DNA of 64,000 nt from an uncultured candidate division Zixibacteria bacterium (lineage in GTDB: Bacteria; Zixibacteria; MSB-5A5; RBG-16-43-9), in NCBI GenBank assembly GCA_963713865.1, contig OY970208.1, forward strand, positions 1,176,520 through 1,240,519. Direction: 5' to 3'. This document shows, one piece after another, positions 1 through 64,000 of this stretch. A program made the position numbers and the translations under genes. Numbering within the stretch: position 1 is the first letter of the stretch; the number at the start of each line of letters is the position of its first letter. The notes beneath the pieces are model-generated. The model had not been told where the DNA came from. It searched no databases and worked only from the letters and a program-made list of their open reading frames with translations.

Positions 1-126
1 TCAAACCTGAAGAGTGCCCCCTGTGTAAAGAAGGGAAAGTTTTAGTTAAGCCGGGAAGCAGGAAGATGGTTTGAGGTTGTTTTTATCAGGAGTGTAAACC
101 TTTAAGTTTACCAAATAGTGTGGTAA

Positions 127-158
127 CCCCGCCTTGTCTTCAAGGCGGGGTTTGTTTG
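127..158 (+). terminator. Rho-independent terminator-like hairpin (ccccgcctt / aaggcgggg) followed by T-rich tract
   Basis: 9-bp GC-rich inverted repeat with 6-nt loop, then tttgtttg; read directly from sequence. Confidence 0.5.
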
Positions 159-185
159 AATAGTAGCCGCAACCTTTAGTTCGCG

Positions 186-215
186 AAAAAAGAAAAACGC
201 AGACTTAAGTCTGCG
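186..215 (-). terminator. Rho-independent terminator for the TonB-like gene (hairpin GCAGAC-ttaa-GTCTGC followed by U-tract on minus strand)
   Basis: On minus strand the hairpin is immediately followed by tttttctttttt, about 10 nt downstream of the ORF stop at 228. Confidence 0.55.
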
Positions 216-227
216 GCTACCGGTTGA

Positions 228-680
228 TTATTTCAGGCTGAACTTAACTTTGTACTTCACCCAGACTGCTACTGGGTTACCTGCACTGAGAGCTGGTTTG
301 TATTCATACTGCAGAGCAGATTTTGTTGCTGGCTCGCAGAAGATATACGGCTTATCACTCGAATCTCTCAGGCACTCCACATCCCTGACTTTTCCCTGTC
401 TGTCGATTAGCGCCTTAATCCAGACCTCTCCTTCTATCCCTGCTTTTTTAGCTGAGTCAGGATAGACTGGCTGGACAGTTTTTATCGGTTGTGGTGCCTC
501 ATCATAGGTAACAAATTCATCCGGGGAAGGAAGGGAGTCCTCACTCAGGGCTTGAGCTTTTCCTGCAGAGGTGGTAGTATCTTCTCCAGCCATCTTCTCT
601 TTGTTCGCACTCTGTTTCTGGCAATAAAATGCTGTGGACAGTAGAAAAAGAGCGATAAGAAGAAGTATTACTTTTTTCAT
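228..680 (-). CDS. TonB C-terminal domain protein (energy transducer TonB family), N-terminal signal/anchor
   Basis: 150 aa; hydrophobic N-terminus; Pro-rich linker; C-terminal segment PVYPDSAKKAGIEGEVWIKALIDRQGKV typical of TonB_C. Confidence 0.55.
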   Translation of the reverse strand: MKKVILLLIALFLLSTAFYCQKQSANKEKMAGEDTTTSAGKAQALSEDSLPSPDEFVTYDEAPQPIKTVQPVYPDSAKKAGIEGEVWIKALIDRQGKVRDVECLRDSSDKPYIFCEPATKSALQYEYKPALSAGNPVAVWVKYKVKFSLK

Positions 681-765
681 CTTGATCCTCCTTTCGGTTA
701 AGATTTGTTTTTGTTTGCGTGTAAAGATATTAACATAGACTAAAATTTGTTGCTACCTGCTTTTA

Positions 766-1899
766 TTAAATTTTCATTTCATAAATCCTGTATTTCTTAT
801 AAAGCTTAGCCCCGAATGTTTCCAGGGCGTGATTGATTAGAAAGTTGTCCTCTAAATTCCAGGACATCTCTGCCCATTTATACCCTTTCTTCACCCCATT
901 CGTATAGGTGTCTATATAAAATACGGTATCGATCCCCCTCTTCTGATATTTATGAATTACGCCCATAGTTAAAAGTCTAAGCCCATCGATTACCTTATGA
1001 AATTTGGTGAACCAGAGAAGCTTGAAAATTCCAAAAGGGAAAAGCCTGCCATTTAGCTTAATCAACAATTGATTTATATCCGGCAAAGCCATTGAAAAAC
1101 CAGCCGGCTCTCCATCTACCTCAGCAATAAAGACTAAATCCGGGTCAACTATCTTTTTGAAATCTTTGGCTAAATGCTCAAACTCCTCATCCGTCATAGG
1201 GATTGCTCCCCAGTTTTCGCTCCAGGCTAAATTATAGATCTTTTTTATCTTTTCTATCTCACCTTCAAAATCATTTAAATTCAGTTTACGAACAACTATA
1301 TTCTTCTTTTTTCTCACCAGCTCAGCTATCCTTTTGAACCTTTCAGGGGGCCGAATACTTTTTTCCATGTAAAAAGCATATAGGTCTTTGGCTTTTACCA
1401 TACCGTATTTTTCCATAAAATCCAGGTAATATTTAGGATTGTAGGTCATCATAAAAACCGGTGGAAAATCAAACCCTTCTATGAGGAAGCCGAGCTCGTC
1501 ATTAACCGAGAAATTCATCGGTCCACGCATAAGCACCATACCTCTGGATTTAAGCCAATCTTTAACTTTATCCAGCAATTTTTTTGCCACTGCGAAATCC
1601 TCGATTGACTCAAAGAAGCCGAAAAATCCAGCTTTTTCCTGATGGGTCTCTATATGTTTGAAGTTCACCAGACCGGCGATTCGGCCGACTATCTTTTTAT
1701 CTTTTTCTGCTAAGAATAGAATTACATCAGCATGTTTATAAAATGGATTTTTTTCCGGATTGAAAAAGGCTTTTCTTTCGGAGATCAAAGGAGGGACCCA
1801 GTTTTTATCATATTTATAGATTTTCCAGGGAAATTGGATGAAATCGAGTAAATCCTTTTTGTTTTCCACTACTCTTATTTTAAGCTCTTCTTTTTCCAT
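766..1899 (-). CDS. GNAT-like N-acyltransferase family protein (about 380 aa two-lobed type)
   Basis: 377 aa ORF; overall resemblance to long GNAT/acyltransferase proteins; assignment from recall only. Confidence 0.35.
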   Translation of the reverse strand: MEKEELKIRVVENKKDLLDFIQFPWKIYKYDKNWVPPLISERKAFFNPEKNPFYKHADVILFLAEKDKKIVGRIAGLVNFKHIETHQEKAGFFGFFESIEDFAVAKKLLDKVKDWLKSRGMVLMRGPMNFSVNDELGFLIEGFDFPPVFMMTYNPKYYLDFMEKYGMVKAKDLYAFYMEKSIRPPERFKRIAELVRKKKNIVVRKLNLNDFEGEIEKIKKIYNLAWSENWGAIPMTDEEFEHLAKDFKKIVDPDLVFIAEVDGEPAGFSMALPDINQLLIKLNGRLFPFGIFKLLWFTKFHKVIDGLRLLTMGVIHKYQKRGIDTVFYIDTYTNGVKKGYKWAEMSWNLEDNFLINHALETFGAKLYKKYRIYEMKI

Positions 1900-2502
1900 C
1901 GAATAAGCTACCTCTCTTTTATCTGAAGACTCGCTTTTGGTAAGTTTATTTCCTGAACTAAGTCAAAAAAGAAATTAACACTTGAGTTTGGGTAAGGCAA
2001 TAGTTTTTTTAGTATTAAGATTTTTAGTGGTATAACAATATATGCTATATAGGATTGTTGCTTAATTCTTTTTTGGAGATATCTTATTTAAGGATAGGGT
2101 TTGTCCCTGTCCTAATCCTAATAAGGACAACAATATGAGTTGTCTCTGAATTAAATTCATCATCAACTAAAGAAATTTATAATAAAAGAAGGGAGCCTGC
2201 TTAGAAGACTATCTGGCGGGGGCACAAGTCTATGTCTAATTCTTCACTTAGCGGAATTACCTGTGCGTAGTCCTCGAAAGAGCAGCGCTCCCAAAAAAAG
2301 TTATCCTCAAAAAATATAAGCAACTTTTATGCCAGTTGTATATAAAAAGGAGACAATTGTAACCTTATGTTTAACATATACTTGACTTTAACTTTCTTTC
2401 TTTGCTATAACATGTTAATTTAAAAATGTTCAATTTTTAGACACTTTAGATCTTTACAGATTATATCCTTAATTCTATCTTAAAGTTACATAATAGTTTT
2501 TT

Positions 2503-2519
2503 TGTCAATTATATTGACA
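2503..2519. promoter_or_regulatory. Perfect 17-bp palindrome TGTCAAT-tat-ATTGACA, candidate operator / -35-like element about 180 bp upstream of ORF 2697
   Basis: Arms are exact reverse complements; lies in an 800-bp non-coding AT-rich region. Confidence 0.35.
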
Positions 2520-2696
2520 CTAAAACAGCTTAAGTGTTTTTGTCAGAGGCAGATTAACCTCGCCTGGGCGATTTTGAATAGGGCTACACTATAAAATAGA
2601 AGAATAAATAATATTATACCTGACAAACTTACCTTTAACAAATTCAAAAAATCTACTTTTATGATGGAAAAGATGAAAAATAACCAGATTTAGAAG

Positions 2697-4013
2697 ATGA
2701 AAATCAAAAAATTTTTCAAAAATTTAATAATAAAAGGAAGCCTTCCATCTAAAAAGGAAAACAACAAATCTTTTCCCCTTCAGGAAAAGGTTCTCAGCTC
2801 ATACAGACATCTACCATCAACACCACTTTCTAAAGGTTCATTTAGTTCTGAGGATAATGATATTATTCTTCCATCCCGGCAACTTTACGATCGTACCTTT
2901 AAAATCAAGCTTTACAGATTATTAAGAGATAATATTCCTGCAATAAATTCAGCTATCTGGACCTGGACCAGGCTCTCCTCTGCTCCCTCTTCTTACAAGC
3001 TAAAAGGGAGCGAGGACCAGGATATTCTAAATCAGGCTTCAAAAATAATCTCGAACTTAGACCGAAGAGTCTACCAGCACTCCTTCCACAAATTTGGTGG
3101 AATTGAAGCTTTGCTTACTCAATTCTTCTACTCCCTTTTCACGGATGGGGCGGTATGTGGAGAATTAGTTTTAAACCCTTCGCAAAATCGTTTAGATAAG
3201 TTCTATTTTATCGATCCCTCTACCATAAGGTTCAAGTTATCCAGAACAAACTATGAGCTTTATCAAGAAATTGATGGGGAAATGATTAGACTGAATCAGA
3301 ATTCAACTTACTATTATGGTTTGGACCCTGATCCGGAAGACCCTTGTGGGAGAAGCATTTTATCCTCTATCCCTTTTGTTACCAGGATTGAACAGAGATT
3401 GCTTTCGGATATGCAGAAAAGTATGCATAATGCCGGGTATCATCGTCTGCATGTAAAGCTAAAACCACCAGAAAGGTTGCCTTCTGAATCGAATGAGGCT
3501 TATATCGGTAGAGCTAATCGTTATTTTGAGGATACTGTGGAGATGATGAGAAAAATTTCGGTGGAAGATAATCCGATAACCTGGAACGATGTGCAGATAG
3601 ATTATATCGGACCCCAGGGGGGTTATGCTGCCACCACTTCCTGGTATATTAATCATAAAGCCTTAATTGAGGAGATCTGTGCAGGTGTTCACTTAGATCC
3701 GTTTATCTTAGGGTATTCTTATGGAGCGCCCTATAGCTGGGCACAGATAAAATATGAGATGATTCAAAGGAACATAATCTCCATCCAGGCTTCCGCTAAA
3801 CGCTTTATGGAATGGATACACAATTTAGAGCTGGCGCTTCAAGGGTTAGATTTAGAATACGAGCATCATTTTGATAACCGAAAGACTTTTGGTCTATTAG
3901 AACAAAGACAGGCAGAGAAAATCGCTCTGGAGAATATTATTTTGAAAAAGAATACCGGATTGATAGATGAAGAAGAGGCGAAAAGGGAAATAAAAATAAC
4001 TGATGACAAATGA
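2697..4013 (+). CDS. Hypothetical protein co-oriented directly upstream of terminase large subunit (portal-like role possible but unproven)
   Basis: 438 aa ORF, no motif I can recognise; size and adjacency to TerL are the only arguments. Confidence 0.4.
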   Translation: MKIKKFFKNLIIKGSLPSKKENNKSFPLQEKVLSSYRHLPSTPLSKGSFSSEDNDIILPSRQLYDRTFKIKLYRLLRDNIPAINSAIWTWTRLSSAPSSYKLKGSEDQDILNQASKIISNLDRRVYQHSFHKFGGIEALLTQFFYSLFTDGAVCGELVLNPSQNRLDKFYFIDPSTIRFKLSRTNYELYQEIDGEMIRLNQNSTYYYGLDPDPEDPCGRSILSSIPFVTRIEQRLLSDMQKSMHNAGYHRLHVKLKPPERLPSESNEAYIGRANRYFEDTVEMMRKISVEDNPITWNDVQIDYIGPQGGYAATTSWYINHKALIEEICAGVHLDPFILGYSYGAPYSWAQIKYEMIQRNIISIQASAKRFMEWIHNLELALQGLDLEYEHHFDNRKTFGLLEQRQAEKIALENIILKKNTGLIDEEEAKREIKITDDK

Positions 4014-4176
4014 CAGATAAATAAAGGTTCAAAGGTTCAAAAACTCAATGGTTTAAAGGGAAATGAAAAAAGAAGATTAAAACATAGAAGTTAAAATGTT
4101 TCAGTGCTTATCAGTTCCTATGAGGTAGAAATACCTCGGGGATTTATCCCCTCTCCTTTTTAAGGAGAGGGTCGGA

Positions 4177-5628
4177 GTGAGGTTATTTTTTCGCTCACAT
4201 CTTTTTTTCATCCTTCGGCATCCGTCGTTAGTAGTTATTTTTTTAATCTGTCATCTTCTATTTTGCTTTCGTTATTTTCTATTTGTAGGTGATTTATTGG
4301 ATAAACAATATCTCTGGAGAAAAGCGCTTAAAGACCCGCTCTATTTTGCCCGTGAATTCTTAGAGATTGAGCCTCATCCCGGTCAGGCCCTCTGGCTAAA
4401 GAGCTCAATCAAACCAGAAAACGCACTGCACACCGGGAATCGCTGGGGGAAAAGCCTTTGCCAGGCGATAAAAATCGTTCATCGCTCGATTTTTAAAATC
4501 CGCAAGACTAGATATAATACCACAGAAAAATATACGGCAGTAAATGTATCTGTAACCCTTGACCAGGCAAAGATAATCTTCGATAAAGCAGTCGGTTTTT
4601 TAAAAGGGAAAAAGATATTAGAGCCTTTGGTTCAGGATATAAGGTCAACTCCGTTTCCACATATCGTCTTCTCCAATTCTGCGGTTTTCTGGGCACGCTC
4701 CACTCAGAGAAAAGGGGAATATCTTTTAGGATATGATTATGACTATTGTAATTTCGATGAAGTTGCCTTTGAGCCTCATCCTGAATATGTGGTTAATAAT
4801 GTGATTATGATGAGACTTTGTGATCGAGCCGGGATGTTAGATTATACTTCTACCCCTAAGGGTAAAAACTGGTTCTATCGCAAATGCTTAGAGTTAAAAT
4901 CTCATCTAGAATATGGATATGTCCAGGGGGGCGACACCCGGGAAAATTCTCATATCTCCACTGAGTATATTCAAAGGAAATTGAAAACACTGTCAAATTC
5001 CAAGGTCGAGCAGAATATAATGGGAAATTTTATAGATGACCCGGATCAGGTTATAGAGGAAAAATATATCAGTCAGGCAACCTCAAATTCTTCTGGACTT
5101 TCTTCTCCTAAAGAAGGACATCGCTATTCAACTGGATGGGATTTAGCGCGAAAAAGAAACTATACCGTAGGGATAACTTTAGACATTTCCAGCAAGCCAT
5201 ACCAGCTGGTCTCCCTGGAGAGATTTCAAAGGGGTTGGAAAGAGACGATTGAGTCGATCAGGAAAAGAAAGAAGGATTATGGGGGAGAGGTTTTGATAGA
5301 TTCAACTGGTTTAGGGGATGTGATCTTAGAGGAGTTAAAAGATATAAATGTTAGAGGGTTTAATTTCGGGGAAAAAGGGGGAAAGGTTAAATCTGAGCTT
5401 ATTGCCAATTTGCAAAAGGAGCATTCATTAAGTAATATTGCTTATCCTTATGTTGAGTTTATAGAAGAAGACGGTTCCCTGTGGTCTTTACAGGATGAAT
5501 TAAGGGATTTTACTTGGGATACTAAGGAAAACTGTGATGCGGTGATGGCACTAGCGTTAGCCCTGTGGAATGTGAGAACCCCGGAACAGCTTCCCCTGAT
5601 TCTGGTGCCGAGGGTGGAAAAAATCTAA
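4177..5628 (+). CDS. Phage terminase large subunit-like ATPase-nuclease (TerL); true start probably an internal TTG near 4296 preceded by aggtga RBS
   Basis: Q-motif (EPHPGQ) about 15 aa before Walker A-like GNRWGKS; Walker B-like YCNFDEVAF; coupling motif YTSTPKGKNWFY; C-terminal RNase-H-like acidic clusters (GWDLARKRNYTVGITLD, LIDSTGLGD, TKENCDAVMALALALW). First 40 codons overlap a repeat element and look non-coding. Confidence 0.7.
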   Translation: MRLFFRSHLFFILRHPSLVVIFLICHLLFCFRYFLFVGDLLDKQYLWRKALKDPLYFAREFLEIEPHPGQALWLKSSIKPENALHTGNRWGKSLCQAIKIVHRSIFKIRKTRYNTTEKYTAVNVSVTLDQAKIIFDKAVGFLKGKKILEPLVQDIRSTPFPHIVFSNSAVFWARSTQRKGEYLLGYDYDYCNFDEVAFEPHPEYVVNNVIMMRLCDRAGMLDYTSTPKGKNWFYRKCLELKSHLEYGYVQGGDTRENSHISTEYIQRKLKTLSNSKVEQNIMGNFIDDPDQVIEEKYISQATSNSSGLSSPKEGHRYSTGWDLARKRNYTVGITLDISSKPYQLVSLERFQRGWKETIESIRKRKKDYGGEVLIDSTGLGDVILEELKDINVRGFNFGEKGGKVKSELIANLQKEHSLSNIAYPYVEFIEEDGSLWSLQDELRDFTWDTKENCDAVMALALALWNVRTPEQLPLILVPRVEKI

Positions 5629-5669
5629 ATTATAGAGGCAAGGGTGTATGGCATTACATCCCTATTTAT

Positions 5670-6314
5670 CTAAAAAGGTAGAATCTCTTTTATCTTTGGC
5701 AGAAAAGTCTTGAGAAAATCTTCAAGCACAAGCTGAGCTTCTTTTTCCGAGATCTGGTTTAGAGACAGGTTTATGCGGACAAGGACGGCATCAGTAGGTG
5801 CTCTTTTTAACGAATTTAAAACCAGATCTAGTTTCAATCCTAACTCGCTGGTTATTATCCTGCTTCTGGTTTGAAACCAGTAATACATAACTTCTCTGGA
5901 CAGCTTATCGGAGATCAAAAGTTTATTTACCTTAAGGTCTGAGCCTGTATCTGTTTTGATCAGAATCTTCCTTCGACTCATAATCTTCCAGCCGCTACCG
6001 GGCAGGCAGTTCTTGGGGGAGTGAATCTGTGAACCATATTTCTGGCTCTTAAAATAGGCGATGAAAAGCCAGAGTTCTTTTCCTTCACTACTGGTATATT
6101 TCCTGAAAGCATAAGTATCAGCTTTGAGGACCTGGTTGGTCTCATCAGAAAAGAAATATTCCTGACCGTTCCAGTCTGCGTACTGAAGAGGGAGAGAGGA
6201 AAAGAGAGGGAATCTCTTCGATTCGACTCGAGAGTAGCGCAGGATATTTATCAGTATCCCGGTTAGAACAAAAAGGATCAGGACTATCCAGAATTCTTTT
6301 TTTTTAAAGCCCAT
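5670..6314 (-). CDS. EpsI-family protein (exosortase-associated EpsI-like), N-terminal TM anchor
   Basis: 214 aa; N-terminal TM helix; motif IHSPKNCLPGSGW matches the HSPxxCLPGxGW signature I recall for EpsI; no exosortase gene in window. Confidence 0.45.
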   Translation of the reverse strand: MGFKKKEFWIVLILFVLTGILINILRYSRVESKRFPLFSSLPLQYADWNGQEYFFSDETNQVLKADTYAFRKYTSSEGKELWLFIAYFKSQKYGSQIHSPKNCLPGSGWKIMSRRKILIKTDTGSDLKVNKLLISDKLSREVMYYWFQTRSRIITSELGLKLDLVLNSLKRAPTDAVLVRINLSLNQISEKEAQLVLEDFLKTFLPKIKEILPF

Positions 6315-6363
6315 AACTTTAACCTCAGAGGAAATATAAAAAAGGATAGGGAAAAGTCAACCC

Positions 6364-7839
6364 TTAGAGTATAAATTCAGAAAGGTCTATCTTATATTTC
6401 TGGGGATCCAGGCACCTCACTGGCATCTTAGATTCCTCCATTTCCGCAGGATATTCTGAGCTTTGGCCCAAATCCAGAGTCTCAGGTGTTTTTTTAATCC
6501 CATTCTGGTCTGCGATAATTTTTAGTTTGGGTAGAGTGAGGTTCTCCGGATTATTTTTTATCACTATCCCTATCTCCCCGGTATTTAAAAGGACCAGGGA
6601 GCCCACCGGATAAACCCCCAAGATATTTATAAAAAGTTTCAACAAGCAGGAATCATAAACTTTATCCCGGGCATAAAACATCTTCCTCAAAGCTTCATCC
6701 GGCAGATAAGGGGTTTTAATATATACCCGGCCCGAGGTCATAGCATCATAAGCATCGGCAATGCTTACTATACGGGAGAACAGGTTTAACTCTCTTTTGT
6801 TTTTAACCTTAGGATAACCGGAAAGGTCGAGGTTCAGATGGTGTTCAAAACTAACCAGCATAGCCCTCATTGAAAAGGGATCGAACTTTAAACTGATTAA
6901 AAGGTTTTTTACTCCCCAGATCGGGTGTTTTTTCATCCTCGTCCATTCGGATTCATTGAATTCAGAAGGTTTGTTTAAAAGCTCCAAGGGTAAATTTGTT
7001 TTTCCAATATCGTGAAACAGGGCGGCAAGGCCTAATTCGCTTAACTTCTTTTTGTTTAAACCCAATCTCAATCCCAGGATTAAGGAGAGGATACAGACGT
7101 TGGTAGAATGGAGATAAGTATATTCATCGTAGTTTCTTAAAGAAGAAAGCTCTAAGAAGATCTCCTCGTTCAGCAGGAGCTGATCTACTAAAGATTGAAC
7201 TACCCTTTTCACTTTAACCAGATTTATCTCTTTACCTGCCTGAGCTCTCTGGCTGATCTCTCGCACCATAGAGAAAGCTTTGGTGAAAGTTTTTTTCGCA
7301 ACCTTTCGCTGGTCTAAAGAGATCTGGTCAGCTTCTAAAACGGAAGACTCTTTTTCCTTTTCCAGGTGAAGGTTCTGGAGATTTTCCTCAAAGATTTTTT
7401 TCTCCAAACTTTCAAATGGCTCCATATCCTCAGTATCTATTTGTGCTAGAATATAGATCAAGCTTTGCAAATCCTTCTGGGTTAATCCGTCCTCCAGAGC
7501 AAGTTTATAGATCTTCAGTTTTTTCAAGAACTCCAGGATAAATCGGCTGGCAACATAATTTTCGAAATCGAATCTCAGACGGGCTTGATTTAAAAACAGA
7601 TAACCTTCCTGGGTGCTTAAGTTAAGCTCACCCTCCTTTTCAATTAACTCCCTGACTAAATCCATCAGGGGATGGATCTGTTTCTGGAAAGCGGCATTAT
7701 TCGGTTCGTATATAAGGGAGGTCTTAAGGGTAGAATAGAATAGATTTATAAACACCTTCCCTTTTTCTAAAAGATGTAAAGACGCCTCTTTCTTCTCTTT
7801 TCTTTCCTGAGCATTAACCGGTTCAACTAACTTATTCAA
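6364..7839 (-). CDS. HD-GYP domain c-di-GMP phosphodiesterase-like protein with about 200 aa N-terminal domain of unknown function
   Basis: HDIGK, HHLNLDLSGYP, SIADAYDAMTSGRVY motifs. Confidence 0.8.
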   Translation of the reverse strand: MNKLVEPVNAQERKEKKEASLHLLEKGKVFINLFYSTLKTSLIYEPNNAAFQKQIHPLMDLVRELIEKEGELNLSTQEGYLFLNQARLRFDFENYVASRFILEFLKKLKIYKLALEDGLTQKDLQSLIYILAQIDTEDMEPFESLEKKIFEENLQNLHLEKEKESSVLEADQISLDQRKVAKKTFTKAFSMVREISQRAQAGKEINLVKVKRVVQSLVDQLLLNEEIFLELSSLRNYDEYTYLHSTNVCILSLILGLRLGLNKKKLSELGLAALFHDIGKTNLPLELLNKPSEFNESEWTRMKKHPIWGVKNLLISLKFDPFSMRAMLVSFEHHLNLDLSGYPKVKNKRELNLFSRIVSIADAYDAMTSGRVYIKTPYLPDEALRKMFYARDKVYDSCLLKLFINILGVYPVGSLVLLNTGEIGIVIKNNPENLTLPKLKIIADQNGIKKTPETLDLGQSSEYPAEMEESKMPVRCLDPQKYKIDLSEFIL

Positions 7840-7853
7840 ATTTCATACTCCCG

Positions 7854-9602
7854 TTATTTGCCGAGATCTTTTCGGCTCCTCTCCGAGGTGGAGACTTTTT
7901 CCCACAAAGCTTTAGCTTGTTTCTGGATTTTCTTTTTACTTTTTAAACCAAACTCTTTTAGACTCTCCTGGCTTAAGGAAGTCCCGATTGAGGCTAAAGA
8001 TTTTAAAGCCAGAGAAGAAGTCTCCGTTTGTTTTTCTCTTTTGAACCAGACTTTTTTCAGGATCAGCTTCTTGAGCAAGGGGATAGCCTCATCTTTACCT
8101 ATCTTGGCCCAGGTTTCCAAAAGGGTCTCTTTCTCCACACGATTTTTATCTCTGAAATCTTTTCTCAAAAATAGAGCTGAGACGTAATCCAGAGCCTCCT
8201 GGGTAGGTAACCTCTGGCTTAATACTTTCGCTGCTTTGAGCCTGAGCCTTTCATCCGGATCCGCTAAGACATTCAAAAGAATGGAAGTTCCCTCTTTTCC
8301 CTCGATGTGAGAGAGAGCTTCTAAGGTCTCTTTCCTTACTCTTATATCCTCATGGGCAATGGTTTTCTTCAGATAGGGGAGGGCAAGGGGGGAGCTGATT
8401 CTTCCGAAGATACCTACGATATTTCTGACCACATACCATCTGCGGTCATAAATCCCTTTGCTTAAAAGATTGATATTCTTTTCCCCTACATTCTCCAGAA
8501 TCGAGCAGACCATCTTCCGGCTGGCAAAATTTTCCAGTTCACCTAACATATCTACAAAATCAGGGATACTGTTCCAGCTTAAAAGGCTAAGATATTTTTT
8601 AACTGAGAAAAGGTCTAAACTTATTTTCTGATTCAAAATCTGGGTCAGGATTCTCATCCTCTCTTTATCTCCAGCCCGGTCAGCTGCTTCTTTAATCCTT
8701 ATGGTTCTATTTGACTGACCTGTATCAGCTTCAGTTTTCTCTAAGTTTTTCAGAAGAAGCAATAACTCTGAGGCTAAATAGAAGTCCCCTTGACCGATCA
8801 GGGAGTCCAAAAGTTTTTCAAAAAGCTTAACTGTCTCTGAAAACTCGTGGTATTCCTTTTCGCTGAAAAGGATTTCCTCTAAAACGGCGAAGCTCTCTTT
8901 TAAGGGTTCGAAGCTTTCGTCTTTCTCTAAAAGGGTTTTTAGCTCTTCTAATTCCTTCTCCGGAACAAGGTCTAAATCCCGGAGAAACCTATCGACTTCA
9001 ATTTTATGGGGTAGCTCTTTCAAATTTTCAGTTTTTCCTTCTAAATTTACCTCAGAATAATAAAGCTTCTTTAAGTCTTTTTCCCCTACCGGTTGAGGTA
9101 AATCGACAAGTTCCTCGCTTAAGAATTCATCCACCACTAAAAATTTTATATGCGCTAATTCTTTTTCCCAGAAAAGGGTAACCAGATCGTCCTCTGGCAG
9201 AGTAGATTTCAGACCACGGCTTATTATCTCCAGAAAAGCAAAAAGCTCTTCCTGGTCCATTCCTTTCTGGAAAGCGATCTCCCTGATCCCATCCCGGTAA
9301 AAGGCAAAGGAGATCCCTTCATCTTTTTTCTCCTCTTTTACGACAACTTTATCTTTATATAATAGTTGAGATTGAGCCACCCTGAATTTAAGCTCCTCGT
9401 TTTCCTGCAGGTAAGCTGAGAGTTTTTTGAACAGGTTATTCTTGAACTCTTTAGGTATAGGATTATCCGCTGGATAGATGCAGAAGATCTTGAGAGTCTT
9501 GATCAAAAGGTTGGTTATCTCCTGAACCCCTTTGGGGAGCTCAACTGAGAAGTTCTGGAACTCTTCTGATTCCGCTTTAACAATTCTTGATTCTTCAAGC
9601 AT
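7854..9602 (-). CDS. HEAT/PBS-lyase repeat protein
   Basis: 582 aa, Glu/Lys-rich; C-terminal repeated helical units (RVRKETLEAL..., ERLRLKAAKVL...). Confidence 0.5.
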   Translation of the reverse strand: MLEESRIVKAESEEFQNFSVELPKGVQEITNLLIKTLKIFCIYPADNPIPKEFKNNLFKKLSAYLQENEELKFRVAQSQLLYKDKVVVKEEKKDEGISFAFYRDGIREIAFQKGMDQEELFAFLEIISRGLKSTLPEDDLVTLFWEKELAHIKFLVVDEFLSEELVDLPQPVGEKDLKKLYYSEVNLEGKTENLKELPHKIEVDRFLRDLDLVPEKELEELKTLLEKDESFEPLKESFAVLEEILFSEKEYHEFSETVKLFEKLLDSLIGQGDFYLASELLLLLKNLEKTEADTGQSNRTIRIKEAADRAGDKERMRILTQILNQKISLDLFSVKKYLSLLSWNSIPDFVDMLGELENFASRKMVCSILENVGEKNINLLSKGIYDRRWYVVRNIVGIFGRISSPLALPYLKKTIAHEDIRVRKETLEALSHIEGKEGTSILLNVLADPDERLRLKAAKVLSQRLPTQEALDYVSALFLRKDFRDKNRVEKETLLETWAKIGKDEAIPLLKKLILKKVWFKREKQTETSSLALKSLASIGTSLSQESLKEFGLKSKKKIQKQAKALWEKVSTSERSRKDLGK

Positions 9603-9707
9603 AATTACTCACGCGGCGAATCCTTTAAAGGGATTTCTACCTTTCTTATTAATTATCGTCAGATTTGAGAAGCTATTTAGAGAAGAAAGGAAGGTATAAG
9701 AGTGAAA

Positions 9708-9735
9708 GTAGGGGTTCAAAATTTTGAACCCCTAC
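9708..9735. repeat. 28-bp perfect palindrome gtaggggttcaaaa/ttttgaacccctac (GGTTCAAA motif family)
   Basis: Exact inverted repeat; related copy at 22240-22270. Confidence 0.7.
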
Positions 9736-9938
9736 TCGTGATTGCCATCCGCCTGCGACGGACTGAACCTGGTTAGTCAAGATTCTTCCGTCAGGTTGGG
9801 GGGGACCTGACGGTCACGTGAAACCATCAGAGCTGTTATACTGAGCCCGTAGGGTGAGGTATCTAAAACCAAAAAGAATAGATTCTTCCTCCCGTAGGGG
9901 GTGACAAAAAATGGTTTTCTACTTTTTAGATTGTATTT

Positions 9939-10283
9939 TCAGATATGATTCAGCATCTCATCTGCTATCTGGTTAGCCTTTTCCCAGTCTTCTTCTGAAA
10001 CCCAAAGGCTAACCTCTACAAGTGAAGTAGTTGAATAGCTCCCTAACATTATCCCGATATCCTCACCTTTGATTATGGCGGAAATTCCTGAATTCTGAAG
10101 CGATTCTTTAAGCATTTCTGCATAGAGTCTACTGGGCAGGTTTCGCAGGAGTTTATATTTTATTTCCCCTGGCGTTTCTTCTGGGGACTCCTCCGGAAGT
10201 TCTTCAACTAAAGGCAGGTCGCAGTCACTGCATTTTTCTATACCGGGATTATATTCTGTTTTGCATTTGGGACAGTAGGGCAT
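9939..10283 (-). CDS. Small zinc-ribbon protein (CPKC...CSDC) of unknown function
   Basis: 114 aa; N-terminal CxxC-x12-CxxC. Confidence 0.4.
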   Translation of the reverse strand: MPYCPKCKTEYNPGIEKCSDCDLPLVEELPEESPEETPGEIKYKLLRNLPSRLYAEMLKESLQNSGISAIIKGEDIGIMLGSYSTTSLVEVSLWVSEEDWEKANQIADEMLNHI

Positions 10284-10508
10284 AAAGCTCCTTTTTTATT
10301 TTTTGGAGTGTCCCGCCTTTGGCGGGGTTAATGCATAATATTTAATCGTAGCGGAGGTCTTCAGACCTCCAATTTTCTCATAGTGTGACCCTTTTATGGT
10401 CGCAAGAAGCGAGGCTGAAGCTTCGCATTAGAACTCATACCCACCTTGCGCGCAAGGTGGGTTTACCGATTGAGGCAGGAGTTCAATTCCTGCCCCAGCT
10501 AAGAGGGT
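10284..10508. repeat. Hairpin-rich intergenic array (at least 5 GC-rich stem-loops, with repeated gggtttaccgatt lead-ins)
   Basis: Inverted repeats cccgcc/ggcggg, ggaggtc/gacctcc, cccaccttgcg/cgcaaggtggg, ggcagga/tcctgcc, ggaag/cttcc read from sequence. Confidence 0.6.
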
Positions 10509-11441
10509 TTACCGATTCGGAAGGCTGAAATCTTCCGCTACAGCTTTTCTCACAAATCCACCTGCTTTTCTTAATCTTTTTTCTGCTTCAATTTTTTCAA
10601 CTTTAGCAAGTATCATTACCAGAGCGGTTTTTACTTTACCTCCTGAAAGACGGAGATATTTTTCAGCCTGTTTATAATTGACTCCAGTAACCTCCATAAT
10701 AATACGCTTTGATCTTTCGGATAGTTTCTGACTTTTTACCTGCAGGTCAACCATCAGATTCTGATAAACTTTGCCCATTTTTATCATAGAGCAGGTGGTG
10801 AGCATATTCAAAATCAGCTTCTGGGCAGTTCCGGCTTTCATCCGGGTAGAGCCGGTTATAACCTCAGGACCTAAGACCGGGGAGATTGTTACATCTGGCT
10901 TAACTTTGAGCTTTTTCCCAGGGTTACAGAAAACAAATATAGTTTTTGCTCTTACTTTTTTAGCATATTTCAAAGCACCCAGGACATAAGGGGTTCTTCT
11001 GGATGCGGCTATTCCCACTACTACATCTTGTTTTTTTAATCCCACTTTTTTTAAATCTGTAGCTCCGGCTTTGAGATTATCCTCTACTCCTTCTCTTGAC
11101 CTTATCAAACATTTATATCCACCCGCGATGATTCCCTTTATCATTCTCGGGTCAGTTCCAAAAGTCGGAGGACATTCTGCCGCATCCAATACTCCTATTC
11201 TCCCGCTGGTCCCGGCTCCGATGTAAAAAAGTCTGCCACCTTTTTTAAAAGATTTTACAATAAGCTCAACACCTCTGACTATCTGGGGAATGACTTTTTC
11301 AATAGATTTAGGGACTGTTTTATCCTCAGCATTAATCAGTCTCAAAATCTGTAGGGTGGATTTCGAGTCAATGTCAAAAGTAGCAGGATTTCTTGCTTCG
11401 GTAATTAAATTTTTGATCTCGTTAAAGACTTTTCTGGACAA
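10509..11441 (-). CDS. murQ: N-acetylmuramic acid 6-phosphate etherase (SIS domain)
   Basis: YIGAGTSGRIGVLDAAECPPTFG and overall MurQ-like sequence. Confidence 0.85.
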   Translation of the reverse strand: MSRKVFNEIKNLITEARNPATFDIDSKSTLQILRLINAEDKTVPKSIEKVIPQIVRGVELIVKSFKKGGRLFYIGAGTSGRIGVLDAAECPPTFGTDPRMIKGIIAGGYKCLIRSREGVEDNLKAGATDLKKVGLKKQDVVVGIAASRRTPYVLGALKYAKKVRAKTIFVFCNPGKKLKVKPDVTISPVLGPEVITGSTRMKAGTAQKLILNMLTTCSMIKMGKVYQNLMVDLQVKSQKLSERSKRIIMEVTGVNYKQAEKYLRLSGGKVKTALVMILAKVEKIEAEKRLRKAGGFVRKAVAEDFSLPNR

Positions 11442-11460
11442 AAAATATTGCTCCAGTTAC

Positions 11461-12207
11461 TTAAAAAGTAGTTACATATATGATGGCTTTTCGAGCAATA
11501 ACTCCAGCACCAATTGTTCCTTTTGCTCCGGATATATTATTAGCCGGCAGACCCGTAGGGAGATCAAATGGTGTATCAGGATAACTTACAAAACTTTTGT
11601 TGTAGGCTACGATATAGATCAAGTAATAACCATATACTGGATTCCCCATTCCTGTTGTATAAAAAGCCTGTTGGGGGATGCTTATGGGTGAGCCATCAAC
11701 CGTGGCACTGTACAATAGAGCTCCAGAAATAGTATCACCCTTGGCAACACCAATTATATATCCATCAGCATTATTTGAGGTTGTCCAGCTTACTTGAATA
11801 GGAAGGTCCTGTATCCTAAAAGTATCTTTGTTTGGAGAAGTTTGAGCACTAAAAGTATCCGGCATAGTAAAACCGAAAGTTATAGTTACAGTATCCTGTG
11901 AACTTATGATGGAATCAGTATAGGCGGTTTTCACATGGAAAGTAGTATCCGCAAAAAGAGAATCATATAAACCGGAACCGCTATTGAGTATGGTTTTATT
12001 TCCTACTTTGACAGTTGCACTATTGTAAAGAGTGTCATTTCTCGAAATGGTGAAATAGACAATATCTTTTGAGAAATTCATATCCTTAACCACTGCTCCA
12101 TAGATAGTGAAAGTCGGTTTTTTAGAGCTTGGTCCAGTGGGTTTCTTTCCGCAGGAGTAACCAAATAATAAAACTGCAGTCATCAAAAATAAAATTATCT
12201 TTCTCAT
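11461..12207 (-). CDS. Lipoprotein, function unknown
   Basis: Signal peptide ending in lipobox-like GYSCG; no recognisable domain. Confidence 0.45.
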   Translation of the reverse strand: MRKIILFLMTAVLLFGYSCGKKPTGPSSKKPTFTIYGAVVKDMNFSKDIVYFTISRNDTLYNSATVKVGNKTILNSGSGLYDSLFADTTFHVKTAYTDSIISSQDTVTITFGFTMPDTFSAQTSPNKDTFRIQDLPIQVSWTTSNNADGYIIGVAKGDTISGALLYSATVDGSPISIPQQAFYTTGMGNPVYGYYLIYIVAYNKSFVSYPDTPFDLPTGLPANNISGAKGTIGAGVIARKAIIYVTTF

Positions 12208-13433
12208 CTTAACCCCTCCAATCCGCCTACGGCGGATTTAAAGTTTTTCATCCTCTCTAAAGCTTCTTTTATCTTATCCTCAGGTACGGTCAAAGAGAAT
12301 CTTAAATACCCTTCACCTTCAGAACCCAAGCCAGAGCCGGGTGTGGTTAATACCCCGGCCTTTTTTAAAAGCTCTAAACTAATCCTCTTTGAACTTTTTT
12401 TACCGGGTATTTTAGCCCAGACAAAAATTCCTCCTCTGGGTAATTCAACTTCCCAGCCTAAGGATTTCAAAGCCGGAACTAAAATATCTCTCCTATTCTT
12501 ATATGTTCGACATAATTCTTTCGTAACTTGAGGAGGAAGTGAAAGTGCAGTTATGGCAGCTTTTTGAATCACGTGAAATACCCCTGAATCCAGATTTGCT
12601 TTCAAATTCCGTAAAACCCGGATAAGTTTTCTGTTCCCCACTACAAATCCCAGTCTCCAGCCAGTCATAGAGTAAGTCTTGGAAAAAGAATGAAACTCCA
12701 AAGTATGTTCTTTTGCACCGGGAATCTCTAAAAGGCTAAAAGATTTCTCCCTATCAAAAGTTATCTCCGAATAAGCCATATCGTTGCATAAAATTATTTT
12801 ATTCTTTCTGGCAAAGCTTGTTGCTTTTTCCAGGAATTTTTCTGGAGCTAAAGCCCCGGTGGGATTATTAGGATAATTCAGGTATAAAAGTTTTGTTTTA
12901 GCTAAGACTTTCTTATTGATTTTATCTAAATCCGGAAGCCAGTTGTTTTTCTTTAAAAGAGGGGTTTCATAGATTTTCCCTCCTGAAATAATGACTCCTC
13001 TTTTATAGGCAGGATAAGCTGGGTTAGGAACAATAGCATAATCCTGGGGATTCAAAAAAGCCAAAGGCAGATGAGTCAATCCCTCTTTTGAGCCTATTAA
13101 AATTAAAACCTCTTCTTCCGGATCAAGTTTGACTTTGAATCTGCGGTAAAACCAATCAGCGATTGCTTTCTTTAGCTCGACTATCCCTTCATAAACCGGA
13201 TGACGGTGATTTTCCGGGTTGTCTGCTTCTTTTTTTAGAGTCTCGATAACCTCTTTAGGCGGAGGCAGGTCCGGATTACCAGCAGATAAGTCGATTACTT
13301 CAATTCCAGAGTTTATGGCTTTTCTTTTCGCCTCAGCCATCTCGGAGAAGACATATTTGCCTAAGGAGGATAAGTTTTTCATTCGGTCTGAGATTTTCTC
13401 TTGGAGATTAGTTTTCTTTTTCATTTTGTTCAA
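12204..13433 (-). CDS. PLP-dependent aminotransferase, class I/II (aspartate / LL-DAP aminotransferase-like)
   Basis: SFSKTYSMTGWRLGF PLP-lysine motif; 409 aa; 4-bp overlap with downstream gene. Confidence 0.8.
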   Translation of the reverse strand: MNKMKKKTNLQEKISDRMKNLSSLGKYVFSEMAEAKRKAINSGIEVIDLSAGNPDLPPPKEVIETLKKEADNPENHRHPVYEGIVELKKAIADWFYRRFKVKLDPEEEVLILIGSKEGLTHLPLAFLNPQDYAIVPNPAYPAYKRGVIISGGKIYETPLLKKNNWLPDLDKINKKVLAKTKLLYLNYPNNPTGALAPEKFLEKATSFARKNKIILCNDMAYSEITFDREKSFSLLEIPGAKEHTLEFHSFSKTYSMTGWRLGFVVGNRKLIRVLRNLKANLDSGVFHVIQKAAITALSLPPQVTKELCRTYKNRRDILVPALKSLGWEVELPRGGIFVWAKIPGKKSSKRISLELLKKAGVLTTPGSGLGSEGEGYLRFSLTVPEDKIKEALERMKNFKSAVGGLEGLR

Positions 13434-13546
13434 AGTTAATCACTCTTAATTTCATAATGTAATATGAACTCTATTCAAAGCAAGCCTTTTTTGAAGTTTA
13501 AAAATGCGATTGAAAGAGGATGTTTTCCCCCTTTCATTATAGGGAA

Positions 13547-13563
13547 GGGTCAGGGTGAGGTCA
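13547..13563 (+). repeat. GGGTCAGGGTGAGGTCA core of dispersed intergenic repeat (copy 2 of 6)
   Basis: Near-identical 17-mers at 4169, 13547, 17592, 17826, 38772, 63521, each preceded by a CCCCTC...GAGGG-type hairpin. Confidence 0.75.
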
Positions 13564-13709
13564 AAATAAATAAAAAAGGACAGGATAATGTTCTATCCCT
13601 GCAAGAACTGTAACATACGATGTTTCTGTCCGAGAAGTGGATCTGTAGGATCAGACGTTAAAAGTGAAAAATATAAGGGACAGGACGCTATCCTGTCCCT
13701 ACAGAAAAT

Positions 13710-16475
13710 CTACTCCGTTACCTCTTTACTTATCTTTCCCAGAGTCGCTTGCGCAGCAGCTAAGCGGGCAATCGGGACTCTGAAGGGTGAACAACTTACA
13801 TAGTCTAAGCCTAATCTGTGGCATATCATAATCGAATCCGGGTCTCCACCGTGTTCTCCGCAGATACCGATCTTCAAATCTGGCCTTTTTCCTCTTCCCT
13901 TTTTCACTCCCAGCTCCATCAACTGCCCCACACCATTGGCATCAATAGATACAAACGGGTCTTTGGGAATAATTTTATGCTCGACATAATATTTGATAAA
14001 TTTACCTGAATCATCCCTGGAAAATCCATATACGGTCTGGGTTAAATCATTGGTGCCGAAGGAGAAGAACTCCGCCTCTGAGGCGATCTCATCTGCGGTT
14101 AAGCAGGCTCGGGGTATTTCGATCATTGTGCCGACTAAATATTTTAGTTTAACCTTATATTTCTTCATAGTCTCTTCAGCTACTCTTACCACAACCTCCC
14201 TCTGATTTCTAAATTCATTTATATGACCCACTAAAGGAATCATCACCTCTGGCACAACCATCTTTCCTGCCCTGGCTAACTCGCAGGCAGCTTCAAAAAT
14301 AGCTCTGGCTTGCATCTCAGTTATCTCAGGAAATACAATGCCCAATCTGCAACCCCGGTGTCCTAACATGGGGTTGAACTCATGCAGCTCCTCTATCCGG
14401 GCTAAAAGCTTTTCCTTTTCTTTAATTTTTTCCTCATCTTCACCTTTAACTTTCATCACTGCTATCTCCACCATCAGCTCCTCGCGGTTAGGAAGGAACT
14501 CGTGCAGAGGAGGGTCTAAGGTGCGAATGGTTACTGGATGGCCTTTCATGGTTTCAAACAGTCCTTTGAAATCGCTCTTCTGAAAAGGTAAAAGCTTATC
14601 TAAGGCTATCTCTCTTTCCTCTTTAGTCTTGGCTAAAATCATCTCCTGTACAATGGGAAGTCTATCCTTGGCAAAGAACATATGCTCGGTCCGGCAGAGT
14701 CCTATCCCTTCGGCCCCGAATTTCATAGCCTGAGCCGCATCCCTGGGAATATCTGCATTTGTCCTGACCTTGAGTCTCCTCACCTCATCTGCCCATTTCA
14801 TAAATTCACCGAACTCACCGGTTAACTCTGGCTCGATAGTAGGAACCTCACCCAAGATCACCTCACCCGTCGAACCGTTTAAAGAGATGATATCCCTTTC
14901 CCTTATAACCAACCCGCCAACGCTGAAAACTTTCCTCTGTTCATTGACTTTGATCTCCTCACATCCAGCCACACAGCATTTTCCCATACCCCTGGCAACC
15001 ACTGCTGCATGAGAGGTCATTCCACCTCTGGCAGTTAAAATCCCTTGAGCTACTGCCATTCCGTGAATATCATCCGGATTGGTTTCCTGGCGTACCAGTA
15101 TTACTTTTTCACCACTCTGGGTTAATTTAACTGCATCCTCTGCTGAAAAGACTACCTTACCAGTAGCCGCACCCGGTGAGGCGGCTAATCCCTTGGCAAT
15201 GACATTTGTCTGTGCTTTGGGATCGATCCTTTTATGCAGAAGCTGGTCTAATTGGGCTGGCTCTATTCTCATTAATGCTTCTTCTCTGGTGATCAGTTTC
15301 TCCTTCACCATATCTACAGCTATTTTAACTGCGGCTGGAGCAGTTCTTTTTCCAGTACGGGTCTGAAGCATATAGAGTTTATTTTCCTGCACGGTGAACT
15401 CGAAGTCCTGAATATCCCGGAAATGTTTTTCCAATTTGGTAGTTATCTCTTTCAATTCTTTAAAAACCCTGGGCATCTCCTTTTCCAATTCCTCTATCGG
15501 CTTGGGTGTTCTAATCCCGGCTACTACATCCTCACCCTGAGCATTTATTAGATATTCACCGTAAAACCTTTTTTCTCCCGTAGAAGGGTTTCGGGTAAAT
15601 CCTACGCCAGTACAGGAATTCTCACCCATATTCCCGAAGACCATAGTCTGAATATTAACTGCAGTCCCTAAATCTCCCGGGATATTATTTAACCGGCGAT
15701 AAGTAATAGCCCTGGGATTATTCCAGGATTTGAAAACTGCCTCAATTGACATCTCTAACTGCTTGTAAGAATCCTGCGGAAACTCCTCTCCGGTTTTATG
15801 TCTTATCTTGTTTTTATATTTCTGAATGATCTCCTTTAAGTCCTCCACACTCAATGAGGTATCCAGCTTGATATTCTTGTCCTCTTTTTTCTTCTGGATT
15901 ATCTCTTCGAACTCAGATTTATCCAGGCTCATTACCACGTTTCCGAACATCTGGATAAACCGGCGATAGGAATCATAGGCAAACCTTTCGTTCCTGGTCT
16001 TCTTGATTAATCCCTGGACGGTTTTATCATTCAAGCCCAGGTTCAGAATAGTATCCATCATACCGGGCATAGAGAATTTTGCACCGGAGCGGACTGAAAG
16101 GAGGAGGGGATGTGTGATGTCTCCGAATTTCGTTCCATATATTTTCTCCAATCTCAACATATTCATTTTAAGCTCTTTAAGAAGCTCTCTGGGAAGTCTC
16201 ATATCGTTTTTGTAGAATATGTTACATACTTTGGTAGTGATGGTGAAACCAGGTGGAACTGGAGTACCGATGTTGGTCATCTCAGCCAGACCTGAGCCTT
16301 TGCCTCCTAAGAGGTCTTTTAACTCTCTACCTCCATCCGCTTTTCCTCCACCAAAAAAGTATATATATTTATCAGCTTTATGGGAAAGAGGGGCTGGCTT
16401 AGCTACCTTCATACTTTTACCTGCCTTCTTAGTGGGCTTTTCCTTCTTTGTTACTTTTTTCACTTTCTTTGGCAT
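13710..16475 (-). CDS. ppdK: Pyruvate, phosphate dikinase with Lys-rich N-terminal extension
   Basis: GGMTSHAAVVARGMGKCCVAGC phospho-His region; PEP-utilizing C-terminal domain; 921 aa. Confidence 0.95.
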   Translation of the reverse strand: MPKKVKKVTKKEKPTKKAGKSMKVAKPAPLSHKADKYIYFFGGGKADGGRELKDLLGGKGSGLAEMTNIGTPVPPGFTITTKVCNIFYKNDMRLPRELLKELKMNMLRLEKIYGTKFGDITHPLLLSVRSGAKFSMPGMMDTILNLGLNDKTVQGLIKKTRNERFAYDSYRRFIQMFGNVVMSLDKSEFEEIIQKKKEDKNIKLDTSLSVEDLKEIIQKYKNKIRHKTGEEFPQDSYKQLEMSIEAVFKSWNNPRAITYRRLNNIPGDLGTAVNIQTMVFGNMGENSCTGVGFTRNPSTGEKRFYGEYLINAQGEDVVAGIRTPKPIEELEKEMPRVFKELKEITTKLEKHFRDIQDFEFTVQENKLYMLQTRTGKRTAPAAVKIAVDMVKEKLITREEALMRIEPAQLDQLLHKRIDPKAQTNVIAKGLAASPGAATGKVVFSAEDAVKLTQSGEKVILVRQETNPDDIHGMAVAQGILTARGGMTSHAAVVARGMGKCCVAGCEEIKVNEQRKVFSVGGLVIRERDIISLNGSTGEVILGEVPTIEPELTGEFGEFMKWADEVRRLKVRTNADIPRDAAQAMKFGAEGIGLCRTEHMFFAKDRLPIVQEMILAKTKEEREIALDKLLPFQKSDFKGLFETMKGHPVTIRTLDPPLHEFLPNREELMVEIAVMKVKGEDEEKIKEKEKLLARIEELHEFNPMLGHRGCRLGIVFPEITEMQARAIFEAACELARAGKMVVPEVMIPLVGHINEFRNQREVVVRVAEETMKKYKVKLKYLVGTMIEIPRACLTADEIASEAEFFSFGTNDLTQTVYGFSRDDSGKFIKYYVEHKIIPKDPFVSIDANGVGQLMELGVKKGRGKRPDLKIGICGEHGGDPDSIMICHRLGLDYVSCSPFRVPIARLAAAQATLGKISKEVTE

Positions 16476-16747
16476 TTTTTACCTCCAAATAATTGTTTAA
16501 CCAGACCAACTAATTCAAAAGATTACATTAATACGGAAAATCTTATAAAAATCAAGTAAATTCTGAAAGAATTTGAAAAATGGGGAGGAATAAATAGCGA
16601 TTATTTAGACAAAAATAGTCTAACCTATTGGGTGTCAACGACTTGATTTAGAGTAATTATGGGGTGCGTCATATGGATGCTGCATCCGTAGGATACACTC
16701 CAAAGGTAAAAAGGCATTAACATGGTTAATGCACTCCAAAAAATATT

Positions 16748-17251
16748 TTACTCTGCTTTCTGGATGGTTCGGATTATCTCGTATTCGGAGTTTGCATTAA
16801 GGAGTTCTTCCCTGAATGAATCTGAGTGGAGAAGCTCTGCTAAGGCTTTGAATACCTTTAAGTAAAGGACATCGTCATAGGGTGGAGCGGCGGAGATGAA
16901 AAAAAGGTGAACTGGCTCTTTATCTAAAGAATCAAATTCATACCCTTCTTTTGAGCGTGCAAAACCAATAACAAAATCCCGTACCTGCATAGTCCTCACG
17001 TGAGGTATGGCAATCCCTTTGCCTATGGCAGTGGAGGCTTTTTTCTCCCGGTTTAGAAGATCCAAGAAGAGCTTATGTTTATTGCAGACCTTGCCAGATT
17101 TATCTAAAAGCTCAACTAAATCCTCTAAAATAGCTTCTTTTATGATCCAGAGCTTTTTTTGCTGAGAGATTTCCTTTTCCGGATCGAACTCGACTTTCGT
17201 ATCCAGCTCTAATTTGATAAGCTCTGGTTTAAAAAATCGGGACAGGTTCAA
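16748..17251 (-). CDS. PTS EIIA type-2 (PtsN/fructose-family) domain protein
   Basis: GKGIAIPHVRT phospho-His motif. Confidence 0.7.
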   Translation of the reverse strand: MNLSRFFKPELIKLELDTKVEFDPEKEISQQKKLWIIKEAILEDLVELLDKSGKVCNKHKLFLDLLNREKKASTAIGKGIAIPHVRTMQVRDFVIGFARSKEGYEFDSLDKEPVHLFFISAAPPYDDVLYLKVFKALAELLHSDSFREELLNANSEYEIIRTIQKAE

Positions 17252-17591
17252 TTCAAAATCTCCTTTTATCCACTCTTATCGGAAAACCAAAGAAAAACTT
17301 TTCAAAAATTACTTGAATTCATAATCCAGAATATAATTTTATTCTTTCCAGAGGTAAGATAATAAGTAATTTATATTATCTCAACTTATTAATTATATTT
17401 TCGAGCCAGGGAGTAATTTTTATTTTATCTATAATGAATTGTGGGAGAAGGATAGAAATTTAAAGTCTAAAGATAGAGTCTTCCTTTCTAGGACAGTAAA
17501 AAGGTTTAGTCTATAAATTTAATTTGGAGTGTATTGACCATGTCAATGCTCCCCTCTCACTACCCGCGAAACGGGTCTGTAGAACGGGAGA

Positions 17592-17633
17592 GGGTCAGGG
17601 TAGGGTCATCGTAGAGAGCAGACAAGATGTCTG
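17592..17633 (+). repeat. Dispersed repeat copy: GGGTCAGGGTAGGGTCA plus ACAGACAAGATGTCTG hairpin
   Basis: Same composite unit recurs at 17826-17869 and 38772-38821. Confidence 0.75.
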
Positions 17634-17825
17634 ATATACCGACACTTTGTAAAAACAGGTTCTTTGGAGTACATCCTACAGATGTAGCATCATTACGGAT
17701 GATGCACTCTATAAGTTACTATCCTGAAAGGGTCGCACTACATTTCCCCCCTCCCTGTCCGAGAAGCGGAGACTACATCTGGCGTCCTACGGACGGGCTG
17801 GCTCGTAGCCACCGTAGGATAGGAG

Positions 17826-17869
17826 AGGGACAGGGTGAGGTAAGAGAAACGAACAGACAAGATGTCTGT
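17826..17869 (+). repeat. Dispersed repeat copy: GGGACAGGGTGAGGTAA plus ACAGACAAGATGTCTGT hairpin
   Basis: See 17592 and 38772. Confidence 0.75.
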
Positions 17870-17880
17870 TCCACCAATTG

Positions 17881-18666
17881 TCAAGGTAGAAGTTCACCAC
17901 TGAAAATTGTTACTGCCTGCCCACCCAGATATACTCGATTCCCAGCTACCCGAACCTTTACAATCCCTCCACGAGCTGAAGCTTGATATGCTATAAATTC
18001 ACTCTTATTGAGCTTGCGACTCCAATAGGGTCCGAGACAGCAATGCGCCGAGCCAGTTACTGGATCCTCATTAATACCTACTGCAGGTGCAAAAAATCTT
18101 GAGACGAAATCATATCCTCTGGTAATTGCCGAGCTGGTGACAATGACGCTTCCAATTTCCGGTTTTCCCAGGATTGAAAAATCTGGTTTTAAATTTCTGA
18201 TTGACTCCTCCGATTCCAGTTCTACAAGATACATAAACCCGCATTTTCCAACATGCAGAGGTGTACTCCTTAAGCCCCTCTCAAGATCAGGTGGAGCTTT
18301 TACTGTCTCCTCATACAGGGCTGGGAAATCAAGCTCGATCCATTGGCTCTTTAATTTAGCTTTCAAAAGTCCGCTAAGGGTATGAAATTTTGCTTCTTCC
18401 TCCGCTTTCAAATATCCTTCGGTGAAAAGAATATGGGCACTGGCTAAAGTAGCATGACCGCAGAGATTAACCTCGAGCTTTGGAGTAAACCAGCGCAAAT
18501 TGTATCCCTCAGATTGTCTGAGTAAAAATGCAGTCTCGGATAAATTCATCTCACTGGCTATATTCTGCATCCAGTTTTCGTCTTTCGGTTCAGGCAATAT
18601 GCAGACTGCAGCCGGATTTCCTGAAAATGGTTTATCGGTAAAGGCATCCACCTGATAAATTTTCAC
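17881..18666 (-). CDS. PhzF-family isomerase (phenazine biosynthesis protein-like)
   Basis: MKIYQVDAFTDKPFSGNPAAVC N-terminus and length typical of PhzF/YddE. Confidence 0.85.
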   Translation of the reverse strand: MKIYQVDAFTDKPFSGNPAAVCILPEPKDENWMQNIASEMNLSETAFLLRQSEGYNLRWFTPKLEVNLCGHATLASAHILFTEGYLKAEEEAKFHTLSGLLKAKLKSQWIELDFPALYEETVKAPPDLERGLRSTPLHVGKCGFMYLVELESEESIRNLKPDFSILGKPEIGSVIVTSSAITRGYDFVSRFFAPAVGINEDPVTGSAHCCLGPYWSRKLNKSEFIAYQASARGGIVKVRVAGNRVYLGGQAVTIFSGELLP

Positions 18667-18746
18667 TTTTTGCTCCTTTAAGTTGTGTCATGAGCTACTC
18701 CTGACATTGTATTATTCTCTGTCAGGTCCGGGACCTGACAGAACTA

Positions 18747-19145
18747 CTAATTCGGCTTGCATTTACAGTGCTCCTTATACATACACTTATCCATGACTAC
18801 GGTTAAACCTGCATCCGAAGCCTTTTTAGCTGATTCCTCATTTACTATCCCTTCCTGCATCCAGATAACCTTTGCCTTGATCTTAATTGCCTGCTCTACT
18901 ACTGGAGGCACATCCTCTGATCTTCTGAAAATATCCACGATATCTATTTTATCCGGAATGGAGATTAAATCCGGATAAGATTTCTCACCTAAAATCTCTT
19001 TTTCATTCGGATTCACCGGGATAATTTTATAACCCTGGGATTGCAGATATCTTGCTACTGAATAGCTGGGCCGGGTAGGGTTGGAGGAAAGTCCTACTAT
19101 AGCTATAGTTTTGTTATCATTAAAGATTTTCTCCATTATATTCAT
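18747..19145 (-). CDS. CoA-binding domain protein (YccU-like)
   Basis: KTIAIVGLSSNPTRPSYSVARYL...IIPVNP. Confidence 0.8.
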   Translation of the reverse strand: MNIMEKIFNDNKTIAIVGLSSNPTRPSYSVARYLQSQGYKIIPVNPNEKEILGEKSYPDLISIPDKIDIVDIFRRSEDVPPVVEQAIKIKAKVIWMQEGIVNEESAKKASDAGLTVVMDKCMYKEHCKCKPN

Positions 19146-20866
19146 TTACCCTCCGTTTTATTCTTCCGTTTCCTTCTTTTTTTCGCTTTGTCAATTTTTT
19201 TCATTTCTTTTTCTATTACCTGTAAAATTCTTTTCTGCTCCTCAAAACCGATCAGCGCCTTTTCAAACACCTCCTCCATCTTTTCCACCCAGATTATTTC
19301 AAGGTCGTTTATCAATTCTTCTGGTAAATCCGGAAGATTTCTACGATTGGCTTTTGGCAGGATAATCTTTTTTATACCTACCCTCCTTGCTGCAGAGAGC
19401 TTCTCCTTGATTCCGCCGACCGGCAGGATGTTCCCCCTCAAGGATACCTCTCCGGTCATAGCTAAATCGTTTCTTATCGGCTTTTCACTCATCACCGAGG
19501 CAATTACCAGGGTAATGGTTAATCCGGCTGAAGGACCATCTTTGGGAATTGCCTCTGAGGGAAAATGGAGATGAATATCGTAATTGGTAAAATCTTTATA
19601 ATTTATACCCAAATGTGGTGCCTGTGAGCGGACGTAACTATGAGCGGTTTGGATGGTTTCACGAATGATCCCACCTAACTGACCGGTAGAGAAGATCTGA
19701 CCGCTTCCTTTCATCTTTAAACCCTCGATCAACATAATATCACCACCGGAAGCAGTCCAGGCTAAGCCGCAGGCAACCCCTACCTCAGGTTTTTTCTCTA
19801 CTATTTCCGGGATGTAGACCGGGGTGCCCAGATAGTCTGTTAAGTTCTCTTCGGTTATTCTCCAGAAATCCCCGCTTCCTGAAGCTCTCATCCATGCTAT
19901 TTTGCGGCAGATGATCTCGATCCCCTTTTGCAGATTTCTCAATCCCTCTTCGATGGCATACTCCCGGATGATCTTTTTTATAGCTTCATCTGTAATCTGA
20001 AGCTCTTTCTCTGAGAGCCCGTGTCTTTCAAGCTGAGAAGGGAGCAGGTATTTTCTGGCAATCTGCAGCTTTTCCTCCTCAATAAATCCGGTAAATTCAA
20101 TCATCTCAAAGTAATCCAGAAACGCATCCGGGATCTCCTCCGGGTTTTTAGCCGTGGCTACGAATAAGACCTGTGAAAGATCAAAGGTAAGACCTAAATA
20201 GTTATCTGTAAAACTGGAATTATGCTCTGGATCCAAAACCTCAAGCAGGGCAGAGATAACTTCCCCTTTTGGAGCTCCATTCCCTAAATTATCAACCTCT
20301 TCCAGCAGAAATAAGGGATTGTTACAGGCCGCATCTTTAAGAAGTCTCAGGATAGCACCAGGATAGCCGCTGGGGATACCAAACCTTTCTCCTTTGATCT
20401 CCTGGCTGGTGGAAAATCCAGCCAGGCTTAAGCGTACAAATTTTCGGTTTAAAGCTATAGCTATGGACTGTGCCAAGGATGTCTTCCCAGTGCCGGCTGG
20501 ACCAACAAAACATAAGATCGATCCTTTGATATCTCTTCTCAGCTGGCGGATGGAGAAATATTCACAGATTTGCTCCTTCATCTTTTTCTGCCCGAAATAT
20601 TCCTGGTCTAAAACTCTCTTCAATTTCTCCACATCTATCTCCTCGGCACAGCTTTGGGTCCAGGGCAAAGAGATCAGGTAGTCGATATATTCCCGAATCA
20701 TCTCGTATTCGCTGGAGGCGGGAGAAATGAATTTTAATCGCTTTGCTTCTAATAAGGCTTTTCTCTCCACGGGCAAAGGCAGACCTGCATCTTGAATCTT
20801 CCCATTCAGATTCCCTATCTCCTTTTTCTGCATATCCTCTATACGGTTTGTTTCTGGCTCCTCCAT
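19142..20866 (-). CDS. Lon-like ATP-dependent protease lacking the N-terminal LON substrate-binding domain
   Basis: Walker A GPAGTGKTS; Walker B region NPLFLLEEVD; S16 protease domain DGPSAGLTIT with downstream Lys; 574 aa versus about 780 for canonical Lon. Confidence 0.8.
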   Translation of the reverse strand: MEEPETNRIEDMQKKEIGNLNGKIQDAGLPLPVERKALLEAKRLKFISPASSEYEMIREYIDYLISLPWTQSCAEEIDVEKLKRVLDQEYFGQKKMKEQICEYFSIRQLRRDIKGSILCFVGPAGTGKTSLAQSIAIALNRKFVRLSLAGFSTSQEIKGERFGIPSGYPGAILRLLKDAACNNPLFLLEEVDNLGNGAPKGEVISALLEVLDPEHNSSFTDNYLGLTFDLSQVLFVATAKNPEEIPDAFLDYFEMIEFTGFIEEEKLQIARKYLLPSQLERHGLSEKELQITDEAIKKIIREYAIEEGLRNLQKGIEIICRKIAWMRASGSGDFWRITEENLTDYLGTPVYIPEIVEKKPEVGVACGLAWTASGGDIMLIEGLKMKGSGQIFSTGQLGGIIRETIQTAHSYVRSQAPHLGINYKDFTNYDIHLHFPSEAIPKDGPSAGLTITLVIASVMSEKPIRNDLAMTGEVSLRGNILPVGGIKEKLSAARRVGIKKIILPKANRRNLPDLPEELINDLEIIWVEKMEEVFEKALIGFEEQKRILQVIEKEMKKIDKAKKRRKRKNKTEGK

Positions 20867-20934
20867 TTTTTCCCTCTATCTTTGGGGTGAAGTCGGATGT
20901 TGTTTTTCTCAGTTTAAACCAACCCTCTGAGGTG

Positions 20935-20964
20935 AATATATTTTAACCTTAAATCCCTGTCAAG
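20935..20964 (-). promoter_or_regulatory. Sigma-70-like promoter for the Lon-like gene (TTGACA-N18-TATATT on minus strand)
   Basis: Read from reverse complement about 70 nt upstream of start codon. Confidence 0.45.
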
Positions 20965-21239
20965 AGGATTAGATTATAAAAATAAAAGTGGTGAGTGAAA
21001 TAAAAATTATATCCCCCTCTTCTTAGTCACCTCCCACAAGCCGATAGAAGCTTTACGGCTCGTAGAGGGAAGAGGAATATTTACATCACCCTGTCTCTCT
21101 CCTTCGAGAAGAGGAGATTAACATTACTGTTCAGACAGTTGCTACTGACGTGACTACCCGAGAAAAAAGCTGGGATAGGAGTGTAACCCCTATCCCAGCA
21201 AAATCTGCTTTCCTCTTGCAAAAGCTGTTCAATGGTGCT

Positions 21240-21923
21240 TTATTTACCCTTCTCCTTATTTTCTGTCTTCTTCTCAGATTCACTCCTCTCATACACTTTT
21301 TTCATCACCACTTTTTCCAGGGGATATGATCCTGAATCGGTCTTAACCTGGGCGATCTTATCCACTGCCTCCATCCCTTTAATCACTTTACCAAAGATTA
21401 CATAGTTACCATCCAAACTGGGAAGGTCTTTTAGACAGATGTAAAACTGGCTTCCGGCAGAGTTCGGATCCTGCGAACGAGCCATACCTAAAGACCCTCT
21501 GAGATGCTTGGTCTTTGCCTGTTCAAAAGGTATGGAATAACCTGGACCACCTCTACCAGTTCCCTCTGGATCTCCTCCCTGGATGACGAAATTGGGAACT
21601 ATGCGATGAAAAGTTAAACCATTGTAAAAGCCCTTATTTACAAGTTTCAGCATATTCCCTGCAGTTATTGGTGTTTCCTTCCAGAACAATTCAAGCTCTA
21701 TGTTCCCGAAATCGGTCTCTATGACCACGATCGGGTTTTTATCCCGGACTAACTTCTCTGTAGTATCAGCCTTAACCTTAGCTTTTCCTGTATCTGCCAT
21801 AACCTCGTTTTCTCCCATTCCGGTTTGTGAGTTTTCCTTCTTGGCGGATCCGTTCTCAGATTTACATCCAGCCATAAAAAACATTAAAATAAAAATCAAC
21901 GCAAAACATGCTATCTTCTTCAT
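21240..21923 (-). CDS. Cyclophilin-type peptidyl-prolyl cis-trans isomerase, secreted/lipoprotein
   Basis: FHRIVPNFVIQGGDPEGTGRGGPGY; N-terminal signal peptide with Cys. Confidence 0.9.
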   Translation of the reverse strand: MKKIACFALIFILMFFMAGCKSENGSAKKENSQTGMGENEVMADTGKAKVKADTTEKLVRDKNPIVVIETDFGNIELELFWKETPITAGNMLKLVNKGFYNGLTFHRIVPNFVIQGGDPEGTGRGGPGYSIPFEQAKTKHLRGSLGMARSQDPNSAGSQFYICLKDLPSLDGNYVIFGKVIKGMEAVDKIAQVKTDSGSYPLEKVVMKKVYERSESEKKTENKEKGK

Positions 21924-22239
21924 CTTTACTCCTTAAAAAGTTTTTGGGTTATCTTTCTTCCACCTTCTTTTTCAGTTCACCTCCTTTAAAGCATAATATT
22001 TTTTCATCTTCGCATTATAAAGAAATATAAAAGCAAACTGGCTTTATGTCAAGAAGTTTAGAGTTGAACAGGAACTAAACTTAGTGCAGATTTTTTTGTC
22101 AGGGGATAAGGGTACTATAGAACTTGTTTTACAGGGCTGGTCCATCCCTGGCGGATGCCTGCGATCACAGATGGTATTGGGTCTTCGTAGCTCGGGCACC
22201 CTGCCCGACTATTTAAAACTGCGTCAGGAATTTTTAAAG

Positions 22240-22270
22240 AGAGTAAGGGTTCAAAATTTTGAACTCCTAC
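22240..22270. repeat. Near-perfect palindrome agggttcaaaattttgaactcct (GGTTCAAA family)
   Basis: Compare 9708-9735. Confidence 0.65.
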
Positions 22271-22800
22271 TTCTCCGTTATCTTTATCCTGGTTAGTTTC
22301 CCTCTTTTTTCTTTAACCCTCTCTATTCCCTTATAAGCGGCTTTATTATCCGGGTTAAGTGAATAAGCTAATTGATATTGCACCTCAGATTTATCTAATT
22401 CTCCGGTCATTTCAAAGGAATAAGCCAATGAGAACCTGACCTTAGAAATAAATAGCTTGTCTCCATTTTCTACCTCCATACAAAGTTCAAACTCGGAGAT
22501 AGACTCTTTATAGTGGTCTAATTTCTGGTAGCAGAGACCTAAATAATAACGCGCTTCAAAGTTCCGGGGGTCAGCTATCACGGCCTTCTTAAATTCCTGA
22601 AGCGCGTTGGCATATTTACCCTGGTGATAAAATTTTTTCCCATTAGCCAGATGATTTTGAGAAGCGACTTCTTGGCCATAATTTCTGGTAGGTGGAGGAA
22701 GTGAAACTGGACTTGGCCTTTCTATTACTATCATCCTCTCGGCGCAGTTCAAGGAGAACAATAAAAGCAAAATTGAAAAAAGATTGAATATTCTTAACAT
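22267..22800 (-). CDS. TPR-repeat secreted/lipoprotein
   Basis: Signal peptide; TPR-like helical repeats (YYLGLCYQKL..., AYSLNP...). Confidence 0.5.
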   Translation of the reverse strand: MLRIFNLFSILLLLFSLNCAERMIVIERPSPVSLPPPTRNYGQEVASQNHLANGKKFYHQGKYANALQEFKKAVIADPRNFEARYYLGLCYQKLDHYKESISEFELCMEVENGDKLFISKVRFSLAYSFEMTGELDKSEVQYQLAYSLNPDNKAAYKGIERVKEKRGKLTRIKITEK

Positions 22801-22850
22801 ATCCCTCCTTTCGGTCTTTATAATTATATCGGAAATAAGAGGATTTACTT

Positions 22851-24030
22851 TTAAGCTTTTTTTCCTGACGGATCCATTTCTGACAAAACCCAGATTAGTT
22901 TTTCTATATCCTCAAGTGAATTGTAGAAATGAGGAGATACTCGTATTGAGTTCTCCCTGAAGGAGGTCAGTATTTTTTTCTGTGAAAGAGCTCGGTGCAG
23001 TTTTGGACAATTTTTACCAGAAAAAGAAAGTATACCTGATCGGTACAGGGGCTCAAGTGAGCTTTTGATCTGGTAAGGGGTATTTTTTAGATAATCTATT
23101 AGAAGGTCTAAAAGTTTTATGACCTGATTCTCGATAGCTTTAGTTCCAATTTCGGATATAAGCTCTAAAGAGGAACACATCGTCCATAGATTTGAAAAAG
23201 GGTAAGTCCCTATCTCAAACCTTCGACTGGAGGAGAAGCGGGGAAGGTCATATTTCAAAAGATCAGAGAAATTCAATTTCCAGTCAACACTCATCCAGCC
23301 GAAAAAAGCAGGATCGATTTTCATCTTAGCATTATCTGAAAGATAGAAAAAGCCTGTGCCCAGAGAGGAGAGCAGCCACTTCTGACCTCCACAGGCTAAG
23401 AAATCTATTTTACATTTTTTAACATCTAAATCCAGAACAGCCTACTCCCTGGATTCCATCTACAACAAAGAAAATATTTTTTTCCTCACAGATTTTTCCA
23501 ATAGTCTCCAAGTTATTTTTAAAACCATTGAAAAACTGAACATAGGTTATCGATAAGACTTTGCACTTTGAATCGATAGCTTTAAGGAGATCATCTATGC
23601 AAAAAAAACCGTTCTGGCTTTTAATAAATTTTATCTTCACGCCCTTCTTTTTCAGATTCAGCCAAGGATAAACATTTGCCGGAAACTCCACATCTGAAAG
23701 CAAAACCTTATCCCCATATTTAAAGTCCAGTCCATTTGCCACGATATTTAAACCATAAGAAGTGTTGGGCACCAATCCAATTTCTTTCGGTTTTGCGTTT
23801 ACCATTTTAGCCAGATATATTCTGATCTGGTCCATCATCTCAAAAGTCAACTTATCCATATCCACAACTTTTTTAAGGGTCAAAGCATCATAATATTCCA
23901 TTGTTTTTTTCAAAGCTCTTAAAGGAATGGGACCAAATGAGGCGTGATTAAGAAAATTAACTTTTTGGGTGAAGGGGAATTCCCTTCTGTATCTTGCTAA
24001 CTCTTTTGATTTGGTCTTTCTTAGAGCCAT
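22851..24030 (-). pseudogene. Class V aminotransferase (cysteine desulfurase / epimerase-like), interrupted by a frameshift near 23420-23440
   Basis: N-part (23419-24030) ends ...VDGIQGVG; an alternative frame continues VLDLDVKKCKIDFLACGGQKWLLSSLGTGFFY (PLP-Lys region) into the C-part ORF (22851-23324, IRVSPHFYN). Confidence 0.6.
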
Positions 24031-25008
24031 TTATTCTCCTTATACCATTTTATAGTTTCTAAAGCACCCTTTTCTAAATCATACTCCGGCGAAAATCCTA
24101 ATTCATTTTTTGCTTTTGAAATGTCGCAGAGCCAGTACCTCTGGCTTAGCTCATTTGCTTTCTGAAGATTTACCAGAGCAGATTCCCCTTTCAGGTGAGA
24201 GACCATTTCGGAGAAAGAGGCAAATGTGAACAAAAAGAATTTAGGGATTCTTAATTTAAAAGCTCTTATACCTAAGGATTTCTGGATGATCTTTCCAGCT
24301 TCTGTCCAGGAATAAACCTTTTCATCTGCTATAAAGTAGATCTGTCCGGAACTCTTTTGGTTTTCTGCGGTTAAAATTATCCCCCGGGTTAAATCTTTAA
24401 CATATATCAGGGAAATATAACTTTCTTTGAATCCAAAGAGAGGAATTATCCTTTTGTTCACCGTCTGGAAAAAAAATAAAATATCTTTATCTCTTGGACC
24501 ATAAACCGCAGGTGGTCGAACTATAGTAACCGGAAACTTCTCCTTAAAACTCAATACCTCTTTTTCTCCCTGAAGCTTACTTCTGCCATAATCGGTGATC
24601 GGCTCGCATTTTGCATCTTCATTTAAAGGGTAAAAATCTTTGCAGGGACCAACTGCGGCTTGACTGCTGACATAAACAAACTTCTTAATATGAGAATTGA
24701 TCTCCAGAACAGGTTTGAATCAGGTTTTTAGTTCCCTGGGCATTTGCTTTAAAATAATCCTCTTTATTTTTCGCTCGGGTTAAACCAGCCAGATGGAAAA
24801 CGAAATCTACCCCTTCTAAAGCTTTTCTTAAGGACTCAACCTCTGTTATATCTCCGTATCTATATTCAGTTTCCAGTCCTGAAAGAAAACTTAAGTTGCT
24901 CGTTTTCCTGACCAGGCAGAAAACCTCATAACGCTTGTTTAACAGAGCTTCAACTAAATGGCTCCCCACAAATCCATTTGCACCGGTAACTAAGGCTTTA
25001 GGGCTCAA
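24021..25008 (-). pseudogene. NAD-dependent epimerase/dehydratase-family (extended SDR) protein, interrupted by a frameshift near 24670-24700
   Basis: N-part VTGANGFVGSHLV Rossmann motif; shifted frame continues KKFVYVSSQAAVGPCKDFYPLNEDAK...FPVTIVRPPAVYGPRD. Confidence 0.6.
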
Positions 25009-25152
25009 GTTTTCCTTTTCCTAATTACTGTACGGTAAAGCTTTAGCTTTACTTTCAAAGAATTTTGGGTAAACCTAAAGGCTTACACCGCAAAATATCT
25101 TTCAGAACATTGAGACGTAGGCAGTGCTTCTCTACTTATTTAAAATTTTCTC

Positions 25153-25181
25153 TTGACATTCTTTTTAAAAAAACTTAAATA
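25153..25181 (+). promoter_or_regulatory. Sigma-70-like promoter (TTGACA-N17-TAAATA) upstream of the SPT-like gene
   Basis: Hexamers read from sequence about 110 nt upstream of ATG at 25290. Confidence 0.4.
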
Positions 25182-25289
25182 AATCCTGATTTGTGAAGAT
25201 ATTAAACTTAAAACAGCTTTGCAAGTTAAAACTGAAGACTAAATTTTAAAAAGCCGGTAAATGCATTTCGGCTCGTAGAGAGGTAAAAG

Positions 25290-26471
25290 TTGGATCTGTT
25301 CGAAAAGTGCAAAAGGTTTACCGAGGCAAAAAAGGTAATGGCAACTGGCTATTACCCTTTTTTCATCCCCATATCCTCCGGACAGGATACCCAGGTAACG
25401 GTGCGGGGGAAAGAGATGATAATGATAGGCTCCAATAACTACCTGGGCTTGACCTCTCACCCTGAGGTTAAACAGGCGGCTATAGATGCCATCAAAATCT
25501 ACGGCTCCGGCTGTACCGGCTCTCGCTTCTTAAACGGAACCTTAGATATTCACGAGGATCTGGAAAGAAAGTTAGCCCAGTTTATGAACAAAGAATCTGC
25601 CCTTGTTTTCTCTACCGGATTCCAAACCAACCTGGGCACTATCTCTGCCTTAGTCAACAAAGGGGAATATATCATAACCGACAGGTCTGACCATGCCAGC
25701 ATAGTGGATGGATGCCGGCTTTCCTTTGGCAAGGTTTTGAAGTTCAGACACAATAACATGTCAGATTTAAAAAGGGTCCTTTCCACCTGTCCTAAACATT
25801 CCGGAAAACTTATCGTGATAGATGGAGTCTTCAGTATGGAGGGGGATATAGCCAAACTGCCGGATATAGTGGAACTGGCCAGGAAATACCACATGCGGGT
25901 TATGGTGGATGATGCCCATTCCATCGGGGTACTGGGTAAAAATGGCAGAGGTACGGCTGAGCATTTTAAATTAGAAGATGAAGTGGATATCATAATGGGG
26001 ACATTCTCCAAATCTTTTGCCTCCATCGGAGGATTTATTGCGGCCAAAGAAGAGGTTATCCATTATATAAAACATTTCTCTAGGGCATTGATTTTCTCAG
26101 CCAGTCCACCACCGGCTGCAGTTGCCACAGTTTCCAAAGCTTTAGACATAATCATTGCAGAGCCAGAGAGAAGAGAAAGACTCTGGCAAATAGCCCGCAA
26201 GATGCACGAGGGTTACAGAGCATTAGGATTTGATATCGGAGATACCGAAACTCCGATAATCCCGATACTAATCGGTGAAAATATGAAGACCTTCAAGTTC
26301 TGGAAGCTGCTTTTCGATGAGGGGATCTTCGCCAATACCGCCATCAGCCCCGCAGTCCCACCCGGCACCGCCCGCATCCGCACCAGCTACACCGCCACCC
26401 ATACCGATGATCAGATGAATAGAGTCTTAGAAGTTTTTGAAAAAGTGGGGAAAAAGATGGGGGTAATATAA
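25290..26471 (+). CDS. Alpha-oxoamine synthase (AONS family); most similar by motif to serine palmitoyltransferase
   Basis: GSGCTGSRFLNGT, VDDAHSIGVLGKNGRG, GTFSKSFASIGGF (PLP-Lys), PPGTARIRTSYTATHT; the SPT versus KBL/BioF distinction is from recalled motifs only. Confidence 0.75.
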   Translation: MDLFEKCKRFTEAKKVMATGYYPFFIPISSGQDTQVTVRGKEMIMIGSNNYLGLTSHPEVKQAAIDAIKIYGSGCTGSRFLNGTLDIHEDLERKLAQFMNKESALVFSTGFQTNLGTISALVNKGEYIITDRSDHASIVDGCRLSFGKVLKFRHNNMSDLKRVLSTCPKHSGKLIVIDGVFSMEGDIAKLPDIVELARKYHMRVMVDDAHSIGVLGKNGRGTAEHFKLEDEVDIIMGTFSKSFASIGGFIAAKEEVIHYIKHFSRALIFSASPPPAAVATVSKALDIIIAEPERRERLWQIARKMHEGYRALGFDIGDTETPIIPILIGENMKTFKFWKLLFDEGIFANTAISPAVPPGTARIRTSYTATHTDDQMNRVLEVFEKVGKKMGVI

Positions 26472-26507
26472 AGAAAGTTTAAAGGTTCAAAAGTTCAAGG
26501 GAAAAAG
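26471..26507 (+). repeat. Post-stop motif AAGAAAGTTTAAAGGTTCAAAAGTTCAAGGGAAAAAG
   Basis: Nearly identical motif immediately after stop codons at 4013, 26471 and 62821. Confidence 0.7.
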
Positions 26508-26511
26508 AATG

Positions 26512-26672
26512 ATATGGAATGCATCCCGCCATAGGCGAGGCTCGCTAAAGGCGGCATCCGTGATGATGCTTTGGTTCGGGAATTGGAATTCCCGAACCAA
26601 CTTTAAAAAATATTTTGAGTGCATCCCGCCTTTGGCAGGATGCAGGCATTAACACGGTTAATGCACTCCAAA
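26512..26672. repeat. Composite intergenic repeats (GCATCCCGCC...GGCGG hairpins; CATTAAC-acg-GTTAATG palindrome; GAGTGCAT...ATGCACTCC)
   Basis: Related copies at 16670-16745, 27775-27800, 38871-38938. Confidence 0.6.
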
Positions 26673-26679
26673 TAAATAT

Positions 26680-27768
26680 ATGCCTAAACTTATAAAAAAA
26701 CGCTCTGAAAAAGCCGGGCTTCCGCCGGGGAGTCTGGTACACATCGGGGAGAAGAGGGTCGAGGAAGTAAAAATAACCATAATCGATTACGATGAAACCC
26801 ATTTTCAGGAAAAAGAGGTAAAAGCGATTGACGAATGCTTCATCTTTAAGGATAAGCTTACTGTTACCTGGATAAATGTGGAGGGGATACATCAAGTCGA
26901 TATCTTAGAGAGATTAGGCGAGTGCTATGGATTCCATCCCCTTATCTTAGAAGATATCTTGAACACGGACCAGCGCCCGAAAATGGAGAATTTCGGTGAG
27001 TATCTCTATATCGTCCTGAAAATGCTTTACCCGAATAACAAAAATACTCCTGCGGATCCAAAAGCAGAAGAAATAGTAACCGAGCAGATAAGTTTGATCC
27101 TGGGCACTAATTTTGTCATCTCTTTCCAGGAAGGGATGAAAGGAGATGTGTTCGAGCCGGTTAGGGAGCGGCTCAGGAGCTCCAAAGGGCTGATAAGGAA
27201 AATGAGAGCAGATTATTTAGCTTATTCCCTGATGGATGCCATCGTGGACAACTATTTTATAATTCTGGAAAAGCTCGGAGATAAAATAGAGTTCCTGGAG
27301 GAGAAATTAATCGCCAGTCCAGGCTCAGAGACTCTAAAGACAATTCATGACTTAAAAAGGGAGATGATCTTCTTGCGTAAATCGGTATGGCCATTAAGGG
27401 AGGTGCTGGGCGCTTTGGAAAGAGGTGATTCCTCTCTGGTCCAGGATTCAACCCGCATCTACGTAAGAGATATTTACGACCATACCATTCAGGTCATAGA
27501 TACAATAGAGACTTTCCGGGATATGCTTTCCGGGATGCTGGATATATATCTTTCCAGTGTGAGCAATAGATTGAATGCGGTGATGAAGGTATTGACTATA
27601 ATCGCTACAATATTTATGCCGCTCACCTTTCTGGCTGGAATCTACGGGATGAATTTTAAATTTATGCCAGAACTTGAGTGGCGCTGGGGTTATCTTTTAA
27701 TCTGGATGGTTATGCTTGGCATCGGGGTTTTTATGCTTTTTTATTTTAAGAAAAAGAAGTGGTTATGA
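26680..27768 (+). CDS. corA: Magnesium/cobalt transporter CorA
   Basis: YGMNF signature before two C-terminal TM helices; 362 aa. Confidence 0.9.
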   Translation: MPKLIKKRSEKAGLPPGSLVHIGEKRVEEVKITIIDYDETHFQEKEVKAIDECFIFKDKLTVTWINVEGIHQVDILERLGECYGFHPLILEDILNTDQRPKMENFGEYLYIVLKMLYPNNKNTPADPKAEEIVTEQISLILGTNFVISFQEGMKGDVFEPVRERLRSSKGLIRKMRADYLAYSLMDAIVDNYFIILEKLGDKIEFLEEKLIASPGSETLKTIHDLKREMIFLRKSVWPLREVLGALERGDSSLVQDSTRIYVRDIYDHTIQVIDTIETFRDMLSGMLDIYLSSVSNRLNAVMKVLTIIATIFMPLTFLAGIYGMNFKFMPELEWRWGYLLIWMVMLGIGVFMLFYFKKKKWL

Positions 27769-28127
27769 AAAATATGGAGTGCATCATCCGTGATAAGGCA
27801 CTTTAGTTCCTCTCCCCTGGTGGGAGAGGATTAAGGAGAGGGGAAAGATAAGGATAATCGGTAAACCCATGTTGTTCTCAACATGAGTTACACTCCTGCT
27901 CTTACGGATCCGTTTATAAGATTTGAGGGAAAGGCGGGAATAGGTAGCTTATAAGTCTATGAAGCGTATCCATTGGATACGTACGCTGATTCATTCGATA
28001 TACTCGCAAATCCCTCTTTTAGACTCTGAGAGAAGAGATTTACAAAAACTCTAATGAATTAACCAATATGGGTAGAAAGTATCCAGGGGTGTAAGATAAA
28101 TCATCAATTCATTTTAAAACAATCTGG

Positions 28128-29156
28128 ATGAAAATGACTAAGACGAAAATAATCTGTACCTTGGGACCCTCGAGCGGAAATGTCAAGGTGCTGAAAAAGA
28201 TGATGTTAGCCGGGATGGAGGTAGCAAGGCTTAATTTTTCTCATGGGAACTCTGCGGAACATCAAAACCGAATAAATCTAATAAAAGGTTTGAATAGTAA
28301 ATATAAACGCAATATAAAGATATTGCAGGACTTAGAAGGCTACCGGATAAGAATCGGCAGGTTCAAGGATAAAAAAGAAATTGAATTAAAAAAAAGACAG
28401 ATTGTTCTGTTAACTAATAAAGATCAAGCAGGAGATAAAGAGATTATACCATTCGATTACCAGGGTGAATTAAGCGATATCAAAATTGATAGTTTCATCT
28501 ATATAGACGATGGATATATCGCTCTAAAAGTAAAATCCAGGTCCAGGAATTATATCCAAGCAGAGGTAGTTATTCCGGGGGTCTTAAAGGAAAACAAGGG
28601 GGTTAATATTCCAGGAGCCAATTTGAGATTTAAAGATTTAACCGAAAAAGATAGAACGGATTTAAGATTTGGTATAAAAAATAAAGTGGATTTTATTGCC
28701 CAGTCGTTTGTAAGAAACAAACAGGATATTAAAAACATCAGAGATTTCATCCGGGGCAACGATTTTAACTGCCGGATTATTGCCAAGATCGAAAACCAGG
28801 ACGGGATCAGGAATATCGACAAGATATTGGAAGTGTCTGACGGTATCATGGTCGCGCGGGGAGATATGGGAGTCTCTTTGCCCATATATGAGGTTCCAAT
28901 ATGGCAGAAGATTATAATAGAAAAATGTAACCTTGAAAATAAATTTGTCATCACCGCTACCCAGATGCTGGAAAGTATGACCGAACATATAAGGCCAACG
29001 CGGGCAGAGGTAAGCGATGTGGCTAATGCGATAATGGATGGATCTGATTATTTGATGCTTTCGGCTGAGACGGCAGTTGGAAAACTTCCGGTTGAGGCAG
29101 TGAAGATGATGCACCAGATTATCAAATATACTGAAAAGTTCCTGAAGAAGGATTGA
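28128..29156 (+). CDS. Pyruvate kinase, short form lacking the C-terminal regulatory domain
   Basis: [48 protein letters not shown]; ends after the TIM-barrel domain at 342 aa. Confidence 0.8.
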
Positions 29157-29407
29157 AAGCTGTAATATTTTTTCATCCATTGTAAAGCTGGTGAGGAAAT
29201 TCTGACTCTTGCACCGGTAAAGATGACCCTAAATGTTATCCGAGCAAAAGCGAGGAATCTGTGGAATCTTCAGTCGTTACGTTACTTCAGAATGACGTAG
29301 AATCGGAAATCACACAGTGTGCCCTCAAAGAAGATAAACACTTCTGAAGCAACTGGAGAACCGCATTGACACGGTCAATTCATCTCAAAAACCACTCCCA
29401 AAACAAA

Positions 29408-29480
29408 ATGCGCCTTGCAGGAATCGAACCTGCGACCCACTGATTAAGAGTCAGTTGCTCTACCAGCTGAGCTAAAGGCG
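29408..29480 (-). tRNA. tRNA-Lys: tRNA-Lys (anticodon CTT)
   Basis: Reverse complement folds as cloverleaf: acceptor GCGCCTT/AAGGCGC, D-arm GCTC-AGCTGGT-AGAGC, anticodon stem ACTGA/TCAGT with loop CTCTTAA, T-arm GCAGG-TTCGATT-CCTGC, discriminator A; CCA not encoded. Confidence 0.95.
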
Positions 29481-29749
29481 CAATTTATCTATAATATTAG
29501 CCAAACTCTAAAAGTTTAGCTGCATAATTCAAAACAGCTCAATCTTCTTTCAAATATAGTGCATCAAAAGGATTTTTGTCAAGCTTTTTCCAGAGAAGAC
29601 CTCTGAAAAGCTCGTAATGCGGGGCTGGGAGCCCAGCCTACGAGGATTTTAAGCGGAGAGATTAGTAGTTGCTCGATTTGTCAAGCTAAAAATACCTATT
29701 GAATCAGGTAACTGTATATTAAAAAATGTTATTAATCGATTTGGGGGTT

Positions 29750-31147
29750 TTACTTTTGAGGGACCTGAAGCTGATATTGTTTCATCTTGAATCTCAGGCT
29801 GGACTCAGGTATTTTCAAAGCTTGAGCGGCAAATTTTTTCACCCAGTTATTTTCGATCAAGGCCTTAAGAAGATACTGTTTCTCTAATAAGGAGAGCCTC
29901 TCATATAAAGATAGACTCTCTTTTTTGAATTCTTTGGGCAGAGGGAACTTATCCGATAGTAGCTCTTCCAACTTGAATTCGTCGCTCTGGCTGTAAGCTA
30001 AAATACGCTTGGTCTCATTTTCTAACTCCCGTACATTCCCGGGCCAATCATATTCAGAACAGAGCTCCAGGATTAAAGGTTTTAAAGAGAACGCCTTCTG
30101 GTCTCCTTTAGAATGGGTTTTTATGAAATAGTCAACTAAAAGAGGTATATCTTCTCTTCTTTCCTTTAAAGGGAGAAGCTTGAGATTAACTGCATTCAAT
30201 CTAAAATAAAGGTCCTTGCGGAAGCGGCCTTGTGCGACTTCTTCTTCTAAATTCTTATTGGTGGAAGCGACAATCCGGATGTCGATCTTCTTGGGTTTGG
30301 TCTCTCCTAAGCGGGTGATAACCTTCTCCTCCAGTACTCTAAGTAGTTTTACCTGAATAGATGGGCTTAAATCTCCGATCTCGTCTAAATAAAGAGTTCC
30401 TCCATCCGCTTCCTCGAAAAGCCCCTTTTTGTCAAAGGTGGCACCGGTATAGGAACCTTTCTTATGCCCGAAGAGTTCGGATTCTAACAAAGGCTCAGGC
30501 AGAGCCGCACAGTTAACAGCCACAAAATTCTTATCTTTACGGTTGCTGGAATAATGCAATGCCTTAGCCAAGAAGTCTTTACCTGTTCCGGTCTCCCCTT
30601 CGAAAAGGACCGAGAGATTAGTATCCTTGATCTGCTCCAGCTTCCACAAGATCTTGAGCATCTGACTGTTGCGGGTGATGATCTGGGAGAAGGAGCATCT
30701 TTCTTCCAAAAGCTTTCTTAACCTTAAATTATCTTCCTGCAGATTTCTCTTCTGAAGCTCAGAGAGTTTCAAAGCTAACAGATCCGAAAAGGCTACTGCG
30801 AAATTCAGCTCTTTCTGGGTGAAGGATGAAATATCATTAACCCGGTCAAGATAGATGAAGCCGCAGACCTCCTCTCCGGTTAAAAGAGGTATGAGCAGGA
30901 GAGAGTTTATCTTCCCATTTTCTAAAACCTTCTGAACAGATGTGGGGTGAGTAAAGATCAAAGGCTTAAAGAGATTATCCTTAGTATCAGCAGAGGAGAG
31001 ATTAAAGGAATTAGAAGGGACTAAACTCTTAGCCAGATTCCTGGCTTTGTCTGGCTCGATGTTATAGAGTGAAGGGCAAGAAGGCTCTTCTGCTACTCCG
31101 TTTCTATAAACTATAAAACCTCTTTCAGCCTGAATCTTAGAAGCCAA
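29750..31147 (-). CDS. Sigma-54-dependent transcriptional activator (GAF-like sensor, AAA+ domain, C-terminal HTH)
   Basis: GETGTGKDFLAKALH Walker A; ESELFGHKKGSYTGA (GAFTGA-type motif); C-terminal Fis-type HTH. Confidence 0.85.
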   Translation of the reverse strand: MASKIQAERGFIVYRNGVAEEPSCPSLYNIEPDKARNLAKSLVPSNSFNLSSADTKDNLFKPLIFTHPTSVQKVLENGKINSLLLIPLLTGEEVCGFIYLDRVNDISSFTQKELNFAVAFSDLLALKLSELQKRNLQEDNLRLRKLLEERCSFSQIITRNSQMLKILWKLEQIKDTNLSVLFEGETGTGKDFLAKALHYSSNRKDKNFVAVNCAALPEPLLESELFGHKKGSYTGATFDKKGLFEEADGGTLYLDEIGDLSPSIQVKLLRVLEEKVITRLGETKPKKIDIRIVASTNKNLEEEVAQGRFRKDLYFRLNAVNLKLLPLKERREDIPLLVDYFIKTHSKGDQKAFSLKPLILELCSEYDWPGNVRELENETKRILAYSQSDEFKLEELLSDKFPLPKEFKKESLSLYERLSLLEKQYLLKALIENNWVKKFAAQALKIPESSLRFKMKQYQLQVPQK

Positions 31148-32645
31148 AACTATTAATCTTTCTTCCAGAACTTCCTTCCTGTATATCCTGATATTCAGTA
31201 TCAGAGAAGTACTTCCTGAAAAGCTTGAATTCGTTTTCCGAGGAAAGGCTTTTCAGGCTTAAACTCTTTTCTATTTCATCCCGCAAATCACTGCAAAGGG
31301 AAAGATTCTCCTTTTCTTCAAGTTCTTCAAATATTTTTTCAGCTTTATTCAGAGAATAGAGAGAGTTTTCAAAATTTTCCTGTTCAAGTTCAAGTTTAGC
31401 ATGAGTAAACTCAGTTAATCCTTCAAGATATCTCAAATTCAATTCAGCGGAAAGCTTCTTCGCCTTTCCCAAACAATTCAGTTTTTCCGGATAATCGAAA
31501 CCCTGGTTACGAGATAAGGAGATATATACCTTGATCTGCTCATATTTAGCATCGATTTCCTCTAAGAGGCTAACCCCTTTCTCAAAGGCTTCTCTGGCTT
31601 TATCCTTTTCATTTTTCAGGCTGTAGATTTCGCCGGAGATCTTATAAGCCAATCCCTCCTCTAATTTTTCACCCAAGGCTTTAGAAACTTTTAAGGATTT
31701 CTCAACATCCTCTGAGGCTTTTTCTAATTCATTTCCCCTTAGCTCTAACTCGGCTAAAAGCCTGTAGCTCTGGCTGATAATGCCACCTTCTGGTGCTATC
31801 TTTTCTCCGATTTTAATAGCATTCAGATAACAGGATTTAGCCTCCTCTAACTTTTTCTGTTGAAAATATAGTTCCCCTTGATACTCGTAATAGATGGCTA
31901 AATCTCTTAAGGATTCGTTTCTGCTAAGAAGCTGAAAAGCTCGGAGAAAATAGGAAGAGGCTTTTTTAAACTCTCTTTTTAAAATCTTAAGATAACCTAG
32001 GGAGAGGAGGCAACGAGATAAATTAATTTTCTGGCCAGCATTCTTAGTTTCCTTTATGTTGGATAAAAGATGCTTTTCAGCTAAGTCCAGTTCACCGCTC
32101 AGGGTGTAAATTCTACCCAAGTTTCTCTGGAATATACCGAGGGTTACCCAATCCCGGCTTTTTTCTAAATAGGAGATGCATTCCTTAAGGTATTCTACAG
32201 CCTGCACATAATCCGAACGGATGAAACAGATCTGGGCAAGTTTGTTATAGCTCTGGACAATCCCTCTCTCCTCGTCTATCCTTCTACAAGTGGCAATTGA
32301 ATCCCTGAACTCATTTTCTGCCTGTTTCAATCTCCCTGAAGCAAGATAAGATTTGCCCAGGATTGATTGTACCTGGGCAATCCTTTTGTTCTCTATGGTG
32401 TTCCTGAAGAGTTCAAAAGATTTTTTACCGCTCTCCAGCGATTCGTCGTATCTGCCCAGACCGTATAATGCCACTGCGGAAAGATAATAGAATACCCCCA
32501 TATCCAAAGAGCTGGTATTTAAACCTCCTTGGGTTTCAACCTCCTTGAGCTGTTGCCCGGCCTCCTTGAATTTATCTTTTTCTAAGAGGTGTTCAATCTG
32601 CTCAAGTCTTTCCTTAATTGATAAACCTTCTAATTTCTCCTTCAT
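31137..32645 (-). CDS. TPR-repeat protein
   Basis: 502 aa with repeated TPR-like units; overlaps start of the sigma-54 activator gene. Confidence 0.55.
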   Translation of the reverse strand: MKEKLEGLSIKERLEQIEHLLEKDKFKEAGQQLKEVETQGGLNTSSLDMGVFYYLSAVALYGLGRYDESLESGKKSFELFRNTIENKRIAQVQSILGKSYLASGRLKQAENEFRDSIATCRRIDEERGIVQSYNKLAQICFIRSDYVQAVEYLKECISYLEKSRDWVTLGIFQRNLGRIYTLSGELDLAEKHLLSNIKETKNAGQKINLSRCLLSLGYLKILKREFKKASSYFLRAFQLLSRNESLRDLAIYYEYQGELYFQQKKLEEAKSCYLNAIKIGEKIAPEGGIISQSYRLLAELELRGNELEKASEDVEKSLKVSKALGEKLEEGLAYKISGEIYSLKNEKDKAREAFEKGVSLLEEIDAKYEQIKVYISLSRNQGFDYPEKLNCLGKAKKLSAELNLRYLEGLTEFTHAKLELEQENFENSLYSLNKAEKIFEELEEKENLSLCSDLRDEIEKSLSLKSLSSENEFKLFRKYFSDTEYQDIQEGSSGRKINSFGF

Positions 32646-32947
32646 TTCTTCCTAGGTAAAGAAACGTTTTTGACTGACACATCCTTATTGACAACTTCCT
32701 GACTTTTCTCTTTCACTACCACGATGATAACTCCAGAATTAAGAAGTGGTGATGAGAAGATATAGACTTGACTGGTGGACGGGGTTAGATCCGGATTCCT
32801 GATAATTGGGGGCTGTGGTCGCTTTACTTCCTCCCACGGGTGTTCTAATACAGGAATATCTGAACCATCGCCCGCGTAAACAAGCGGAACTGAGAATGAG
32901 AATATGAGAAGTATCAAAAAGGGTGTCAGGCACTTCCTTAAAGTCAT
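32642..32947 (-). CDS. Small secreted protein, unknown function
   Basis: Signal peptide (LILLIFSFSVPLVYA); 101 aa. Confidence 0.4.
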   Translation of the reverse strand: MTLRKCLTPFLILLIFSFSVPLVYAGDGSDIPVLEHPWEEVKRPQPPIIRNPDLTPSTSQVYIFSSPLLNSGVIIVVVKEKSQEVVNKDVSVKNVSLPRKK

Positions 32948-33245
32948 CTTTTTCGCCTCCTTTGCGCTTTTTTGGTTTTCTTTACCTTACTACTTCTTTC
33001 AAAAATGAGCTTTAAAACATCAATACAAAATAGATTTCTTACCACTAAAAATTTAGTCTATTTTAAAATATTGTCAAGTCTTTTTTTCAAAAATCTAACC
33101 AGAGAATCTTTTTATCTTACAATAAGTTATACGAACGAAGGGATTGATTTTGGAGCCAATTTCAGGATTGGTATTTCCAGGGGGAACAACTTAGATTTAA
33201 ATTGCAGTGAAAGACTAATTTTAAAAGGATAGTTGATTAGATAAA

Positions 33246-33695
33246 CTACATCCCAGTTACTCTCAAGTTATATATTTTCCACTTTCCATCTTTGAAGTAA
33301 AGACCCATGTTAGTATAATTCTTAATCCCGGTTATTTTGCTGACATAGGTAACTTCAACTGCGGCTGAATCCCTTTTAACTTTTGATTTCCCTATTACTA
33401 CCAAACTGTTTTTCCAGCTCATCCGGGTAGATCCATCTCCGGTTAAATCTCTCAAAATTTCCTGTCTGATGTTAGGATAAAGTTCCTCCTTCTCTTTTAC
33501 CGAAAAACCTTTCAGATTTTCACCTGCAATGTACTCCAAATCCAGATATTCCTTTAAAGCGGTGGTATCAGATTGATCCACTGCGGTCATAAGTTTTTTT
33601 ACCTCTTCCCTGGGATCAGGTTTATTAGAGCAGGAAGTCAAGGAGATTATAAAAAGTAAAAGGGATAAACCGATCATTTGAAAAAGCCTTTTCAT
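33246..33695 (-). CDS. Lipoprotein, unknown function
   Basis: Signal peptide with lipobox LTSCS. Confidence 0.45.
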   Translation of the reverse strand: MKRLFQMIGLSLLLFIISLTSCSNKPDPREEVKKLMTAVDQSDTTALKEYLDLEYIAGENLKGFSVKEKEELYPNIRQEILRDLTGDGSTRMSWKNSLVVIGKSKVKRDSAAVEVTYVSKITGIKNYTNMGLYFKDGKWKIYNLRVTGM

Positions 33696-34160
33696 CTTTT
33701 CCTCACTTTCTTTTTGGCTGCCAATTTTTTAGGCTTAAACTTTTTAATTGAATCAAACAACTTGTTTTCTTCAGAAGAAAATATCACTCAAACTTAAAGG
33801 TCTGTCAATACCTATTTATAGAATATTTTTGTTTAAAAGGTATCAGGGGCAGGCACAGGGGCCTGCCCCTACCTCTTTCTGTCATTCTGAAGGAATCCCA
33901 CCAAAAGCTGGCGACTGAAGAATCTACTTCAAAGCAAAATTCAATAGATTCTTCGATTGACAAGGCGTGATCAGAATAACAGTAGAAGTAAGGTTATAGT
34001 TAAACGTTCCTACAAAACATCTTCAAATCATAAGGGTTAATATAGGGTTTGCTCCTGCATAATTCTGCAATATTAAAGGTTAATTCTGGTTGACAACTTC
34101 AGGATTTGTTACTTACTTTAGCAAAAGGCTTTTTGAAAGAAGGCGGAGGAGATAAAACGA

Positions 34161-34817
34161 ATGGAAAAAGAACTTAAAGTTTTTATGCAAAGATGTTACA
34201 ATTCGGTCCTGGAGGGGAATAAAGAGGAGGTTATAAAGTTATCCAGAGAAGCTATTAAATTAAAATACGACCCCTATCTTGTAGTTGAGAAAGGTCTGGT
34301 CGAAGGCATTAAGAAGTTAGGAAAAGAATGGGAGCAGGGGAGTTGTTTTCTACCTGAACTGGTCTTAGGAGCAGAGGCGGTAAAGGCTGGTATCTCAATT
34401 CTACAAAAACAGATTTTAAAAGTAAAGGCTGAAAAGAAAAGATTGCCCCGGCTGATAATCGGCACCATCGAAGGGGATATACATGATATCGGAAAGATGT
34501 TGGTTGCCACTATGCTCTCAGCCAACGGGTTTGAGGTGATCGATTTAGGCGTGGATGTCAAAGCTGAGGTTTTTGTCAAATCTGCAAAAAGGTACGAGCC
34601 GAAATTCCTCTGTATTTCGTCTTTACTTACTACTACTATGCAGAATGAGATTCAGGTCATGGAGGGATTAAAAAAAGCTAATCTAAGAAAAAAGATCAAA
34701 GTTATGGTGGGTGGGGCACCAGCCAGCCAGGGCTGGGCAAAAGAGATCGGAGCAGATTTCTACGGGGAGAATGCTATTTCAGCAGTAAAAATTGCTCGAA
34801 AAGAGATGAGCGAATGA
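34161..34817 (+). CDS. Cobalamin-binding corrinoid protein (B12-binding cap plus Rossmann domain)
   Basis: GDIHDIGK (DxHxxG B12 motif), helical cap N-terminus. Confidence 0.8.
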   Translation: MEKELKVFMQRCYNSVLEGNKEEVIKLSREAIKLKYDPYLVVEKGLVEGIKKLGKEWEQGSCFLPELVLGAEAVKAGISILQKQILKVKAEKKRLPRLIIGTIEGDIHDIGKMLVATMLSANGFEVIDLGVDVKAEVFVKSAKRYEPKFLCISSLLTTTMQNEIQVMEGLKKANLRKKIKVMVGGAPASQGWAKEIGADFYGENAISAVKIARKEMSE

Positions 34818-35725
34818 AAGGAACGCAAGGTAAAAAATCTATATTAGAATTGGGCAGGGAAAAGGTGGTTTTATTGGATGGGGCAATGGGAACGATGCTT
34901 TTCTCTGCGGGTCTGCCCTACAATAAACCGCCTGAACTGTGGAACCTTTCACATCCAGAAATAATTTTAAAGATTCACCAGAGATATATCCGGGCAGGTG
35001 TAGATATAATCCAGACCAATACTTTCGGAGCAAGCAGCCTGAAGTTAAAAAAATCAGGAAATGAAAAGAAGGTGGGGAAAATCAATCTATCTGCAGTGAG
35101 GATTGCAAATGAAGCCTGTCCGGTTGACAAGTATGTTGCCGGGAATATCGGACCCAGCGGTGAATTTTTTGAGCCTTTAGGTAAGGCAAAATTTAGAGAG
35201 CTAAAAAAAGTTTTTTCCAGACAGGCTGAACTGCTTTTGGGAGGTGGAGTTGACCTTTTTTCTATTGAGACGATGTTTGATTTAAGAGAAGCCTTATCCG
35301 CAGTTGAAGGAGTTAGGGAAGTATCTTCACTTCCCCTTTTCATCTGTATGACCTTTGAAAAAAAAATCAAGGGGTATTTTACGCTGATGGGGGATGAGGT
35401 TTCATTCTCTTTGAAAAAGCTCGAAGAGGCAGGTGCGGATGTGGTTGGGGCTAACTGTACCCTGGGTAGTGCAGAGATGATAGGATTGATCCCGGTAATG
35501 AAGAAAAGCACAAATCTACCGCTAATAGTTCAGCCAAATGCTGGAAAACCGGTGATTCGCAAAGGGAAAACGGTTTATCTTCAAAAACCAGATTCTTTTG
35601 CTAAGGATATATTTAGGATGATAAAGTCAGGGGTTAATTTTGCAGGAGGGTGCTGTGGCACTACCCCGGAATTTATTAGAAAGATTAAGGAAGGTTTGGA
35701 AAACTGTGAAAGACGGAAGTGCTGA
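34814..35725 (+). CDS. Homocysteine S-methyltransferase-domain protein (MetH N-terminal domain-like, Zn-thiolate)
   Basis: VLLDGAMGTML, ANCTLG, GGCCGTTPEFI Zn-ligand cysteines. Confidence 0.8.
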   Translation: MKGTQGKKSILELGREKVVLLDGAMGTMLFSAGLPYNKPPELWNLSHPEIILKIHQRYIRAGVDIIQTNTFGASSLKLKKSGNEKKVGKINLSAVRIANEACPVDKYVAGNIGPSGEFFEPLGKAKFRELKKVFSRQAELLLGGGVDLFSIETMFDLREALSAVEGVREVSSLPLFICMTFEKKIKGYFTLMGDEVSFSLKKLEEAGADVVGANCTLGSAEMIGLIPVMKKSTNLPLIVQPNAGKPVIRKGKTVYLQKPDSFAKDIFRMIKSGVNFAGGCCGTTPEFIRKIKEGLENCERRKC

Positions 35726-35932
35726 GTAGTAAAGGGTGTAGAGACGCATTGCTATGCGTTTCTACGAAAGAATAATCGCGTAAGGGTGGGTGAAGAGCTG
35801 GTTGAGCGAAGCGAAATCCCGCTTTAGCGGGATCTCCACCCTTCACCCTTGTCAGGTCGGGGGACCTGACAAACACTGAGTATTTTTTAATGATTAAAGC
35901 TAAAGCTTTACACTCCAGTTTGAAGATAAAAT

Positions 35933-36571
35933 ATGTTTGAGATAATTGAGAATTTCAAGGTAACAGTTGATCATAAGGAAATATTAAGGCTTTTAGGGCA
36001 TACCCCAGAAGATAAAAAGATAAAAGATAGCTCAAGGAAATTGATTGTGGAGATGATAGAGCTTTCTTTTGAGCTGACTAAACCTAAAGGGATTTATACT
36101 GTCAAAGATATAAAAGAATTGCCAGAAGAATGCTCTTTTAACTCAGGTGAAAAAGTTGCATTCGGAATATCTACTATCAGTGAGAAGTTAGAGAAAAAGG
36201 TTAAGAGTTTAAGTTCTAAGGGTGAACAAACCAGAGCGGTTATTTTGGATGCCATTGGTTCTGTGGCGGCTGAATATACAGCAGAATATCTGAATCAGAT
36301 TATCATAGATAAAGCTGAAGAAGATAATCTATATCATAGCCCCAGGTTCAGTCCGGGATATGGAGGATGGAAGTTAGAAGGGCAGAGACTTATCTTCAAT
36401 TTATTACCAGCAGAAAAGATCAGAGTGAGTTTAAATCAATTTTATATGATGGTACCTAAAAAATCGGTCTCCTTTGCAGTTAATTTGAGCAGAAATCGTT
36501 TTAAAGGGAAAAACCTGTCACCCTGCGAAATCTGTGGATTAAAAGAGTGCCATTTTAAAAAAGAAAAATGA
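35933..36571 (+). CDS. Methionine synthase activation-domain-like protein (putative reactivation component)
   Basis: 212 aa; RFSPGYGGW and MVPKKSVSF segments resemble the MetH activation domain as I recall it; tentative. Confidence 0.4.
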   Translation: MFEIIENFKVTVDHKEILRLLGHTPEDKKIKDSSRKLIVEMIELSFELTKPKGIYTVKDIKELPEECSFNSGEKVAFGISTISEKLEKKVKSLSSKGEQTRAVILDAIGSVAAEYTAEYLNQIIIDKAEEDNLYHSPRFSPGYGGWKLEGQRLIFNLLPAEKIRVSLNQFYMMVPKKSVSFAVNLSRNRFKGKNLSPCEICGLKECHFKKEK

Positions 36572-36581
36572 AGGAGGGAAC

Positions 36582-38060
36582 TTGAGGATATTCAGGCGTC
36601 CTGAATTAGAACTCTTAGATAAGAAAAGGGTTGAGCATATTATAGATGAAGCTTTGGAGCTGCTTTTAAAGGTTGGAGTTTTTGTGGAGAACAAAGAAGG
36701 GCTTGCTCTTTTGGGTGATGCTGGAACAGGGATAGATAAGAAGAAGAAAAGAGCCTATCTTAAAAAAGAGTTGGTTGAAAGATGTCTTAAAACTTGTCCA
36801 AAGGTAATTGAGGTTTATGACCGTGAAGAGAGGTTAGCTCTAAATCTAAAAGAAGATAAAGTCCATTTCAATCCCGGCTCTGCGGCTCTTTGGATTTATG
36901 ACTTAAAAAAAGATGTGATCAGAGAACCAGTAACTTCTGATCTGATTAAATTTGCCCAGCTGGTGGATGGGTTGGATTACCTGAAAGCCCAGAGCACTGC
37001 TTTAATCCCTTCGGATGTGCCCAAGAAAATGGCAGATCGGTATCGGCTTTTCATTTCACTTTTATTTTCAGTTAAGCCAGTTATCACCGGGACATTTGAG
37101 AAAGATGCTTTTAAGATTATGAAAGATATGCTGGTTTGTATTAGAGGTGGCGAGGGTAATTTAAGAAAAAAGCCCTTAGCCATTTTCGACTGTTGTCCAT
37201 CGCCCCCTTTGAAATGGAGCGATTTAACCTGCCAGAACTTGATCGATTGTGCGAAAAGCGGGATCCCGGCTGAGCTGGTCTCTATGCCTTTAAGCGGGGC
37301 AACTGCACCGATTACCTTAGTTGGAAGCTTAGTTCAGCATACGGCGGAGAATCTAAGCGGGATCGTTATCCATCAACTTACTCGCAGAGGTTCGCCGATT
37401 ATCTACGGTGGCTCACCCTCCGGTTTTGATATGAGGACCGGGACAACTCCCATGGGGGCAATCGAGACTATGATGATAGATTCAGCTTTTAACCAGATCG
37501 GGAAGTATTTTGGACTCCCCACCCATGCCTATATGGGGCTTAGCGACTCCAAGACAATGGATTATCAAGCCGGTTTAGAATCAGGGATCGGTGCGATTTT
37601 AGCTGCCTTATCCGGGATAAATGTTGTTTCCGGACCAGGTATGCTCGATTTTGAAAGTTGCCAGAGTTTAGAGAAGCTGGTTATAGATAACGAGATCTGC
37701 GGGATGGCATATCGATTGATTGAGGGGATTAATTTTAAAGATAAAACTCCTTCTTTAGACCTGTTCAAGGAGGAGTTTTTAGAAAAAGGGTTTTTGACCT
37801 CTCCTTATACTCTTAAATGGTTTAAAAAGGAGTTTTTCTTTCCCAGCCAGGTGATAGACCGGTCAAATTTAGGTGAATGGATCAAGAAAGGTAAAAAGAG
37901 CGCGATCTGGAAAGCCAGGGAACTGGTTGAGAAAATAGTTTCTCTTAAAAGCTTTAACCAGGTTCCGGTAGAAAAAAAGAAAGAGCTTCAGAAGATTATC
38001 CTGATGGATGCGAAGAACTATGAATTTGATCAGGAGTTGAAGAAGAGGTTTAAGAATTGA
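36582..38060 (+). CDS. MttB-superfamily (trimethylamine / quaternary-amine) corrinoid methyltransferase
   Basis: 492 aa, size and N-terminal region consistent with MttB family; substrate unknown. Confidence 0.7.
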   Translation: MRIFRRPELELLDKKRVEHIIDEALELLLKVGVFVENKEGLALLGDAGTGIDKKKKRAYLKKELVERCLKTCPKVIEVYDREERLALNLKEDKVHFNPGSAALWIYDLKKDVIREPVTSDLIKFAQLVDGLDYLKAQSTALIPSDVPKKMADRYRLFISLLFSVKPVITGTFEKDAFKIMKDMLVCIRGGEGNLRKKPLAIFDCCPSPPLKWSDLTCQNLIDCAKSGIPAELVSMPLSGATAPITLVGSLVQHTAENLSGIVIHQLTRRGSPIIYGGSPSGFDMRTGTTPMGAIETMMIDSAFNQIGKYFGLPTHAYMGLSDSKTMDYQAGLESGIGAILAALSGINVVSGPGMLDFESCQSLEKLVIDNEICGMAYRLIEGINFKDKTPSLDLFKEEFLEKGFLTSPYTLKWFKKEFFFPSQVIDRSNLGEWIKKGKKSAIWKARELVEKIVSLKSFNQVPVEKKKELQKIILMDAKNYEFDQELKKRFKN

Positions 38061-38437
38061 TAATAAATGTCATTTTGAGCGAAGCGAAAAATCTAAGGCT
38101 AAAAGGAAGAAGACTCTTTGCCCATTTTTCCCAGAATGACAGAATGAAACAGAAGTATCCAACTTTGACGGACTGTACCTTTACAATTTCAGTATAATTC
38201 TTTACTATTTTACTAAGAAAATTCAAGTTTTCCCTGATTTTGCCGATAAAAACAATAGAACTTTCAAGATTTTTACTTGACAAAACCGGTTTTTTACGTA
38301 TATTGATATTGTAAGGGATTAGAAGGAAAGAGTTAGTTGATTTTAAAATACCTTAAAAGATTTTAATTGACCATGAGAGTTTTTAGTTTTGTAGTATCTT
38401 TCATGGTTTTTTTGTTTTAACGTCAGGTTAGTGAAAG

Positions 38438-38656
38438 GTGGTGAATAAGATTTTGGCAGAAGGGAAAGTGAAGTGGTTCAACGAGGCTAAGGGATTTGGA
38501 TTTATCGAGCCCAAGGAAGGGGGGAAGGATGTCTTTGTGCATTATTCCGCGATAAAGTCGGAGGGATATAAGTCCCTGAAAGAGGGAGACGAGGTTAGCT
38601 TCGATACTACCGAGGGTCCTAAAGGACCGCAGGCAATTAATGTAGTTAAATTATAA
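38438..38656 (+). CDS. Cold-shock protein (CspA family)
   Basis: [14 protein letters not shown]...[11 protein letters not shown] motifs; long 5-prime leader. Confidence 0.95.
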
Positions 38657-38680
38657 TATAAGATTTAACCGCATTATCAA

Positions 38681-38712
38681 CCCTCCCGTATAAAAGCGGG
38701 AGGGTTTTTTAT
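38681..38712 (+). terminator. Rho-independent terminator downstream of csp
   Basis: ccctcccg-tataaaa-gcgggaggg followed by tttttt. Confidence 0.75.
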
Positions 38713-38771
38713 TTTATTTGTAGAGACGCATAGAATGCGTCTCTTTATTATTCCCCTCCTTTTCAAGGAGA

Positions 38772-38821
38772 GGGTCAGGGTGAGGTCATAGTACTAAAAA
38801 AGGAACAGACAAGATGTCTGT
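38772..38821 (+). repeat. Dispersed repeat copy: GGGTCAGGGTGAGGTCA ... ACAGACAAGATGTCTGT
   Basis: See 17592 and 17826. Confidence 0.75.
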
Positions 38822-38870
38822 TATACCATTTTTTGTGACCCTGAAAGGGTCACACTACGAAATGCTACCA

Positions 38871-38938
38871 GGAGTGCATCAGCTTGTCGAGATTGACCTT
38901 GAGGCTGATGCAAACAAAAGCAAGCTTTTGCACTCCAA
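38871..38938. repeat. Miniature element with 8-bp terminal inverted repeats GGAGTGCA ... TGCACTCC
   Basis: Exact TIRs flanking 52 bp containing an internal hairpin; related termini at 26626-26672 and 16700-16740. Confidence 0.6.
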
Positions 38939-40195
38939 CTAAAACAATCCCAACTGCTCGGTATCTTTTTTTACTTCTACTTTCTCTCTTTCTTCAAATA
39001 TTTTTATCTTACCATAGACTCCGTCGTGGCCCGGAATTATAGTCAAATTTCTCTCACTTACTCTTTTGATACCTTCAAGTATTTTAGGTGGTGTTTCTAA
39101 AGATAATTCCTCCAGCGAAAGGTCAAGAAGGATTTTAAACTCATTTCCGAAGTTCTGGATCATTTTTTTATACTCTTCTTCCACACCTTTGGTATCCGGT
39201 GCTTGACCCAGGGCTTCTGCAATTATTTCTTGTAGCGGAATCAAATTTTTGAAGGGTATAGAATTGGGTGGGATAAACCCTTCGGGTCTATCGGCTAAAT
39301 CCTCTACCCGGTGCATCACTCCAACTGTGATCCTTTTATGACAGACCGGACAGAGGTATTTATTTTTTTTGGTCTCTGCTGGCGAGAATAATACCCCGCA
39401 GTTTCTATGTCCATCAAAATGGTATTTCCCTTCTTCGGGGAAAAATTCGAGGGTATATAAAAATTTATTTTTATCCTTTGATTTTATTGTGTCTACTATC
39501 TCCCTATAATCTAACTCGCAGTCAAATAGATTCGCCTCTCTTCCGAGCTTGGATGGTGAATGAGCGTCTGAATTAGAGATTAATGTAATCTTATCTAACT
39601 TTGATAATCTCCAGTTCATCTGCGGATCTGAGGAAAGTCCGGTTTCGATTGAATAAATATATTTAGAATATTCACCAAAGCATTCTTCAATTGAATCGAA
39701 CCCGGAATTTGCTCCGAAGATGGAAAACCAGGGGGTCCAGGCATGAGCCGGAATGATCAAACATTCCTGGGATACTCCCAATATGATTTTTAATAAATCC
39801 TTAGCCGGGAAGGTGAAAACAGGCCTGCCATCTGAGGACAATTTACCTAAATTTTCCAGTTTTTTATTGATTTTTTCAACTATCTCAAAAGACGGGGCGA
39901 AAACCAGGGTATGGATTTTTCTCAATCTTCCATTTTGATGAAAGATGTTGTTCAACTCTGCAGTGAGGATGAATCTGACGGGATATTTTTTATTTTTCAA
40001 TTGAAAGAGCCCGTTCCCCAGAGGCTCTAACTTCTCTTTCAATTCAGAAAGATAGGACGGATGAGTGAAATCCCCGGTTCCTAAAAGGGATATTCCCTTT
40101 ATCTCTGCCCATTTGGACAGGGAGTCAACCTCCATCTCCTGAGAGGTTGCCCGGCTGTATTTGGAATGGATATGAAAATCTGCGATGAAACGCAT
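38939..40195 (-). CDS. PHP-domain protein, endonuclease Q-like (TIGR00375-type)
   Basis: N-terminal FIADFHIHSKYS PHP motif; C-terminal Zn-finger-like CPVCHKR...GHRNC. Confidence 0.5.
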   Translation of the reverse strand: MRFIADFHIHSKYSRATSQEMEVDSLSKWAEIKGISLLGTGDFTHPSYLSELKEKLEPLGNGLFQLKNKKYPVRFILTAELNNIFHQNGRLRKIHTLVFAPSFEIVEKINKKLENLGKLSSDGRPVFTFPAKDLLKIILGVSQECLIIPAHAWTPWFSIFGANSGFDSIEECFGEYSKYIYSIETGLSSDPQMNWRLSKLDKITLISNSDAHSPSKLGREANLFDCELDYREIVDTIKSKDKNKFLYTLEFFPEEGKYHFDGHRNCGVLFSPAETKKNKYLCPVCHKRITVGVMHRVEDLADRPEGFIPPNSIPFKNLIPLQEIIAEALGQAPDTKGVEEEYKKMIQNFGNEFKILLDLSLEELSLETPPKILEGIKRVSERNLTIIPGHDGVYGKIKIFEEREKVEVKKDTEQLGLF

Positions 40196-40210
40196 AGGGT
40201 TATGTCCTTG

Positions 40211-41921
40211 CTATTTCTTAAACGCCCAAGGGAAATTGCACCAGGGTGGTTTTATAACCCAGCATTGTGAGGTCTTGAGATCCCGAGCCTTAACTTCTGT
40301 CACATTCATGGACCTGGGCTCAAGCTTCACTTCGTTAATGTAGACTTCATATTTTTTACCTTTGGTCAGTGCAGGTTTTTCCAGATATTTTTGAAGTTCC
40401 CTCACTTCAGCCCTGTCCTCAGAGATCTGCCAGAATTTCCCCTTACTTTTGACCACCACATCTTTCTCATTTATCCAGTTCGGCTCAATCCCTCTTCCTA
40501 AAGTAAAGTAGGTGAATTTTCTTTTATCGAGGTCGGCTTCTACCAATGAACCGTTGCTGATGAATAGAACAGTTTTATCATCCTGCAGCCACTGAGGATT
40601 CAATCCGCCATTAAAAGTGAGCTGATATAGTTTTTCCGTCTCAGTATTTAAGGTCCAGATATTATTCCCCTTAGTGAAAGCTAATATATGACCATCCCCA
40701 GAACAAACTTAAGTGAGCAGAAGGCTCTGAGTGATTAATTATGAATCTACACTCCTTATTTTTAAAATCATAGACTTTAAGATCTGAGAAATTTTCATCC
40801 GATGTTATCCGACCATCTCCATTCCGGTCCCCCCCCAATGACGAGATAAAAAAGATTTTACTTTGATCGATCGTAATCACCGCTTCGCTGATGGGAATCG
40901 AGTCGAGAAAGAGAGGGACATATGAGGAATCGGAGAGATCGTAAATCCAGAGTTCGTTAGGTCCCTTAATTAAGAGTCTACGGCTATCGCTTAACCAGCT
41001 CACCTTTACCTGAGAGATTGAGCCATCCAGTAGAATATAGTCAGTTTTCTTCAAAGGTTTCTCTTCTCCAAACCAAAGTTTCTTAGTAAGCTCATCTGAA
41101 GCCCAGTTAGGTATATCCTTGACTTCACAGATGACTATTTTCTGCGGACGTTGTCTATGATCCTTATAGTATGGAGATCCCAACCTTATCTTATACTGAT
41201 CTGTATATTGATATAACATTTTCTGCTTGTCCGGACTCATGAGTGGATTAGTGCAAGATTCATTGGGATAACCTGATACAAGTAATTCCCCCTCTCTGGT
41301 TAAATAGTTATAGCTCAATAGCTCATTATCTTTTTCGAAGATAATGGTGCTGTCATCGATCCATTGGATCCCTTTCCAGAAATTTCCTAAATTAGGATCA
41401 AAGACTCTTTCCTCTAAAGACTCAATACCCAAAATAGAATACTTCCTTTCCCAGTTAATCCCAATAGCTCTAGCGAAGAAAAACTTCTTACTGCTCAGTG
41501 ACCAAGAGATTTGTTCTACGGAACCGTACCTTCCATCCAGATTATCGTCTGGGAAACGATTGAAGATTTGGCGTGGAGTTGACCTTTTGTCTAAGTCCAG
41601 CAGATACATTCCATAATAGGTCTGTAAAAGCACTTTGGATTTGTCCGGGGAAAGATAGAAATGGTCAGCATAAAAGGTTAATGGTCTTAGATTGGGACCT
41701 TTGATATCGGCTAAGAAGATATCATTTCCCCTTAAAGAATCGTACTCCGCTTCCATACCAGTATTCCAATCCCGACATTCAAAAGCAATCTGTCTTTCAT
41801 CTGGAGACAGCGCAGGATTACTATAAATGGCGAGTTCATTCTCAAACCCCTGGAGAGGCTGTCTCAGCCAGAAAATTGCCGCAACTAAAAAGCAAAAAAT
41901 AAACCATTTTCGCATTTTCAT
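40211..41921 (-). pseudogene. Periplasmic beta-propeller (TolB/PD40-like) protein, interrupted by a frameshift near 40670-40700
   Basis: Signal peptide at 41921; downstream frame reads SGDGHILAFTKGNNIWTLNTETEKLYQLT (PD40-like) with no start of its own. Confidence 0.5.
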
Positions 41922-42389
41922 ATCAAGAAAGCTTATGAATCTTCAAAAGTATAGCAAGTAATTATTTATTTGTCAACATAAATTACCAAGTGGTTAAATT
42001 GGAGTGTCAAGCTTTAACTTTACAATTTAATAGTAGAAAATTTGCATTAAGATTCACCTTTGGGTCAGGGGACCCAACGGGTTCAATATGGGTAAATAAC
42101 ACTGTTCTGTCCCTACAGGAAGTAGTGGCTCAATCCGCTAGATACGGATGAACCCCTATCTTCCTGATGGTAAGGCGGGATTACGAACTGTCAACTGAGC
42201 GCAGTAAAGCATTCCATCCGCCTGAGGCAGATTCGATTGTCCCCATAGGGACTTCCCCAGAATGGAAAATGGAGCAGGTGTGTGTCGCGCTACTTTTTTT
42301 TGGCTCTACCCAAACACCATAGCGGAATGGTTCCATCCCCAACTAACAAACTCTAAACTCATCCCGCTAAAGGCGGGAATTCGCTTCGC

Positions 42390-44603
42390 TCAGCAGGGAG
42401 GGGGTCCACCTTTGAAAAGGTAGTTTATGAGATAGACTATATCTGCGATGCTTATAGTTCCATCACAGTTAGTATTGGCTTTGTCCAGGGGTGAAGGTGC
42501 AGGTCCTCCTTTAAAAAGATAGTTAATTATATAGACAACATCTGCGACTGATATCTTAGAGTCACCATTAGCATCCCCTCTTAAGAAAGTTGCACCGGGC
42601 TGGATAGTTAAAGTTAAATTCTGGGTATCACTTTTCTGAGGAGCGCTGGAATCTTTTACTAAAACGGTGAAGGTGGAAGTCCCGGTATCTAAAGCTGTTC
42701 CTGAAATTATACCAGTTAAGGAATCAAGGATTAAACTATCAGGAAGAGTTCCGCTTGAAATCTCCCAATAATAAGGTGAGGTTCCACCCTTAGCTATCAG
42801 AGTATCAATATAAATATAAGGTTTGAACCCATCCGATAATGTAGTGGATACGATATTAAGACCATAACTCACAGTACTTGAGTATTTTAAAATCCATTTA
42901 TCTTTGTCTAAAGCTAAAGCAGTTGGCTGGGAAGATAGATCGAACTGGAAATCCTGGCTCCTCTGGTTGTTAAAAACTACAAAGGTGGTATTGCTCTGTG
43001 CTGTGGTGATGGTTACATCTATGGGCATAGTGAAGATTTGAGGTGGAGTGGTCTGAATTTGATCGATATGCAGGTAAACCCGATAAGTCCCGTCAAGGTT
43101 CTCATACATCCAGGAGACCCGGTAGTTAGGTCGATATGTTCCGTAAATCCACTCCTGGAAAAACCAGTCCAGATCCATTCCGGAAACCGATTCGCATACC
43201 TCCTGGAAATCCTCAGTTAAGGCACTTTTATTAGCAAATCTCGGATCTGCATAATAGGACCTGAGAATGTCAAAAAAGGTTGAATCTCCAACTACATGTC
43301 TTAACATATGCAATACCCAGCCGCCTTTGTCATAGACCAAACCGCTGAATATCTCATAGACATCAGTGGTATCCTGGACATAGATAGTACCTCCACCAGC
43401 ATATTCCAAGTTGTTCATATAAGAGTGGTAGTAACTTGTTCCATAGATATTCTCATAATACAAAGCCTCACAATAGGTGGCAAAACCTTCATTTAGCCAG
43501 ATATGGTGCCAGCTCCCGCAGGTGATATAATCCCCCCACCACTGGTGAGACAACTCATGCACTATAACGTAAGAGTCATACCAGGAATAAAGGAGAGAAG
43601 TACAGGTCTGGTGTTCCATGCCACCACCCCAGGGGAAATGTGCCATTCCGTACTTTTCTGTCACAAAAGGGTATTCTCCAAAGGTCTGGGCAAAAAATTC
43701 GATTGCTCCAACTGTTATTCCATAATTTGCCACTGCCTCTGAATAATATTCCGGATAGACAAAATATCTTACCTCCATTGAATCAGTAGGGGAATAATGA
43801 TAATAATCTGAAAAAATCTGATAATTGGTGATAGCAACTGAGACAAGATAGGTAGTGATGGGGTAGCTTTCATGCCATTTATAAGTCTTGGTTTCATCTC
43901 CGTTGTCTATGACTGTCCTTAACACACCATTAGAAGCTACTATCAGGTTAGAAGGGATGGTTACATTGATATCTGCAGAGTCAGCCTTATCAGAGGGATG
44001 GTCTTTACAGGGCCACCAGGTTCGGGCAAAATAGGGCTCGCTCAAAGAGGAGATAATGGGCATAGACGGACTCCCATGATAGCTGAAATCGAAAGCCTGA
44101 AACCCACCTTCGACTGGATGTCCATGATAATAGACAGTTAAAAGAAAGCTCTCGTCTAAGGTATAGGTTCTATCAAGGGTGATATTGATTAAATCTGCGG
44201 AATGAGTATAGGAAAGATTGGTTGTCTCCATCTTTATAGAGTCAACCGTCATATTGTCATACAAATCTAGAGCTACTGTATTCAAGTTTGTTACCTTACT
44301 TTTAGCCTGCATGGTCACTGCTCCGTAGATTATCTCTGTGGCAACATTGATCTTTAAATCCAGCCCGTAGTAGATTGCATCAAAGTCCCCCTGACTGGCA
44401 AGAACTTTAGAACTATAAGCCTCACGCACTTTAGCCAAGGTCCTGGCTTTGCCTTCAGCCAATATCCTGTGACCTTCACTTGGGGGGATGGAAAAGACCG
44501 GCTCTGGTTGGGAAGCAGGTTTCTGTTGAGAAAAGCCAAAACTAAAAGGGGATAATAAAAAAATAATCAGCGATAAAAGAAAAATATTTTTAGACACGGG
44601 CAC
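42390..44603 (-). CDS. M1-family zinc aminopeptidase with C-terminal Ig-like and dockerin domains
   Basis: [10 protein letters not shown]...WLNEGFATY (HExxH-x18-E); two dockerin repeats [24 protein letters not shown] and [24 protein letters not shown]; signal peptide. Confidence 0.85.
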
Positions 44604-45026
44604 CTCATTTTTTGAAGTTTTTATTAAGGTTTCAATTTTATCTTCGGGGTTTTCTTGTAAAGATTAACGAAAAAAGAAAATGTCAATTCTTATTAATATA
44701 CGATAACAATTTTTAAACTGTAAAAAAGCAAAACATCTTTTCAATTTATTATTGTTTTCTAAAGTCCTATCAGGTCATAAACCTGACAGGAGAAACTGTG
44801 TCAGGAATAGTTCCTGACACAACTTGAATAGTAGGTAAAGGCTTTGATTTTAAGTTATTTTTTATAACGCGTGGCCGAGCCTTTAGGGTTTGGCAAAGGT
44901 CTGAAACCTCTGCTACGCGACTATATATATCCGCAAGCTGAAGCTTGCGACTACCTCTTCAATAAAAAGAGAAATTTCTTGTCTTTTTAATTGACTATAT
45001 ATATTATATTAGAATTGGAGTGAGAT

Positions 45027-45563
45027 ATGAGATTTCCGGGGAAAATATATTTTATATTTTTGTTCATATTTATATTTACCAGATTCTCTTATGCTCAAGA
45101 GAAGAAGGTGTTGCCAGAAATAGCTCAGACCGATTCAGCTCAAGCTATGGTGTTTAAGAGTAAATCCCCTATGGGAGCACTTCTACGGTCGGTGGCTTTC
45201 CCGGGCTGGGGACAGTTTTATAACAAGAAATATCTTAAAGCCGGACTTGCATTCGGAGCTGAGACAACATTTTTAACCCTGATGGCTATCGAATGGAAAA
45301 GGATGGATGATCACAAAAAACTTTTTGATTCTATGTCCCAGAACCATCCGGATAAATCCTGGGAGTACGAGCAGTATAAATTTTACCAGGATAGAAAAAA
45401 TCTTTTTCTCTGGTCGGCCATAGCCACAATTTTTGTAAGTATGTTCGATGCCTATGTGGATGCCCATCTTTATGATTTCGATAAGGAGATGGAGAGGATC
45501 GGATTTGAAATCTATCCGGATTCGGGAAACAAGTTAAGCTTTAAACTTAGTTTAAAGCTTTGA
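45027..45563 (+). CDS. Secreted/membrane protein, DUF5683-like
   Basis: Signal peptide; FPGWGQFYNKKYLK motif. Confidence 0.4.
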   Translation: MRFPGKIYFIFLFIFIFTRFSYAQEKKVLPEIAQTDSAQAMVFKSKSPMGALLRSVAFPGWGQFYNKKYLKAGLAFGAETTFLTLMAIEWKRMDDHKKLFDSMSQNHPDKSWEYEQYKFYQDRKNLFLWSAIATIFVSMFDAYVDAHLYDFDKEMERIGFEIYPDSGNKLSFKLSLKL

Positions 45564-45612
45564 AAAATATAAACGGAACTAATTTTATCTACCGAATAGA
45601 AGGAGAAAAGAA

Positions 45613-46539
45613 ATGGAAGAGTTCGATTTAGGAATTGCCTGGTGCTGGGAATATGACCGGGAGCTGGTATTCGAGTTAGAGGACTATATTCATCGGAAAG
45701 GGCTTACTATTTACCAGATAGCACCCTATAATTTAGAGGAGACTTTAAATAGGCTTAACTCTAACCAGCTAAAGTTCAAACTTTTTCTGGACCGGGCTTC
45801 AGACCAGAACGAAGAATTTGAGAGGCTGGTTCAATTTATCAAGACTTCCGGGATAAAAATGCTGAACGATTTTGATAAAGCCTTATGGTCTTCAGACAAA
45901 GCCACTATGCACCTGGAGTTTCTCTCTTCCGGGATCGAGGTTCCCTATACCATTATCCTTTCTCCTTATGAAGAGGAGCCGGATTTAAGAATAGAGAACT
46001 TAGAGAAGGTGGGAATACCCTTTGTTCTAAAGCCTGCCCGGGGTGGAAGCAGTGAAGGGGTGGTTATGGATGCTAAGGGGGTTGAGGATATCAGAAAAGC
46101 CCGGGAGGAGTTCTGGGACGATAAATATCTGATTCAGCAAAAGATCGACCCGGTAAATATCTCAGGAAAAAGGTGCTGGTTCCGGATCTTCTATTCTTGT
46201 GGAGAAGTATTTCCCTGTTTCTGGGATGATCTGACCAAGCTTTCTGAAATACTCATCCCTGCACAGATTGGTGAAAAGGTTTATAAAGGTGTAGATGAAT
46301 TAACTAAAAAGATTTCCCAGGTTTGTGGATTAGACCTTTTCTCTACAGAGATTGCCCTTACGGAAAATTATAAGCTAATAGTGGTTGACTACGTGAACGA
46401 CCAGTGCGACTTGAGAAAAAAATCCTTACATTATGATGGTATCCCGGATGAGGTAGTGCAAAAGGTGCTTTGCTCTCTGGTTGAGTATGTTTATTCTTAT
46501 GTTGGAACCGGTCTGAGAGAGGATCTAAAAAGCTTTTGA
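45613..46539 (+). CDS. ATP-grasp domain protein
   Basis: FVLKPARGGSSEGV, LIQQKID, LIVVDYVND resemble ATP-grasp core motifs. Confidence 0.5.
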   Translation: MEEFDLGIAWCWEYDRELVFELEDYIHRKGLTIYQIAPYNLEETLNRLNSNQLKFKLFLDRASDQNEEFERLVQFIKTSGIKMLNDFDKALWSSDKATMHLEFLSSGIEVPYTIILSPYEEEPDLRIENLEKVGIPFVLKPARGGSSEGVVMDAKGVEDIRKAREEFWDDKYLIQQKIDPVNISGKRCWFRIFYSCGEVFPCFWDDLTKLSEILIPAQIGEKVYKGVDELTKKISQVCGLDLFSTEIALTENYKLIVVDYVNDQCDLRKKSLHYDGIPDEVVQKVLCSLVEYVYSYVGTGLREDLKSF

Positions 46540-46607
46540 GGATAACAGAAAGGTTTCTCATGTGGTCGTCCACAGGACGAAAAACTTAACTGAAAGAAAC
46601 TTAAGAT

Positions 46608-47318
46608 ATGGATGATATACTCAAGCAGGAAATGGCGTCATATTACGATGAGAGAGCACGAGAATATGATGAAATCTATCTCGGAAAGGGTCCTGCAATT
46701 CCTGATCCTATTGCTTATAAAAAAGATGTGAAAAGAATTGGTGAAATTGTGTCATCCTTTGGAAGGGGACATTTAATCGATATAGGATGCGCGACTGGAT
46801 TCTGGTTACCCTATTATGCGCGAAATTGTTCACAAATAACATTAATCGATCAATCTGAAAAGATGCTTTCAGAATGTAAAAGAAGAGTTGATGAACTGGG
46901 AGTAAAAAGCAAGTGTCATTTTGTTCAAGGAGACTTTTTTGAAATTGGCTTTGAAAACTGCTTATTTGAGAGTGCCCTTGTAGGATTCCTTATAAGCCAT
47001 CTCACCTTAGAACAAGAGCAGTTATTTTTTGGAAAACTTAAAAAGATTCTCAAGCCCAATGGACAGTTAATACTTATCGACTCTACGTGGAGCAGTAAAC
47101 GGCAAGAATATCGTAAAAAAGAAGGTATGCAAGAACGGGTCTTGAATGACGGTCGTATATTTACTATATACAAGAGATATTTCGATAAATCCGATATCGA
47201 GGGAATATTCAAGAAGTATGGTTTTAAGTTACAATCATATTATATAGGCGACCTGATGCTGGCGGTAATAGGAGAAACAGAATCAAGGGAGATTTCATGT
47301 GGTCGTTGGGTCCCCTGA
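46608..47318 (+). CDS. Class I SAM-dependent methyltransferase
   Basis: LIDIGCATGFW motif I; flanked by direct repeats TCATGTGGTCGT plus hairpin at 46558-46580 and 47295-47326. Confidence 0.75.
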   Translation: MDDILKQEMASYYDERAREYDEIYLGKGPAIPDPIAYKKDVKRIGEIVSSFGRGHLIDIGCATGFWLPYYARNCSQITLIDQSEKMLSECKRRVDELGVKSKCHFVQGDFFEIGFENCLFESALVGFLISHLTLEQEQLFFGKLKKILKPNGQLILIDSTWSSKRQEYRKKEGMQERVLNDGRIFTIYKRYFDKSDIEGIFKKYGFKLQSYYIGDLMLAVIGETESREISCGRWVP

Positions 47319-47362
47319 CCCGACGATAAATTAATTTATCTGAACTTGCCAGATAGAGGGAC

Positions 47363-47929
47363 TTGTCAAGTACTAAAAGGAGTAACCAGTTGAGCACATT
47401 TATATTAATAATAGTAGCAATTATTGTAGTTGTAGTCATTTATATACGTTTTAATTACTACAATGCCACCAAGGGTATGATTAGAGCTAACTTAAATGCT
47501 TTCTTCTCTGCAAAATACCAGAGTATGAATTCAGAGGATGCACTAAATATTATGATTTCAACAAGATATAGCGTGTTTCCGCAGAAAAGAGGTGAATTTA
47601 TAACATTGTATGCAATGTTTCTATCTTACCTTGAGAATCCTGAAACTGTTGTTAAAGATATCCCAGATGCTCTTGGTGTTTTATGTGTAGTCCTCTCCTC
47701 TTTTGACCTACATCATGAGACTCCAGAAAATATAGATGAGAGAGAAAAAGAAGAGTTAGAAATGCTTAGACGAGTTATTTCTCTAATGCATATATACGAA
47801 GCTGGTGCTGTATTTAAATCACCGAGATCCTTTAGTTCTCCAACACTCAAATTTCTTGATAACTTTATTTACCATATAGACAAAGAGTATTATAATAGAA
47901 TCGGAAAAGCTTTATCTAAGATAGAATAG
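47363..47929 (+). CDS. Membrane-anchored hypothetical protein
   Basis: N-terminal TM helix; no recognisable domain. Confidence 0.4.
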   Translation: MSSTKRSNQLSTFILIIVAIIVVVVIYIRFNYYNATKGMIRANLNAFFSAKYQSMNSEDALNIMISTRYSVFPQKRGEFITLYAMFLSYLENPETVVKDIPDALGVLCVVLSSFDLHHETPENIDEREKEELEMLRRVISLMHIYEAGAVFKSPRSFSSPTLKFLDNFIYHIDKEYYNRIGKALSKIE

Positions 47930-48014
47930 AAGTTTTTATAAAAGCGATATTACCCTTCACGTGGTCCAATGTATTAGAAAATGGTTCAAGTAGAATCTAA
48001 AGAGGTTATAAAGA

Positions 48015-49356
48015 ATGCAAGAAAAACTTCTGAAAAGTATCTCCGGGATTAGAGGGATAGTTGGAAAAACCCTTACGCCAGAACAAGGTTTTAAAATATT
48101 CTTCTGCCTTTGGAAACTATTGTAAGGGAGGAAGGATTGTATTAGGCAGGGATACCCGTAAATCCGGAGAAATTTTCAAGAATAGTGTGTTGGATGGACT
48201 TTTTTCTGCTGGCTGTGAAGTGATAAATTTAGGGATTTGTCCAACCCCGACTGTGGGGATGGCAGTTAAAGGTCTGAAGGCTAAAGGTGGGATAATGATT
48301 ACTGCCAGCCATAATCCTGCAGAGTGGAATGGTTTAAAATTTTTCAATGCAAAAGGGGTTTTCTTAGATGAAAAAGAGGGTAAAAAGTTCTTTTCTTTAG
48401 CGGAGAAGGAGATAAAATATTCAGAGCGAAAAAAGTCAGGTAAAGTTCATTCAGATAATAGGTGGATTGAGAAACATATCCAGAGGATTTTAGGGTTATC
48501 CTATATAGACAAGAACAAGATTAAGAAGAAAGGATTCAAAGTTGTGCTTGACTGTAATAACGGTGCTGGTGCAAAGATTGCTCCTTTGCTTCTCAGGGAA
48601 TTAGGATGTCAGGTGATTGAGTTAAATTGTGGTTTAAGCGGAGAGTTCGTTCATTCACCAGAACCTGTGCCGGAGAATTTGGCTTTGCTCTGTAAAAAAG
48701 TAAAAAAGACTAAAGCAGATTTGGGTTTTGCCTTAGATCCGGATGCGGATAGATTGGCTATAGTCTCAGAGAAAGGGGTTCCTCTGGGCGAGGAATATAC
48801 CCTGGCTTTATGTGTGGATTTTGTTTTGAGTAAAAAACTTTCGGACGTGGCAGTGAATAATTCTACTTCTATGGTTATGGAAGATATTGTCAGAAAATAC
48901 GGGGTTGAAGTTTTCCGCAGTAAAGTAGGTGAGATATATGTAGTCTCACTCTTGAAGAAGATTAAAGGGGTAATTGGAGGAGAAGGGAATGGGGGGGTAA
49001 TTCTGCCAGAAAATCATTATGGCAGGGATGCGCAGGTGGGTATGGCTCTGATTCTGCAGTATTTAACTGAATCCGGCAAAAAGATAAGCCAGCTAAAGCA
49101 GAGCTTGCCTCAATATTTCATACAAAAAGATAAGTTAAAGCTTTCGAGTAATTTTGATAATAAATTAAAAATATATCTAAGAAAGTTCAAACAGTCAGAG
49201 ATAAATTATTTAGATGGAGTGAAAGTAAAGCTCGAAAATTCCTGGATCAGTATCCGTAAGTCAAATACTGAACCGATCATCAGAATTATGGCAGAAGCTA
49301 CTATCAGAGAAGAAATAGAAAAACTGGTGCTTGAGGCTAAACGGGAATTAAGTTAA
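48015..49356 (+). pseudogene. Phosphohexomutase (phosphoglucosamine/phosphomanno-mutase family), frameshift near 48090-48131
   Basis: ATG at 48015 encodes MQEKLLKSISGIRGIVGKTLTPEQG then stops; main ORF (48061-49356) carries TASHNPAEWNG active-site Ser. Confidence 0.75.
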
Positions 49357-49376
49357 ATTACTATTAAAAATCTGCT

Positions 49377-50054
49377 TCATCTGCCTTTTTCTTCTTCGAT
49401 ATGATGTCTGATATCTTTACCCTGCACCAAATAGATAACATCTTCAGCTATATTAGTAGCATGGTCTCCTATTCTCTCTAAATGTCTGGAGACTAAGATT
49501 AATTCCAGAGCCCGGGGTATAGTGGATTGGTCACTGAGCATAAAGGTCAGAAGCTCACGAAAAATCTGGTCTTTTAATCCATCGACTTGATCATCCCGGG
49601 TCAAAATCGAACGAGCTAAGTCTACATCCCTTTTAATGAAAGCATCTAAACTGTCTTTCACCATCTTTTGAGTCAGTTCCGCCATTCGGGGTATGTCGAT
49701 CAAGGGCTTGAGCTGAGGCTGTTTAATCAGAACTTCAGTCCGCTGAATAATATTTACCGCTAAATCCCCAATCCTTTCCAGCTCGCTGTTGATCTTCATA
49801 GCCGAGGTGATAAACCTCAAGTCCGTTGCCATCGGCTGTTTCAGAGCCAAGAGCTTAAGGCAGAGATCGTCGATCTCTATTTGAAGATAGTTAACCTTTT
49901 TCTCGTCCTGATTAACCACTTCGAATAGAGACTCATCTCTTTCCGATAGAGATTTAACCGCCTTGTAGATCATCATTTCAGCCAAGCTGGCCATAGATAG
50001 CAATTTTTCTTTTAGGAGATTTAACTCCTCATCGAAATGTTTGTGAATCGTCAT
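49377..50054 (-). CDS. phoU: Phosphate signalling regulator PhoU
   Basis: Two PhoU repeats (ERIGDLAVNI, ERIGDHATNIAED). Confidence 0.9.
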   Translation of the reverse strand: MTIHKHFDEELNLLKEKLLSMASLAEMMIYKAVKSLSERDESLFEVVNQDEKKVNYLQIEIDDLCLKLLALKQPMATDLRFITSAMKINSELERIGDLAVNIIQRTEVLIKQPQLKPLIDIPRMAELTQKMVKDSLDAFIKRDVDLARSILTRDDQVDGLKDQIFRELLTFMLSDQSTIPRALELILVSRHLERIGDHATNIAEDVIYLVQGKDIRHHIEEEKGR

Positions 50055-50075
50055 TTTCTTCTTCCTTTCAAATTA

Positions 50076-50918
50076 TCATCCAAATCGCCCGGTTACATAA
50101 TCCTCGGTCTTTTTATCTCTGGGATTGGTGAAAATCTTAGAGGTCTGGTCAAACTCCACCAGCTCTCCCAGGAAGAAGAAACCGGTATAATCCGAAATCC
50201 GGGCAGCCTGCTGCATGTTATGGGTCACAATTACAATAGTATAGTTTTTCTTCAAATCTAAAATTAACTCCTCTATCTTTCCAGTAGAAATCGGATCTAA
50301 AGCCGAGGCTGGTTCATCCATTAAGAGAACCTCCGGTTCTACAGCTAAAGCCCGGGCAATGCAGACCCTCTGTTGCTGGCCTCCGGAAAGCTTCAAAGCA
50401 GACTGGTCTAATTTATCTTTGACCTCGTCCCATAAAGCTGCATCTTTCAAAGTCCTCTCCACAGTTTCCTCCAGGATGTTCTGATTACCAATCCCCTGAA
50501 TCCTCAGACCATAAGATACGTTCTCAAAGATTGACTTGGGAAAAGGGTTCGATTTCTGGAAAACCATCCCTACTTTTCTTCTCAATTCCGAGAGCTCGAT
50601 GCCCCTGGAGTAGATATCTACTCCATCCAAAAAAACCTTACCTGAACTGTTAGCTCCCGGAATTAAATCGTTCATCCGGTTCAAGCATCTCAAGAAGGTC
50701 GATTTCCCACAGCCAGAGGGACCAATAAAGGCGGTGATCTGATTCTCCTGAATACCGATGGAGATGTCTTTCAAAGCCTGAGTTTTGCCATAGTAGAAAT
50801 TCAGTTTCTCAACCAAGATTTTGGGAGTAAAGCTCTCTATTTTCTTTCCTGATATCTCAGGAGTTTTAGGTTCGATTTTAGCTTCTGTTTCTTCTCTCAT
50901 TATGCTCTCTTCGTTCAT
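50076..50918 (-). CDS. pstB: Phosphate ABC transporter ATP-binding protein PstB
   Basis: [39 protein letters not shown]. Confidence 0.95.
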
Positions 50919-50921
50919 ATT

Positions 50922-51827
50922 TCAAACGTTATGTCTCATCTGTCTTCTTACCTTAGACCTGATAAATATAGCGATGAAATTCAAAAGTAAAGTTAAAATT
51001 AAAAGTACCAGCACAGTTCCGTAAAGGATCGGCTTGGTAGCTTCCACATCAGGAGATTGGGTCGCCATCACGTAGACATGATAACCCAGTTCCATAAACT
51101 GGTCAGTGGGCTTATGCGGCAGGTAGGGTAAAAAGTAAGCCGCACCGGTGAACATTATAGGAGCAACTTCTCCAGCCCCTCGACTGATGGAAAGGATAGC
51201 ACCGGTCAAAACCCCGGGAAGTGCCTGAGGAAGGACTACCCTGCGAATAGTCTGCCACTTGGTTGCACCTAAGGCAAAAGATGCCTCCCGAATTTCCGAG
51301 GGAACTGCTCTCAGGGCTTCCTCTGAAGCAACTACAACTACCGGAAGGTTCAAAAGGGCTAAGGTTAAAGCCGCCCACATAAGACAGGGTTGTCCCCAAA
51401 CCACCTCCAAACCAAAAAACTTATCTATTCCTGCCCCGACAAATTGTATAAAAAATCCTAACCCAAATAACCCGAAGACAATCGAAGGCACACCAGCTAA
51501 GTTGTTCACGGCAAAACGAATTGTTTTAGTCAGAGCAGATTCAGGCTTTGCGTATTCGTGTAAATAGATTGCAGTCATAACCCCAACCGGGAGTACAGCG
51601 ATTATCATTAAAATAACTAAAGCCACAGTCCCGAAAATTGCCGGGAAAATCCCGCCTGCGGTCATCCCTTCACGGGGAGCTTTGGTAATGAAATCCCAGC
51701 TTATGATCTTATGTCCCTGCAGAACTATATTCCCGATAATCACAAACAGGATGGCAAAGATAATCAGGGTCGCAAGTAAGGTTAGACCGGTAAAGAAAGA
51801 ACCGAATAAGTTAATCCTGAGTTTCAT
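50922..51827 (-). CDS. pstA: Phosphate ABC transporter permease PstA
   Basis: Multi-TM permease, position in operon. Confidence 0.85.
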   Translation of the reverse strand: MKLRINLFGSFFTGLTLLATLIIFAILFVIIGNIVLQGHKIISWDFITKAPREGMTAGGIFPAIFGTVALVILMIIAVLPVGVMTAIYLHEYAKPESALTKTIRFAVNNLAGVPSIVFGLFGLGFFIQFVGAGIDKFFGLEVVWGQPCLMWAALTLALLNLPVVVVASEEALRAVPSEIREASFALGATKWQTIRRVVLPQALPGVLTGAILSISRGAGEVAPIMFTGAAYFLPYLPHKPTDQFMELGYHVYVMATQSPDVEATKPILYGTVLVLLILTLLLNFIAIFIRSKVRRQMRHNV

Positions 51828-52790
51828 TTAAATTTTTCCCGCTAATTTCCTTTGCAACCTTCCCACAACCAGCTGGGCTAAGGAATTGATAATCAAAGTG
51901 AAGACAAAGAGGGAGGCACCGATGAAAAATAAAACATTGTAATGTGCACTGCCGTGTACCACCTCTCCTAATTCTGCGGCGATGGTGGCAGACATCGTGC
52001 GAACCGAATCAAAAATATTAGCAGAGAGCAGGGAGGCATTTCCAGAAGCCATTAAAACTATCATTGTTTCACCTACTGCCCTTCCTAGTCCTAAGATAAT
52101 CCCTGCCAGAACACCAGGCATTGCCACTGAAAGAGAAACTCGAAAGGCAGTCTGCCAGCGATTGGCTCCTAATGCCAGAGAGGCTTCCTTTAAACTCCGG
52201 GGCACAGAGTTCAAAGCATCCTCAGCTATGGAATAGATAACCGGGATGATGGCAAAGCTTAATGCCATCCCGGCATTAAAGGCGTTTAAACGCATAGTTG
52301 AATGAAAGATACTGTGAAAAAACGAAGCCATAACCATCAGAGCGAAAAAACCCAAGACCACAGAAGGTATTCCAGCCAAAATCTCAACAATCGGCTTGAT
52401 AAATTCTTTTAATTTGAGAGGTGCAAATTCTGAAGTAAAAATAGCAGCTCCTACAGAAATAGGAATTGAAAAAAAGAGGGCTACCACCACGACTTTGAAG
52501 GTTCCTAATATGATAGCAATCAAACCATATCGAGGAAAATCCGAAATCGGTTGCCAGATTTTTGTGGAAAAGAAAAGCCTTAAACTGGCTTCTTTTTTGA
52601 CTTCAGGACTAACTAGGATTGGCAAAGCCTCCCGGAAAACAAAAACAAAGATCAGAATAACAGCTAAGATCGCCAAGAAAGAGGAAAAAAAGATTACCTT
52701 TTCAATAATGAATTCAGAAAGGCGGAATCTTTTCTTGGAAATGACAAATTCCGATTGGCGTTTCTTTTCTATGGTCTTCAAGTTTTCCAT
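51828..52790 (-). CDS. pstC: Phosphate ABC transporter permease PstC
   Basis: Multi-TM permease, position in operon. Confidence 0.85.
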   Translation of the reverse strand: MENLKTIEKKRQSEFVISKKRFRLSEFIIEKVIFFSSFLAILAVILIFVFVFREALPILVSPEVKKEASLRLFFSTKIWQPISDFPRYGLIAIILGTFKVVVVALFFSIPISVGAAIFTSEFAPLKLKEFIKPIVEILAGIPSVVLGFFALMVMASFFHSIFHSTMRLNAFNAGMALSFAIIPVIYSIAEDALNSVPRSLKEASLALGANRWQTAFRVSLSVAMPGVLAGIILGLGRAVGETMIVLMASGNASLLSANIFDSVRTMSATIAAELGEVVHGSAHYNVLFFIGASLFVFTLIINSLAQLVVGRLQRKLAGKI

Positions 52791-52978
52791 ATTTCGAAAA
52801 GTTAGTGATACTTCCTTCTAAGTCTATCCTCGCATGGTGATAGTATCTTGTTTCTGATTCCCTTCCTCGATGGGAGGGGATAAAGGGAAGAGTGAAGTCG
52901 CATCATATTTTACTTCTCTCTAACCTTCTTCCGCAAGCTGCTGCTACTGTTGTTATGTAAAGTTGCAGGAATCCTCCA

Positions 52979-53449
52979 TTAAGATGATATTGATCTGTCA
53001 AGGTACTGTGAGTAATCTGTCAACCTCTGGGTGTATCTTTCTCTTATTAAATTAGATGAAATAATAAAATCTGCTGTAGATCTGTTACAAGCTGTAGGAA
53101 TATTATAAAGAACAGAGATCCTCAGCAAAGCTTTTACATCAACATCATGCGGGTGTGGTTGCATGGAATTCCAAAAGAAGATCAGAATGTCAATATTTCC
53201 TTCTGCAACCATCGCTCCAAGTTGTTGATCGCCTCCAAATGGACCTGATTTTAGTTTAACTATACTATGGTTCAATGACTGCCCTTTTTCTAGTTTCTTG
53301 GATATTACTTCCTCAACTAAGCGACCAGTAGTCCCTGTACAGATCAACCTGTGATTTAAAAGTACTTTCCAGTTCCATTCTACCCATTCGACTAAGTCAC
53401 TTTTACAGTTGTCGTGTGCAACCAAAGCAACTCGCTTCGATATTTCCAT
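52979..53449 (-). CDS. mgsA: Methylglyoxal synthase
   Basis: ALVAHDNCKSDLVEW...TGTTG...SGPFGGDQQLGA...DILIFFW...QPHPHDVDVKALLR. Confidence 0.85.
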   Translation of the reverse strand: MEISKRVALVAHDNCKSDLVEWVEWNWKVLLNHRLICTGTTGRLVEEVISKKLEKGQSLNHSIVKLKSGPFGGDQQLGAMVAEGNIDILIFFWNSMQPHPHDVDVKALLRISVLYNIPTACNRSTADFIISSNLIRERYTQRLTDYSQYLDRSISS

Positions 53450-53607
53450 GACCTCTCCTTATATCTATTCTGTTTCATAAGACTTGATTGATACGAGCCT
53501 ATGTTGTGTCATAGTCAAGCATATTATTCTGTGCCCAGCAATTTTGCATAACATCTGCACCCTTACGCAGTAAGGCTGTTTGTTAGCGGTAGACATTCAC
53601 AGCAAAC

Positions 53608-54558
53608 CTATATTACACCTGATTGTTTAAAATAACTTACCGTTTCTTCAATTCCCTTTTCATAAGGGGTGGGCTTATGGTTGAAATGTTTTTCAAATTT
53701 CGACGAATCAAACACATAATCATATTTATTTTGATACAACATTTCATAAGCTTCCCGTGTCCGCTTATCAAATACGCCTGCCAGCTTTACCATCCACTTC
53801 TTTAGAACAGTGAAGTCGGGATTTACTCCCAGCTTTTCAGCCACATTTCTTATGAATTCCTCACCGGTTAGAGGAGGGCTTGCGGTTGGTAGATGCCATA
53901 CCTGATTATTCGCACTCTCTGCCTTAGCTAAGAGGTACAAAGACTTTCCACAGTCGCCTGTATACGTGTAAGAGTGTTTGGCTTTGACATTTACTAACCA
54001 TTGTGCTTTTCTGCCTTTTGCTAGTCTTTCAATCACGAGCATAAATGGAAGGCTTGTTTTATCTGCATAAGGTCCATAGAAATCAGCAGCCCTTGCGATG
54101 ATAGCAGTGATATTGTTGCTCCTTATTTCTGAGAGAAGGTAGTCGGCTATTTGAGCCCTCACTTCGCCTTTTTTACTGCAAGGATTAATGGGGGAATCTT
54201 CCTTCATAATACCTTTCACTTTCCCATACATATACACGTTGTCAAAAAAGATCAGCCGGGCATTTTTCGATTTGCAAGCCGCAACAGTATTTTGCATTAT
54301 TATGGGCCATTGTTCTTGCCAGATTGATGTATCGTAAGGAAGTCCAACAAGAAGATAAACAACAGATGATTCTTCAAGGGCATGATTTGTTTCCTGGAAA
54401 TTAGTTAAGTCAGCTTTTGACGATTCTGTCCGCTGAACACTGTGTCCACTGCGGGATACTAGTTTTACACTTTCATTATTTGAAAGCAATTCTTTTGTCA
54501 GGATATTACCAATAGCACCACCCGCTCCAAGAATAATGTGTTTTGTAATTGTTTTCAT
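53608..54558 (-). CDS. NAD(P)-binding oxidoreductase (atypical SDR / NmrA-epimerase-like)
   Basis: N-terminal ILGAGGAIGN Rossmann motif; 316 aa. Confidence 0.6.
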   Translation of the reverse strand: MKTITKHIILGAGGAIGNILTKELLSNNESVKLVSRSGHSVQRTESSKADLTNFQETNHALEESSVVYLLVGLPYDTSIWQEQWPIIMQNTVAACKSKNARLIFFDNVYMYGKVKGIMKEDSPINPCSKKGEVRAQIADYLLSEIRSNNITAIIARAADFYGPYADKTSLPFMLVIERLAKGRKAQWLVNVKAKHSYTYTGDCGKSLYLLAKAESANNQVWHLPTASPPLTGEEFIRNVAEKLGVNPDFTVLKKWMVKLAGVFDKRTREAYEMLYQNKYDYVFDSSKFEKHFNHKPTPYEKGIEETVSYFKQSGVI

Positions 54559-54654
54559 TTGATCTTGCTCTTAGACGGATGTTATCATCCGACTTATCTC
54601 CTGCTGGATGAGGGCATCCAGCAGGAGCTTGAAAAAACTACTAACTTCCTACGA

Positions 54655-55489
54655 CTACTTGACTGGGAAATACCCAACCTTACTTACAATCTGCTGTCCC
54701 TGTTCAGACAGGGCGAAATCGACTAATTTCTTTATTTCACCAGTAGGTTTATTGCGAACATACCAGTATAGATAGCGGGAAATAGGATATTTTCCATTTT
54801 TTATATTCTCCAGAGTCGGCTCATAGCCAAGTGTTTGAGCATCCTTCTTAACTTTGCAATATTTCACTCCTTTGGCATAAGCGGCTCCTCCATAACCGAT
54901 TCCATATTCGTCCTTTGCCACTGCATTCACAATCGCCGCAGTTCCCGGAAGGGTCTCGGGTCTGGGATGCAAAATCTGCACCCGTTAAGACATTGTCCTT
55001 AAAATAAGCATAAGTGCCGGAGCTATTATCCCTGCCATAGAGGACTATTTTGGTATCATCTCCGCCTAAGTCCTTCCAGTTGGTAATCTTTCCGGTGTAA
55101 ATTCCTTTAAGTTGATCCAGGGTGAGTTCAGAGATCTTGTTTTCTTCGTTCAGATAGATAGAGAGTCCATCTCTTGCTACTGCGATTTCAACTCCTTTAG
55201 TGTTAAACCGCTCTTTCAATTTGTCAACTTCAGAGCTTTTAATAGGTCTTGAGGCTTCGCAGATGTCAGTCGAGCCATTGATTAAAGCGGCAATCCCTAC
55301 TCCAGAACCTCCACCAGTTACCTGAATAACTACTCCCGGATTCTGATTCATATAGATTTCTGCCCATCTTTGACCCAAAATGAGCAAAGTGTCAGAGCCT
55401 TTTATGGTAATAGTCTTAGCGGCAAAAACTGATAACATAACTGTAAATGATAAAGATAGAATTCCTATAACGGCTATTAGCTTTTTCAT
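54655..55489 (-). pseudogene. pstS: Phosphate-binding protein PstS, frameshift near 54960-55000
   Basis: N-part IQVTGGGSGVGIAALINGSTDI; C-part (GTG start artefact) LPGTAAIVNAVAKDEYGIGYGGAAYA in a different frame. Confidence 0.8.
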
Positions 55490-55511
55490 TTTATTCTCCT
55501 TTCTTTAATAT

Positions 55512-56779
55512 TTAAAACATAAACTGAAATTGCAAGGTAAATCTGTTGTCTTTTCTGTCGCCATCATATTTGGAGAAAATAGAGTTGTTTTTAAGTTGAT
55601 GAGGTATATCATATGCTGCCGTTATCCTTACATAAGAATCCCAGAAATAATGCAGGGCTAAAGACAAGGTTCCAGTGGCGTCGTTCTTTGCGTTCTCATC
55701 TGTATTGGGGTCCCAGTAATCATATCTGGCGGCAGCTCCAAATTTAGTGGTTAAATTCTGGGATAACCAGAGATACCAGCCCATTTCGTCGGCTAAAGAA
55801 TCCTTTGCATTTTTATTATAGTCCTGAGCCAGGTAAAGCTCTCCCCTGATTCCGGTTCCGCCGATTGGCAAGAAATCAAGATAGACCTGGGCATCAGCAC
55901 CATACCTGATCTTGTCTTTTTCCACTGCTGGGACTGCAGCTTTTGGAGCAGTGGTTTTAAACTCGCCCGGGTCTATTACTCCATTTCCATTCACATCATA
56001 CCAGCTGGTAACACCAGAAACAGCCGCGCTTCCAGGAAAATAGGTTTTACCCCAGTAACCGGAGAATCCTAAATCGACCATTCCTAATTTCGCCTTTGCC
56101 CGAGCAATTACATCTTTTGCCTTAGTAGGATCAAACCAGGTGAAGTTTTTGTCCTCTATCCCGTAACCTTGGAAAAGACCTAAGTTGAACTGGAGATATT
56201 TCGGAAGAGCCCAGGTAAGATTTGTTCCTCGGTCTCGTTCCCCTTTGAAAAGGTTATTCTCTGCCAGACTTCTTTCCGGGAAATCTCTTTTGGACGAAGA
56301 ATATTCGATCTCGTACCCGAAAGGCCAGTTGAATTGTCCAAAAGTTAGCGCGAGATTATGTTTTCCGATACTCTTGTAAAGCTCAACATAAGCTTCTTTC
56401 AATGAAACGGTATTCTTTGAAGCATCAAAATAGATAATATACTTGCTGGAAGAACCGGGCTGGACCGTGAACTTTATCCTTCCTCTCCTGATATAGAAGT
56501 TATTGGCATTTAGGTTTTTAGTGGCATCATAACCACCTGCAACTCCATTCTGGGAACTGTCATTATACTCATACCGCATCTGGATGTAGCCGGATATTTT
56601 CACCCATTTCAGGATAGCAACATCGCTGTTCAAAGTTGCCATGTTCTCCGAAATCCCATCCAGACGGTCTTTCGTTTCCTGAAGCGCAGCCTTAATGCTG
56701 TCTTCTGGGTCTGCGCCCAGGAATGATTTAGACTTATAGCTACTAATAAAAGCAAGATCAGCAAAATTTTTGTTTTCAT
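55512..56779 (-). pseudogene. Phosphate-selective porin (OprO/OprP-like), frameshift within signal-peptide region near 56700-56770
   Basis: ATG at 56779 encodes signal peptide MKTKILLILLLLVAISLNHSWAQ in one frame; mature porin ORF (55512-56642) in another; position upstream of pstS. Confidence 0.6.
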
Positions 56780-56979
56780 GTTTTCTCCTTTTTTGTTCTG
56801 GTTTCTTAAGTCCTAACTCGTCAGGCTTTCAAGCTTAACTTCTCATACCACCTCCTCGAAATATTTTCCAATTAAACTTTTTAACTTTACTTTCATATTT
56901 CCTCCTTTAATATTTTCTAATAATTGCAAAATTCATCGTCTTTCAAACTACAAATTAAACGTTCACCATATTACGCCTG

Positions 56980-57007
56980 TATTAACTCAGTGTTAATTCT
57001 GGGTTAA
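56980..57007 (-). promoter_or_regulatory. Pho-box-like element: three direct repeats TTAACC / TTAACA / TTAATA at 11-bp spacing upstream of the porin-pst operon
   Basis: Hexamers at 57007-57002, 56996-56991, 56985-56980 on minus strand; about 200 bp upstream of porin start. Confidence 0.4.
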
Positions 57008-57400
57008 CAAACATTCACCGGATAATCTGCCTGGGGAAGATGATAGAATACACTTAGAGGGCTAAATTTGCCTCATATCTGTCTTAAAATGTGGTAATAG
57101 TTTAGACTAAAGAGATGACTGGCTGGCAGAACTTTACTTCGTCCCAAGGATGTTTTTTTCAGATTTGTCACCTGAACCAGCATGAGCTATTGATACTAAG
57201 GGTAAGACTAAAAGAAGAATCAAAAAGACTATTAGGTACTTCCTGAAGGTCATTTCTAAACTCCTCTGATATAAAAGTTTTTTACCTTAAAACACTCACC
57301 TGCAGAACAAAATCCTTAAAATTGAGTTAGACAGATTTTACATCATTATTAATGATAAAAACCTGTTGTACTTCTTCCTCTCCGCAACCTCGAGCTGCCG

Positions 57401-57616
57401 TTAATTCTCGTTCATAAAATCTGCCTCAGGTACTTCAAATTCCTCGAATTCCTCAAGTTCCTCTAACTCGATTACTGGAGGTTTAATAAGGGTATATTCA
57501 CCCTCTATGATTTTTTCCACCACCTTAAGGAACTTCTCCGTGCTTAACCCCTGTAACTTGTAGGTTATCCAGCATGTTCTTGGGGGTGGCTTGCTTTTCT
57601 CCTTCGATTCAAGCAT
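57401..57616 (-). CDS. Small acidic protein, unknown function
   Basis: 71 aa ORF with EELEEFEEFE tail; coding status uncertain. Confidence 0.3.
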   Translation of the reverse strand: MLESKEKSKPPPRTCWITYKLQGLSTEKFLKVVEKIIEGEYTLIKPPVIELEELEEFEEFEVPEADFMNEN

Positions 57617-57631
57617 AAGTTCTACCCTGGG

Positions 57632-57853
57632 TTAATGGCTAACCAGCTCGCGATGAAATACACTCCAGTCAGAAGCAGATTGATTAACTTTCTCACAGTT
57701 TACCAATTCCTTGGTGCCGAGAAAGAACGGGCAGTGGCAATATTCGGTGCTATGGCAGAAGCTCTTGAGTTCCAAAAGATTTGGCACCATGCCGTCGAAC
57801 ATCTCAGAATCACACATCTCTATTTTCCCCTGGATCAGTTTGGGACATTCCAT
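57632..57853 (-). CDS. Small Cys-rich protein (6 Cys, CHSTEYCHCP), member of tandem MECPKLIQ family
   Basis: 73 aa; identical RBS and first 8 codons shared with upstream paralogous small ORF. Confidence 0.35.
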   Translation of the reverse strand: MECPKLIQGKIEMCDSEMFDGMVPNLLELKSFCHSTEYCHCPFFLGTKELVNCEKVNQSASDWSVFHRELVSH

Positions 57854-58020
57854 TTTCTTTCACCTCCTCTGTTGATGAATCTTTTTCATTAAATATTTTC
57901 TCAAGTAATTCAAAAACCCACTCAGAATCATCCGTCTTTGTTTTGTCCTGGATTAGCTTGGGACATTCCATTTTCTTTCACCCCCTCTGTTGATGAATCA
58001 TTTTCGTCAAATATCTTCTC
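57826..58020. repeat. Tandem duplication (2 units of about 100-115 bp) carrying RBS GAGGAGGTGAAAGAAA and start ATGGAATGTCCCAA
   Basis: Unit 1 about 57826-57900 and unit 2 about 57945-58020, roughly 90 percent identical. Confidence 0.7.
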
Positions 58021-58143
58021 TATCAGATAAAAGACCCACATACTTGGAGAAAACAGTTGCTTCCCCTTCATTTTCCTTGAAAACAGGTAAGTTAAGGAAA
58101 CAATAGCGGCAAGCGCTATACTCATCAGGATAAATGTCTGCAT
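57928..58143 (-). CDS. Small membrane protein; C-terminus overlaps the tandem repeat
   Basis: 71 aa, N-terminal TM helix; C-terminal VFYLIEKIFDENDSSTEGVKENG paralogous to next unit. Confidence 0.3.
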   Translation of the reverse strand: MQTFILMSIALAAIVSLTYLFSRKMKGKQLFSPSMWVFYLIEKIFDENDSSTEGVKENGMSQANPGQNKDG

Positions 58144-58321
58144 ATCTTTTAATCTTCCTTGCGAATCATTTTCTCATTCATAAAGTCATAAAGTCCATTT
58201 GAACTCGCTAAAGTAAACGATAGCTTGATTTCAGTGAGATTAACTAAAGGTTAAATCTATGTTAAAAAGGTTGGATTAATTAAAAATGTCAGTTGAAGGA
58301 TATGTATGCTGGCAAAAAAGA

Positions 58322-60091
58322 CTATGCTTTTCTCAACCTGAAGCTAAATTCACTCCCCTTACTCAATTGACTTCTAACATTTACTGTTTCCCCGTGAGCT
58401 TCGATTATATGCTTGACAATGGAAAGTCCCAGACCGGTTCCACCCGATTCCCGGGAGCGGTCTTTATCAACCCGGTAAAACCTTTCAAAGATTCGGGGCA
58501 GGTCTTTTTCAGGGATTCCGATTCCGGTATCTATTACCGCAATCTCGATATAGTCTCCTTTATCCCGGCTCTCGATTTTGATCTTTCCATTTAGAGGGGT
58601 ATATTTGACGGCATTATCCACCAGATTAGTCAATGCCTGAGCTATTCTGTACCTGTCACCTAAAACTCTCTGGTTTTCAGAATTTAGTACTATTTCTATT
58701 TTTTGTGATTTCCCCTCTGCTAAAGACTTGAGAGCAGATAAAATCTCTTCAAAAAGCTCTTTGATCAAAAATGGTTCTAATTTCAATTCAAAATCCTTGG
58801 ATTCGATGAGGGAAAGCTGTAGTAAGTCAGAGATGATTTTGTTCATCCGGTCAGTATGCTGGGAGATTATGGAAAGGAAACGAGCTGATTTTTCCGGGTC
58901 GTTTATGGCTCCATCTTTTAACGCTTCCACAAAGCCCTTGATTGAGGTGATGGGGGTTCTTAATTCATGCGAGACATTTGCCACAAAGTCTTTCCGTATC
59001 CTTTCAGTCTTCTTAAGTTCGGTTATGTCGTGAAAAACGAAAATCGCAAAAATCGCACCCTCCTTTTGTCTTTCTACCAGAGCAGACTGGACCATAAAAT
59101 CTTTTTCCCTGGGATAGATAAAAGAGAATTCCATACTTTTACTCTCCTGGCTCGAAAGAACTGTCTGGATGAATTGGTTCAGTTCATGACTTCGGATCAG
59201 CTCAAAATAGGATTTACCGTAAAAAGATTTATCCAGCTCGAACATCAGGCACATAGCAGAGTTTGCCAGAATGACTTTACCCTGAGAGTCTATGGCTAAT
59301 ACCCCTTCGATCATACTGGAGAGGATGGACTGCATCTGTGATTTATCCTCAGTAATCTGCTCTATCTTCCCGGAAAGCTCAACCGACATCCGATTTAAAA
59401 TTTCAGCCAGCTCTCCGATCTCGTCTCTGGTTCTTACATTGACCTTTTGAGAGAAATCACCTTCAGACATCCTCCTTCCCACTTGCATCATCTGTCTTAA
59501 AGGTCTGGTTACCCTGTATGAAAATCCGAAACTTAAGAGGAACGAGAAGATGAAAGCTACTACCAGTCCTAAAAGGACAAGTTTGATGATCATATTTTGC
59601 CTATGTCTTAACTCAATCAGAGGTAAGGATAAGCGAGCTACTCCGATGATTTTACCTTGGGCTTTTATAGGAAAAGCTACATAGAGCATATCTTCTTTGA
59701 TGGTATAGCTATAGCGAATACTTTTTCCAACTTTGCCCTGCAGGGCTTCTGCAACCTCAGGTCTATTTTTGTGGTTCTCCATGTTTAAAAGCGCTTTTCC
59801 ACTCTCATAGGAATCTGCGACCACTTTACCATTTCTGTCAATTATGGTTATCCGACCCTGTATTTTATTACCGAGCTCATCTGCCAGGCTGTCTGTTTTT
59901 GTTAAATCCAAGTTTTCTAATAGAGGGGAAGCAAATATATTAGATAAAAGCTGTGTTTCAAAGATCATACCCTGTTCGAGTTGAGTAAGTGAGCGCTTTC
60001 TTTCAGAGGAGGAGATTAAAATCCCGGCAAGGGAAAGCCCTAAAATACTCAGCAGAAGATAGGTCAAGAACAATTTCCACTGCATCTTCAT
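58322..60091 (-). CDS. phoR: Sensor histidine kinase (PhoR-like: TM, HAMP, PAS, HisKA, HATPase)
   Basis: SHELRTPITSI H-box; GGTGLGLSIVKHI G-box; genomic context with pst operon. Confidence 0.8.
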   Translation of the reverse strand: MKMQWKLFLTYLLLSILGLSLAGILISSSERKRSLTQLEQGMIFETQLLSNIFASPLLENLDLTKTDSLADELGNKIQGRITIIDRNGKVVADSYESGKALLNMENHKNRPEVAEALQGKVGKSIRYSYTIKEDMLYVAFPIKAQGKIIGVARLSLPLIELRHRQNMIIKLVLLGLVVAFIFSFLLSFGFSYRVTRPLRQMMQVGRRMSEGDFSQKVNVRTRDEIGELAEILNRMSVELSGKIEQITEDKSQMQSILSSMIEGVLAIDSQGKVILANSAMCLMFELDKSFYGKSYFELIRSHELNQFIQTVLSSQESKSMEFSFIYPREKDFMVQSALVERQKEGAIFAIFVFHDITELKKTERIRKDFVANVSHELRTPITSIKGFVEALKDGAINDPEKSARFLSIISQHTDRMNKIISDLLQLSLIESKDFELKLEPFLIKELFEEILSALKSLAEGKSQKIEIVLNSENQRVLGDRYRIAQALTNLVDNAVKYTPLNGKIKIESRDKGDYIEIAVIDTGIGIPEKDLPRIFERFYRVDKDRSRESGGTGLGLSIVKHIIEAHGETVNVRSQLSKGSEFSFRLRKA

Positions 60092-60114
60092 AGCTATACC
60101 CTTTAGAATTAATT

Positions 60115-60801
60115 CTAAGTACTTTCTTTTAATTTATAACCCAGATTTTTCACGGTCTGAATTGCTTCAGTTAGAATAGGAATTTTTTCTCTTAATCTCC
60201 TTATATGTACATCTACTGTTCTCATTCCGCCATAATAATCATATCCCCAAACCTCGTCCATCAGATAATCTCTGCTTAAAACCCGGCCTTTGCTGCGTAA
60301 AAGACACTCTAACAAATCGAATTCTTTTGAGCTTAACTCAACTGTCTTATTATTAAAGGTAGCTTCATGTCTGGATAAATCTAAAGAGAGATTCCCATAA
60401 CGATATACTTTTTCTTTTTCTGCCTTTCTTTCAATTCTGCGAAGCAGGGCTTTCACCCTTGCAACTAATTCCTTAGGACTGAAGGGCTTGGTTATGTAAT
60501 CATCCGCCCCTAATTCCAGCCCAATGATTTTGTCTGTTTCCTCTCCCTTGGCAGTCAGCATGATTATCGGGACAGATTTGGTTTTAGGATCTGACCTTAA
60601 TTCTCTACAAACCTCTAACCCGTCCATCTCCGGAAGCATTATATCCAGTATTACCAAATCGAAGTTTTCAGCTCGTGCCTTTTTAAGACCCGAGAACCCG
60701 TCCAGAGCATCTGTCAGAACGAAATTTTCTTTTTCCAGATAATGCCCTACCAGTTCAACGATATCTTTATCGTCCTCAATTACTAAAATCTTTTTCGACA
60801 T
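60115..60801 (-). CDS. phoB: OmpR/PhoB-family response regulator
   Basis: Receiver domain (LVILDIMLPEMDG) plus winged-helix (RTVDVHIRRLREK); context. Confidence 0.85.
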   Translation of the reverse strand: MSKKILVIEDDKDIVELVGHYLEKENFVLTDALDGFSGLKKARAENFDLVILDIMLPEMDGLEVCRELRSDPKTKSVPIIMLTAKGEETDKIIGLELGADDYITKPFSPKELVARVKALLRRIERKAEKEKVYRYGNLSLDLSRHEATFNNKTVELSSKEFDLLECLLRSKGRVLSRDYLMDEVWGYDYYGGMRTVDVHIRRLREKIPILTEAIQTVKNLGYKLKEST

Positions 60802-60994
60802 AGATAATCTCCAGAAACCTCAAAGATATTATAATTATAATTTCTTGTCCTGGCAAATTAATTTTCGGAAAAAAGATGGAGATGGAAAACCTTTGCCATA
60901 TTAGGTAAGTTTTTCTTTTGACAATGAATGTCGAATTTATTAATATTATCAGAGGATAAGATCCGAAGGAATAGATAAGTAATAAGGAGGAAAT

Positions 60995-62821
60995 ATGTGC
61001 GGGATCATTGGATATGTAGGTGATAAAAAAGCTGTGCCAATCCTCTTGGAGGGGTTAAGAAGATTGGAATATCGGGGGTATGATTCAGCCGGGATTGCTA
61101 TCTTAGAAGAGGAAGGGATAATCTTAGAGAAGTGTGCTGGGAAAGTCTCTGCTTTAGAGAATCTTTTAAAGGGAAAAAGTTTTCACAGTACCACCGGAAT
61201 AGCCCATACCCGCTGGGCAACTCATGGAGAGCCAACAGACCTTAATGCCCATCCACATCTTGATTGCAAAAATAAGATTGCAGTCGTGCATAATGGTATC
61301 ATCGAAAATTACAGGAGCTTAAAAGAGGTTTTATCCTCCAAGGGACATATCTTCACTTCAGACACAGATACTGAGGTCCTGGCTCATCTGATAGAGGAAT
61401 ATTATGAAGGAGATTTAGTAGAGGCAGTAAGGACTGCCTTGACCCAGGTGGAAGGGACCTATGGCATAGCAGTTATCTGCAAGGATAATCCAGAAGAGAT
61501 AGTAGCAGCCAGGCATGGTAGCCCCCTGGTAATTGGTAGAGGAGAAGGGGAGAATTTAGTCGCCTCAGACTGCTCTGCGATCATCCGGCATACTAACCAG
61601 GTGGTCTATTTAGAGGACAGGGAGATCGTTTATGTGACCAAAGATGGGTTTTCTATCTCTACTATAGACAAAGTTGAAGTAACTCCTCATCTGCAGGAGA
61701 TCTCCTGGAACTTAGATCAGATCGAAAAGGGTGGTTTCTCACATTTTATGCTAAAAGAGATCCACGAACAGCCTCTTACCCTGGTTAATGCTATGCGCGG
61801 AAGGTTGAACTACGAAGAAGGGATCTCCCGTTTGAATGGGTTAAACCTTCAATATGAAGAGCTTCACCATATAAATCGGGTTATCCTGACTGCCTGCGGA
61901 ACCTCCTGGCATGCAGCTTTAATCGGCGAATATCTGATTGAGGATTTAGCCTCTATACCGGTGGAGGTGGAATATGCCTCGGAGTTCAGGTATAGAAGCC
62001 CGATAATTCAGGATGGATCAATCGTCTTTGTGATAAGCCAGTCAGGAGAAACTGCTGATACCTTAGCTGCAATGAAAGAAGCTAAGAAAAAAGGGGCAAC
62101 GGTTTTAGGGATATGCAATGTAGTGGGCTCGACCATAGCGCGTGAAACTGATGGAGGAGTCTATATCCATGCTGGACCGGAGATAGGGGTTGCCTCCACC
62201 AAGGCTTTTACTTCCCAGATTTTAGTTTTGACCTTGATCTCTTTGCTTTTGGGCAGGATGAGAAACCTATCCTTAGAAAAGGGGAGGGAAGTAATAGAAG
62301 CATTGAGGACAATCCCGGAGCAGGTGGATTCTCTTTTGAAAAACGATTCTTACATAAAGGAGATTGCCAGAGAATATTATAAGAAAAATAATTTTCTGTA
62401 TCTGGGTCGAGGAATCAACTATCCTGTGGCTTTAGAAGGAGCATTGAAGTTAAAAGAGATTTCCTATATCCATGCTGAGGGTTATCCAGCCGCAGAGATG
62501 AAGCATGGGCCAATTGCTTTAATTGATGAGAATATGCCAGCAGTGGTGATAGCCATAAAGGATAATGTTTATGAGAAGGTATTATCTAATATCGAGGAGA
62601 TAAAAGCCCGTAACGGTAGGGTTATAGCTATTGCAACCCAGGGAGATGAGGAGATCAACAAAAGAGTAAACCATGTGCTCTATATACCCCAAACCTTAGA
62701 ACAACTGACTCCTCTTTTAGCCATCATCCCCTTACAGCTTTTAGCTTACCATATGGCGGTCCTGCGTGGGTGTGATATCGACCAGCCGAGGAATCTGGCG
62801 AAAAGCGTTACTGTAGAATAA
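60995..62821 (+). CDS. glmS: Glutamine--fructose-6-phosphate aminotransferase
   Basis: MCGIIGYVG N-terminal nucleophile; two SIS domains; 608 aa. Confidence 0.95.
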   Translation: MCGIIGYVGDKKAVPILLEGLRRLEYRGYDSAGIAILEEEGIILEKCAGKVSALENLLKGKSFHSTTGIAHTRWATHGEPTDLNAHPHLDCKNKIAVVHNGIIENYRSLKEVLSSKGHIFTSDTDTEVLAHLIEEYYEGDLVEAVRTALTQVEGTYGIAVICKDNPEEIVAARHGSPLVIGRGEGENLVASDCSAIIRHTNQVVYLEDREIVYVTKDGFSISTIDKVEVTPHLQEISWNLDQIEKGGFSHFMLKEIHEQPLTLVNAMRGRLNYEEGISRLNGLNLQYEELHHINRVILTACGTSWHAALIGEYLIEDLASIPVEVEYASEFRYRSPIIQDGSIVFVISQSGETADTLAAMKEAKKKGATVLGICNVVGSTIARETDGGVYIHAGPEIGVASTKAFTSQILVLTLISLLLGRMRNLSLEKGREVIEALRTIPEQVDSLLKNDSYIKEIAREYYKKNNFLYLGRGINYPVALEGALKLKEISYIHAEGYPAAEMKHGPIALIDENMPAVVIAIKDNVYEKVLSNIEEIKARNGRVIAIATQGDEEINKRVNHVLYIPQTLEQLTPLLAIIPLQLLAYHMAVLRGCDIDQPRNLAKSVTVE

Positions 62822-62862
62822 GAAAGCTCAAAGGTTCAAAGTTCAATAGTTCAAGGGGAAAG
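62822..62862 (+). repeat. Post-stop motif GAAAGCTCAAAGGTTCAAAGTTCAATAGTTCAAGGGGAAAG
   Basis: See 26471 and 4024. Confidence 0.7.
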
Positions 62863-62949
62863 ACGTAGGGCAAGGCTTCAATCTTGTAAAAAATAACAGA
62901 TGACAGATGGAAGATAACGGATAAAAAAACAAAGGATGGATAACGAAAT

Positions 62950-63303
62950 ATGTCAATTTTCGATGCATTAAAATCAACAGCCAAAGTTCTACAAGAGGCT
63001 GGTAAGATTGAACAATATCAGCAAATATTAGATGCCATGGCTAAGCTTTTGGAAATGCAAAATAGGATAACGGAATTAGAAAGTGAAAATAAAGATCTTG
63101 AAGAGAAGCTTAGAATTAAACAAAATCTGGCATACGAAAACAACGCTTATTGGATTAACAAAGAAGATCAGAAAGATGGACCTTTTTGTCCAAGATGTTG
63201 GGATAAAGATAAAGCTTTAATAAGAGTACCTACTTATCCTACGGACATTTGGAGTATATGCCCTGAATGTAAAAATCCTGTTCAAACAAGACCTGATAGA
63301 TAA
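62950..63303 (+). CDS. Coiled-coil protein with C-terminal zinc ribbon
   Basis: CPRCW...CPECKNP; 117 aa. Confidence 0.4.
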   Translation: MSIFDALKSTAKVLQEAGKIEQYQQILDAMAKLLEMQNRITELESENKDLEEKLRIKQNLAYENNAYWINKEDQKDGPFCPRCWDKDKALIRVPTYPTDIWSICPECKNPVQTRPDR

Positions 63304-63398
63304 TATAGTTTATTTGATTGGTGAAAGAAGTCCTGTTCTTCAGAAAATTCAAATAATCGCGTAGGGGCGGAGCTTGTCTCCACCCTTATATTTTGCTC

Positions 63399-63421
63399 GC
63401 AGACTAAAGTCTGCGGCTACC
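63399..63421. repeat. Hairpin repeat GCAGACT-aaa-GTCTGC-GGCTACC (copy 2 of 3)
   Basis: Same 23-mer at 199-221 and 63641-63663. Confidence 0.8.
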
Positions 63422-63520
63422 GAGCCAGCATCGTCACGGATTATGCACTCCATACCAAACCTCCCCTTTATCCCCTCCTTATAAAGGAGGGGAAACTATT
63501 TCCCCTCTCCTCGTAGAAGA

Positions 63521-63537
63521 GGGTTAGGGTGAGGTCA
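63521..63537 (+). repeat. GGGTTAGGGTGAGGTCA repeat core (copy 6)
   Basis: See 13547. Confidence 0.7.
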
Positions 63538-63640
63538 TCTTACTTCTTCTGTTTTCCGTCTTCCATCATAAATTTATCTTGTTTTTTCTTATTTTCGTAT
63601 TATATTAGTCTGGAATTTTGACGTAGAATAGCTTAGTTAC

Positions 63641-63663
63641 GCAGACTGAAGTCTGCGGCTACC
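63641..63663. repeat. Hairpin repeat GCAGACT-gaa-GTCTGC-GGCTACC (copy 3 of 3)
   Basis: See 63399. Confidence 0.8.
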
Positions 63664-63682
63664 AATAAAGGAGGAAGAGGTT

Positions 63683-63934
63683 TTGAAAGAGAAAATTCAT
63701 CCGAAGTATTATGAGACCACGATTACCTGTGCCTGTGGGAATGTGATTCATACCCGCTCCACAGTTAAGGACATACACGTGGAAATATGCTCAGCCTGTC
63801 ATCCGTTTTTCACCGGGAAGCAGAAGTTATTGGATACTGCCGGCAGGGTGGAGCGGTTCAGGAGGAGATATAAAAAAGAGGAGAAGAAACCCGAATCCGA
63901 GTCTAAGGTAGAGGAAAAAGCTGAAGGGAAGTAG
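63683..63934 (+). CDS. rpmE: 50S ribosomal protein L31 with Lys/Glu-rich C-terminal tail (TTG start)
   Basis: [17 protein letters not shown]...[13 protein letters not shown]. Confidence 0.9.
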
Positions 63935-64000
63935 TTTTTCATACAAGGATTTACTGTTTTTCTCCCTTCGGGAGAATGACAGTAGATCCTTTTTATTTGG

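Follow-up and report, generated by a model that had tools for sequence, protein, structure and literature searches.

A methylglyoxal synthase gene and an atypical SDR-fold gene between pstS and pstC in a Zixibacteria phosphate-uptake operon

Why would a bacterium carry a gene for methylglyoxal synthase (mgsA) inside its phosphate-uptake operon? The enzyme has a textbook link to phosphate: inorganic phosphate (Pi) inhibits it, and the methylglyoxal bypass is thought to free the Pi of triose phosphates when phosphate is scarce. Its basis is enzymological and physiological work on a few model bacteria. The locus considered here lies in a 64,000-nucleotide stretch of DNA from an uncultured candidate division Zixibacteria bacterium (the window, to which all coordinates below refer), and the earlier note on it had proposed either a functional coupling of mgsA to phosphate uptake or a recent insertion. 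Our results support both readings, which are compatible with each other.

The gene order reported at first, with mgsA and an SDR-like gene between pstS and pstC on the same strand and with gaps of 96 to 188 nt, is borne out by coordinates and profile identities alike. The open reading frame list gives the minus-strand order porin, pstS, SDR-like gene, mgsA, pstC, pstA, pstB and phoU, within a full Pho-type cluster (phoB-phoR, small ORFs, porin-pstS-SDR-like-mgsA-pstC-pstA-pstB-phoU) whose members all lie on the minus strand. Its first gene encodes a phoB-type response regulator (60115-60801; a tblastn search with it matched genes in the phoB position of 80 pst loci), followed by a phoR-type sensor histidine kinase gene (58322-60091), which in relatives occupies the same conserved phoB-phoR-porin-pstS position. 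Next come a phosphate-selective porin O/P gene (55512-56779; PF07396), broken as assembled, and pstS (54655-55489), split as assembled into two ORFs that match positions 38-194 and 197-294 of TIGR02136. After the SDR-like gene (53608-54558; 316 aa) and mgsA (52979-53449; 156 aa) the operon continues with pstC (51828-52790; TIGR02138, 248.6 bits), pstA (50922-51827; TIGR00974, 280.1 bits), pstB (50076-50918; TIGR00972, 408 bits) and phoU (49377-50054; TIGR02135, 221.7 bits), the products of these four each scoring over the equivalog cut-off in profile searches. Thus pstS, pstC, pstA, pstB and phoU are all present, co-oriented and in the order S-C-A-B-U, and pstC and pstA abut without a spacer, with 3 nt between pstA and pstB and 21 nt between pstB and phoU. 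The stop of pstS and the start of pstC, in contrast, are 1864 nt apart, a distance that holds the two extra genes and gaps of 96 nt (pstS to SDR-like gene, 54559-54654), 158 nt (SDR-like gene to mgsA, 53450-53607) and 188 nt (mgsA to pstC, 52791-52978). The premise that pst operons are normally contiguous agrees with 80 comparison loci, save for the few that carry an insert of another kind, and in all 80 of these pst loci from other genomes the fetched locus lacked any mgsA or SDR homologue. Judged by this comparison, the arrangement in the window is unusual. A search of the genome collection with PstC found no close relative, the best match being 59-65% identical.

By sequence, the window mgsA is assigned as a true methylglyoxal synthase gene, because its product passes the equivalog cut-offs and conserves the catalytic residues. 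It scores 198.1 bits with NF003559 (cut-off 84), 152.9 bits with TIGR00160 (cut-off 146.9) and 40.3 bits with PF02142 (cut-off 24.1), and matches the structures 1vmd and 1b93 with E values of 5.5e-47 and 1.3e-37. The alignment to 1b93 shows conservation of the motifs AHD..CK, GTTG, SGP.GGDQQ and PHD.D and (in E. coli numbering) of His19, Asp20, Lys23, Thr45/47/48, Ser65, Gly66, Asp71, His98 and Asp101. We take Asp71 and His98 to be catalytic, with His19, Asp20 and Asp101, and Lys23, Thr45/47/48, Ser65 and Gly66 to be phosphate-binding.

The second gene proved less straightforward. Its description as an SDR-type oxidoreductase is right as to the fold, since the protein matches PF01370 (Epimerase, 58.8 bits) and its AF2 model (pLDDT 92.9) superposes in Foldseek on RmlB, GalE and UDP-GlcA epimerase with TM scores of 0.75-0.82, but not as to the catalytic residues. 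A glycine-rich GAGGAIG stands at residues 11-17, with G11 and G14 invariant. In place of the Ser/Thr-Tyr-x3-Lys signature, however, Thr126, Tyr149 and Lys153 of 6zl6 align with Asn107, Lys130 and Arg134, and this Asn-Lys-Arg combination is invariant in the aligned homologues (120 homologues plus the window protein, and a separate set of 34 sequences). No NCBIfam equivalog matched. We therefore call it an atypical extended-SDR-fold protein; with its catalytic triad replaced by Asn-Lys-Arg, oxidoreductase activity is putative and unproven. The replacement also weighs on the idea that the two inserted genes form a two-step module, in which MgsA would make methylglyoxal and the SDR-like protein would reduce it to lactaldehyde or acetol, giving a self-detoxifying phosphate-recycling bypass. 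Extended SDRs of the Gre2 type do reduce methylglyoxal in yeast, the two genes are neighbours in the window, one relative has the order SDR-X-mgsA (L086), and one distant SDR homologue lies beside an aldehyde dehydrogenase gene (L083/L084). Across the family, though, the canonical triad is gone, the SDR gene occurs without mgsA (L082, L083, L085, L173) and mgsA without the SDR gene (L087, L089, L093, L169 and all other loci), and the two genes differ in their divergence from relatives, so that we consider such a module very unlikely. No methylglyoxal detoxification gene adjoins the locus. Linkage of the SDR family to pst genes is limited to the closest relatives of the window, and for this reason the family probably stands outside any functional story of mgsA and phosphate; most likely, this gene is a separate passenger of unassigned function.

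Before the arrangement can be interpreted, the integrity of the locus has to be considered. As assembled, pstS carries a +1 frameshift with an extra G at 54957, a base that the relative L082 does not have, and its deletion restores a 277-aa PstS, collinear with the 277-aa PstS of Zixibacteria at 86-91% identity. An identical intact copy was not found in the protein collection, in which nothing exceeded 91% identity. The porin gene is short of one C in its CCC run (56707-56709), and 415-aa porin homologues align across the break in two frames. Both frameshifts were overlooked in the earlier reading of this DNA. Two frameshifts within 2 kb, one in the porin gene and one in pstS, could point to an operon that is losing its function and taking in foreign DNA, another phosphate system having taken over. 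Against such decay, both lie in the identical context CAGACCC[.]AGA and removal of one base suffices for a full-length PstS; outside the pho cluster the window has at least two more split genes, for an aminotransferase V (22851-24030) and an epimerase (24021-25020); the window belongs to a contig of 2.72 Mb in a single piece; and pstC, mgsA and the SDR gene have dN/dS ratios of 0.12-0.30. All this fits long-read consensus errors. With at least four split genes in 64 kb, counting pstS and the porin gene, consensus errors are therefore suggested, the frameshifts of pstS and the porin gene are probably long-read sequencing errors, and a decaying locus seems highly improbable. Other datasets contain independent contigs that refute a joining of the two genes to the pst operon by misassembly: a short-read contig 99.9% identical to the window covers the SDR-mgsA junction (L081, from run ERR10755944), the L082 contig (93.7% identical; genome GCA_964354635.1) covers pstS-SDR-pstC, and L087 covers pstS-mgsA-pstC. 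We found no support for such a chimera, and its probability is negligible.

The history of the two genes can be read from the closest relatives. In L082, about 93% identical, the order is pstS-SDR-pstC and mgsA is absent; BLAST breakpoints and junction sequences delimit the missing mgsA module to 52801-53569 (minus strand), 769 nt in the window against 35 nt in L082. Between the same two sequences dS is 0.05 for the SDR gene, 0.52 for pstS and 0.32 for pstC, and identity reaches 97-100% in a block over the SDR gene as compared with 76-79% in the flanks on either side. Between the window and L087, pS is 0.34 for mgsA, whereas the porin gene, pstS and pstC are saturated at 0.75-0.79. Synonymous divergence below that of the flanks in both genes, together with the absence of the mgsA segment from L082, upholds the proposal of a recent insertion and indicates that the inserts are younger than the flanking pst genes. 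Codon usage and GC content, which had been suggested as a check, do set the inserts apart from their neighbours (GC3 of 0.33 and 0.35 against 0.43 +/- 0.05; CAI-like values of 0.70 against 0.76 +/- 0.015), but only mildly, and composition alone is no proof of foreign origin.

How the segments arrived is less clear-cut. Neither the ORF list nor a profile search revealed an integrase or transposase ORF in or adjoining the insert, and no convincing direct repeats bracket it in the window itself. L087 and L086 each have, behind the inserted block, a clear relic of the last nine pstS codons and the stop; in the window a weak candidate for a decayed relic of the pstS 3' end lies 3' of mgsA (52922-52951, minus strand; shuffling p ~0.04 for its local alignment with that end). 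Flanking of the insert by directly repeated pstS 3' ends, as would mark a mobile cassette, is confined to the relatives L086 and L087, and an equally good reading of the relic is the remnant of a lost second pstS copy. The flanks of the L086 block have no similarity to those of the window beyond the 3' region of the SDR gene and the mgsA leader. The two ends of the L086 contig have 27 identical nt in common, beginning in the stop codon of the relic; we did not adopt the reading of L086 as a small circle of DNA, as a break of the assembly graph at a direct repeat of ~33 nt would fit at least as well. Taken as a whole, we regard as improbable a more ambitious scheme in which the pstS 3' end would be a dedicated landing site for small, promoter-bearing single-gene cassettes carrying mgsA, the Asn-Lys-Arg SDR-fold protein, a 133-aa membrane protein or ArsC-like phosphatases, exchanged among Zixibacteria, Ignavibacteria and relatives with no recombinase in cis and leaving a duplicated pstS 3' end. 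If it were true, the pst operon would be an expression platform for phosphate starvation, and the Asn-Lys-Arg family a new phosphate-starvation enzyme or sensor.

Does the position of mgsA mean anything for phosphate? Among informative loci, mgsA is linked to pst genes in 5 of the 10 with at least 80% identity and in none of the 54 below 80%, counts drawn from loci that are phylogenetically non-independent. A neighbour-joining tree places the linked loci in two separate clades with different architectures: L087 has porin-pstS-mgsA-pstC, and in L089, L093 and L169/L170 mgsA follows a first pst operon and precedes a second, its start in L093 lying 16 nt past the pstB stop. As comparative genomics, the two clades and the 16-nt spacing support functional coupling. 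Since the linkage appears to have arisen at least twice in the mgsA clade, it has probably been selected, and its recurrence suggests co-regulation under phosphate shortage. In the synteny comparison that had been called for, the window and L082 differ in whether the mgsA segment is there, the mgsA-pst linkage recurs, and the SDR gene is unlinked beyond the closest relatives.

The same comparison bears on the possibility that both genes are neutral passengers, with the pstS-pstC spacer being the only gap in the operon that tolerates inserts without breaking translational coupling, and modules turning over there with no phosphate function. The presence or absence of the insert between close relatives would fit, as would an SDR family unlinked to pst elsewhere, an mgsA with a leader of its own and the mildly atypical GC3 and codon usage. 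So would the filling of the same spacer by other genes, namely an LMWPc/ArsC-like gene in L049 (found in L169 behind pstB) and an uncharacterised ORF of 360-380 aa in four Ignavibacteria loci. Neutrality accounts less well for mgsA linked after pstB or phoU, as close as 16 nt to pstB, and for a linkage found in half of the close-clade loci and in none of the others; moreover, an LMWPc/ArsC-like protein is itself phosphate- or arsenate-related, so that relevant genes, rather than random ones, seem to gather at the site. We consider neutral passage possible but doubtful as a full account.

Regulatory sequences offer a further view of the question. The 64 kb contain just two perfect matches to a Pho-box-like triple direct repeat, TTAAY-N6-TTAAY-N6-TTAAY, both on the minus strand: one at 58239-58265, 3' of phoR and 5' of the small ORFs, and one at 56981-57007, over a promoter-like TTAACA-17-TAATAT some 200 nt ahead of the start of the porin gene. 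With up to two mismatches there are 10 matches against 3.2 expected, a number reached by no shuffle, and L087 has an equivalent site upstream of its porin gene (at 41-67). Neither the SDR gene nor mgsA nor pstC has such a site directly upstream, and the pattern, which may not be the lineage's own PhoB motif, had no matches in 18 other loci near mgsA or SDR homologues. Promoter-like matches number 22, close to the 19.7 expected by chance. Just after pstS lies a perfect hairpin with a 13-bp stem, a 4-nt loop and no U tract (54598-54627, minus strand), identical in L082 and replaced in L087 by a hairpin of different sequence at the same place; scanning for the consensus of intrinsic terminators detected none on the minus strand between pstS and pstC. 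Alignment of upstream regions also shows a conserved mgsA leader (53450-53540, minus strand) with the core TAGGCTCGTATCAATCAAGTC, then AAGGAGAGG, in the window, L086, L087, L088, L090 and L169. It travels with mgsA and occurs in pst-linked and unlinked contexts alike, the L088 and L090 loci having no pst genes. Rfam searches returned only tRNA at gathering scores in the whole window and nothing in 52700-54750 at E up to 1, and hence no known riboswitch or leader.

The explanation that we favour, and to which as a whole we would give an even chance, is that a recently gained mgsA module is coupled to phosphate uptake, the SDR-like gene being a passenger. Two single-gene modules would have entered the one sizeable gap in the operon, right after the pstS hairpin, through recent horizontal exchange or recombination, and both are present or absent between close relatives. 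Transcription from the Pho-box promoter upstream of porin-pstS would read through the pstS hairpin into mgsA, adding to any transcription from the conserved leader of mgsA itself, and scarce phosphate would then cause more MgsA to be made. Being inhibited by Pi, the enzyme would be active at low Pi, convert dihydroxyacetone phosphate to methylglyoxal and Pi, and so set free phosphate trapped in triose phosphates. Inhibition of MgsA by Pi and use of the methylglyoxal bypass under phosphate limitation have been described (PMC11850910, PMC3146418); our literature search turned up no connection at gene level between mgsA and either a pst operon or the Pho regulon. Of this explanation, the gene identities and order, the insertion/deletion polymorphism, the lower age of the two inserts and the repeated linkage of mgsA to pst genes are established; to these we add, inferring them from sequence, co-transcription, Pho control and a physiological benefit. 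Several observations pull the other way. The 13-bp pstS hairpin could terminate most transcripts, and mgsA may be transcribed independently of Pho, because its conserved leader also occurs in loci without pst genes. The linkage is dispensable, since half of the close-clade loci are unlinked and L082 has lost mgsA here or never had it. A permissive-site effect alone could account for part of the pattern, as unrelated genes occupy the pstS-pstC spacer in other lineages.

The repeated occurrence of mgsA inside pst operons of uncultivated lineages lends independent genomic support to its supposed role of freeing Pi from triose phosphates under phosphate scarcity. The locus is also a directly testable case, through co-transcription of mgsA with pst genes and its induction in response to Pi. 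More broadly, it presents a core operon as a landing pad on which small accessory genes turn over between close strains, and brings to attention a family of SDR-fold proteins, widespread and highly conserved, whose Asn-Lys-Arg centre is non-canonical and which has no assigned function.

Compared with a canonical PhoB-PhoR-controlled pstSCAB-phoU operon, the window has the same genes, order and strand, a hairpin after pstS, phoB-phoR upstream and, likewise upstream, direct-repeat boxes at 11-nt spacing. It differs in having a phosphate porin gene before pstS, which is common in related lineages, in the two unrelated genes that part pstS from pstC, and in a pstS that is frameshifted as assembled. 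Other accessory genes of related pst operons, in L049 and the four Ignavibacteria loci, occupy the same pstS-pstC spacer but belong to different families, and their loci carry no mgsA or SDR homologue. The pstS 3'-end relics recall elements that integrate in the 3' ends of tRNA genes, as the insert in L087 and L086 is likewise followed by a duplicated target 3' end; unlike those elements, the locus has no integrase or transposase, and the relic in the window is marginal (p ~0.04). The SDR-like protein shares its two-domain extended-SDR fold with NDP-sugar epimerases and dehydratases (RmlB 1ker, GalE 4zrn and UDP-glucuronate 4-epimerase 6zl6; TM ~0.8), at just 15-19% identity. MgsA is similar over its full length to the enzymes of E. 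coli (1b93) and Thermotoga maritima (1vmd), with all the aligned catalytic and phosphate-binding residues conserved. It departs from them in a 10-residue insertion (approximately residues 49-58) that is common to its clade and, unlike the E. coli and T. maritima entries, in being encoded inside a pst operon.

The ORF map and profile searches placed on the minus strand phoB (60115-60801), phoR (58322-60091), small ORFs (ORF map), a phosphate-selective porin gene (55512-56779), pstS (54655-55489), an extended-SDR gene of the NAD-dependent epimerase/dehydratase family (53608-54558), the methylglyoxal synthase gene mgsA (52979-53449), pstC (51828-52790), pstA (50922-51827), pstB (50076-50918) and phoU (49377-50054). 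The earlier note had remarked on mgsA and the SDR gene lying between pstS and pstC on the same strand, and the arrangement is real by these searches and by independent contigs: the SDR-mgsA junction is covered by a short-read contig of a separate dataset (L081, 99.9% identical), and pstS-SDR-pstC by a contig of a separate genome (L082, GCA_964354635.1), which rules out misassembly of the two genes into the operon. The spacers flanking the SDR gene and mgsA measure 96, 158 and 188 nt, and those downstream 0 nt (pstC-pstA), 3 nt (pstA-pstB) and 21 nt (pstB-phoU). The small ORFs, three of 71-73 aa (57401-58143, minus), occupy the interval from phoR to the porin gene, 3' of a Pho-box-like site; none has a Pfam match, one is Cys-rich, and an imperfect direct duplication of ~80 nt (~57805-57885 and ~57925-58000) spans the start of one and the 3' end of another.

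The layout phoB-phoR-(porin)-pstS-pstC-pstA-pstB-phoU is common to all 80 pst loci that we fetched from other genomes via PstC (best match 59-65% identical), and none of the 80 contains an mgsA or SDR homologue anywhere. L082 (~93% nucleotide identity) is pstS-SDR-pstC, with 35 nt where the window has the 769-nt mgsA segment; L087 (MgsA 89%) reads porin-pstS-mgsA-pstC, without the SDR gene; and L086 (MgsA 92%, SDR 95%) holds the SDR gene, a 133-aa membrane ORF and mgsA, in that order. This hydrophobic ORF (L086 1335-1736) has no Pfam match and is missing from the window, where the matching stretch appears deleted. Between the window and L082, dS is 0.05 for the SDR gene, 0.52 for pstS and 0.32 for pstC, and a block of 97-100% sliding identity (~54712 to 53613) is flanked by sequence at 79% and 76-78%; against L087, mgsA has a pS of 0.34 (dS 0.46), and porin, pstS and pstC are saturated (pS 0.75-0.79). 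Values of dN/dS (0.09-0.30) indicate purifying selection across the compared genes. Since the synonymous divergence of the SDR gene and mgsA is low relative to their flanks, we infer that both are younger than the host operon, that is, products of horizontal exchange or recombination. Recent insertion, which the earlier note had offered as an alternative, is favoured by this and by the missing mgsA segment in L082; GC3 and codon usage of the two genes, proposed there as a check, are mildly atypical and fit a foreign arrival weakly.

The sites of junction retain possible traces of this history. A conserved leader of ~90 nt (TAGGCTCGTATCAATCAAGTC ... AAGGAGAGG) accompanies mgsA both where it is pst-linked and in L088 and L090, where it is not. 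The final nine codons of pstS and its stop recur as a 28-nt copy 3' of mgsA in L087 (repeats at 2337-2364 and 3031-3058; 86% identity; translation DKVGYFMVK and a stop), with a score reached by none of 2000 shuffles. The same relic in L086 reads NKVGYFPVK and a stop, and the ends of that contig share 27 identical nt (1-27 and 2503-2529), beginning in the relic's stop codon, as expected if the pstS 3' end is directly repeated on both sides of the whole SDR-X-mgsA block. In the window the relic is marginal (p ~0.04), and no recombinase gene was found at or near the insert. These traces suggest that DNA integrated at the 3' end of pstS or recombined within it, and fit the vestige of a lost second pstS as well.

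Our results show mgsA to be a mobile gene that joined a Pho-type pst operon recently. In L089, L093 and L169/L170 (MgsA 81-84%), mgsA ends one pst operon, just 5' of the pstS of a second; in L093 the pstB stop is 16 nt from the mgsA start, and an intergenic promoter therefore has no room. When loci with 1.5 kb or more of flanking sequence are counted, mgsA is pst-linked in 5 of 10 at MgsA identities of at least 80%, versus 0 of 54 below 80% (one-sided hypergeometric p ~3e-5, or ~2e-4 with L169 and L170 as one; a hand calculation on phylogenetically non-independent loci), and the linked loci fall into two separate clades of a neighbour-joining tree, matching the two architectures. Because this linkage recurs, it argues for the selected functional coupling to phosphate uptake that the earlier note had raised, to which, on comparative sequence evidence, we would give an even chance; the argument holds for mgsA but not for the SDR gene, most likely a passenger separate from it, whose family occurs elsewhere as a solitary gene in unrelated contexts (L083-L085, L173; 69-71% identity). 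Inorganic phosphate inhibits MgsA, and the methylglyoxal bypass is thought to be important under phosphate limitation because it frees Pi from dihydroxyacetone phosphate (PMC11850910, PMC3146418). Judging from the linkage, mgsA within a Pho-driven transcript would give the bypass more capacity just when Pi runs short. An mgsA gene in a pst operon is unreported in the literature searched. The main rival, neutral insertion into a permissive pstS-pstC spacer, seems to us possible if rather doubtful: this spacer also holds an LMWPc/ArsC-like phosphatase gene in L049 (2807-3295) and, in four Ignavibacteria loci (L059 1915-3000; L062 6556-7704; L066 1895-2992; L069 6747-7829), an ORF of 360-380 aa, and the recurrence of mgsA beside pst speaks for selection. 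The Ignavibacteria ORF, without a Pfam match, is probably an outer-membrane protein, and an LMWPc/ArsC-like gene also follows pstB in L169 (2380-2802).

Only two perfect TTAAY-N6-TTAAY-N6-TTAAY sites occur in the 64-kb window; at up to 2 mismatches there are 10 matches against 3.2 expected, a number that no shuffle reached. Both perfect sites are intergenic in the pho cluster on the minus strand, one overlapping a promoter-like site 5' of the porin gene (56981-57007) and the other 3' of phoR (58239-58265). Similar sites precede the porin gene of L087 (41-67) and pstS2 of L169 (3986-4012), and both triple repeats are candidate PhoB boxes for the lineage. No such site directly precedes the SDR gene, mgsA or pstC in the window, or lies near the mgsA and SDR homologues of 18 other loci. 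Since the candidate Pho-box promoter is 5' of the porin gene and neither a canonical terminator nor an Rfam element was found between pstS and pstC, transcripts could plausibly read through into the SDR gene, mgsA and pstCAB-phoU, and mgsA may additionally have a promoter of its own. After pstS comes a hairpin (54598-54627) whose 13-bp stem is perfect and which has no U tract; L082 has the identical sequence, and in L087 another hairpin occupies this position. A 17-codon ORF (56842-56895, minus) with a Shine-Dalgarno-like sequence of its own lies 3' of this candidate promoter and 5' of the porin start codon; it may have arisen by chance or encode a leader peptide.

Two genes of the cluster are frameshifted in the identical context CAGACCC[.]AGA: an extra G at 54957, missing in L082, breaks pstS, and the porin gene is short of one C at 56707-56709. 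These are probably systematic consensus errors of a long-read assembly; the contig that holds the window is one piece of 2.72 Mb. Without the extra G, PstS has 277 aa, is collinear with its homologues and is 86-91% identical to PstS proteins named Zixibacteria; the porin belongs to a cluster at 90% identity in which the named members are Zixibacteria. By these two proteins the organism probably belongs to the Zixibacteria. Taken at face value, the broken frames would make pstS and the porin gene real pseudogenes, which is less likely. Elsewhere on the minus strand, a class-V aminotransferase (22851-24030; Pfam positions 9-181 and 244-369) and an NAD-dependent epimerase (24021-25020; profile positions 1-103 and 161-239) are likewise split over separate ORFs.

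MgsA clears the cut-offs of two NCBIfam equivalog models, with 198.1 and 152.9 bits. It aligns over its full length with the enzymes of known structure from T. maritima and E. coli, and in that alignment keeps all catalytic and phosphate-binding residues; it carries a 10-residue insertion typical of its own clade. The SDR-fold protein (AF2 pLDDT 92.9) resembles RmlB, GalE and UDP-glucuronate 4-epimerase at a TM of ~0.8 and 15-19% identity, and retains the Gly-rich motif. Its homologues, 59-71% identical, are found in Zixibacteria, Ignavibacteria and Bacteroidota, and share an invariant Asp106, Arg36 and motif P-x-S-x-K-G-x-x-R; no characterised equivalog was matched in the NCBIfam profile search. 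Because of this and of the replaced triad, the product is classed as an atypical SDR-fold protein, and of the earlier "SDR-type oxidoreductase" the fold stands and the activity does not follow: where the 4-epimerase structure 6zl6 has the catalytic Thr126, Tyr149 and Lys153, it has Asn107, Lys130 and Arg134, all three invariant in the 120 aligned homologues.

Follow-up and report, generated by a model that had tools for sequence, protein, structure and literature searches.

Translational coupling of overlapping cistrons is a general phenomenon in bacterial operons, with ATGA, or 4 nt, as the classic overlap. Partial tandem duplication across a gene boundary, which yields chimeric genes, is a known mode of gene birth. 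MgrB and SafA are small membrane regulators of PhoQ, and the zinc ribbons, rubredoxin and WhiB-like proteins are four-Cys metal-binding mini-proteins. In phosphate signalling, DUF1127 small proteins bind PhoR (PMC12501420), and YoaI is a PhoB-induced small membrane protein that acts on EnvZ (PMC11429745). The PHO box has been defined as two or more 11-nt direct repeat units with a conserved core and a less conserved spacer, situated upstream of the gene in the -35 region (PMC4415409).

Here we compare with these systems a group of four small ORFs, A to D, found in the window, which is the whole 64-kb stretch of DNA analysed, from an uncultured bacterium of candidate division Zixibacteria. We consider it probable that an ancient tandem duplication of the junction between A and C made B, a hybrid gene, within a Pho-linked operon of small genes.

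Four small genes within a phosphate locus

The gene order, all on the minus strand, is phoB (60115..60801), phoR, A (71 aa), B (53 aa), C (73 aa), D (71 aa), porin O/P and pstS. In the ORF list A occupies 57928..58143 and ends in ...VKENGMSQANPGQNKDG, B occupies 57810..57971 and begins with MECPKLIQDK..., C occupies 57632..57853 and begins with MECPKLIQGK..., and D occupies 57401..57616. The upstream neighbour of A is a phoR-type histidine kinase gene (58322..60091, minus strand) with sCache, HAMP, PAS, HisKA and HATPase domains. On the other side lies the gene for a phosphate-selective porin O/P (55512..56779, minus strand; Pfam Porin_O_P, E = 8.5e-11), the downstream anchor of the conserved synteny. 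This bears out an earlier note on this DNA, which had placed the repeats within a phosphate locus. The genes within ~10 kb are glmS, phoB, phoR, porin, pstS, an epimerase gene, an MGS-like gene, pstCAB, phoU and PGM/PMM. In Zixibacteria-like genomes A-C-D forms a conserved, unannotated small-gene cluster. The porin/pst genes are downstream of it in every related locus; phoR is the upstream neighbour in most relatives, not all, and where phoBR is absent porin-pstS still follows the small-gene operon. A literature search found no published description of the A-D proteins. In the window the porin gene appears broken by the loss of 1 nt from a run of C at 56707-56709, a site located by comparison with a related locus (L030), and the intact gene of relatives encodes 422 aa. 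Likewise, pstS appears split by a 1-nt indel, at 54957, relative to relatives, and a look-up of its truncated 213-aa product gave no match.

A begins with a hydrophobic helix (residues ~3-21; best 19-aa Kyte-Doolittle window 2.18, at residue 3), followed by RKMKGK and a cytoplasmic tail with the motif WVFYLIEKIF-DENDSS-EGVKEN, and its last 14 codons are an out-of-frame reading of a C-like start. By its sequence A is a single-pass membrane protein, and with fewer than ~100 aa and one membrane helix it has the dimensions of the small single-pass membrane regulators. Orthologues with the same layout, membrane helix included, are found in every related locus. The pN/pS is 0.36 in the membrane part and 0.13-0.33, in frame, in the tail (0.26-0.33 for the bona fide A tail of single-copy genomes). 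The locus resembles the DUF1127, YoaI, MgrB and SafA systems in that the proteins are very small, A has a single helix, and the genes lie beside phoR/pst and are probably Pho-controlled. However, the constant neighbour here is porin-pstS rather than phoR, and the resemblance is a lead, not membership. When the four proteins were searched against Pfam-A (E <= 1) and NCBIfam (E <= 10), no usable match appeared, and none to DUF1127; the same searches with the remote homologues were equally unproductive.

C is the 73-aa product with six cysteines and the motif CHSTEYCHCP to which attention had already been drawn. Its Cys residues are at positions 3, 14, 33, 39, 41 and 53, and it carries SDWNVFHRE at its C-terminus. 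C3, C14, C33 and C41 are invariant (C-x10-C-x18-C-x7-C), whereas C39 and C53 are limited to the window's clade, defined as the genomes whose C carries CHSxEYCHCP, of which eight, including the window, were examined. The 14 homologue clusters of C are all 73 aa long, with 60-78% identity, and its pN/pS is 0.16 overall and 0.07 over the first 17 codons. Searched exhaustively with the profile, 1.84 billion representatives yielded six matches at E <= 1e-3, of which two were spurious repeat proteins; the family is narrow. Among PDB sequences both the C profile and D found chance matches only (E >= 0.69), and AlphaFold2 models of C were of low confidence (pLDDT 56.6 with 15 sequences and 50.2 with 19), too low for a meaningful fold search. 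C is a conserved Cys-rich protein, cytosolic by its sequence, and with its four invariant Cys it might plausibly bind metal. Like the four-Cys mini-proteins it is small and cytosolic, with four invariant Cys in ~40 residues; unlike them, it has the spacing C-x10-C-x18-C-x7-C(P), without CxxC knuckles or the WhiB-type C-x2-C-x5-C. Indeed, no CxxC pair occurs among its invariant Cys, and the clade-specific C39-H-C41 is not conserved. D, which starts 15 nt after the C stop, is an acidic protein that carries the motif PPPRTCWITYKLQGLSTEKFLKVVEKIIEGE and has an acidic tail. Its homologues show 82-100% identity, orthologues are found in most related loci, and its pN/pS is 0.11.

Upstream of A there is a Pho-box-like element (58222..58265, minus strand; 79-122 nt upstream of the A ATG), made of the 11-nt-spaced direct repeats TTAACATAGAT TTAACCTTTAG TTAATCTCACT and a weaker fourth unit GAAATCAAGCT. 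A second triple repeat, TTAACCCAGAA TTAACACTGAG TTAAT, lies upstream of the porin gene (56981..57008, minus strand) and overlaps a sigma-70-like match, TTAACA-17-TAATAT. The triple TTAAY-N6 pattern is found in only these two places in 64 kb, with 0 expected by chance, and six of the seven matches to the doublet pattern (1.8 expected) fall at the same two sites. In the window no TTAAY repeat was found upstream of phoB. An alignment of 15 loci shows the motif conserved ahead of A, and 25 of the 30 loci fetched contain it; the second site, between D and the porin gene, recurs in L005, L009, L013, L014, L016, L028 and L030. At the remote locus L022 the doublet count, 5 against 3.5 expected, does not exceed chance. 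Both sites have the 11-nt direct-repeat architecture of the published PHO box, including its placement upstream of a gene. The likeness to described PHO boxes (PMC4415409) comprises the three to four direct repeats, the exact 11-nt spacing, the conserved 5-6-nt core and the position just upstream of the first gene; the core, however, is TTAAY here and CTGTCAT in E. coli. We infer that PhoB may bind the TTAAY elements, which would make them a candidate Pho box.

The duplicated A/C junction and the hybrid cistron B

Tandem Repeats Finder reports an array at 57803-58020 with a period of 118, 1.8 copies, 86% matches and 0 indels, and a repeat search delimits two full 118-nt copies, 57803-57920 and 57921-58038, with 82% identity. 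The best ungapped self-alignment of 57000-58400 scored 58, at offset 118, whereas 200 shuffles gave a mean of 10.1 (sd 1.0) and a maximum of 14. The tandem duplication seen earlier is therefore real, with a unit of 118 bp rather than the roughly 100 bp first given. As window positions 56843-58136 recur with 100% identity in an independent Logan assembly (L011), misassembly of this record does not explain the array. Unit 1 (57921..58038, minus strand) contains A codons 36-71, that is, the tail, together with the SD GGGGGTG and an ATG with 17 codons copied from the 5' end of C. In unit 2 (57803..57920, minus strand) a further copy of the A tail reads WVFELLEKIF-NEKDSS-EEVKEN, the SD is GGAGGTG, and the start is the genuine one of C, with its first 17 codons. 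The duplicated segment thus spans A codon 36 (Trp) through C codon 17. The two RBS, described before as identical, differ by one base.

As the earlier note had observed, the MECPKLIQ starts lie out of frame inside the preceding ORF, each 44 nt within its 3' end: B starts 44 nt before the A stop and ends 44 nt after the C ATG. Because 118 is 3n+1, the upstream C-type ATG reads 17 codons in the C frame and then enters the A-tail frame of the next copy, so that a chimeric cistron B arises with every additional copy. Accordingly, B consists of a C-derived start, MECPKLIQDKTKTDDSE, an A-tail paralogue, WVFELLEKIFNEKDSSTEEVKEN, and an out-of-frame read of the C start; it is acidic (pI 4.25) and has no membrane helix. 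The upstream MECPKLIQ was also considered as the start of a second Cys-rich gene, in view of the two MECPKLIQ ORFs described before, and this was rejected. It is a relic of the first 17 codons of C that supplies only SD and ATG to B; the peptide is unconstrained (pN/pS ~0.7) and decays in relatives to MVCHKPIQ, MGCPDIIQ or MMCHERIQ.

The variation in copy number that had been proposed as a check was indeed found, with one to three units among relatives. A single A-C junction with overlap is present in the more distant L001, L007, L008, L010, L016 and L018-L021. In such single-unit relatives the end of A lies a few to ~50 nt inside the C start, or abuts it; A and C are always separate genes, and the position of the A stop varies. 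In this layout, which is the ancestral one, the SD of C is encoded in the last codons of A (...EEVKEN). Two units are found in the window, L012, L028 and L030, and three in L005, L013, L014 and L015 (the last with the same sequence as L006). Unit spacings in the clade are 118/118, 118/117 or 115/117, the first being invariably 3n+1 (118 or 115). Where the second spacing is 117, the internal SD and ATG have decayed, yet a single ORF of 70-88 aa runs across the two tail copies. Unit 2 of the window has its positional orthologue in the last unit of each of L012, L005, L013, L014 and L015, and last units share 75-94% identity between loci, compared with 82% between the two units of the window. Since the units are positional orthologues, the array is older than the split of these lineages, and by the sequence comparison it changes by unequal exchange.

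In the ancestral state, then, the 3' end of A overlapped the C start once, with the SD of C within A. The 118-bp junction, from A codon 36 to C codon 17, was duplicated in tandem, giving B as a new cistron with its own SD and ATG and keeping the A->B->C overlap. Judged by their geometry, the overlaps are likely to allow translational coupling along this chain. A start and SD within or abutting the upstream 3' end, and conserved, were found at A/B, B/C and A/C, as in coupled overlapping cistrons elsewhere, coupling itself being predicted from these positions. The arrangement occurs for A/C in all relatives and was regenerated for A/B and B/C; it differs from the known cases in the length of the overlaps (11-50 nt) and in that the overlap module itself was duplicated into a new cistron. 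Similarly, B resembles the chimeras of boundary duplications in joining the 5' end of one gene to the 3' part of its upstream neighbour, with variable copy number. The differences are the tiny scale (118 bp, 53 aa), the 3n+1 length, which hits the frame of the neighbour's tail, and the placement of the array within an overlap chain.

All eight clade genomes keep B as an open frame with SD and ATG; gene calls for it exist in the source genome and in four other clusters (79-100% identity). A purine-rich SD precedes the ATG of B-type ORFs by 6-9 nt in every case, and these ORFs start 11-50 nt before the previous stop in the seven other genomes and 44 nt before it in the window. Conservation near the SD is explained in part by the translation signals of C. 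In the core of B pN/pS is 0.32-0.40 in its own frame and 0.64-1.43 in the other frames, and for the B-only core the corresponding values are 0.32-0.38 and 0.64-1.16, with differences distributed 50:24:93 over the three codon positions. Three phylogenetically independent sister pairs gave a pN/pS of 0.40, with 7 of 20 differences synonymous against 17.7% expected (p = 0.05), a signal that rests on ~24 codons and is marginal with independent contrasts. The MECPKLIQ N-terminus and the C-terminus are unconstrained, and in the close variants P0031 and P0032 the differences from the B of the window are confined to the first 13 residues. The motif WVF-x-LL-E/D-K/R-I-F persists even in the most diverged units, for instance as KVSDLLEKVF in L015.

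To judge from the alignments, the conserved part of B is a copy of the A tail, and B is likely to be a soluble, acidic paralogue of that cytoplasmic tail. It is likely that B is translated and kept for the A-tail core DSE-WVFELLEKIF-xExD, and that the MECPKLIQ N-terminus and the final ~14 residues of B are side effects of the overlap. A non-coding duplicated spacer, which the earlier note had envisaged should conservation and codon-level selection be missing, does not fit these data: the small ORFs are conserved with codon-level constraint, the MECPKLIQ peptide of B being the exception.

Alternative explanations

It is unlikely, in our judgement, that B is a neutral relic, that is, a tolerated by-product persisting only for the stop/start overlap that C translation needs, with an apparent conservation due to recent ancestry and to the constraint on the SD and start of C. 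The unconstrained ends of B and the marginal independent-pair test would fit such an origin, as would the faster change of the repeat region (between the window and L012, B differs at 6 of its 53 residues, C at 2 of its 73 and D at 2 of its 71). Moreover, P0052, a very close and near-identical relative represented by a 1.9-kb contig, apparently has a single unit, so that B may be dispensable, unless the contig is a collapsed assembly. However, B has stayed open in all eight genomes although C diverged to 81-97% identity, and the frame logic survives indels, since a 1-nt deletion gave a read-through ORF with two motifs and not a broken one. The third-position excess and pN/pS of B also resemble those of the single-copy A tail, and the motif outlasts the divergence of the units. 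We retain as the preferred reading a duplication that probably made a functional hybrid.

It is highly improbable that the repeat works at the level of RNA or DNA, whether through a structured RNA leader or attenuator controlling C or through repeated protein-binding DNA sites. Two SD-ATG modules could in principle tune C translation, and genuine Pho-box-like direct repeats of DNA exist at the locus; nevertheless, the TTAAY motif is absent from within the units and the substitutions are codon-like in one frame. No Rfam match was found in 56600-58400, even at E <= 1, the 261-nt repeat RNA folds less stably than 200 of 200 shuffles (z = +2.41), and the repeat search found no inverted repeats. 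We give very little credence to a single longer protein, in which A, B and C (or A and B) would be joined by programmed +1 frameshifting, or in which the offsets would be sequencing errors in one multi-repeat gene. The +1 offset of each unit and the 1-nt indels that split porin and pstS in the window could suggest it, but the region is identical in the independent assembly, and the 118-nt spacing and the ORF set of the window recur in L012, L028, L030 and L005, from other samples. Every cistron also has its own SD and ATG, A and C are separate overlapping genes with variable stop positions in single-copy relatives, and a conserved slippery site was not seen. Finally, the precursor peptide of the earlier note, be it C or the MECPKLIQ ORFs as a RiPP precursor or as a secreted Cys-rich peptide, is extremely improbable. 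The small size, the several Cys and the tandem, nearly identical N-termini are what one would expect of it, yet no maturation enzyme or exporter is present within ~10 kb, C lacks both a signal peptide and a leader-core pattern and shows conservation over all of its 73 aa, and the upstream MECPKLIQ copy decays in relatives.

Possible role in phosphate scarcity

The suggestion that the array encodes phosphate-starvation small proteins is supported in part, as far as the conserved genes, the porin/pst synteny and the Pho-box-like motif are concerned. From these features we infer that A-B-C-D would be transcribed from a PhoB-dependent promoter under phosphate scarcity, as an accessory of the porin-Pst uptake cluster. 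More speculatively, the amphipathic tail of A might hold a complex with metal-binding C, with D or with both at the membrane, close to PhoR or Pst, and B might add or titrate tail-binding capacity. As A-D have no family or fold match and the models of C are of low confidence, these functional proposals are conjecture. In its fullest form the proposal is a previously undescribed phosphate-starvation module in which the A tail would dock C, as a four-Cys metalloprotein, and D beside PhoR/Pst, the membrane-free B copies, in one to two additional doses, would be soluble competitors or adaptors, the copy number of the 118-bp unit would be a dial on phosphate signalling or uptake, and a functional gene would have arisen from a 3n+1 junction duplication; we regard it as quite unlikely. 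Were the docking and competitor reading true, it would amount to a documented functional gene birth from such a duplication.

The principle is not new: examples of tandem duplication, of chimeric ORFs and of coupled overlapping genes are already known. What the locus would add is a case in which a short duplication across an overlapping gene boundary gave a translatable mini-gene and left the operon unbroken. It also provides a candidate Pho box for a poorly studied lineage, and ties a conserved, unannotated set, comprising a membrane anchor, a four-Cys protein and an acidic partner, to the phosphate-uptake locus of an uncultured lineage. Small proteins that tune two-component systems or transporters are an active topic, and A-D are testable candidates for this role. 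Beyond the related loci, remote C homologues retain the four-Cys core, and one of them lies beside an A-like ORF (BLASTP E = 2e-07), upstream of pstSCAB-phoU.

The repeated gene junction

Four small ORFs, all on the minus strand, lie between the phoR-type kinase gene (58322-60091) and the Porin_O_P gene (55512-56779): A (58143-57928, 71 aa), B (57971-57810, 53 aa), C (57853-57632, 73 aa) and D (57616-57401, 71 aa). The annotation of the 2.72-Mb source contig lists all four as genes, with 'hypothetical protein' as their sole name. Pfam identified the neighbours as phoB (60115-60801), with glmS beyond it on the other side, pstS (54655-55489), epimerase and MGS-like genes, pstC, pstA, pstB and phoU (49377-50054). 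The MGS-like and NAD-dependent epimerase genes (52979-54558, minus strand) intervene between pstS and pstC, which are directly adjacent in three related loci (L001, L028 and L030).

An earlier note, made from the sequence alone, had described tandem units of about 100 bp at this site. The duplication was recovered by three methods, and the unit proved to be 118 nt long. Tandem Repeats Finder reported a period-118 array at 57803-58020 (minus strand, 86% matches, zero indels), a repeat search gave two full copies with 82% identity (57803-57920 and 57921-58038), and in a self-alignment scan of 57000-58400 offset 118 scored 58, against 10.1 ± 1.0 (maximum 14) in 200 shuffles. B and C indeed both start with MECPKLIQ, each overlapping the last 44 nt of the ORF before it, and the 73-aa peptide with six cysteines is C; the supposedly identical ribosome-binding sites are GGGGGTG and GGAGGTG, with a single mismatch. 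The observation is confirmed and its interpretation partly right.

An assembly or sequencing artefact, or a single frameshifted gene, has to be considered, as 1-nt indels do split the porin and pstS genes of the window. However, L011, the Logan assembly of run ERR10755944, is 100% identical across 56843-58136, so that the array is not peculiar to the window's own record; this independent assembly and the same architecture in other samples argue against both readings. The porin gene is split by a deletion in a C-run at 56707-56709 (CCC versus CCCC in relatives) and pstS by an insertion at about 54957; both are intact in L005, L028 and L030 (422 aa and 282 aa), and either pseudogenes or errors in the consensus could account for the split. 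For the truncated pstS product, the protein collection has no exact entry. Between D and the porin promoter, an ORF of 39 aa (57134-57253, minus strand) begins with a signal-peptide-like stretch; it has counterparts of 43-56 aa in L012, L013, L014 and L030, and is shortened by a 1-nt A-run difference also found in L011.

Origin and coding status of ORF B

The unit length equals 3×39 + 1, and therefore the C-type ATG of the upstream unit reads 17 C-frame codons (MECPKLIQDKTKTDDSE) and then enters the A-tail frame of the next unit (WVFELLEKIFNEKDSSTEEVKEN...), stopping 44 nt past the true ATG of C. Thus, B is a chimera of the start of C and the tail of A, and the overlap geometry of the A-B-C chain is that of the ancestral A-C pair. 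More distant relatives (L001, L007, L008, L010, L016 and L018-L021) have a single junction, in which A runs from a membrane helix through a basic stretch to the tail W-I/V-F-Y-L-I-E/D-K-I/M-F...NDS..KEVKEN, and stops 3 nt to 49 nt beyond the ATG of C, whose Shine-Dalgarno sequence (SD) GGAGGTG is encoded within the ...EV codons of A. The repeated junction, extending from the Trp36 codon of A to codon 17 of C, belongs to the clade whose C has CHSxEYCHCP.

Within this clade the copy number, which the earlier note had proposed to compare between strains, varies: two units are present in the window, L012, L028 and L030, and three in L005, L013, L014 and L015 (the same sequence as L006), with spacings of 118/118, 118/117 or 115/117. 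Since L005 and L028 are closely related, copy number shifts by unequal exchange. Units cluster by position rather than by genome (identity is 75-94% among the last units of different genomes, versus 82% between the two units of the window), indicating that the duplication is old and has not been homogenised. The array is an old junction duplication of variable copy number and the source of a chimeric extra cistron, a variant of already known phenomena. The first spacing is 3n+1 in every repeat-bearing genome; in L013-L015, where the second is 117, the internal SD and ATG have decayed and a single 70-88-aa ORF spans two tail motifs. P0052, an A protein from the window's 90% cluster, matches the window's A in its first 45 residues and has a tail of the last-unit type, pointing to a very close relative with a single-unit allele, or perhaps to assembly collapse on its 1.9-kb contig. 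A larger duplication, independent of this one, is seen at the same locus of a different lineage (L027, 1638-2629): A (70 aa) is followed by a degenerate copy of C (84 aa), a membrane ORF of 85 aa, a decayed, SD-bearing remnant of the A tail and finally an intact 80-aa C.

All B-type ORFs are open in the 8 of 8 genomes compared, with a purine-rich SD 6-9 nt before the ATG. Over the opening 16-22 codons of the last unit, which B alone covers, pN/pS (Nei-Gojobori) was 0.32-0.38 in the B frame versus 0.64-1.16 in the others, differences fell 50:24:93 by codon position, and A's tail in single-copy genomes gave similar values (0.26-0.33). Three independent sister pairs gave 0.40 for this core, with 7 of 20 differences synonymous versus 17.7% expected (binomial p = 0.05). 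A signal of codon-level selection, proposed as a check by the earlier note, is seen in this core as in C (0.16) and D (0.11; the membrane part of A gave 0.36), but not in the upstream MECPKLIQ stretch: first-unit 3' halves, which hold the N-terminus of B, gave 0.62-1.00 (0.73 in B's own frame) with no frame clearly constrained, and the last-unit 3' half is constrained in the C frame only (0.07). In relatives this N-terminus has decayed to MVCHKPIQ, MGCPDIIQ, MMCHERIQ or MMCKEKNA, and the differences that set two B variants of the window's 90% clusters (P0031 and P0032) apart from the window's B all fall in residues 1-13. Judging from these substitutions, the ends of B are unconstrained; B is probably translated, with the A-tail core as its kept part, on evidence that is suggestive, not conclusive.

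Conservation and possible roles of the small proteins

The ORFs are conserved in relatives, again a point raised before. Homologues of C form 14 clusters, every one of 73 aa (60-78% identity, E = 4e-36 to 9e-23), with C3, C14, C33, C41 and a C-terminal DW-VFHRE invariant. The 137-kb metagenomic contig L001 has the order phoB, phoR, A-like, C, D-like, porin, pstSCAB, phoU, while the L014 operon has no phoBR before it and is still followed by porin-pstS, indicating that the constant partner is the uptake cluster and not phoR. Most genome records with the family bear the label Candidatus Zixiibacteriota; the labels of the two closest MAGs are Ignavibacteria and Terriglobales, and that of one member of the window's 90% cluster is Zixibacteria. 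When 1.84 billion representatives were searched exhaustively with a profile, only a handful of remote relatives of C emerged. The gene of one of them, P0024, immediately precedes pstSCAB-phoU and is accompanied by a membrane ORF that resembles the window's A (BLASTP E = 2e-07). At the remote-homologue locus L022 (516-1505), three Cys-rich small ORFs, one starting MCPKL, and a membrane ORF that resembles A and contains FIFELINRIF lie directly upstream of pstSCAB-phoU, suggesting a wider, undescribed pst-linked family.

The small ORFs have no relatives in Pfam, NCBIfam or PDB searches, and two AlphaFold runs modelled C with low confidence. A has one membrane helix (Kyte-Doolittle 2.18 at residues 3-21) followed by RKMKGK, from which a cytoplasmic tail is presumed. 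B is a soluble, very acidic protein (pI 4.25), and C and D are acidic. The idea of a precursor peptide found no support, as maturation genes for a RiPP are absent nearby. An RNA element is likewise disfavoured: Rfam gave no match, and every shuffled sequence was more structured than the repeat RNA (z = +2.41). The nearest functional precedents, by analogy only and with no sequence relationship, are small proteins with a part in phosphate signalling, namely the PhoR-binding DUF1127 proteins (PMC12501420) and YoaI, a PhoB-induced membrane protein (PMC11429745). Speculatively, A would act as a tether that keeps C and/or D close to PhoR or Pst, with B supplying extra soluble copies of the tail of A.

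Pho-box-like elements

PHO boxes are defined by direct repeats with an 11-nt period (PMC4415409). In the whole 64 kb, TTAAY-N6-TTAAY-N6-TTAAY is matched at two sites only (0 expected), just upstream of A (58239-58265) and upstream of the porin gene (56981-57008). Across 15 aligned loci the consensus is TTTTTAAC-N5-TTTAAC-N5-GTTAATC-N5-(G/C)NAAT, with TCGTTTA conserved after it, and the element is present in 25 of 30 loci, mostly at both positions. From these motifs we infer PhoB-type binding and induction under phosphate limitation. The suggestion of phosphate-starvation small proteins holds as to conserved genes beside the Pho locus, which form a conserved, undescribed small-protein operon, probably under Pho control. 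A TTAAY-N6-TTAAY doublet occurs at only one further site in the 64 kb, in the short PGM/PMM-phoU gap (49352-49367). In L001 (6530-8079) the Porin_O_P gene is reduced to a 77-aa N-terminal remnant followed by a Porin_5-family gene upstream of pstS, which looks like a porin replacement.
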